IMG/VR virus record: IMGVR_UViG_3300027991_000005
Span: 1-26,809 of that record
From: a virus
Taxonomy: Duplodnaviria; Caudoviricetes
Direction: 5' to 3' (one strand)
DNA length: 26,809 bases
Shown: in pieces, positions 1 to 26,809 of the stretch
Position numbering within the stretch: the stretch's first letter is position 1
Layout: each line of letters begins with the position of its first letter
Translations under genes and position numbers: made by a program
The notes under the pieces: model-generated
Told to the model about the DNA's origin: nothing
Databases searched by the model: none
The model's input: only the letters and a program-made list of their open reading frames with translations

Positions 1-242
1 GCGGCATCGCCGGCCACCACCGTATAGGTGTTGACGTTGGTGCCGACATTGGTCACCCCGCGCTTCCACTGGTAGGCATACGATGTCGGCACACCAAACC
101 AGTTACCCATCGTGCAGTTGAGGACACTGCCAACGACAGCCGGCGGCGAGAGCGTATAAATCGCCGGGGTGTCGACGTATTGCGGCGAGATGCGGCCGGC
201 AGCGACGCGGACCTGTTCTCGTAACATGCCATAATCGGACAT
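1..242 (-). CDS. Ig-like domain virion protein (runs off left edge)
   Basis: Hand translation from ATG at 242 with AGGAAAG upstream: MSDYGMLREQVRVAAGRISPQYVDTPAIYTLSPPAVVGSVLNCTMGNWFGVPTSYAYQWKRGVTNVGTNVNTYTVVAGDA. The VGxxLxCxxGxW...YxYQWxR...TYTVxxxD pattern is typical of Ig-like domains. No stop within the window. Confidence 0.75.
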   Translation of the reverse strand, partial: MSDYGMLREQVRVAAGRISPQYVDTPAIYTLSPPAVVGSVLNCTMGNWFGVPTSYAYQWKRGVTNVGTNVNTYTVVAGDA

Positions 243-243
243 A

Positions 244-345
244 TCACTTTCCTTTCCGAGTGGGTTTGGCCTTACCGCCCTTGGTGGGTCGCGGCGGCTT
301 CGGCTTTGACGGCTTCATACCCGGGCCGCCGAACGTGCCGTGCAT
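244..345 (-). CDS. small Lys/Pro-rich basic protein (33 aa)
   Basis: Hand translation MHGTFGGPGMKPSKPKPPRPTKGGKAKPTRKGK*; GGAGAGGG RBS; fills the gap between flanking genes. Confidence 0.6.
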   Translation of the reverse strand: MHGTFGGPGMKPSKPKPPRPTKGGKAKPTRKGK

Positions 346-356
346 ATTCCCTCTCC

Positions 357-1817
357 TTATTTTGCCTCCAAGGCCTGGATGCGCGCCGTCAGTTCCTTGA
401 TACAATTGACCAAGATCGGCACCAGCATTCCCGGCGCCAGGGTTGCGATCTGTTGCTCGTCGATTTCGATGCGCCCGACCATCTCGGGGATGACCGGCTC
501 GACATCTTGCGCGACAAAACCGTAACGGGTTGTCCCGGCCTCCCGGAAAGGCCCGCCGGCGTATTCAAACGAGACCGGGGCGAGCTGCAACACCGCCTCC
601 AGCCCTCGCTCATAGGGGGCGACATTGGTCTTGTAATCGGCATCGCTGATGGTCGACCAGGAGCCGCTGTTGTTGTAAGTGCCGGCGCCGTTAAAAATCG
701 CGTAAGTCGCGCTGGCGCCACGGCTGCGGAAAATGTGCTGTTGGTTGTCGTAGTAATTTTCTCCCGTCGTGTACATCGCGATGTTCGACGTACCGCCAGT
801 ATCGTAGATAGTGCGCAGCGCGCCGCTCTGGGTACAAAAGGCAATACCGCCGACCTGATACTGCGCGGCGTTTACCACGCTGGTGCCGGTAATCGTCGGC
901 GCGGCAACAGAGCCTCCGGTGATGGCGCCGCCGATCGCTGCCGTCGCCGCGCTGATCGCGCCGCTTGCCGCCACGGTACTGGCGTTGATCGCGTTGGCCG
1001 TGACCGCGCCGTTAAGCGAGCTGGTGCCTGTCACCGCGAGCGTCGGCACCGTCAACCCGCCGGTCATCGAGCCGCCGGTAATCGGCAAGTAGGTTGCCGA
1101 CAGCGCCTGTAAGCCGGGGTTGAGAAGCTGAAACTGGGTGCCGTCCCAAACTACGTCGAGAACAGCGTATTGCTGCATCTCGCCGCCGACCAGAGGCAGG
1201 GTGTCAGTCAGCACCGGGTAGGCGCCCAGCCCCTGGATGTTGAGCGTTACTGGGCCGGTATTGTCGGCCACCAGCGGGAAGAAAGTGAAACGGTCGCCGA
1301 CCACGAGCGCGGTCGGAGCCCCGGACGTATAAGTCAGGGTTTGCGCGTTGGGCGTGCCCAGCGAGCCGATCAGCGGCAGGCTTGAAACTGTCGGGCCACC
1401 GGCCGGGGGGCCGAGATACCAATTGCCGTCGCCGCCATAAACAAACAGGGTTGGAACAGACGGCTGCAGCTCGCCGCCGCGCAATAGCGCTTCACCTCGG
1501 AACCGGATCGGCATTGCGCCGGTCCCCACGTCCAGGGTCGCGGGTCCCGTGTTCTGAGAAGTCGGGGAGATCAGAAAAGTATCACCGGCAATCGGGTCCA
1601 CAGCGCTATAGGGCACGATCAGCGCGTTTTCGGTGCCGAGCGCACCCAGATGAGCATTCGCCCGCTCGTACCAGCGGCGAAGGCCGCCCATCATCGCGCG
1701 AGCGCTGTTATTCACGCCGGAGGGCATCATCCCTTCCGGCCAGCCATCAGGCGACGATTGATTATTGCTGTCGTCAATCGGCGACCATGTGTTCGGGTCC
1801 GTCACTGTTCCACCCAC
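357..1817 (-). CDS. tail fibre with C-terminal intramolecular chaperone (peptidase S74-like)
   Basis: N-terminal WPEGMMPSGVNNSARAMM anchor; two NTGPxTL repeats; Ala/Gly/Thr-rich shaft; C-terminal SDADYKTNV...YGFVAQDVEPVIPEMV...LVNCIKEL S74 signature. Confidence 0.9.
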   Translation of the reverse strand: MGGTVTDPNTWSPIDDSNNQSSPDGWPEGMMPSGVNNSARAMMGGLRRWYERANAHLGALGTENALIVPYSAVDPIAGDTFLISPTSQNTGPATLDVGTGAMPIRFRGEALLRGGELQPSVPTLFVYGGDGNWYLGPPAGGPTVSSLPLIGSLGTPNAQTLTYTSGAPTALVVGDRFTFFPLVADNTGPVTLNIQGLGAYPVLTDTLPLVGGEMQQYAVLDVVWDGTQFQLLNPGLQALSATYLPITGGSMTGGLTVPTLAVTGTSSLNGAVTANAINASTVAASGAISAATAAIGGAITGGSVAAPTITGTSVVNAAQYQVGGIAFCTQSGALRTIYDTGGTSNIAMYTTGENYYDNQQHIFRSRGASATYAIFNGAGTYNNSGSWSTISDADYKTNVAPYERGLEAVLQLAPVSFEYAGGPFREAGTTRYGFVAQDVEPVIPEMVGRIEIDEQQIATLAPGMLVPILVNCIKELTARIQALEAK

Positions 1818-2305
1818 CGCATTGCTACCCGCCGGCTAATCGCAGCAGCAGGAGACATGATGACCAACCGGCCGCGGGCCGGGACGTGTTCCTGTATCGC
1901 CGCGCAGGCCGGGAGAAACCCGACAGGGCTGGCGAAAACCTCGGTGACGACGTGCCCGATAGCATCACGCGCCTGCACCGCACGGGCGTAGACTGCCGGC
2001 TTGCCGCGACAGCGCGCGACAGCGGTGGCCTTGTCTTCGGGATAACCCAGGATCTCCGCCATCACTCGATCGAAGGCATCAGTCTCGGCCGGCGCGGCAT
2101 CGAACAATTCTGCGATCCCGAGATCGGTCGTAACCAACGTGCCCTCGGTGCGCTGCACGGCATAAACACCCTGAGGCAACGCCTCGAGGTCGAGCCGCTC
2201 GGCGTCTTCCGGCACCATGTAGCAGGCACGCTTTGGGTGGTTGCGGTCGAGCGTTGCGGCAATCTGCGCGCGGATATCGCCGGCCGGCTCGGGAACCGGG
2301 GTCAC
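1802..2305 (-). CDS. hypothetical phage protein (domain reminiscent of large internal-virion proteins)
   Basis: 167-aa ORF overlapping both neighbours; motifs GTLVTTD, ILGYPE, VQARDAIGHVV. Confidence 0.65.
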   Translation of the reverse strand: MTPVPEPAGDIRAQIAATLDRNHPKRACYMVPEDAERLDLEALPQGVYAVQRTEGTLVTTDLGIAELFDAAPAETDAFDRVMAEILGYPEDKATAVARCRGKPAVYARAVQARDAIGHVVTEVFASPVGFLPACAAIQEHVPARGRLVIMSPAAAISRRVAMRWVEQ

Positions 2306-2475
2306 TTGAGGTAGGCGTCCGCTAAGGCCGCTACCGTCGTGATCAATATGCCATCAGGCTTCGCGACGATGTGCGCGTTGATAACATATGGCACGAGGTG
2401 CGCGTCTTCCGGTGAGAGAAAACACGCGAGCATCGACCGTTCCATCACTGCGATAATCTGTTGCGCCGCACTCAT
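2302..2475 (-). CDS. small hypothetical protein (57 aa), paralog of the N-terminus of the downstream gene
   Basis: Hand translation MSAAQQIIAVMERSMLACFLSPEDAHLVPYVINAHIVAKPDGILITTVAALADAYLK*; ATGA overlap upstream and GTGA overlap downstream. Confidence 0.7.
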   Translation of the reverse strand: MSAAQQIIAVMERSMLACFLSPEDAHLVPYVINAHIVAKPDGILITTVAALADAYLK

Positions 2476-4232
2476 GCTCGAACCTCATCTCGATAAATCG
2501 ATTGCCAATCCTGTTCGCCTGCCAGCACGCCAAGCACCAGGCACGGCAATGCCAGGGCGGCGGTAACGCTCCGGCCGCGCCACAGTTTGCGGGCGCCCTT
2601 GACGCCACTTCTCGCAGCGATGTCCTCTGCCCGCCAGCGGAAGACCGTACCAAGCAGCCTCGAATAGAGACTGTCTGGCTTCCTGCGGAGATGGCGCACG
2701 CTGGGGATTGCCCAAACGTAGTAGCCGCGGCGGGCGATCTCGGGGTAGGCAGCGAACACCGGCAACCCGGCCGCCCAGTGACGCTTTGGCAATTTGCCCT
2801 GGCGTTTCAGCTCGGTGCAGATGATCCAGGCCGCTGGTGCCGCCATTGCCGCCAAAGGCAGACCTTCCAGTCCCGCTGTGGTTGCCAGCCCCGCCGCTAA
2901 GGGCGGCCCACCCGCGGCGATCGAGGCATCTGCCAACGAACCGAACAGCGCGCCCTGGCTCCCCAAAAGCCCACCAGTTCCGCCCAGCCCTCCGAGCCCG
3001 CCTACTCCCCCGAGGTTCTTCAAAATCCCGGTCGCGCCCAGCCCGGCGCCGAGCAAGTTTGCCACCTGGTTCTGGAAGTAAGGCGTCGAGGTCTGTCCGC
3101 TGCCAGCTTGCGGCTGCCCGATGTTTTTGAGATAGGCGCTGAGCGTGTCGTACGGCGCTTGCTGATTGCCGTAAAACCGCTTGGCCTGGTCCTCCAAGGC
3201 CGCCTGCTCGAAGCTGCGGTACTGCTGGTCGATGCTGCTGAGCCCCTGCCCGGCCTGCACGGTGGCATTCGGCCCAGCGAGCTGCGCCGCAGCGATTTGC
3301 GGGAATAGCCGCAATGCGTCGAGCATCTGCTGATTGCCGCTGGTGTTGGCGGCGTTGAGCCCAGAGATACCGTATTGCTGCGCAAGCTGATCGGCTTGAG
3401 TGGCGCTGAGACCGAGACGCAGCGCCTGGTCGTAGATACCCGCGGCAGCCTGGTTGCCGCTGATGCCGGTCTGCAAACCCTGGTTATAGAGCTGCCCGTA
3501 TTGGCTCGCAGCGACGTCCTGCGCCTGTCTTTCGCGCGCGTAGTTCTGCCCGTAGATGTTGGTCGAGAGATTGGTCAGGCTGTTGAGATAGTTCTGCTGC
3601 CCTTGGCTGGCAGCAAGCTGTGCCGCGCCGGAACCGGTGCGACCCGAGCCGGCAAACGACCCGGTGATCCCCGGTGCAGTCGTAGTCTGATAATTCTGGG
3701 TGATCGGCGCCATCGCCTGCGCCGCCATCTGGTCGATGTACGGATTAGCGTTGAGGTAGTACCCCGACGCCGTCTGACCGAGCTGGCTGAGCCCGAGGTT
3801 GTTATTGGCGGCGGCCCGGTTGGCATACTGGGCGACCTGCGGCGCGTACTGGTTACCGGCATTGGTCGCCAGGTCGGCGACGCTGCGGTAATACTGGCTC
3901 GGGCCGGATTGCCCGGCGGCATATTGCTGATAATACGGGTCGGCCGGGTTGGCCTGCGGCGCGAGGGCACTCGAATACGCCGCATTGTATTGCGGCAGCA
4001 TCGCATTGATGTTCTGCCCGGCATTATACGTCTCGTTATAGCCCTGCCCGACAAACGGGTTGGGGGCGCGAAAATCGGCGAGTGTCTGGCCCGGGTAATA
4101 TTGCAGCGGGAAATTGTTGAAGAGATTGAGCGCACTATTCCAGCCACCCTGCAGGAAGGGCGCCTGCATCATCTGCGTCGGATTGGTCGTCTGTGCCGTC
4201 GTCATGCCGGCAGGGGCAGAGCCTTTGGACAT
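2472..4232 (-). CDS. putative DNA ejection/pilot (internal virion) protein
   Basis: Gln/Ala/Asn/Tyr-rich body with NPYID and GSGRTGSG motifs, Gly/Leu hydrophobic stretch, distinct C-terminal IICTEL domain; lies after the nozzle and GNAT-like genes as in podoviruses. Confidence 0.75.
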   Translation of the reverse strand: MSKGSAPAGMTTAQTTNPTQMMQAPFLQGGWNSALNLFNNFPLQYYPGQTLADFRAPNPFVGQGYNETYNAGQNINAMLPQYNAAYSSALAPQANPADPYYQQYAAGQSGPSQYYRSVADLATNAGNQYAPQVAQYANRAAANNNLGLSQLGQTASGYYLNANPYIDQMAAQAMAPITQNYQTTTAPGITGSFAGSGRTGSGAAQLAASQGQQNYLNSLTNLSTNIYGQNYARERQAQDVAASQYGQLYNQGLQTGISGNQAAAGIYDQALRLGLSATQADQLAQQYGISGLNAANTSGNQQMLDALRLFPQIAAAQLAGPNATVQAGQGLSSIDQQYRSFEQAALEDQAKRFYGNQQAPYDTLSAYLKNIGQPQAGSGQTSTPYFQNQVANLLGAGLGATGILKNLGGVGGLGGLGGTGGLLGSQGALFGSLADASIAAGGPPLAAGLATTAGLEGLPLAAMAAPAAWIICTELKRQGKLPKRHWAAGLPVFAAYPEIARRGYYVWAIPSVRHLRRKPDSLYSRLLGTVFRWRAEDIAARSGVKGARKLWRGRSVTAALALPCLVLGVLAGEQDWQSIYRDEVRA

Positions 4233-4694
4233 CTAGAGATCCTTGGCGATGATGACGTCGCCGGTTAAATGCGCGCCGGTCCACGCCCGCGCCCAGCCTG
4301 GGCGCCCGACACAGGCGATCTGCGTACAGCCGAGTTGCCGAGCGTGTGCTTCGATGGTCTCGATCGCCGGCTTTAGCCAGGCGCGCATATTGCTGCCGCC
4401 GCCAAACATGACCTCCAGAACCCGGCGGCGCGGATAGGGCTGCAAGGTCGTCACCAACACCGCCTCGATACCGTTCACGCTCTCGGCGAGCCAGATCGCA
4501 GCAGTGCCGGTCATCGCCATCCGCAGAAGGTCGATCGGCTCGTAACAGCCGGTGCGTTTGGTAGCTTTTGCCAGATGGGCCTCGATCTGCGGCCAGTGGC
4601 TGACCACTTCGTCGAGTGGCGGCAGACGCACAACCGCCCGCATCGGCTGGGCCATTATCGGCTCGGCCGGAGCATCCCACACAGTCAATGTCAT
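4233..4694 (-). CDS. GNAT-like fold phage morphogenesis protein
   Basis: Start reassigned to ATG at 4694; motifs FGGGSNMRAW and ARQLGCTQIACVGRPGWAR; conserved position before the ejection gene. Confidence 0.7.
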   Translation of the reverse strand: MTLTVWDAPAEPIMAQPMRAVVRLPPLDEVVSHWPQIEAHLAKATKRTGCYEPIDLLRMAMTGTAAIWLAESVNGIEAVLVTTLQPYPRRRVLEVMFGGGSNMRAWLKPAIETIEAHARQLGCTQIACVGRPGWARAWTGAHLTGDVIIAKDL

Positions 4695-4695
4695 G

Positions 4696-4962
4696 TCAGA
4701 TGACGACCCAATCCGTGCCGTTGTACCAGGCAAGCACCGAGTTGGTGCCACCGCCGGTCACCGGACCCGTGGTGACCGAACTATCGATGATGTAGGCCAA
4801 GGTGCCGGCAACTGGTTGCGTCGGCAGTGCGCCGAACGGGGTGGGGGCGAGGGAGGGCAGATTGCTCCAGCTCACCAGCGCATTGATGGCGCGGGCCAGG
4901 TCGCGGAACCACGCCGCCCAACCGGTGAGCGGCTGGTCCGGCGGGACCGGCGTGATTGCCAT
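4696..4962 (-). CDS. small tail protein (needle/short-fibre-like, 88 aa)
   Basis: ATG at 4962 overlaps the upstream stop (TGATG); helical RDLARAINAL segment, then LP...GTLAYIID...WYNGTDW fibre-type knob. Confidence 0.65.
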   Translation of the reverse strand: MAITPVPPDQPLTGWAAWFRDLARAINALVSWSNLPSLAPTPFGALPTQPVAGTLAYIIDSSVTTGPVTGGGTNSVLAWYNGTDWVVI

Positions 4963-5255
4963 CAGCGCGACAACATGCTGTTGAGCCCCAGTTGCTGCGG
5001 CTGCACCTGAGTCATCGTCCACCACTCCATCATTTGCTTGAGCAGCTCGGGCGACGGCGGCTGTTGCCCGAATGGCGAGCCTGGGCCGTAATTGTCCGGA
5101 TCAGCAGGGTCCATCACCGGGGCTTTGTCCGTCCATTCGACCGCTGGTGGCACGGGTCTGGCTATGGTCGGGAATGGCGCGTTATGAAGAAGCCATTCAT
5201 TGCCGCGCCCCCACAACTGCTGTTGCAGCATGCTGAGAGCATTCTGCTGCGCCAT
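4962..5255 (-). CDS. hypothetical Gln/Pro-rich protein
   Basis: 97-aa ORF coupled at both ends (TAATG and TGATG overlaps). Confidence 0.7.
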   Translation of the reverse strand: MAQQNALSMLQQQLWGRGNEWLLHNAPFPTIARPVPPAVEWTDKAPVMDPADPDNYGPGSPFGQQPPSPELLKQMMEWWTMTQVQPQQLGLNSMLSR

Positions 5256-6853
5256 TACCGCAGCCTACCTTCCGGCGCATAAAGCGCGTCGATGCCCTGC
5301 AGGTGGCGAAATCCCTGCCCTGCCGGCATCTGCATGCGGAACCGCAGATAACGCCCGGTGCAGCGCTGCGGGCACTCGCCGATCCCGTTGACCGCAACCG
5401 CCGGCTCCCAGGTCACCGGATCAGTCAGCCGCTCGCGGTGCCCGACAGCGACCGTTGCGGCGCCGCCATCGATCAGCGGCCGCGTCATCTGCACCCACGA
5501 GCGGCGGCCTTCGGTCGGTTGCATCTCGCCGGTCTCCAGCGTCGGCGCCAGAGCCGGGCCGCCGCCAAAAGCCAGGGTGTGGGTGGAGTCGAAAAACGTC
5601 AAACGAGAGCCCGATTGCCCAACCCAGTACGGATCATCAAAGCTCGGCAATATCGTATCGAGATCGCCAAACGGGTCGAGCTGGTCGAGATTATATGTGT
5701 TGGCGGCGTACATCGCCGTGGTGAGCCACTCGATCGTCTGCGTCGGCTCCAGCTCCACGATCGAGGCGCGTCCCAGTTCCCAATTATAGATCAAGAGCCG
5801 GTTGTAAAGCCCGTTGCCGCCAACCGCGCTGAAAGCCCACAGAACGGCACGGGAGCGCGGATCAACGGCGCCCTGCACCAGTTTGACGTATTGCGGATCG
5901 AGGAGCCTGAAGAACTGGCGGTCCCATTTCTGCGCCCCGATCGGCGCGGAGGTGGCGCCGTCGAAAGCGTAGAAACCATCCTCACCCAGGGCGTAGATCA
6001 CTGGACGCACCGCGCCGCCAGCGTCGCGCGCGTGTGATTGCACGATCGAGAACGGGCTGATGGTGCCGCTACTGCCCGCCGCCACCCGGAAGGAGAACAA
6101 GGTGGGCGGACCGGCGTATTGGCCAACAACAACGCCGCGTTCCAGAAAAATCACGACATCGGCCGCCTGGGCAAACCCGCTGACCAAGCCCGTGATGTTG
6201 CCGAGATCGGTCTGGTTTAGATCCTGGTAGTCACTTTGAAGTTGCTGCGCCTCGACCGAACCCGGAAGGGGCCAACTGGTCGGGTCGCCCAGCGCGCTCC
6301 ACCACACCCGATAAGGGACGTGGCCGCTGATATCGTCGGTGGTGTCGCCGAGGAAGATAAAGTCTTTGACCGTGGCGACGAACCGAGCCAGCGGTGCGGC
6401 CGGCACCACCGGAGGCCCGGTCGGATCGCCGGGCTGCAGATCCTCGAAAGCAGGATCGCCGATCATGATGGTTTGCACCGGGTCCACCCCGTTGGTGGCG
6501 ATCACCCGGCTGCCGAACGATGTCATATCCCAAAAGCCGCCGCTGAGCGGCGGCAAGGTCGCGTAAGGTGCGCTCGGACCGCTGACATCGCCCAGCGTCG
6601 GCGGCGCTGTCGGCGGCATGACGTAGAGCTTGGTGCGGTCGCCGGCATAGACCCACACGCTGCCGTCCGCATCCTTGACGCTATACGAGCCCTGACACGC
6701 CTCGGTCAGACTGTTGGAACTGGCGGCGACGGCTGACAGGATCGGACCGTAGCTGCGCGGCGTCAACGGGATGCAGTTCTTGATGGTCGGGCTGCCGGGA
6801 CTGCCGAAATCGGCCTGATCGGGCAGCCATTCAGGCCACGACGCGATGGTCAT
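5255..6853 (-). CDS. tail nozzle / tail tubular B-like protein (P22 gp10-like role)
   Basis: 532 aa, beta-rich; EWLPDQ N-terminus, VWWSALGDPTSW, GFYAFDG, GRYLRFRM motifs; follows the adaptor. Confidence 0.8.
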   Translation of the reverse strand: MTIASWPEWLPDQADFGSPGSPTIKNCIPLTPRSYGPILSAVAASSNSLTEACQGSYSVKDADGSVWVYAGDRTKLYVMPPTAPPTLGDVSGPSAPYATLPPLSGGFWDMTSFGSRVIATNGVDPVQTIMIGDPAFEDLQPGDPTGPPVVPAAPLARFVATVKDFIFLGDTTDDISGHVPYRVWWSALGDPTSWPLPGSVEAQQLQSDYQDLNQTDLGNITGLVSGFAQAADVVIFLERGVVVGQYAGPPTLFSFRVAAGSSGTISPFSIVQSHARDAGGAVRPVIYALGEDGFYAFDGATSAPIGAQKWDRQFFRLLDPQYVKLVQGAVDPRSRAVLWAFSAVGGNGLYNRLLIYNWELGRASIVELEPTQTIEWLTTAMYAANTYNLDQLDPFGDLDTILPSFDDPYWVGQSGSRLTFFDSTHTLAFGGGPALAPTLETGEMQPTEGRRSWVQMTRPLIDGGAATVAVGHRERLTDPVTWEPAVAVNGIGECPQRCTGRYLRFRMQMPAGQGFRHLQGIDALYAPEGRLR

Positions 6854-6856
6854 TTC

Positions 6857-7849
6857 TTATTTCCAATATCGCCAGGCGTTATCGATAAACCGGAATTGCA
6901 GCCCGGCGCCCGGGCCGTAAGCGCTCGTCGGGCCATCCACCACCGCTGCCCCGCCGCTATCCTGCACGGCAAGCGATGTGACGGGGTTTTGCAACGATAT
7001 CTCCACCAGCATGTCGGTGGCGGGCTGTGGCGGCAGGCGGATCGTCAACACGGCCAAGGGACCGCCCTCGATATAAAGCCCCGGCTCGCCGGGCAGCATA
7101 ACGACAGTGGTGCCGGACGCCGGCGTGACAGCACGAAAGGCGGTGCCCGAGGGGGCTGGTGTCGGTGTGGGTGTGGGCGCCAGCGCACTCCCGCCGGAGC
7201 CGCCGCCAACCGGCTGCACAATCGTAATACCGTCCACCCGGACCTGCAGCGCGCCCGGCCAGCGAGCCTTGCGGTCGGCCTGTTCGATCGAGGCAAAAAT
7301 CGCCTCGCGGCGTTGCAGCCAGAGCGGCGCGCGTTCGTCGTGGCCGATAAACAGCTCGGCCTCGGCGAGGCTCCCAAACAGGTACGCGTCGGGATGCACG
7401 CGCAGCAGTATGTTGGTCGGGTTTTGCGCCGACAGAGCCGGCCAGGCGGCGTAATAGTTCACCGTCAGCTCGTACTCGGCGTCCGGCTGCGGGTCGAGGC
7501 GGGCAATACGGATACCTGGTTCTCCAGTGCCGACACCGAGAATGCTATAATAGCGCGGCGTGCCGGTGGTCTGCGGTATCGGTCCCGGCGGCAGATACTG
7601 CAACGGCAACGTGCCGATCGACATCTGGCGTATTTCAGTACACCCGTCCGGCAGATATACGGCGGAGGTGCCGGGCGTCGTCAGTAAGAAAGCCTGGTAT
7701 TCGTCGCCGCCGATCCGCAACCGCCGCCGCGCCTCGGCCTCGAACAGCCGGATCATATCGGGCACCGCCGGCTGCACCAGTGGATCGGCCGGGCGCGCCA
7801 GCCACGACAAGATACTGGCCTGTAATGCCGAATAACTGTTGAGAGCCAT
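6857..7849 (-). CDS. head-tail adaptor with C-terminal extra domain
   Basis: N-terminal ~200 aa (YSALQASILSWLAR...PDAYLFGSLAEA) typical of podophage adaptors; Gly/Pro-Thr linker; ~95-aa beta domain. Confidence 0.75.
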   Translation of the reverse strand: MALNSYSALQASILSWLARPADPLVQPAVPDMIRLFEAEARRRLRIGGDEYQAFLLTTPGTSAVYLPDGCTEIRQMSIGTLPLQYLPPGPIPQTTGTPRYYSILGVGTGEPGIRIARLDPQPDAEYELTVNYYAAWPALSAQNPTNILLRVHPDAYLFGSLAEAELFIGHDERAPLWLQRREAIFASIEQADRKARWPGALQVRVDGITIVQPVGGGSGGSALAPTPTPTPAPSGTAFRAVTPASGTTVVMLPGEPGLYIEGGPLAVLTIRLPPQPATDMLVEISLQNPVTSLAVQDSGGAAVVDGPTSAYGPGAGLQFRFIDNAWRYWK

Positions 7850-7853
7850 CGAT

Positions 7854-8183
7854 TTACAGCCGCCGCGTGCTCGTGCGCAGATAACGCCAATCGGGGTCGT
7901 TCAGAAGACGGCGCACGGCCGGCCAGTGCTCCCGCCGATACACGTCGACGCCGTAGCGCTGCATCCACAAGAGCGCCACGTCGACCGGGATGCGGGCTTC
8001 CAGGCGCATAGTCTTGTCCCGGGTGACCCAACCGTCACTGTACAAATGCTGCGACTTGTTGATGTCGATCACCGGCTGCACGTCACACGACCGTTTGACA
8101 ATCGCCAGATCGTCGCCCTCGTCGTAGTCGAAGGTCTCGACCGCACCCGAATACGGATCGACATCGAGGATGATAGGTTTCAT
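7854..8183 (-). CDS. conserved phage protein downstream of the capsid gene
   Basis: 109 aa; DVQPVIDINK, ARIP and LLNDPDWRYLRT motifs commonly seen at this position. Confidence 0.75.
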   Translation of the reverse strand: MKPIILDVDPYSGAVETFDYDEGDDLAIVKRSCDVQPVIDINKSQHLYSDGWVTRDKTMRLEARIPVDVALLWMQRYGVDVYRREHWPAVRRLLNDPDWRYLRTSTRRL

Positions 8184-8194
8184 GCGTTATCTCT

Positions 8195-8226
8195 AAATAA
8201 AACGGGCGGCCCGAAAGACCGCCCGT
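8195..8226 (-). terminator. rho-independent terminator after the major capsid gene
   Basis: Minus strand ACGGGCGGTC-TTTC-GGGCCGCCCGT hairpin followed by TTTATTT. Confidence 0.75.
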
Positions 8227-8276
8227 GAATGAAAGCACCCAGCCTTTACAGGCGTGGGATCCTAGCCGAACAACGA

Positions 8277-9233
8277 TTACGGTGATGTGAGATCATATAT
8301 CGCCCCCGAACTCTTCTCATTCTTAGCCGTCAAGGTATACTCGGCGAGGATCATCCGCTTTTCGGCGTCGCCGGTCTTGGCGAGCGGCACTTGCGTGAAC
8401 GGCCGCAAGTAATCCACCGACCAGTACGACCAGTTCAGGATCAGCGCGTCCCTGGTGCGCATAAAGCGGTTGGCGATGACATTCACCGTGTGGAAGTCGC
8501 CGACATACACGTCAACCGTGTTCACCAGCTTCTTCTCCATTACGTCGACTTGCTTTGTCGCGTTGCCGGTGAAAGCGCTGAACGCCTGCTTGTTGCCAGG
8601 GCCGAGCATGATGACGTCAACGTCTTCGCTAGAGTTGGTGAAGATCGACTTCAGCACCGTTTGGAACATCGCCTCGGTTATCGCGCGAGGCGTCCCGTCG
8701 ACCCGGGCGTCGGTGCCGTCCCCCGTTGGATTAGTGCCGACGTGACTGACGTTGGTGATGATCCACGACAGCACCGACGCAAGCTTGGGAGCGGTAGCCG
8801 CCGCGCCGGTGACTTTCGCCTGGTTGGAAAGCAGGATGCTCTCCATGTCGATCTTCAACTCCCGCCCGCGTTTCTGCATCTGGTAGGCCAGCTCGGTGCG
8901 TCGACCCGCCTTGCTGACCGCATCGAGCGTGCCAGAGATGATCACCTCTTTGCGGCTGATCTGGGTGCGGTTACCCAGGCGAGAGGTGACGCTCGCGGCG
9001 CTGAAGGTGGCAACATCATCGCCCTGGAACTGGGCGTTTGCGGTGTTGGCCGCTGCCAGGGAGTCAACTTGCCACTCGTGCAAGACCGCGTCGGCAGTGC
9101 CGCGCCCGGCATTGGTCATAAACGGCGTGGAAGAAGGTGACACTAAGTAGATCACGTCGGCAAGATCTTCTCTGAGACCTTGCATGCCAGGCGAGCCGGA
9201 AAAGGTGGTCGCCGTACCAGTAATGATAGCCAT
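8277..9233 (-). CDS. major capsid protein (DUF5309/SU10-type)
   Basis: 318 aa; REDLADVI, TPF, HEWQVDSL, NRTQISRK, ELKIDME, LAKTGDAEK, EYTL motifs. Confidence 0.93.
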   Translation of the reverse strand: MAIITGTATTFSGSPGMQGLREDLADVIYLVSPSSTPFMTNAGRGTADAVLHEWQVDSLAAANTANAQFQGDDVATFSAASVTSRLGNRTQISRKEVIISGTLDAVSKAGRRTELAYQMQKRGRELKIDMESILLSNQAKVTGAAATAPKLASVLSWIITNVSHVGTNPTGDGTDARVDGTPRAITEAMFQTVLKSIFTNSSEDVDVIMLGPGNKQAFSAFTGNATKQVDVMEKKLVNTVDVYVGDFHTVNVIANRFMRTRDALILNWSYWSVDYLRPFTQVPLAKTGDAEKRMILAEYTLTAKNEKSSGAIYDLTSP

Positions 9234-9256
9234 GATGAGGGCTCCATCTGAGGGAT

Positions 9257-9279
9257 GCCGGCGTCGTCCGACGCTGGCG
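9257..9279. promoter_or_regulatory. 23-bp quasi-palindrome upstream of the capsid RBS (copy 1)
   Basis: GCCGGCGTCGTCCGACGCTGGCG, identical to 10404-10426. Confidence 0.7.
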
Positions 9280-9316
9280 AGTGCCGCTGCCCAGGCGGCG
9301 TTTTACTAAGGCGTTG

Positions 9317-10384
9317 CTAGAGCAGGTCCATCAGGAGAGACACCGCGTCCTTTTCGGACCCGGTTCGCCGGAGTGTCGCCATCTTCTGCTGCCGCCGCTG
9401 GGCCGCAGCACTGTCACTCCGCTGCCGTGGGGCACCGGGTGGCTGTACTGGGGCTGCGGGTGGTGGCGTGCGCTTGGTTTCGGCCGCGCGGCGGGCTTCG
9501 GCAGCCCGATCGGCCAACATGGCTTTGTGCGCCACGAGAATGACCCGGTGGTCGATCACCTGGCCGATCTCCTGTTCGCTAAAGCCATGCTTCTGCAACC
9601 ATTGCCGCATGTCACTGGCAAGCCGCGGCCCTTTTTCGGCGTGCCCAAACTCGGGCATCACCTCGATCAGCCGAGCCTCTTCAACCTGCCGCACCTCGTT
9701 CCAGTGCTGGAGTTGCTGCTGCTGGGCCTGCTGCGTGACACGCTGGATCTCGGCCTGAATACCAGCCACCCGACCACGCAGCGCATCGCGCTCCGCGGAC
9801 AGGCGAACATACTCGGCCGGCTGCTCTGCCGCTAATTGTTGCCAATTTATATCGGCAAATTTCTGGGCCTCGGGGGCCGCGACAAAGAGCAGTTGTTGCA
9901 GATTTTGCGCGTAGCTTTGACGCTCCTGCTGTATTTCGCCGATCGTCGCTTGAATAGCTTTGCGATGCTCGGCGATCTCCTCGGTCTTCTGATGAAAAGC
10001 CTTGTCTCGCTCGCTCTCCCGCCGGGCAATGACTGCCTGGGCTTCGGGTGGGAGCTGCTGGAACACTGCCTTGTCGTCAAGAGACCAACTCGTGGGCGGC
10101 TCAACCCTCTGATGATCGGTCTCGGCGTCCTCATCGCCGCTGACCGGTTCGGTGGTTTGGTCGTCCTCATCATCGCTGGGGACCGGCTCTTCCTCCGGTC
10201 CAGCATCCGGAGCCTGTTCGGGCTCGGGCTCGGGGGCCGCGGGCGAGCCCGGCGGCGGTGTCTGTTGCGCGCGGCGCGGGCGCGGATCGAGCAAGCCCTC
10301 GATCGCTGCCACTGCCTGGCTTTCGGATAGCTCGGTGGGCGCGTCTGCGCCATTGCTCAGCGGCGCGCCGCCTGCATCACTCAT
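9317..10384 (-). CDS. capsid scaffolding protein
   Basis: Acidic/Pro-rich N-terminus, PPTSWS...LPPEAQ, coiled coil, INWQQL, C-terminal TGSEKDAVSLL; directly upstream of the capsid gene. Confidence 0.85.
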   Translation of the reverse strand: MSDAGGAPLSNGADAPTELSESQAVAAIEGLLDPRPRRAQQTPPPGSPAAPEPEPEQAPDAGPEEEPVPSDDEDDQTTEPVSGDEDAETDHQRVEPPTSWSLDDKAVFQQLPPEAQAVIARRESERDKAFHQKTEEIAEHRKAIQATIGEIQQERQSYAQNLQQLLFVAAPEAQKFADINWQQLAAEQPAEYVRLSAERDALRGRVAGIQAEIQRVTQQAQQQQLQHWNEVRQVEEARLIEVMPEFGHAEKGPRLASDMRQWLQKHGFSEQEIGQVIDHRVILVAHKAMLADRAAEARRAAETKRTPPPAAPVQPPGAPRQRSDSAAAQRRQQKMATLRRTGSEKDAVSLLMDLL

Positions 10385-10403
10385 CTGTCCATCTCAGGGC
10401 TGG

Positions 10404-10426
10404 GCCGGCGTCGTCCGACGCTGGCG
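10404..10426. promoter_or_regulatory. 23-bp quasi-palindrome upstream of the scaffold RBS (copy 2)
   Basis: Identical to 9257-9279. Confidence 0.7.
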
Positions 10427-10428
10427 GG

Positions 10429-10614
10429 TTACGGTGTTGCCTGCTTACGCGGTCGCTTGGTGACGGCGAGCGCGTACTGCGCGCGCTCCAGGGTCCGCTG
10501 TTGCACCAGACCGCTCTCGACCTCGCGCACCAGATCCGCAAGCGCGGTTCGGATCAGTTCCTTGTTCGACAGGCCGCTGGTGTTGCCGAGGACGGCGTCG
10601 AGTTCAGGCAGCAT
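10429..10614 (-). CDS. small hypothetical protein
   Basis: 61-aa ORF overlapping the upstream stop; helical with a basic tail. Confidence 0.6.
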   Translation of the reverse strand: MLPELDAVLGNTSGLSNKELIRTALADLVREVESGLVQQRTLERAQYALAVTKRPRKQATP

Positions 10615-10942
10615 CCTGTCTCAAGGCTCGCTCACGCGCCTCGATGGCGCGGGCGTCCCCCAGCATCAACCTGAGTTCGTCGCGGAACAGCTCGCTAGCC
10701 CAATAGAGCCGGTACGCCGCCTCTCTGGCCTCGCCCTCACCGGGCGCGGTGTTGCGCCAGCTTTCGATCAATTTCTGTTGCACCCGGTCGAGCGCGGCGT
10801 GCAGTACCGGGTCGTCGAGCAACCGGCGGGCATTCTCGCCAAGCTGCATCTTGTCCTCGGGCGCCGGTTGGGTCGATCGCCAGCGCGGTGGCGGCATGTC
10901 CCAGTACTCGCCAAGCGTCTTGGCAAAAGCGCGAAATTTCAC
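10604..10942 (-). CDS. conserved head-module protein (between portal and scaffold)
   Basis: ARRLLDDPVL...WRNT...REAAY pattern typical of this locus. Confidence 0.75.
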   Translation of the reverse strand: MKFRAFAKTLGEYWDMPPPRWRSTQPAPEDKMQLGENARRLLDDPVLHAALDRVQQKLIESWRNTAPGEGEAREAAYRLYWASELFRDELRLMLGDARAIEARERALRQDAA

Positions 10943-10989
10943 GAGGCGCTCATCTGTGCTAAAAATCTCCCCAGAGGAGAGCGTTAGTC

Positions 10990-11181
10990 ATGGTCGAAGC
11001 AGAGCTAGAGCGCGTCATCGCCGCGCTGGTCGACGATCGATACGCTGCCGCGGAAGGTTCGGCGCGGCGCCGTATGATCGAGCGCCAACTGCAGGGGTTG
11101 CGCTACACTTACGAGGGGGCTGGCGGCATCATCGAGGACACCGACCCGGAGTGGGGGTATTCGATCAAGATCAGTCAGTAG
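10990..11181 (+). CDS. hypothetical protein, antisense to the late operon
   Basis: 63 aa; strong GAGGAG RBS; no credible minus-strand gene here. Confidence 0.6.
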   Translation: MVEAELERVIAALVDDRYAAAEGSARRRMIERQLQGLRYTYEGAGGIIEDTDPEWGYSIKISQ

Positions 11182-11376
11182 CTGCGCCCAACCCAGCCGC
11201 GCCCAGAAGCCCGTACAACGGGATCTCGCCATTAATAATACCGCGTCGCACGATCTCCTCGCGCGGCATGCCGGTCAAGGATTGAACTCTCCCGTCTGCG
11301 GGTTCTGGGTCGCCATCGGCGCCCCCTCATCCCTGGCGCCGCCCAGCGGTTGCTGCAGCCAGTCGAGCACCGCCAT
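11171..11376 (-). pseudogene. probable internally deleted remnant of an internal-virion-type gene (or two micro-ORFs)
   Basis: MAVLDWLQQPLGG...NPQTGEFNP* (11376-11275), then in another frame SLTGMPREEIVRRGIINGEIPLYGLLGAAGLGAATD* (ends 11171). Confidence 0.45.
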
Positions 11377-11380
11377 CAGA

Positions 11381-11794
11381 TCAGAACGGCACCCGGTAGC
11401 GCGCCATAAAGTTCCCCGACCCCGATCCCCTACCCATCGGCATCGCGTACCCGCCCGACAGGTCGATCGGCAGTCCCGGTACGCTGTATTGCAGTTGCAG
11501 GTTTAGCGGCTCGCTGGTTTTCCCGGCTCGTCCGCCCATCGAGTAGCCGCCGCCCGTCAACTCGAGCGGCCAGTCGGCCGGAGACGGCACAGGCATCAAG
11601 TTCAGCGGCGTATTCGGCTGGTTAAGCCGTCCCGATGACCCCCCGGCAAGGTCAAACAAATTAGCCGGAGGAGCCCCTCGCGCACCAGGTTCCGTCCCCG
11701 CCAGATACCGCCGCAGATAGTCACCTTGGTCTTCCGGCCGGTAGGCCGGCTGGCCCGCCAATAGTTGCTGCAACAAAGACAGCGCGTCAGCCAT
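11381..11794 (-). CDS. hypothetical protein with C-terminal amphipathic beta-strands
   Basis: 137 aa; TGATG-coupled to the portal; ends NFMARYRVPF. Confidence 0.75.
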   Translation of the reverse strand: MADALSLLQQLLAGQPAYRPEDQGDYLRRYLAGTEPGARGAPPANLFDLAGGSSGRLNQPNTPLNLMPVPSPADWPLELTGGGYSMGGRAGKTSEPLNLQLQYSVPGLPIDLSGGYAMPMGRGSGSGNFMARYRVPF

Positions 11795-14262
11795 CAGGCG
11801 CTGCCGCCGCCGTTCGGCTCCAGCGGTCGGATGCCCTGCCCGGCGGCATAGGCCCCGGCAGCGTATTTGAGCCGCACCTCCTGCAGCCGCACCTCGTTCT
11901 GTGCCTCCATCTGCGCCCGCGCGATCAAGATGTCGTTGGCACTTTTCTGCCGCTCCAGTTCCATCTCGTGGGCTAAGCGGCGCTCCTCCAGCATCAATTC
12001 GTGCTGCAGTTTCTGCTGCGCCAGCCCCGCCTCCGCTTGGGCCTGCTGCTGCTGTAATTGGGCCTCCAATTGGGCCTTCTGTTGGCTCTGCTGAGCTTCG
12101 GCCTGGGCTTTGAGCTGAAGGGCTTGGATGGCGGCCTGCGCTTTGATCATCGCCGGGTCAGGCTTTTGTGGGCCTCCCGGCGGCGGCGAACCCGGCGGCG
12201 GCGGCATGCTCGGGTCGCTGAAGAAGCTGGTCTTGAACCCGGCATTGGTCGTCAGCTCGTGCAGTGCCGCGTAAACATCCTTGGCGTAGACCAAGGGGCC
12301 GGTCACGCCGCCCTGCTGCTGCACGATCGTCCCCTGGATCTGGATCACCTGCATCAGGTGGGCGAGCACCTGATCGCGATTGCCGGTGCCGAGCCCGACA
12401 CTGACCGTCACCGGCATCTCGTCACGCCACTCGCGCGGGTCGACCGTTAGATAGCCGCCGGTGACCCGGATGATCCGCTCCTGCTGCTGGTTTTTGCGCA
12501 CCAACTCCATGACACCGCGCATCAATTTTTCGACGCCGTGCGCGAAGATCCGGGCAAACAATTCGATACGCTGACCGGCGGCCTGTTGCAGCATCGCGAT
12601 CGAGCTGGCCGCCGTATTGTTCAGCGCGTCGGCGGTGATCATGCTGCCCTCGCGCGCCACGCCGGTGCGCAGTTCGGCCGTCGTGTCGAGGTACTGCACC
12701 AGCGGAAACGTCTTGTCCGCGGTGTAGGGGATCATCATCGGCGAGATACCGCCGAGCCGCTTTGTCCTGACGATGCCGCCGGGGCGCAGGGTTAAGAGAT
12801 CGTCGTAAGTGTTTTCGTTGACGCTGTCGTCGCCGACTTCGATACGCGGCCAGTTGGAGAGGTACGCATTATCGAGCATCTGCCGCATGATGACCGATTT
12901 GACGTACTGCAGATCCATCACCAGGTCCGCCAGGCTCATCCCGACCAACCGGTGGCTCATCGGGATCGGCGTGACGCTGACAAACGGCGCCTCGTCAACG
13001 CAGTCGATACACGGCTCGCCATCGCGGGTCAGGATGACCCGACCGTTGCCGGCCGTCATCACCTTGTAGAGCTCGGTGGTCCGGCCAGCCTTGCCGTCGC
13101 GGCTGAGCTGGACGTAATTCTCTTCGATCCAGAGATGCTCGCCGGCGTCGGTGCGCTCGTATTGCGGCGTATCGTCGTCGAGCCGGTGGCGCTCTACCCG
13201 CTCCTGGTTCCAGTCCAGGCTCTCGTTGGCCGGGATATCCTCCAAAGAGGCCTCGTCGTAGCCCTGCTGGATCAAATCGCTGCGGGTCCAGCGGCGGCGG
13301 TGGCACAGGTAGGGAATATCGTCGCGCTTTGCCCGCCGACTGAACAGGATCTCTTCCGGCGGCACGTTTTCGATAACCGCCCGGCCGTGTTCGCGAGTAA
13401 TCCTGAGAGTAACATCGATCAGCTCGACCGGAGGAGGCGATGGCGGCGACATTGACAGCGGAACAGCGCCTGGAGGCGGCGGAAGGGGCATTCCACGCGG
13501 CGGCGATGATGCTGCTGAACCTGGAAAGCGTGCCGCAGAAATGGCGGAACCGTTTATACCCGGCGCAGTTGGAGTTAGCCCATAATTCGCTAACGGCGGC
13601 ACGGGAGGCCCTAGAGGCGGCATGGGAGGAAGTAGAGGCGGAGGAGGCGGCACCTGCGGCCGATCCATGTTGAACTCGTCAGCGTCCTGGGCGTAACGCC
13701 GGATTTTCACCACCTCGACATCCGCGTCCTGGCCCAACAGCGCGTCGTATTGCTCCTGGGTCAGCCCGGTATAAGTCTTGCTTTCGACAGTTTTCTGGGT
13801 GTTCCACCAATACTTTACCCAGCCTACCTTTTCCAGGAGCGCATCGAACAGCCAGTCATGGAGGATCATAAAGCCGGGGTTGTCGCGGTGAAAAATATGA
13901 TTGAGGTACTCGCTTGCCTGGGCGGCGCGCGCCTCCAGCCCCGGCCGCGGCGGATCGACGATGCAAATCTGATCCGAGGCGGTAAAAATCCGCAAGAGTG
14001 CCGGCAAGGCCCACTCGACAGCCTCCAGGACCGTCTTGAAGACAAGCTGACTGCGGCCCTCGACCTCGTTGCCTAAGGGCTCTCCGGCAAAGTATTTCTG
14101 CGCCTGCAGCCGCTCCTGCGCTAGGCTCCCGCCATCCTGCCCGAGCGCCGCTTGCAATTCCTGCTGGACGACCTGTTTTACTTCGTCTTCGTCCAGCCCG
14201 TCAGGCAGGTCGAGCCCTTGCGCGACGGGCTGCTGGTAGTCGGTGCCGAAATTGCCGATCAT
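11794..14262 (-). CDS. portal protein (P22/SU10-like)
   Basis: ATG at 14262 (TGATG overlap); GRSQLV, DALLEKVGWVK, NVPPEE, RQMLDNAYLSN, VGLGTG motifs; Gln-rich C-terminal coiled coil. Confidence 0.93.
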   Translation of the reverse strand: MIGNFGTDYQQPVAQGLDLPDGLDEDEVKQVVQQELQAALGQDGGSLAQERLQAQKYFAGEPLGNEVEGRSQLVFKTVLEAVEWALPALLRIFTASDQICIVDPPRPGLEARAAQASEYLNHIFHRDNPGFMILHDWLFDALLEKVGWVKYWWNTQKTVESKTYTGLTQEQYDALLGQDADVEVVKIRRYAQDADEFNMDRPQVPPPPPLLPPMPPLGPPVPPLANYGLTPTAPGINGSAISAARFPGSAASSPPRGMPLPPPPGAVPLSMSPPSPPPVELIDVTLRITREHGRAVIENVPPEEILFSRRAKRDDIPYLCHRRRWTRSDLIQQGYDEASLEDIPANESLDWNQERVERHRLDDDTPQYERTDAGEHLWIEENYVQLSRDGKAGRTTELYKVMTAGNGRVILTRDGEPCIDCVDEAPFVSVTPIPMSHRLVGMSLADLVMDLQYVKSVIMRQMLDNAYLSNWPRIEVGDDSVNENTYDDLLTLRPGGIVRTKRLGGISPMMIPYTADKTFPLVQYLDTTAELRTGVAREGSMITADALNNTAASSIAMLQQAAGQRIELFARIFAHGVEKLMRGVMELVRKNQQQERIIRVTGGYLTVDPREWRDEMPVTVSVGLGTGNRDQVLAHLMQVIQIQGTIVQQQGGVTGPLVYAKDVYAALHELTTNAGFKTSFFSDPSMPPPPGSPPPGGPQKPDPAMIKAQAAIQALQLKAQAEAQQSQQKAQLEAQLQQQQAQAEAGLAQQKLQHELMLEERRLAHEMELERQKSANDILIARAQMEAQNEVRLQEVRLKYAAGAYAAGQGIRPLEPNGGGSA

Positions 14263-14390
14263 CAACGAGCCTTCTTGCCCGGCTTCCGCTTGGTTGCCGT
14301 CACTTCGGCCAAATCGTACTTTTTAGCCAGCGCAACCAAACCCTTCTCCAATGCCGTCTTAGGCGGGTGGCCTTTTGGCTTCGCTTTCAT
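14262..14390 (-). CDS. small basic protein (42 aa)
   Basis: Hand translation MKAKPKGHPPKTALEKGLVALAKKYDLAEVTATKRKPGKKAR*; overlaps both neighbours. Confidence 0.65.
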   Translation of the reverse strand: MKAKPKGHPPKTALEKGLVALAKKYDLAEVTATKRKPGKKAR

Positions 14391-14545
14391 CGGGTTGTCG
14401 CCTTCTTGCCAGGCTTCCGTTTGGCGGCGTCGGCCTTGTTAAACTCACGCGCGACGGATTGTGGGATACCGAGCTTTTTAGCAAATGCCGGGTTATGCGC
14501 CGCCGCCGCCATCGTGCGGCGCTGGGCCGGCGATTTTGACGGCAC
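14387..14545 (-). CDS. conserved small basic phage protein (52 aa)
   Basis: Hand translation from GTG: MPSKSPAQRRTMAAAAHNPAFAKKLGIPQSVAREFNKADAAKRKPGKKATTR*; AAAHNPxFAKKxGIPQSVA motif recalled from phage head modules. Confidence 0.8.
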   Translation of the reverse strand: MPSKSPAQRRTMAAAAHNPAFAKKLGIPQSVAREFNKADAAKRKPGKKATTR

Positions 14546-14772
14546 TATGACACCACCCGCCGCCCGGTGCCGCGCCCGTACAATTGGTTCTTCTCCTTGC
14601 GGGCTGCGGCGTGATCCGGCGATGGCCCGAGCAATTCTTCAAGGCTCTCCTCGTGACCGTGAACGAGGCCCGCCAGCTCGGTGCAGCGCTCGCGCAGATT
14701 GTCGACGAGCACCTCCAGACGCGCCACGCGCTCCTGCAGCTCAGTGAACATCACACTGTCACTCTGTGTCAT
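14545..14772 (-). CDS. small coiled-coil hypothetical protein
   Basis: 75 aa; AGGA RBS; LQERVARLE heptads. Confidence 0.7.
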   Translation of the reverse strand: MTQSDSVMFTELQERVARLEVLVDNLRERCTELAGLVHGHEESLEELLGPSPDHAAARKEKNQLYGRGTGRRVVS

Positions 14773-14787
14773 TGATTTTCCTGTGTT

Positions 14788-16104
14788 TTATACGATACCA
14801 AGTTGCGGATAGCGGATCGCCTTCGGCCGCCCGGCCGGGGTCTCGTACGCCACCGCCATGAGCCCCGCAGCGTCGGCCGAATGAGACGCCCAATCATGCT
14901 CGGGTCCCAGTCCAACGTCCCGCACGTCTTCGCTGCGGCGTTCGTGATACCAACCCAAAGCATCGCGCCCCGCCTCGGTCGTGTCGGCATTAAACCAGAG
15001 GCTCGGAAACAACCGCCGCAGCGCTTCGATACGCGCCCGCGCTGCGCCGCGACCCTGGTTGGGGATCACCTCCACATTGAACCCGGCCGCCCGAAAAGCA
15101 CTCTCAAACGACACGTCATAGACCCGGTCATGGGTCGCGCCGTCATGGGGGAGAAAAATCTGCGCCTTGCCCCAACCGCGCTCGCGCAGCCAATCGACAT
15201 GCACGCCAAGGCTCTGCCCGACCGCCTCGTAGTAATCGAGCACCCGCACCTCGCGACCGACAAACTGGCAAACCCACATCGCGAACGCATCGCTGCGGGC
15301 GCCCGTGCCGCCCAAATCGCAATACGCTCGCACCGCCAGCAGCGGGTCCTTTGTGACCCGGCCGATGCGGCCCTCTTGGCTCGCATCCGACAGAAATTTG
15401 GCGTAGTAGGCGCCGGCGTGGGCGATTGCATACTCGCCCTCCCAGATGTGCGGGTACTGCTCCGGCCGCTTCGCCTCGTCCTCGCGGCGGATCTGATCGA
15501 GGGTCGACGGGAACCAGGCGTTGTCGCGCCAGTTCAGTTCGACAATCTTGCTGTTTTCCGGCGGGTTGACGCGAAATCGCTGGTTGGTGGCGCTGGCGCG
15601 CCGCTCGGGGTTCCAGGTCACCCAGATTTCCGCATTCTCCTCGCGGACCGTGGGTATCGCCTTCTGCCACGCCATCTCCGATACCGGCTCGGCCTCGTCG
15701 ACCCACAGAAGGCGTATCCTGGCGGTCGATTTGACGCTCTCGATGTTTCTTCTAAGGCCGACAAAAGAGAAATCGATCCGCCCGTCGCGGGTCCGAATGA
15801 ATTTCTCGCCGATCTCGTAGTTAGCGGCCAGCCACGGCTCGGTCTCGATCGCCTGCTTGACCTCCGCCATGCTGCTTTCGTCGAGGCTGTTCTGGAACTC
15901 GCGGCCGCAGACAATAACCCCGCTTTCCTTCGCCAGGGCACAGCGCAACCCGTGCACCGCCGCCATCTTGGCAAAGGATCTGCTCTTTGCGCTACCGCGA
16001 CCGCCGTATGCCCCACGATACAACGCCTCGCCACTGAACACCGGGATCAGTTTCTCCGGCAGTTCGATCCGCCCCGCGGTCATATTACGCTCACGGACAG
16101 ACAT
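14788..16104 (-). CDS. terL: terminase large subunit (PBSX-type ATPase + RNase H-like nuclease)
   Basis: Walker A GGRGSAKS, Walker B LLWVDEA, TWNP coupling motif, nuclease DLG, PHD, HSADA; alternative ATG at 16083. Confidence 0.95.
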   Translation of the reverse strand: MSVRERNMTAGRIELPEKLIPVFSGEALYRGAYGGRGSAKSRSFAKMAAVHGLRCALAKESGVIVCGREFQNSLDESSMAEVKQAIETEPWLAANYEIGEKFIRTRDGRIDFSFVGLRRNIESVKSTARIRLLWVDEAEPVSEMAWQKAIPTVREENAEIWVTWNPERRASATNQRFRVNPPENSKIVELNWRDNAWFPSTLDQIRREDEAKRPEQYPHIWEGEYAIAHAGAYYAKFLSDASQEGRIGRVTKDPLLAVRAYCDLGGTGARSDAFAMWVCQFVGREVRVLDYYEAVGQSLGVHVDWLRERGWGKAQIFLPHDGATHDRVYDVSFESAFRAAGFNVEVIPNQGRGAARARIEALRRLFPSLWFNADTTEAGRDALGWYHERRSEDVRDVGLGPEHDWASHSADAAGLMAVAYETPAGRPKAIRYPQLGIV

Positions 16105-16918
16105 TCACCACGCCGGCGTTATTCCACAGCGTGCCGGGCGCCGCCCCGGAACAAGACCCCAGCATTACCGGCAGGACAATCCCGGCCGCCTTCACCGTGC
16201 CATCACGCGACACCGCGAAATACTCCGGCGATCCCGGTGTCCCCACCCAAATCGCCCGGTCGTTCGGCGCCGTCCCGATCGCCGCCGCCTTGATGCACAG
16301 CCCGCAGTGCAACCGCGCTGCCGAACCGGCCGCCTCGCCAAAATAAATGCCTCCCGTCACGTTCTGCGTGCCGGCCGGCATCAAGTGCATGATGTATTTC
16401 GATGTCGTCGTGTCGTGGTTGGGCTGATCCAACGCTGCAAAGTTCTCCAGTGACATCTCGGCCGCCAGCGCGTACCCGTCCGACCCAGCGTCCACCCGGC
16501 CGCTGGAAAATAACCCCCAGGCCCGACCCTGCATGTTCGGCGTCATGACCCTGCCCCGCGTGTCCAACCCTACCATGTCAAGGTTCCGCGCCCCGGACGA
16601 GGGATCGCGCGTGTATGTCTGGATCAACAGCCCAGCCCGCTCATACCCCGGCCCCGTCGTCGTCGTCGTCTCCGCACCACCCTGGATGTTTAGGATAAAC
16701 CGATTGCCGCCAGCCCCTGTCGGGTCTTCCAGATTGGCATTGTACCCGCTGTAACTACTGCCCCAGGCGCCCGGATCCGGCAGGATAGAGCCCGGCGGTA
16801 TCGACTTGATGCCCGACACTACCGGGTTCGTCACATTCGACATATTCTGGTACATGTCAGCCACAGCGATAGTGCTGACCAGCGCCAGCACCGTCGCAGC
16901 AGGAAAAACCCGGCGCAT
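16091..16918 (-). CDS. signal-peptide-bearing fibre-like protein
   Basis: ATG at 16918 (TGATG overlap); MRRVFPAATVLALVSTIAVA|D; beta-rich Gly/Ala body; fibre-type C-terminus PGTLWNNAGVVNV. Confidence 0.7.
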   Translation of the reverse strand: MRRVFPAATVLALVSTIAVADMYQNMSNVTNPVVSGIKSIPPGSILPDPGAWGSSYSGYNANLEDPTGAGGNRFILNIQGGAETTTTTGPGYERAGLLIQTYTRDPSSGARNLDMVGLDTRGRVMTPNMQGRAWGLFSSGRVDAGSDGYALAAEMSLENFAALDQPNHDTTTSKYIMHLMPAGTQNVTGGIYFGEAAGSAARLHCGLCIKAAAIGTAPNDRAIWVGTPGSPEYFAVSRDGTVKAAGIVLPVMLGSCSGAAPGTLWNNAGVVNVCP

Positions 16919-17820
16919 CAAAACCCCCAGTACTGGCGCTGATTGCTGGTGAGTGCCGCGCGCTCAGCCGGGGTCAGTGCGTAATTGTCCCAGATGATCA
17001 ACTCAGCCTCGCGGATACTCCCCACACTCGGCCCGATATTGCCGTAAACCCCCGCCGCCGCGCTGCCAGTCAATGTCCCCGTCGTCGCCGTCCCGTCGAG
17101 AAAAGCATAGCTCGACGCACCGTTCAGCGTGCCCTGAAAGGCGTGCCATGCCGCATCCGCCGCCGCCACCGCCAGGCTGCCACCCCCGCCAGTCGCAGCG
17201 TCCCAGACCCACGTGTTCGCCGCGCCGCCGGTATACAGCCGGTTGACATCGCCATTCAGCAACGCAATCCGCCCCACACCCGTCGTCCCGGCGTTGCGGT
17301 TCGCCACCGCCGACAGAGACTGCACACCCGTCGCCGGCGTCACGCTGGCCGACTGCAACGTCATGCCGCTGTTACTAAGCTGCAGGCACGGCTGGCCGCC
17401 GAGGCAATTCGCCACAAAATCCGGCTGCCCAGGCCCAAAGCCCTGCGCAATGTGGCGCGCGTTGCCGCTCTGATCATACCAGGTGTCCATCGTGCAGGTG
17501 GTGGCACTGCAGAACGCACTCGCCGCCGCCACATCCAACGGCGCCCCGGTAAAGCCGGTGAAGCCCAGAAAATTGATGTTCTGGGTGGCGTTGTCGCTGG
17601 CCCGCCGCAATTTGATGCCGGGGCCAGCGTAGCCGCTCTTCAGCTTGCGAAAACTGTACGCACCCGCCGGGCTCGCAAAAGACCCACCGCCATCCAACGG
17701 CGCAATCGCCCCCGCCAGCCGGTGCCCAGCACGCAGCACGTTTGGCCCGGCGTGCATCCGCGCCACCACCGGCGATGCCGCCAGCAGCAGCACCGCCGCA
17801 GTTAGGCCAGCAACCCTCAT
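16918..17820 (-). CDS. signal-peptide-bearing concanavalin/LamG-like protein (GH54 arabinofuranosidase-B catalytic-domain-like N-terminal motifs)
   Basis: MRVAGLTAAVLLLAASPVVA|R; AYSFRKL...YAGP...RRASDNAT...FC...C...WYDQSGN and ELIIWDNYALT. Confidence 0.75.
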   Translation of the reverse strand: MRVAGLTAAVLLLAASPVVARMHAGPNVLRAGHRLAGAIAPLDGGGSFASPAGAYSFRKLKSGYAGPGIKLRRASDNATQNINFLGFTGFTGAPLDVAAASAFCSATTCTMDTWYDQSGNARHIAQGFGPGQPDFVANCLGGQPCLQLSNSGMTLQSASVTPATGVQSLSAVANRNAGTTGVGRIALLNGDVNRLYTGGAANTWVWDAATGGGGSLAVAAADAAWHAFQGTLNGASSYAFLDGTATTGTLTGSAAAGVYGNIGPSVGSIREAELIIWDNYALTPAERAALTSNQRQYWGF

Positions 17821-18188
17821 AACCCGTCGCCCGGCGTTATATAAAGCGTCGCCGCCGTGCCGCCGGTGATCCCCGCAATGTACTGCTGCGCACAGCCCAA
17901 CACTTCAACCGTGCCCGGCGCAATCGGCAGGCTCGCGGTCGTCGCGACAGCCGTGACATCGCCGCAAACGATGAACACCGCCACCGTGCCGCTATTATAA
18001 AGACGCATAGCCTTGCTGTTCGGCCCCGTCTGCACCTGCACCCGCGAGGTCGTCCCGGTCGCCGCCAGGCTCACCGTCGCACCCCCCGCCAGAAAAGGAA
18101 CCTGCGCGCGTGCGCACATATATATAGATGACAAGATTAAAACGAGCGCGGCGGGCGCTAGAACACGCAAAGGTTGTGGCGATCTCAT
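17817..18188 (-). CDS. signal-peptide-bearing small beta-sandwich protein (123 aa)
   Basis: Start reassigned to ATG at 18188 (GAGG RBS); ...AALVLILSSIYMCARA|Q; mature part RLYNSG...PIAPGTVEV...LYITPGDG. Confidence 0.7.
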   Translation of the reverse strand: MRSPQPLRVLAPAALVLILSSIYMCARAQVPFLAGGATVSLAATGTTSRVQVQTGPNSKAMRLYNSGTVAVFIVCGDVTAVATTASLPIAPGTVEVLGCAQQYIAGITGGTAATLYITPGDGL

Positions 18189-18227
18189 GCCGGGCCTCAA
18201 AAAAAAATATTCGGGAGGGTGCGGCTG

Positions 18228-18285
18228 ACACGGATGCGGTGCGCCCCCAACACGGATGCGGTGCGCCCCCAACACGGATGCGGTG
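18228..18285. repeat. 22-bp tandem repeat, ~2.6 copies
   Basis: ACACGGATGCGGTGCGCCCCCA at 18228 and 18250, partial copy at 18272. Confidence 0.9.
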
Positions 18286-18286
18286 T

Positions 18287-18476
18287 GACCAGACGGCTAC
18301 AGCGCATGAAGCGAGAGACGAGATGGGGGGCCGTCAGCCAGCCGGATGGAACCATCGTCTTCGGGGGTGGCCCCAGGGGGCCTAGTCCAGGTGAGCCGCG
18401 CTGGCTGCTGATTGTCCGGGAGGTAGGCTCCTAACCAGACCAGACGGCTACAGCGCATGAAGCGAGAGACGAGATG
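18287..18476. repeat. 39-bp perfect direct repeat pair
   Basis: GACCAGACGGCTACAGCGCATGAAGCGAGAGACGAGATG at 18287-18325 and 18438-18476. Confidence 0.9.
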
Positions 18477-18705
18477 TCTCGTTAGGATCTAGACCCGCGC
18501 CGCACTGCGTCTCTTAACCATCGTTTCGACCCTGATGAGACGCAAATAACGTCTCATCGTCTCGTATGTCTGGGGTTCACCCAAGCGAGACTGGGGCGAG
18601 TTCTAGCTGCAAAACAAACAGCGCGTGATCGGTGCGTGAGAAAGCCAGACAACCCCTCAGTTTCCGGCTTTGGCAACAAACCCAAGCTAGAACTCGCCCC
18701 AGAGG

Positions 18706-19233
18706 TTACTCGGTTTCCGGCTTTGGCAAACGACGCGTGATCGGTGCGACCGGAATCAACTCGATGCGCGTCACGATCGGCGCGTCGGGGTTGCCGACTA
18801 GCTCTTGAGTGACTTTGTCGCCGTACTGTTTCGGCAGCAGCTTGGAAAGCATCCACTTGCGGCTGTCGACCTGTAGCCGCTGTTTCTGAACTAAAGCATT
18901 GTCCGCTTCACCATTAAGACCAATACACGACGCATCACTAATGGCGATTACTTCATCCGCCAAGCGTTCAAGGCCGATAGCTTTCGCGCGCGCGTATCTT
19001 TCCGCAAACGGTGTCGCGCCATTTCTAACCGGTTCTCTCTCAATAGCCCACGATCGCACTGTACTCGCAGGTGGCAGATGCACCTCGCGACAGATATCTT
19101 CGAGCCGTTCGCCGGCAGCCAGCCTGTCGAGTATTTCCCCGGCTATTTCTTCCGAGAACGTCCACTGCCGGCCGCGACTGCGTTTGGGTGGCGGGTCGAT
19201 CGCGTCGGCGATACGACGAAGTTCACGCTGCAA
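18706..19233 (-). CDS. terS: terminase small subunit (Sf6-like)
   Basis: EILDRLAAGERLEDIC...PPASTVRSW HTH, YARAK, ADEVIAISD, RLQVDSRKWMLSKLLPKQYGDK; TTG start uncertain. Confidence 0.9.
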   Translation of the reverse strand: MQRELRRIADAIDPPPKRSRGRQWTFSEEIAGEILDRLAAGERLEDICREVHLPPASTVRSWAIEREPVRNGATPFAERYARAKAIGLERLADEVIAISDASCIGLNGEADNALVQKQRLQVDSRKWMLSKLLPKQYGDKVTQELVGNPDAPIVTRIELIPVAPITRRLPKPETE

Positions 19234-19345
19234 GGTCAGCGTCCCGCTCCCCCTCGCCCGCGCGCGCGAGCGCGCACAATTCCTTTAGCAGCGCGATAAT
19301 GGCATCGAGCTTGGCGAGCATGGCCTCGACGTCACCGTCGCGCAT
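19223..19345 (-). CDS. small hypothetical protein (40 aa)
   Basis: Hand translation MRDGDVEAMLAKLDAIIALLKELCALARAGEGERDADLAA*; overlaps the terS start. Confidence 0.45.
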   Translation of the reverse strand: MRDGDVEAMLAKLDAIIALLKELCALARAGEGERDADLAA

Positions 19346-19388
19346 CAGGGCGCCCGCACATAAATCGACATAGCGTAGCTTTTTACCC

Positions 19389-19417
19389 TTGCAACTCGAC
19401 GTGGCGTCAACTATCTT
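19389..19417 (+). promoter_or_regulatory. sigma70-type promoter with an inverted repeat in the spacer
   Basis: TTGCAA-17 bp-TATCTT; spacer contains GACG-TGG-CGTC; lies upstream of the plus-strand gene pair. Confidence 0.65.
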
Positions 19418-19461
19418 CTGTCTTGTCAGACAGACACACCCCGAACCCGGAGCACATCAAA

Positions 19462-19773
19462 ATGACCACGTACACACTCGTCATTGCAACATCACCCGGC
19501 ACAACCCTGCTGATCGGCTCCCCGGTAGACGGCGACCAGGCCGGCGTTAACCAGGCGATCGCCGGGCACCGCGAGATGGAACGCGAAGATCACATGGGCT
19601 ACGACGATGACGACGAGCATCGCGACACCGCAGGCGCCGATATTGAATTGATCCCCGGCTGCACCCTGACCGATGACGAGCCGGAAGACGAAGACCGCAT
19701 CGTGTGGCAGGGCCACGAGTACGGCTGGCTGATCGACGAAGACGGCAACCCCTACAAATACGCAATTCGATGA
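19462..19773 (+). CDS. acidic hypothetical protein (103 aa)
   Basis: ATG at 19462 with GGAG RBS; very Asp/Glu-rich. Confidence 0.75.
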   Translation: MTTYTLVIATSPGTTLLIGSPVDGDQAGVNQAIAGHREMEREDHMGYDDDDEHRDTAGADIELIPGCTLTDDEPEDEDRIVWQGHEYGWLIDEDGNPYKYAIR

Positions 19774-19958
19774 CCGGCCCCGAACTCCGCACCGCCCTCA
19801 AATCCCTCAGCCTCCGTCAGACTACACTGGCGGAGGTTTTGGGCGTGTCGCCGAACACCGTTCACCGCTGGGTGAAAGGCGATATGGCAGTGCCACGATA
19901 CGCGAGCGCATATGTGGCGCTGCTGCAACTGTTAGCTACCCGCAATCCCGGTGAATAA
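19770..19958 (+). CDS. XRE/Cro-type HTH protein (62 aa)
   Basis: ATGA-coupled start; MTGPELRTALKSLSLRQTTLAEVLGVSPNTVHRWVKG. Confidence 0.85.
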   Translation: MTGPELRTALKSLSLRQTTLAEVLGVSPNTVHRWVKGDMAVPRYASAYVALLQLLATRNPGE

Positions 19959-20205
19959 ACACATCCGGAACTACCGGATCTGGTGTCGGACCGCACCAGC
20001 AATCCGGTGAAGAAATGTGTTCCCGACCGTGCAAATCGTCACCTTGCGCGGAGCTCTCGTGCGCCAGCGCGAGCACCGCAGCATTGATGTCCGCGACATA
20101 GCCCTCGCAACAATAGCCGAACCCGACCCCGCCGCAGGCTGGGCACGGCTGGGGCGGCTTGGCATCCGCCAGATACCCGGTGCCGTGGCAAGCCTCGCAG
20201 ATCAT
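19936..20205 (-). CDS. Cys/His-rich zinc-finger protein (DnaJ-type CxxCxGxG repeats)
   Basis: CEACHGTG, CPACGGVG, CCEG, plus HISSPDCWCGP. Confidence 0.7.
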   Translation of the reverse strand: MICEACHGTGYLADAKPPQPCPACGGVGFGYCCEGYVADINAAVLALAHESSAQGDDLHGREHISSPDCWCGPTPDPVVPDVFIHRDCG

Positions 20206-20243
20206 ATTCCCGCCTTTGCCCTCAAAATCCCCTAGGAAGCAGA

Positions 20244-20492
20244 ATGTCCACCAATTACAACGCCAATCGGCGCAGTCAACGCGAACGCCGGGCGGTCCTT
20301 GAAACTTTGCGCAAACAGCTTGGCGACAAGCTATTTGCCGATTTCATGATCGACCGCTACGCCGAAAGTGGCCCTACAATCTCAGTCGCGGACCTTCCTT
20401 GCCTCGTCGGGGTATGGCTCATAAATCGCCCTGGAAGCCCGCCAGATGGGGTAAAGGTTTTGACGGGCAAAACCACCAGCGAAACGCTTTAG
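20244..20492 (+). CDS. hypothetical protein
   Basis: 82-aa ORF with AGGA upstream; no competing minus-strand gene. Confidence 0.5.
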   Translation: MSTNYNANRRSQRERRAVLETLRKQLGDKLFADFMIDRYAESGPTISVADLPCLVGVWLINRPGSPPDGVKVLTGKTTSETL

Positions 20493-20634
20493 CCCCACTG
20501 GCGGCCACGACATGCGATTTCTGAGGCCATCCTTGCTCGGTAGACGGGTCGGGCTTGAGGGATGGGCTGATAACGGGGGATCATCGAACCCGCCCCACCC
20601 GCCGCCGGCATGGTCGCAACATGCACCTAACCCC

Positions 20635-21150
20635 CTATCTGGTGGGTACCTGGCGTGTCAAGCCGAAATGTAGCGCCAGCACTGGCAATGTGGCCATCAG
20701 CACGCCCTTGGCGGCTCCGCCCCGGCCACCGATCCAGTTTTGCCGCTGAGCCCAGGCGGACAGGCTTTCGTCCCGCCCCAGGACATCCCAGGCGAGACTG
20801 CCCATCGGACTGCCGAGACCACCGAGCGCATCGAGCGCCAGGCCGAGCTGCCGCCGGGCGCGTTCGCTGCCGCTGCCATCGCGAAGCTGCCCGCCGCTGC
20901 GCACCCGCAACAGGTCGGCTGCCTGCAATGTCGGCACGGCGGCTCTGCGGGCGATCTCGCCGAACTGCAGGCCGGCGGCATGCTCGCTGGGGCCGATCTC
21001 GCGGCGGGCCAGCAGATTGTCCAGGACGCTGCGGCAGTGCCAGGGGTGACCGATCGCGCCGGAGCTGTCGGCGATAACCGGGCTGCGGGCGATGTTGCCG
21101 TGCTGCCAGCGCTCCGGGGTGGGTGCGAGGTTGGCGCTAATCCGGTTCAC
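20635..21150 (-). CDS. DUF6456-like late transcription regulator (GafA C-terminal/GafZ-like, Q-analogous position)
   Basis: LDNLLARREI...AAGLQF...ALDALGG...WDVLG...LSAW...AAKGVL...LALHFG; lies between replication and packaging modules. Confidence 0.7.
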   Translation of the reverse strand: MNRISANLAPTPERWQHGNIARSPVIADSSGAIGHPWHCRSVLDNLLARREIGPSEHAAGLQFGEIARRAAVPTLQAADLLRVRSGGQLRDGSGSERARRQLGLALDALGGLGSPMGSLAWDVLGRDESLSAWAQRQNWIGGRGGAAKGVLMATLPVLALHFGLTRQVPTR

Positions 21151-21181
21151 TCTCGTCCTCGGGTCTTGATAAAACGTGACA

Positions 21182-21406
21182 TCACCATATCCCTACGCCG
21201 GTTTCTGTCTTGACATAAAAGTTCTTATCCCCCCGGGGGCACTCCTCGCGCAACATGACCGCACCGCGCTTCACGGAAGCCTCCTCGGTGCCGAACACCT
21301 CGACCGAGTGCCCGCAGCGGCTGCCGGTCACGATCAATCCAGGGACACAGACGCCGTAATCACCGTCCAACTCCTCCTCTTCGATTGTAAACAATACGCG
21401 TGACAT
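21182..21406 (-). CDS. hypothetical phage protein
   Basis: 74 aa; GAGGAGG RBS; SRCGH and EECP motifs. Confidence 0.75.
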   Translation of the reverse strand: MSRVLFTIEEEELDGDYGVCVPGLIVTGSRCGHSVEVFGTEEASVKRGAVMLREECPRGDKNFYVKTETGVGIW

Positions 21407-21427
21407 CTTGTGGTGCCTCCTCTGGGA

Positions 21428-21600
21428 CCTAGAACGAAACTAAGAGCAGGACTAGAGCGCACTAGAACTGACTAGAACTGACTAGTTCAGTGTTACAAAG
21501 CGTCGATAATGGTCGATACATATACAAGGGGGGGTTTTTATCCCTTTTTATATCTATCTATATACCCCCCCCTGCGTATCGCTTTCATCGACAAATTTTC
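21428..21600. other. candidate replication origin (iteron-like repeats plus AT-rich tract)
   Basis: ~10-bp periodic ACTAGAACTG-like repeats, TATA-rich stretch with G8 and C8 runs, directly downstream of the primase-helicase. Confidence 0.45.
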
Positions 21601-23996
21601 TATCGATAGCGCCCGAGCTGGTTCATCGCTTGTTTCACCGCGGCAACGCGGGCGGTCTCTTCGGCTAGTCGCTCCGGAAAAATCTGCTGGAGCCTCGGGT
21701 TCACAAACCATACACGATTTGTGTTGGGATACGGCTCGGCCGGTTTGGCCCAGCCACCGTTGACGAGCGGCTCCATCGCGATGTTGAGTTCCTTGGTGGT
21801 CATGTTGCGGCAGACGGCGACATTCCGCATCAGATCGCGAGCGCTGACTTGGCGCGGCAACAACCGCAACAGATAACTTCCGATCGCCTGGGTGCTCGCG
21901 CGTTTTTCCGCTTGCATATACAGCTGCGCGCTGTGCGCCATCTCGTAGTTCACGAACTTCTTGGCGCGACGGACGGTATCCGGACCAATTACGTCCTGAG
22001 CCGGCGTCTCCAGAAGATGCAGGATCAACGCAACACGGGCGTGCAGCCCGTGCATTTTGTGCGCTTCTGCGGCAAAAGCCTGTCCCAAGTCGGTGGTTCT
22101 GGCGAGCGTGCGGCCCTCGGCTTGCGTCTGCCGTATTAACGCCTCACCTTCCGATGACAACGTGTATTCATCAAAAGGACTTACCAACAGTAGACGCTCT
22201 ATCGCCGCATCAAGCGTCGGTATTCCAGTATAAGTCACGCCCGTTACGACCCCTGTCTCGGGACCGTTTTTGAGCTTTATCTTGATAAATCGCTGCATCA
22301 ACCCATCCCCTGTAATTTTGAGGTGATCCAACACTCGAAACAAATGAGTGCCCCCGCCGATCATTAGCCCGGTATTATCCAGGTGAAGCGCACCGCGCTT
22401 TACCCGGATCAGCGTGAAGGGCTTGGCTTCATAGCTTTCCAGATAGAAAGCCCGAGACGACTGCCCGCCTCCGGGGGTTTGTGCGTACCGGTCGAAATCC
22501 AGAACCACCGACAACTCGTCCCGCACATAAGCCAGCCCCCGCGGCGTATGGCTAAGCGCGATCTGCACACTCTCTACCGTGACATCGTTCACCAGCACCG
22601 GCCGGATCTGCGGCGGCAGGTTCTGCTGCCGATACGCGGCCGGCTGCGCCCGATACTGGGTTTGCGCCGTCTTCCACTGCGCCATCGCCGCGTTATGGGC
22701 CTTCTGCACCGGCTCCATCGCGGTCTCCCAGATCGGCGACTTCATGCTGCCGCTGTCGCCGATCAGCATCACCCAGATGATCGGTGGCGTGGTCCATTTG
22801 GCGCCATTGTACGGGCGCAGCCGGAGCCGCTTGTCTGCCGCGGCGGATACGGCTGCCAGGACTGCCGTCGCAAGCCCACCGTGATCGAACTCGTTTTGCC
22901 GGGCGCAGGCGGCAATCTCGCTCTCGACCTGGTCTTTGAAAACACCCCCAGGCCAACTCGGCGGTATCGGCTCGTCCCATAAGTCGAGAGCCTCGCTAGG
23001 GACTGCCGCGATAAGCGGGGCTATTCCCGGGCCGATGCGCTCGACATCGTCGAACTCCAGCCGGGCCAGGCTCTCCAGGCCGCCGCTGTCCTCCCGGATC
23101 GAGGCATCGGCCCAGGCCCGGACATCCGCCATACTTCGGTCTTCGCAGTGCCCGTGATGACATTTGAAGCGCTCCTTGACCGGGACGTAGCTGGCGGCCG
23201 ACCGGGGATCGGTGTGTTCACCGGCCCACGGGCAGATCACCTCGAAGCCCCACCCAAACGGCATACTCCGGCCGTGGTCGAGGACCATGCCGCGGTCCCG
23301 AAACACCTTCAGGACCAGGTCCGCCTCGATCTCGGCCGGGTCGGGCATCCCGGTGAGCAAGCTCACCCTCGGAAGGGTCGGTGTGATCGTGCCCAGGCGC
23401 TTCTCGATCGCCGGCCAGTCCAGGCGATCGATGCGGGTGTCGGGCTTCCAGTACACCAGCTTGACCGGGAACCCGGCTGCGCCGTTCTTTGCTTTACCGT
23501 TGGTCCCAACCGGTAATCTTACCAGGGTAGTCGGCTTGACCAGGTTGTCCCCGGTGCGCCCCAGCGCCTCGTACAAGGCCCGCAGCATGCCGGTGACCCA
23601 GGCGTGGTCGGTGAGTGGCTCGATAAACCAGCCCGCGTGGAAGTTTTGTCGTGAAGTCTCGATGATGTAGCTCGGAGGCCCCAGGATGGTCCGGGCTCGG
23701 TCGGCCACCACCTTGACCCCGTAATCATCCAGGACGATCGCGTAGAGCGCGCCGAAATCCTGCCCCTGACGGCTGCCGCCCGGGACCGGCAGGCTGACAT
23801 CCCAGTAATTGTTCATACTAGGCGTCATCACCCGCAGGACATCGGCCGCGGGGTAGACCCGCCAGTCGGCAGACTTTTCCGGGTCGCCCAGGAAATACGC
23901 CACCAGGGCTTCGCCCCAGCGGTCGCCAAAGACCGCCTGCAAGAACTGCTCGTTGGATACCGGAAAAGGCACAACTCGGGTGTCGACGGCGGACAT
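21600..23996 (-). CDS. RepB-type primase / Zn-finger / DUF3987-like helicase fusion (798 aa)
   Basis: Start reassigned to ATG at 23996 (GAGAGGA RBS); IVLDD, PSYIIETS..NFH, RLPVGTNGK primase motifs; CPW...H...CHHGHC; Walker A GDSGSMKS, Walker B YVRDEL, GLMQRF. Confidence 0.85.
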   Translation of the reverse strand: MSAVDTRVVPFPVSNEQFLQAVFGDRWGEALVAYFLGDPEKSADWRVYPAADVLRVMTPSMNNYWDVSLPVPGGSRQGQDFGALYAIVLDDYGVKVVADRARTILGPPSYIIETSRQNFHAGWFIEPLTDHAWVTGMLRALYEALGRTGDNLVKPTTLVRLPVGTNGKAKNGAAGFPVKLVYWKPDTRIDRLDWPAIEKRLGTITPTLPRVSLLTGMPDPAEIEADLVLKVFRDRGMVLDHGRSMPFGWGFEVICPWAGEHTDPRSAASYVPVKERFKCHHGHCEDRSMADVRAWADASIREDSGGLESLARLEFDDVERIGPGIAPLIAAVPSEALDLWDEPIPPSWPGGVFKDQVESEIAACARQNEFDHGGLATAVLAAVSAAADKRLRLRPYNGAKWTTPPIIWVMLIGDSGSMKSPIWETAMEPVQKAHNAAMAQWKTAQTQYRAQPAAYRQQNLPPQIRPVLVNDVTVESVQIALSHTPRGLAYVRDELSVVLDFDRYAQTPGGGQSSRAFYLESYEAKPFTLIRVKRGALHLDNTGLMIGGGTHLFRVLDHLKITGDGLMQRFIKIKLKNGPETGVVTGVTYTGIPTLDAAIERLLLVSPFDEYTLSSEGEALIRQTQAEGRTLARTTDLGQAFAAEAHKMHGLHARVALILHLLETPAQDVIGPDTVRRAKKFVNYEMAHSAQLYMQAEKRASTQAIGSYLLRLLPRQVSARDLMRNVAVCRNMTTKELNIAMEPLVNGGWAKPAEPYPNTNRVWFVNPRLQQIFPERLAEETARVAAVKQAMNQLGRYR

Positions 23997-24246
23997 GGGG
24001 CCGCATCCTCTCAGCATCGGTGGGATGTGTGGGGTCGTCGTGTAGGCAGGGACCGTGCGGGTGTACGCACTTGCCGCATACACAGCCTGCGCCCGCGCAC
24101 CAGCGCCTGGCAATGGGTTTTCGCCCCAATCTTGCCAAAAAACCCGAGGCGCGCTATATCGGGCGCGGCAACTTAGGTTATCCTCTCGGCCGGGAGTGGT
24201 GTCCCGCGTCTGGGTTGTGTGTGGGGCTTGGTGATGTCGTGTCGCC

Positions 24247-24291
24247 AAACAAAAAGAGGGCGGCGATCCCCCTGTCGGGATCGCCGCCCTC
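24247..24291 (-). terminator. rho-independent terminator
   Basis: Perfect 15-bp stem GAGGGCGGCGATCCC/GGGATCGCCGCCCTC with a 6-nt loop, followed by a T-rich tail on the minus strand. Confidence 0.85.
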
Positions 24292-24306
24292 GCCGCGTTT
24301 GGAAGG

Positions 24307-24606
24307 TCAATCCAGGAGACAGACTTCGAAGCTGCCATCCGGTTGGGTGATTGAGGCGTAGCCGTACTTGTAGACCCGGACGATCTCGCGCCGCAGGTCG
24401 AACAGGGCGAGCGGCAGCATGGGTGGGTCGCCAGGGTAGAGCAGCGCACCGTCCGTCCGCATTGAGAAGCCCGGTTGCGGGCGCCAGCCGCTGATGTAAT
24501 GCGCGTCGATCTGCTCGGCGGCGCTGCGCGGGTCGGTCTCAGACAGGAAAGACGGGATCAGCCCAAGGACCGCGGGCGTCCCGTTATTCAGCAGAAACCA
24601 AATCAT
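24307..24606 (-). CDS. conserved hypothetical phage protein (99 aa)
   Basis: ATG at 24606 with GAGGAGG RBS; LGLIPSFL..DPR, YPGDPP, QPDGSFEV motifs. Confidence 0.8.
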   Translation of the reverse strand: MIWFLLNNGTPAVLGLIPSFLSETDPRSAAEQIDAHYISGWRPQPGFSMRTDGALLYPGDPPMLPLALFDLRREIVRVYKYGYASITQPDGSFEVCLLD

Positions 24607-24630
24607 GACCTCCTCGCGACCAAGCCTCAC

Positions 24631-24810
24631 TCAAGGAGGGAACCACACACGCAATATACCGGACAAACAGCCTTGGTATTGGTCCGGCAGTATACCACAC
24701 AACTCCCGGGCGTTGTTGAAGACCGCTACTGCCCCCGACTTCAGGGGCAGCAGCTGGATCACATCGTCACTGTAGAGGCGGGAAAGCGCCTCTTGTTCGT
24801 CGGGGGTCAT
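24631..24810 (-). CDS. small hypothetical protein (59 aa)
   Basis: Hand translation MTPDEQEALSRLYSDDVIQLLPLKSGAVAVFNNARELCGILPDQYQGCLSGILRVWFPP*; AGGAG RBS. Confidence 0.7.
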   Translation of the reverse strand: MTPDEQEALSRLYSDDVIQLLPLKSGAVAVFNNARELCGILPDQYQGCLSGILRVWFPP

Positions 24811-24867
24811 TTGATCTCCTCACGTGAGGCGGCCCCTGTCGGGACCGCCGCCCTCGCCGCGTCGGGC

Positions 24868-24906
24868 CTAGGGGGCTAGGCGGGGGGCTAGGCGGGGGGC
24901 TAGGCG
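24868..24906. repeat. 12-bp tandem repeat (GGGGGGCTAGGC), ~3 copies
   Basis: Directly visible just past the stop codon of the SciP-like gene. Confidence 0.85.
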
Positions 24907-24907
24907 T

Positions 24908-25111
24908 TTAACAGCCCGGCGCAGATGGTCGGGTCCGCCGACGCGACCGTGCAGATTTTCGCCACTCAAGAAGTTCTGCCGTGGACGTGTGGTAGCGACG
25001 GCACGCTTCTTCGATGCTGATGTCTCTGCAGTCGATGGCCAAGAGGACTTCCGTTTTTCGTTTCTGCGTCCAGCGTTTGATGTCGGCCGGTGGGGTGGGT
25101 CTTTGGATCAT
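24908..25111 (-). CDS. SciP/DUF1153-like HTH protein
   Basis: PPADIKRWTQKRKTEVLLAI...SIEEACRRY...ELLEW matches the recalled SciP core (PP..T.RWV.RRKAEVV.AV...S.EEAC.RY....EF..W); ATGA-coupled to the integrase. Confidence 0.75.
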   Translation of the reverse strand: MIQRPTPPADIKRWTQKRKTEVLLAIDCRDISIEEACRRYHTSTAELLEWRKSARSRRRTRPSAPGC

Positions 25112-26205
25112 GCGTTGACGGCCCGGCGCAGATGATCGGGCGACAGGTGCAGATAGTTCGCCTCGATCGTCGCCATCGTGTCACCCATGACCTGCGCGAT
25201 GTCGTACAAGGGCACCCCCCGCATCGCCTTGAGCGAGCCCCAGGTGTGCCGCAAGACATGCGGCGTCACCCACGGCGTCGAGGTCGTGCGGGCAAACCGG
25301 GCGAAGGCATCGCCGATATGGTTGACCCCGATGACCCGGCCCCAAGGATGCCCTGCGGCGTCCTTGGGAGCCCGTAGCCACGCCTCTTTCAAGATGGGCA
25401 TCAATCTATCGCTGATCGGCAAACCCTGCACCCTGCGCTTCTTGGTGAGCCTCCTGCCCGGTACCTGGTAGTTGATGGTCCCGCGGCCCAAATCCACCCG
25501 GTCCCAGGTGAGGTCGAGGATCGCCTGCCGTCGCGCCGCGGTCTCCAGCCCCAAACACGCGAACAGCATCACCCGGTGAGCGGCTTCGCGGTCCGCTCGC
25601 CGCGTCCAGCGGCCGGCCTCGCCCCAGGCCACGGCGGCGTCCCAAAAGGTTTTCTCCTGTGCCTCGTCGAGGAACTTTGCGCGCGGCGGTCCCGACGGCG
25701 GCAAGATCCGCTTAAAGCTTGGCACCTCGTCGCGGCTGATCTGACGTGTGTCGGCGGCCCATATGAGTACCGTCCGCAACGCCCCCAACTCGCGCCGGAT
25801 GGTCCCGGCACTGCGCTGTCGCACCCTCGCATAGTCCTGCAGGACGATGCCGTCGATCTGCCTCGCGGTGTAGTGCCCCAGCTCGGTCCTGACCGCGGCC
25901 AGCACATACCGGCCTACCCGGGCCTTGCCCTGCACCTCGACAAACTGCAGCCAGCCGCGGGCCAACTCGTCGACCGTTGGCGCCCGTGCCACCGCTACGG
26001 TAGCTTGCCCCCGGGCGTCGGCGCAGAAGCTGTCGAGATAAGCCTCAGCCTGCGCGCGGTCCTTTGTCTTCGTGCTCTCGCGCCGGGTGAGGTAGCCATT
26101 GCCGGTGGCGTCGGTCCACCAGACTTCCCAATAGCCTTGTTTGTTGGTCCTAAGCCGGATCTTACGGTAGGTGCCGATGTCCGGACGGTTTGGGTTCGCA
26201 ACCAT
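25108..26205 (-). CDS. int: tyrosine recombinase / phage integrase
   Basis: ETAAR (Arg), TKKR (Lys), HVLRHT (HxxR), ANYLH (Tyr); N-terminal arm-binding-like YWEVWW...RRESTKTKDR; GGAGGA RBS. Confidence 0.92.
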   Translation of the reverse strand: MVANPNRPDIGTYRKIRLRTNKQGYWEVWWTDATGNGYLTRRESTKTKDRAQAEAYLDSFCADARGQATVAVARAPTVDELARGWLQFVEVQGKARVGRYVLAAVRTELGHYTARQIDGIVLQDYARVRQRSAGTIRRELGALRTVLIWAADTRQISRDEVPSFKRILPPSGPPRAKFLDEAQEKTFWDAAVAWGEAGRWTRRADREAAHRVMLFACLGLETAARRQAILDLTWDRVDLGRGTINYQVPGRRLTKKRRVQGLPISDRLMPILKEAWLRAPKDAAGHPWGRVIGVNHIGDAFARFARTTSTPWVTPHVLRHTWGSLKAMRGVPLYDIAQVMGDTMATIEANYLHLSPDHLRRAVNA

Positions 26206-26342
26206 CTGTGAAAATCATCCTCCGGTATGAGAACAGGGCGGCCTGCTATCCACGGCAGTCCGGCCTGGCGCCGCAGCCGCGCGATCTTGTGAACGGAACA
26301 CCGCAACAAGAGGGCTGCCTCGTGCTGCGTCAGGTACTTCAT
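25995..26342 (-). CDS. excisionase-like HTH protein
   Basis: YLTQHEAALLLRCS...GLPWI.GRPVLIPEDDFHRWL (HTH_17-type); directly upstream of and overlapping int. Confidence 0.8.
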   Translation of the reverse strand: MKYLTQHEAALLLRCSVHKIARLRRQAGLPWIAGRPVLIPEDDFHRWLRTQTVRTSAPTVRSGLGPTNKAIGKSGGPTPPAMATSPGARARRQRTARRLRLISTASAPTPGGKLP

Positions 26343-26809
26343 TGACTGGCTAGACCGCCCTGGATGAGGTCGCCCGGCTGCAGGCCGTCGTCTTCGACAC
26401 TCTCGTCGGTCGCGGCTTTCTCGCCGGTCTCGGCTTCCTTGAGCATCGCATGGATGCTGGCAGCGAGTTTCCAGTGGATCACCCGGTCGACCTGGATGCG
26501 GATCTTGGTCGGCTGCGCCGGCAGCGATGTCAGGATCAGGTCGCCGCTGGCGCCAGCAACCGCGGGATGCTTGGCGCTCGACCCTTGAGGGCGAGAGCGC
26601 GCCGGGTCTGCCGCCGGCTCGCCAGCAAGCTCTTCCACCGAGAGACCCACCGCCGCAGCCAGCCGGGCCATGATTTCCGGGCTGGGGTAGCTGACGCCGT
26701 TGAGATAGTGCCCGATGCGGTCTCGGCTGCGGGCGACATTGTGGCCGCGTTTGTCCCGGGCGGTGCCCCAGACCCGTCGGGCTACCTCGGAGGAATGCAA
26801 ACCGCCCCG
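26339..26809 (-). CDS. XRE-family HTH regulator (5' end probably beyond the window)
   Basis: SEVARRVWG...RDRIGHYLNGVSYPSPEIMARLAAAVGLSVEEL; frame open to the right edge. Confidence 0.75.
   Translation of the reverse strand, partial: RGGLHSSEVARRVWGTARDKRGHNVARSRDRIGHYLNGVSYPSPEIMARLAAAVGLSVEELAGEPAADPARSRPQGSSAKHPAVAGASGDLILTSLPAQPTKIRIQVDRVIHWKLAASIHAMLKEAETGEKAATDESVEDDGLQPGDLIQGGLASQ

Follow-up and report, generated by a model that had tools for sequence, protein, structure and literature searches.

A leader-bearing three-gene phage cassette as a candidate head-spike-like adhesin folded in the periplasm

The window, that is, the whole 26,809-nt stretch of IMG/VR record IMGVR_UViG_3300027991_000005 (Caudoviricetes), contains three consecutive minus-strand genes, designated gA, gB, and gC, that are carried by this soil phage and by dozens of its relatives. 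gA (17817..18188) encodes 123 aa, comprising a 28-aa Sec-type leader (ARA|Q) and a 95-aa predicted eight-stranded jelly roll with a Cys pair at 75/99. The 300-aa product of gB (16918..17820) consists of a 20-aa leader (VVA|R), an N-terminal peptide (RMHAGP...GHRL), and a ConA/LamG domain resembling the catalytic domain of GH54. Depending on the start codon, gC (16091..16918/16921) encodes 275/276 aa with a 20/21-aa leader (AVA|D), a DM[YF][PQ][DN]xxNA motif, and a C-terminal Cys-capped motif. We regard the products as a candidate spike base, lectin head, and fiber or tailspike, respectively. An earlier note on this DNA described overlapping stop and start codons, which we recovered for gA/gB (4 nt) and gB/gC (1 or 4 nt by start choice). 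The overlap that it also proposed between gC and the terminase large subunit gene (terL; 14788..16104, minus strand, PF04466) probably does not exist. A 14-nt overlap requires the terL ATG at 16104, but terL of five close relatives aligns from residue 8 onward only, and the gene starts at that residue in three loci (L003, L005, L007), which makes 16083, located 7 nt past the gC stop, the likely start.

gA lies downstream of the terminase small subunit gene (terS; 18706..19233, minus strand, PF20901, phrog_1482), from which it is separated by 517 nt of non-coding DNA (18189..18705, minus strand). This region is mostly kept in close relatives and includes three copies of a 22-nt tandem repeat, a 39-nt direct repeat, and a T-run ahead of the gA ribosome-binding site. 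No sigma-70-like promoter of the cassette's own was found in 15800–19500. Twenty-four DNA runs from 23 studies, all of soil, rhizosphere, or root metagenomes, cover the cassette region, one of them possibly being where this DNA came from, and no RNA data sets were listed for 15500–18800. The window phage is temperate, as judged from an integrase gene, and retains a normal cytoplasmic tail fiber beside the cassette, a leaderless protein with an S74 chaperone domain (357..1817, minus strand).

We scored the 26 genes of the window for leaders using our own heuristic (basic n-region, hydrophobic h-region, and small residues at −3/−1) rather than SignalP, and it picked just the three genes for which Sec-type leaders had been claimed. 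Across 82 loci, which remained after nine shorter duplicates were removed from 91 and which include several near-copies, the rule flagged 67/80 gA, 61/65 gB, and 52/55 gC-slot genes, compared with 0/189 core phage genes. Among gA relatives, the leader is 30% identical versus 63% for the mature part, and the cleavage site keeps Ala at −1 in 60/72 sequences and Gln at +1 in 65/72; Ala(−1) is likewise present in 36/38 gB and 45/46 third-slot proteins. This homolog survey, which the earlier note had suggested as a check, indicates that the leaders are probably under selection for pattern rather than sequence. The same note had named a true start past the hydrophobic segment as damaging to its proposal. 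For gA, such a downstream cytoplasmic start is unlikely because the ATG at 18188 has GAGG 6 nt upstream and is invariant in 8/8 aligned sequences (the window plus seven loci). By inspection, no membrane anchor, lipobox, or sorting signal was evident in gA, gB, or gC.

The mature proteins contain 2, 4, and 4 Cys residues, as previously counted (gA 75/99; gB 104/109/139/145; gC 206/209/257/275). Among relatives, mature gA has exactly two Cys in 69/72 sequences, and the count is even in 38/38 gB, 77/77 of a further gB set, and 45/45 third-slot proteins, with 92/166 controls being even. The 72-row gA alignment (A1) includes the query and omits 7/79 homologs (the near-copy P0001, five N-terminally truncated sequences, and the over-long P0065) as well as the leaderless P0074, while the gB alignment (A3) holds 38 single-domain rows out of 65. 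Cys 104/109 and 139/145 of gB are invariant in relatives. Two further gB pairs co-vary across the 38 rows: Cys185/269 occur together in 36 and are missing together from 2, with no row having just one of them, and Cys87/93 occur together in 5 and are missing together from 33.

Most or all of these pairs are missing from leaderless relatives of the three proteins. Nine leaderless gA relatives start where the mature protein does; seven of them have neither Cys and two have one, whereas 11/11 leader-bearing rows have the complete pair. In two loci (L087 and L088), a leaderless gA sits directly between a 393-aa capsid-slot gene and a 614–641-aa protein. A leaderless gC homolog (P0081, E 2e-12) contains one Cys. 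A match of leaderless gA to ORF9 of Ralstonia phage RSK1 (E 0.4) was too weak to count. Taken together, the conserved leaders, the paired and co-varying cysteines, and the leaderless relatives without pairs strongly support export and disulfide folding of gA, gB, and gC, as predicted from sequence. The leaders could instead be uncleaved membrane anchors or plain N-terminal helices of cytoplasmic virion proteins, with Cys parity being incidental. We consider this highly improbable, even granting that the calls come from our own rule and not SignalP, as Ala is kept at −3/−1 across divergent ~20-aa leaders, the cysteine pairs co-vary, and the leaderless relatives begin exactly at the predicted mature N-terminus without the pairs.

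The predicted model of gA is an eight-stranded jelly roll, and together with fold searches it bears out the small β-sandwich proposed previously. Searched against viral proteins, the model gave 64 matches at E ≤ 1e-3, mostly 85–120-aa tailed-phage proteins. The best match in the VIA fold search was PirA (Z 8.0), with Ena1 second (Z 7.8) and a PR772 chain at 6.8. The Ena1 superposition has an rmsd of 9.4 and an alignment that includes the leader helix; Ena1C ranked first in Foldseek (E 4e-3). No solved spike base was found as a significant sequence or fold match to gA, with Foldseek returning none at E ≤ 1e-3 and HMM alignments to solved structures nothing below E 0.03. The base of the RcGTA head spike (Rcc01079) was absent among the listed VIA and Foldseek matches. 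SU10-like and HK97-like phages, whose capsids belong to different families, have gA proteins that are about 63% identical in the mature part. The gA tree (96 columns) requires 4 changes for 5 architecture groups, compared with a shuffled mean of 25.7, although relatedness by itself clusters labels. A complex prediction with four gA copies and mature gB (score 0.01, mark 0.32) gave no evidence either way.

For gB, the ConA/GH54-like domain anticipated by the earlier note was recovered by both the predicted model and fold searches. The model superposes on the GH54 α-L-arabinofuranosidase B catalytic domain (PDB 1wd3) with Z 24.3 and an rmsd of 2.7 over 247 aligned residues, and the sequence scores 46 bits against PF09206 (cut-off 25), covering profile positions 15–86 of 315 only. 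Beyond the whole-domain fold, the two share an N-terminal Cys-x4-Cys motif and export, which is predicted for gB. Unlike the enzyme, gB is phage-encoded, lies behind an anchor peptide, and lacks a CBM42 domain and, apparently, conserved acids at the expected catalytic sites. The GH54 catalytic acids, which in the Aspergillus enzyme are Glu221 and Asp297, map to about gB 207 and 269; this mapping is proportional, as the sequence alignments end before both, and an invariant Glu273 lies near the second. Among 92 sequences, no column in residues 117–221 or 246–272 has Asp/Glu at 50% or more. The catalytic-acid check proposed earlier thus leans toward a non-catalytic gB, at the resolution of such a mapping.

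The same fold occurs in virion appendages. The gB model matches the tailspike chain of cyanopodophage Pan3 (PDB 9vyh_q; Z 16.1, rmsd 4.8, 210/269 aligned), which is of similar size (269 aa). The sequence also matches phrog_10356, annotated as a virion structural protein, and ConA-type minor tail proteins of cultured phages, including those of Synechococcus phage S-CBS4 and of Gordonia phages. Partial matches to cultured-phage proteins, some of them annotated as virion structural or minor tail, run at 29–41%. These ConA-type proteins differ from gB in sitting in tail modules, and cultured phages yielded no partner corresponding to gA or gC.

Ahead of the gB domain, the peptide RMHAGP...GHRL is short, conserved, and modeled with low confidence. 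An xM(H/K)AGP peptide is kept behind gA in four loci (L012, L014, L039, L085) despite a changed body, and the N-terminal part of gB had no match in plasmids. Among the matches listed, 4/120 relatives (P0090, P0153, P0187, and the leaderless P0201) carry a Leu-Gly/Leu-x repeat in this anchor slot; a fifth pattern match, P0082, is apparently an N-terminally truncated record. The window gB has no such repeat, with RMHAGP...GHRL there instead. One relative, P0145, has a leader, an extra N-terminal domain, and the gB domain, but its reading as a gA–gB fusion was unsupported (hhalign probability 0.9%).

The tentative fiber-type assignment of gC rests on shared end motifs, the leaderless homolog, and weak leads. 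Its N-terminal DM[YF][PQ][DN]xxNA motif is common to a variable third-slot family, whereas the gC body is rare: no match was found in Pfam, PHROG, or cultured phages, and viral contigs returned only near-identical copies. The Atlas lead, to phage hyaluronidase fibers, reaches 0.83–0.85 only. Within the third-slot family, 12/34 scanned proteins have pectate-lyase-like or β-helix matches. A conserved N-terminal anchor on exchangeable bodies of this kind recalls P22-type β-helix tailspikes, with the differences that the third-slot anchor is a peptide of ~18 residues behind a Sec leader, the mature Cys count is always even, and gC itself has no Pfam match. One exported cassette neighbor matches PF14307.

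The enzyme-like bodies raise the alternative that the cassette encodes soluble aids to lysis and escape, in which glycan-binding and depolymerase proteins would wait in the periplasm until lysis frees them to strip away capsule or biofilm matrix for the progeny, never becoming fixed to a particle. The pectate-lyase-like and β-helix matches, the PF14307 neighbor, the glycosidase-family fold of gB, and a lysozyme gene near the cassette in four loci (L017, L018, L042, L066) are consistent with this proposal. We nonetheless find it distinctly unlikely, as it leaves unexplained why non-catalytic N-terminal peptides are strictly conserved while the bodies behind them vary, and why gA is a constant partner; moreover, gB lacks a conserved acid in the regions scanned.

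The cassette keeps its internal order better than its position. gB directly follows gA in 64/72 loci, and a third-slot gene follows gB in 47/64. Placement between terS and terL, described by the earlier note as an insertion, is true of the window and of 22/72 loci, being just one of several positions. Among SU10-like podophages and HK97-like siphophages, the cassette is found within blocks of packaging, head, or tail-tip genes, with 4/72 loci in the tail-tip region. Among 185,579 species genomes, we found one leader-type match, on an 8-kb contig of a Steroidobacteraceae bin that starts inside gA and may be a mis-binned phage contig. The cassette thus appears to be phage-restricted and nearly absent from bacterial genomes.

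Exported proteins might also work away from the virion, at the host surface or in the surrounding medium, where an adhesin or receptor mask made by lysogens or late in infection would alter attachment or block superinfection, possibly through an Ena-like disulfide-linked gA filament with gB and gC at the tip. Leader-bearing proteins normally end up exported, the window phage is temperate, the cassette occurs across capsid families, and Ena proteins rank high among gA fold matches. PEP-CTERM proteins are sorted to the host surface, and a PEP-CTERM gene lies beside or near the cassette in seven loci (L017, L018, L019, L020, L022, L023, L040); because of these flanking genes, a host-surface role keeps some probability. 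We judge it unlikely overall. The cassette genes are closely packed and share the orientation of the late virion blocks around them, no promoter of their own was detected, the proteins show no evident anchor or sorting signal, bacterial genomes nearly lack the cassette, and leaderless relatives occupy virion slots. Ena-type pili are built of jelly-roll subunits with an N-terminal connector and disulfides between subunits; gA has a single conserved Cys pair, two Cys per chain, which is consistent with an internal bond.

Between the two roles raised by the earlier note, virion decoration and receptor masking or modification, the evidence leans to decoration because of the virion-block position, the swappable N-terminal anchor slot, the gA tree tracking head type, and cultured-phage precedent. 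Cellulophaga phage phi18:3 (KC821620) offers a precedent by analogy for exported structural proteins: by our rule, 3/14 of its proteins tested bear leaders, and these are the consecutive gp085–087, labeled structural by MS/MS in the GenBank annotation of this tailed phage. It differs in its Bacteroidota host and in the Cys counts of these proteins (0, 1, and 3). gA and gC had no match to its genome in phage searches, and it is not among the 17 records matched by gB.

A close organizational parallel is the head spike of RcGTA, whose spike proteins are cytoplasmic. All parts of the present cassette, by comparison, carry predicted Sec leaders and disulfide pairs, the window anchor is of the RMHAGP type, and a variable third fiber is added. 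The RcGTA head spike is composed of a Rcc01079/GhsA base pentamer and a Rcc01080/GhsB fiber (PMC7296036, PMC5026251), with residues 2–10 of the head fiber, of Leu-Gly type, binding the pentamer (PMC7296036). The likeness lies in gene order, as directly behind a small jelly-roll gene comes one for a glycan-binding protein that starts with a short anchor peptide, and in the Leu-Gly type of repeat that occupies the anchor slot of some gB relatives. The two differ in that gA has no detectable sequence or fold-search link to the base and that eight strands are predicted for gA against six reported for the base.

We therefore favor, at somewhat better than even confidence, a head-spike-like adhesin that folds in the periplasm and joins virions at lysis. 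gA, gB, and gC would form a head-spike-type appendage with a jelly-roll base, a lectin, and a fiber. All three would be expressed late together with terL and exported by Sec; the evidence argues strongly for leader cleavage and disulfide formation in the periplasm. With moderate support, oligomeric gA would bind the particle, and conserved mature N-terminal peptides would capture gB and gC. Docking onto finished particles would occur at or after lysis, enabling binding of host surface polysaccharide. Head rather than tail placement is only weakly indicated because of the loci with the cassette in the tail-tip region, and a gA common to differing capsid families in variable positions fits tight capsid binding less well. 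We also counted against a head spike the missing match of gA to a solved spike base, the PEP-CTERM neighbors, and the retained cytoplasmic tail fiber.

By the usual view, the particles of tailed phages are assembled in the cytoplasm, a reducing compartment. In searches of the open literature, judged from titles and abstract openings, we found no description of exported or periplasm-folded virion parts of tailed phages. More tentatively, and at slightly less than even confidence, the cassette may represent an extracytoplasmic branch of morphogenesis, in which an ancestral cytoplasmic base-and-fiber spike gained leaders and disulfides on all parts, to be stored in the periplasm and attached to particles once the inner membrane has opened. 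A single kit of this type would serve podo- and siphophages and could coat any compatible particle in the lysate. The family suits testing, as it offers leader-bearing and leaderless versions of all three parts, a 95-aa gA, and short anchor peptides. If true, a final assembly step would take place in the periplasm or lysate, unlike the textbook tailed-phage route, phage adsorption would depend on the host Sec and Dsb systems, and many phage proteins taken for secreted morons or arabinofuranosidase would be receptor-binding gear.

Profile annotation of this 26.8-kb partial phage record finds an integrase and a primase/helicase, after which come terS, terL, an SU10-type portal, a scaffold, an SU10-type major capsid, an adaptor and an S74-chaperone tail fibre. 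The integrase and the SU10-type gene set suggest an SU10-like podophage that is probably temperate. The cassette examined here comprises three consecutive minus-strand ORFs, gA (18188-17817), gB (17820-16918) and gC (16918 or 16921 to 16091), whose coordinates bear out the mutual overlaps described in the earlier note; the gA start codon is the same in 8/8 aligned sequences. The further overlap claimed between gC and terL is questionable: in five close relatives the match to terL begins only at residue 8, so the terL start is probably 16083, 7 nt past the gC stop. The 15500-18800 region is present in 24 DNA runs, possibly including the source; these come from 23 studies and sample soil, rhizosphere or roots.

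Between terS and gA lies a 517-nt intergenic region (18189-18705), kept in seven relatives even with differing terS (56% identity), that holds 22-nt tandem repeats of varying copy number, a 39-nt duplication and a T-run; it could be a packaging site or a late leader RNA. The terS 3' end is duplicated at 18591-18748 (21-22-nt repeats), with a perfect 18-nt inverted repeat at 18591-18608/18685-18702. Together they look like a local rearrangement that the seven aligned relatives lack. Two plus-strand genes inserted upstream of terS (19423-19958) run counter to the late direction; one is an acidic ORF of 116 aa and the other encodes an HTH protein of XRE type. The SU10 adaptor (6857-7849) is extended at its C-terminus (residues about 238-330), and in many relatives, siphophages included, this extension adjoins the cassette as a domain that is either separate or fused. 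Among related viral loci (L-numbers), three terL genes contain long insertions past the N-terminal motif (695-1029 aa; L031, L036, L056), probably inteins or homing endonucleases, and in L003 a transposase-like gene (305 aa) follows terL.

As had been proposed from the sequence alone, each cassette gene opens with a basic and hydrophobic leader, ending in ARA/Q (gA), VVA/R (gB) and AVA/D (gC), where the slash marks the putative cleavage site. Leaders were called with our own simple rule rather than SignalP, which flagged 3/26 genes in the window: gA, gB and gC. For comparison, we collected 79 gA homologs at 90% clustering and, from 350 matching stretches of viral contigs that encode a relative, took the best 80. 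The comparison covered 82 loci, with nine shorter duplicates dropped and near-copies still included. With nearby alternative starts allowed, the rule flagged gA in 67/80, gB in 61/65 and the gene after gB (the third slot, to which gC belongs) in 52/55; it flagged 0/189 core genes and 52/937 others. Five of the 13 unflagged gA proteins have visible or contig-cut leaders, and eight are truly leaderless. Across 72 aligned gA sequences, identity is 30% in the leader and 63% in the mature part, and position −1 is Ala in 60 of them, position +1 Gln in 65. The pattern holds in the related loci for all three genes by our rule, and the leaders of gA, gB and gC are real.

The even cysteine counts noted earlier for the mature proteins (gA 2, gB 4, gC 4) also recur. 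Exactly two Cys are present in 69/72 mature gA sequences, and counts are even in 38/38 gB proteins, in 77/77 motif-bearing homologs from a second search and in 45/45 complete third-slot proteins, versus 92/166 unflagged controls. In gB, Cys185 and Cys269 occur together in 36 rows, are both missing in two (the window among these) and are single in none; Cys87 and Cys93 co-occur in five. Within a 20-row gA subset, both Cys are present in 11/11 leader-bearing and 0/9 leaderless forms, so the disulfide goes with the leader, which is what established Sec/Dsb biology predicts for proteins folded in the periplasm. We infer that gA, gB and third-slot proteins fold in the periplasm with disulfides.

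The modeled folds agree with the beta-sandwich and ConA/GH54-like assignments made for gA and gB. The gA model consists of a leader helix and eight strands (mean pLDDT 89.9) and resembles generic jelly rolls in the PDB: PirA (Z 8.0), Ena1 (7.8) and a PR772 chain (6.8) that we take to be the penton. Foldseek against solved structures gave no match at E<=1e-3. Among predicted viral structures, 64 matched at that cut-off, mostly uncharacterised 85-120-aa tailed-phage proteins, and in the Atlas gA scores 0.95 against viral clusters that are 94-102 aa long. For the gB model (pLDDT 85; residues 18-36 mostly <50), the matches are the GH54 catalytic domain, with 247 residues aligned at Z 24.3 and rmsd 2.7, and a tailspike chain of cyanopodophage Pan3, where 210 of 269 residues align at Z 16.1 and rmsd 4.8. 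Sequence similarity to GH54 is limited to the N-terminal part. Residues 117-221 and 246-272, roughly where the GH54 catalytic pair should map, hold no conserved acid in the alignment, so we lean towards a lectin rather than an enzyme for gB. Its domain is present in 17 cultured-phage records, several annotated as virion structural or minor tail protein. One homolog (P0145, 382 aa, with a leader) fuses an extra Cys-containing N-terminal domain to the gB domain; it is not detectably a gA fusion.

Of 72 leader-type loci, 64 have gB directly after gA, and in 47 of these 64 the next gene belongs to the third slot, always at −4 to +1 nt. Third-slot proteins share a fixed motif, about 18 residues long, after the cleavage site and have exchangeable bodies, with pectate-lyase-like or beta-helix profile matches in 12/34 scanned (five above the curated cut-off). 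gC is a rare short member whose N-terminal motif and C-terminal Cys-capped motif are common to four loci (L007, L010, L048, L073); its body has one leaderless homolog, P0081, with a single Cys. Five cassettes (L037, L060, L061, L069, L070) are extended by more leader-bearing genes (e.g. L069:16650-17861), encoding QQ[VI]P-type proteins and a 400-aa PF14307 WbsX-like protein; the leaders of the latter open with an RR motif and are possibly Tat-type. Bacterial occurrence is near nil: one leader-type match, on an 8-kb MAG contig, among 185,579 species genomes. In the gA tree (64 rows, 96 columns), four label changes suffice for five architecture groups, and an unstarred branch (87/76) has the leaderless forms all on the same side; the exported form may have a single origin.

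A base-and-fibre head spike is known from the gene transfer agent RcGTA. There, five copies of a jelly-roll base protein form a pentamer that attaches to capsid pentamers and holds the fibre by its residues 2-10, which form a Leu-Gly repeat (PMC7296036); base and fibre genes both help adsorption (PMC5026251). Similarly, a Leu-Gly or Leu-x repeat begins the mature protein in three leader-bearing gB homologs and one leaderless one among the 120 listed. The gene behind gA retains the leader and an xM(H/K)AGP peptide despite a different body in four loci (L012, L014, L039, L085), and in L087/L088 a leaderless gA has a 393-aa gene, which occupies the capsid slot, on one side and a large protein on the other. 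Together these features point to a base-and-anchor appendage, but our searches did not detect gA as a homolog of the RcGTA base.

Leader-bearing proteins are apparently recoverable with tailed virions, since Cellulophaga phage phi18:3 gp085-087 carry both the record label 'structural protein', with MS/MS evidence, and leaders by our rule (3/14 tested proteins). Unlike the window cassette, they are Cys-poor, and they gave no match to gA, gB or gC queries. Several observations count against a virion role. The cassette crosses capsid families and shifts about the late region: of 72 loci, 22 have it between terS and terL, 10 (HK97-like siphophages) between protease-capsid and portal, 5 between terL and portal and 4 in the tail-tip region. 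The phage also retains a normal tail fibre. A PEP-CTERM gene adjoins or lies near the cassette in seven loci (L017, L018, L019, L020, L022, L023, L040), and a lysozyme gene is near it in four, L017 and L018 included. These counterpoints keep alive a role on the host surface, which we regard as rather unlikely, and one as soluble lysis aids, which seems quite improbable. The phage PEP-CTERM protein (e.g. L022:380-1051) itself has a leader and four Cys; in loci that contain both terL and portal, its gene lies between the two.

We lean towards the reading that the cassette products are exported, stored in the periplasm and bound to the particle after inner-membrane breach. Of this picture, the sequences themselves show the leaders, the paired Cys, the gene linkage and the genomic position, models predict the folds, and the remaining steps are proposed. 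Head-spike-like modules are known; for the export route, we could find no description of exported tailed-phage appendages in the open-access literature searched. The cassette would be transcribed late, alongside the packaging genes, and gA, gB and gC would undergo Sec export, leader cleavage and disulfide formation, the folded products being kept in the periplasm. Once the inner membrane is breached, gA would bind the particle, with head vertices as the probable site, and capture gB and gC through their N-terminal peptides. The particle so decorated would then bind surface polysaccharide reversibly.
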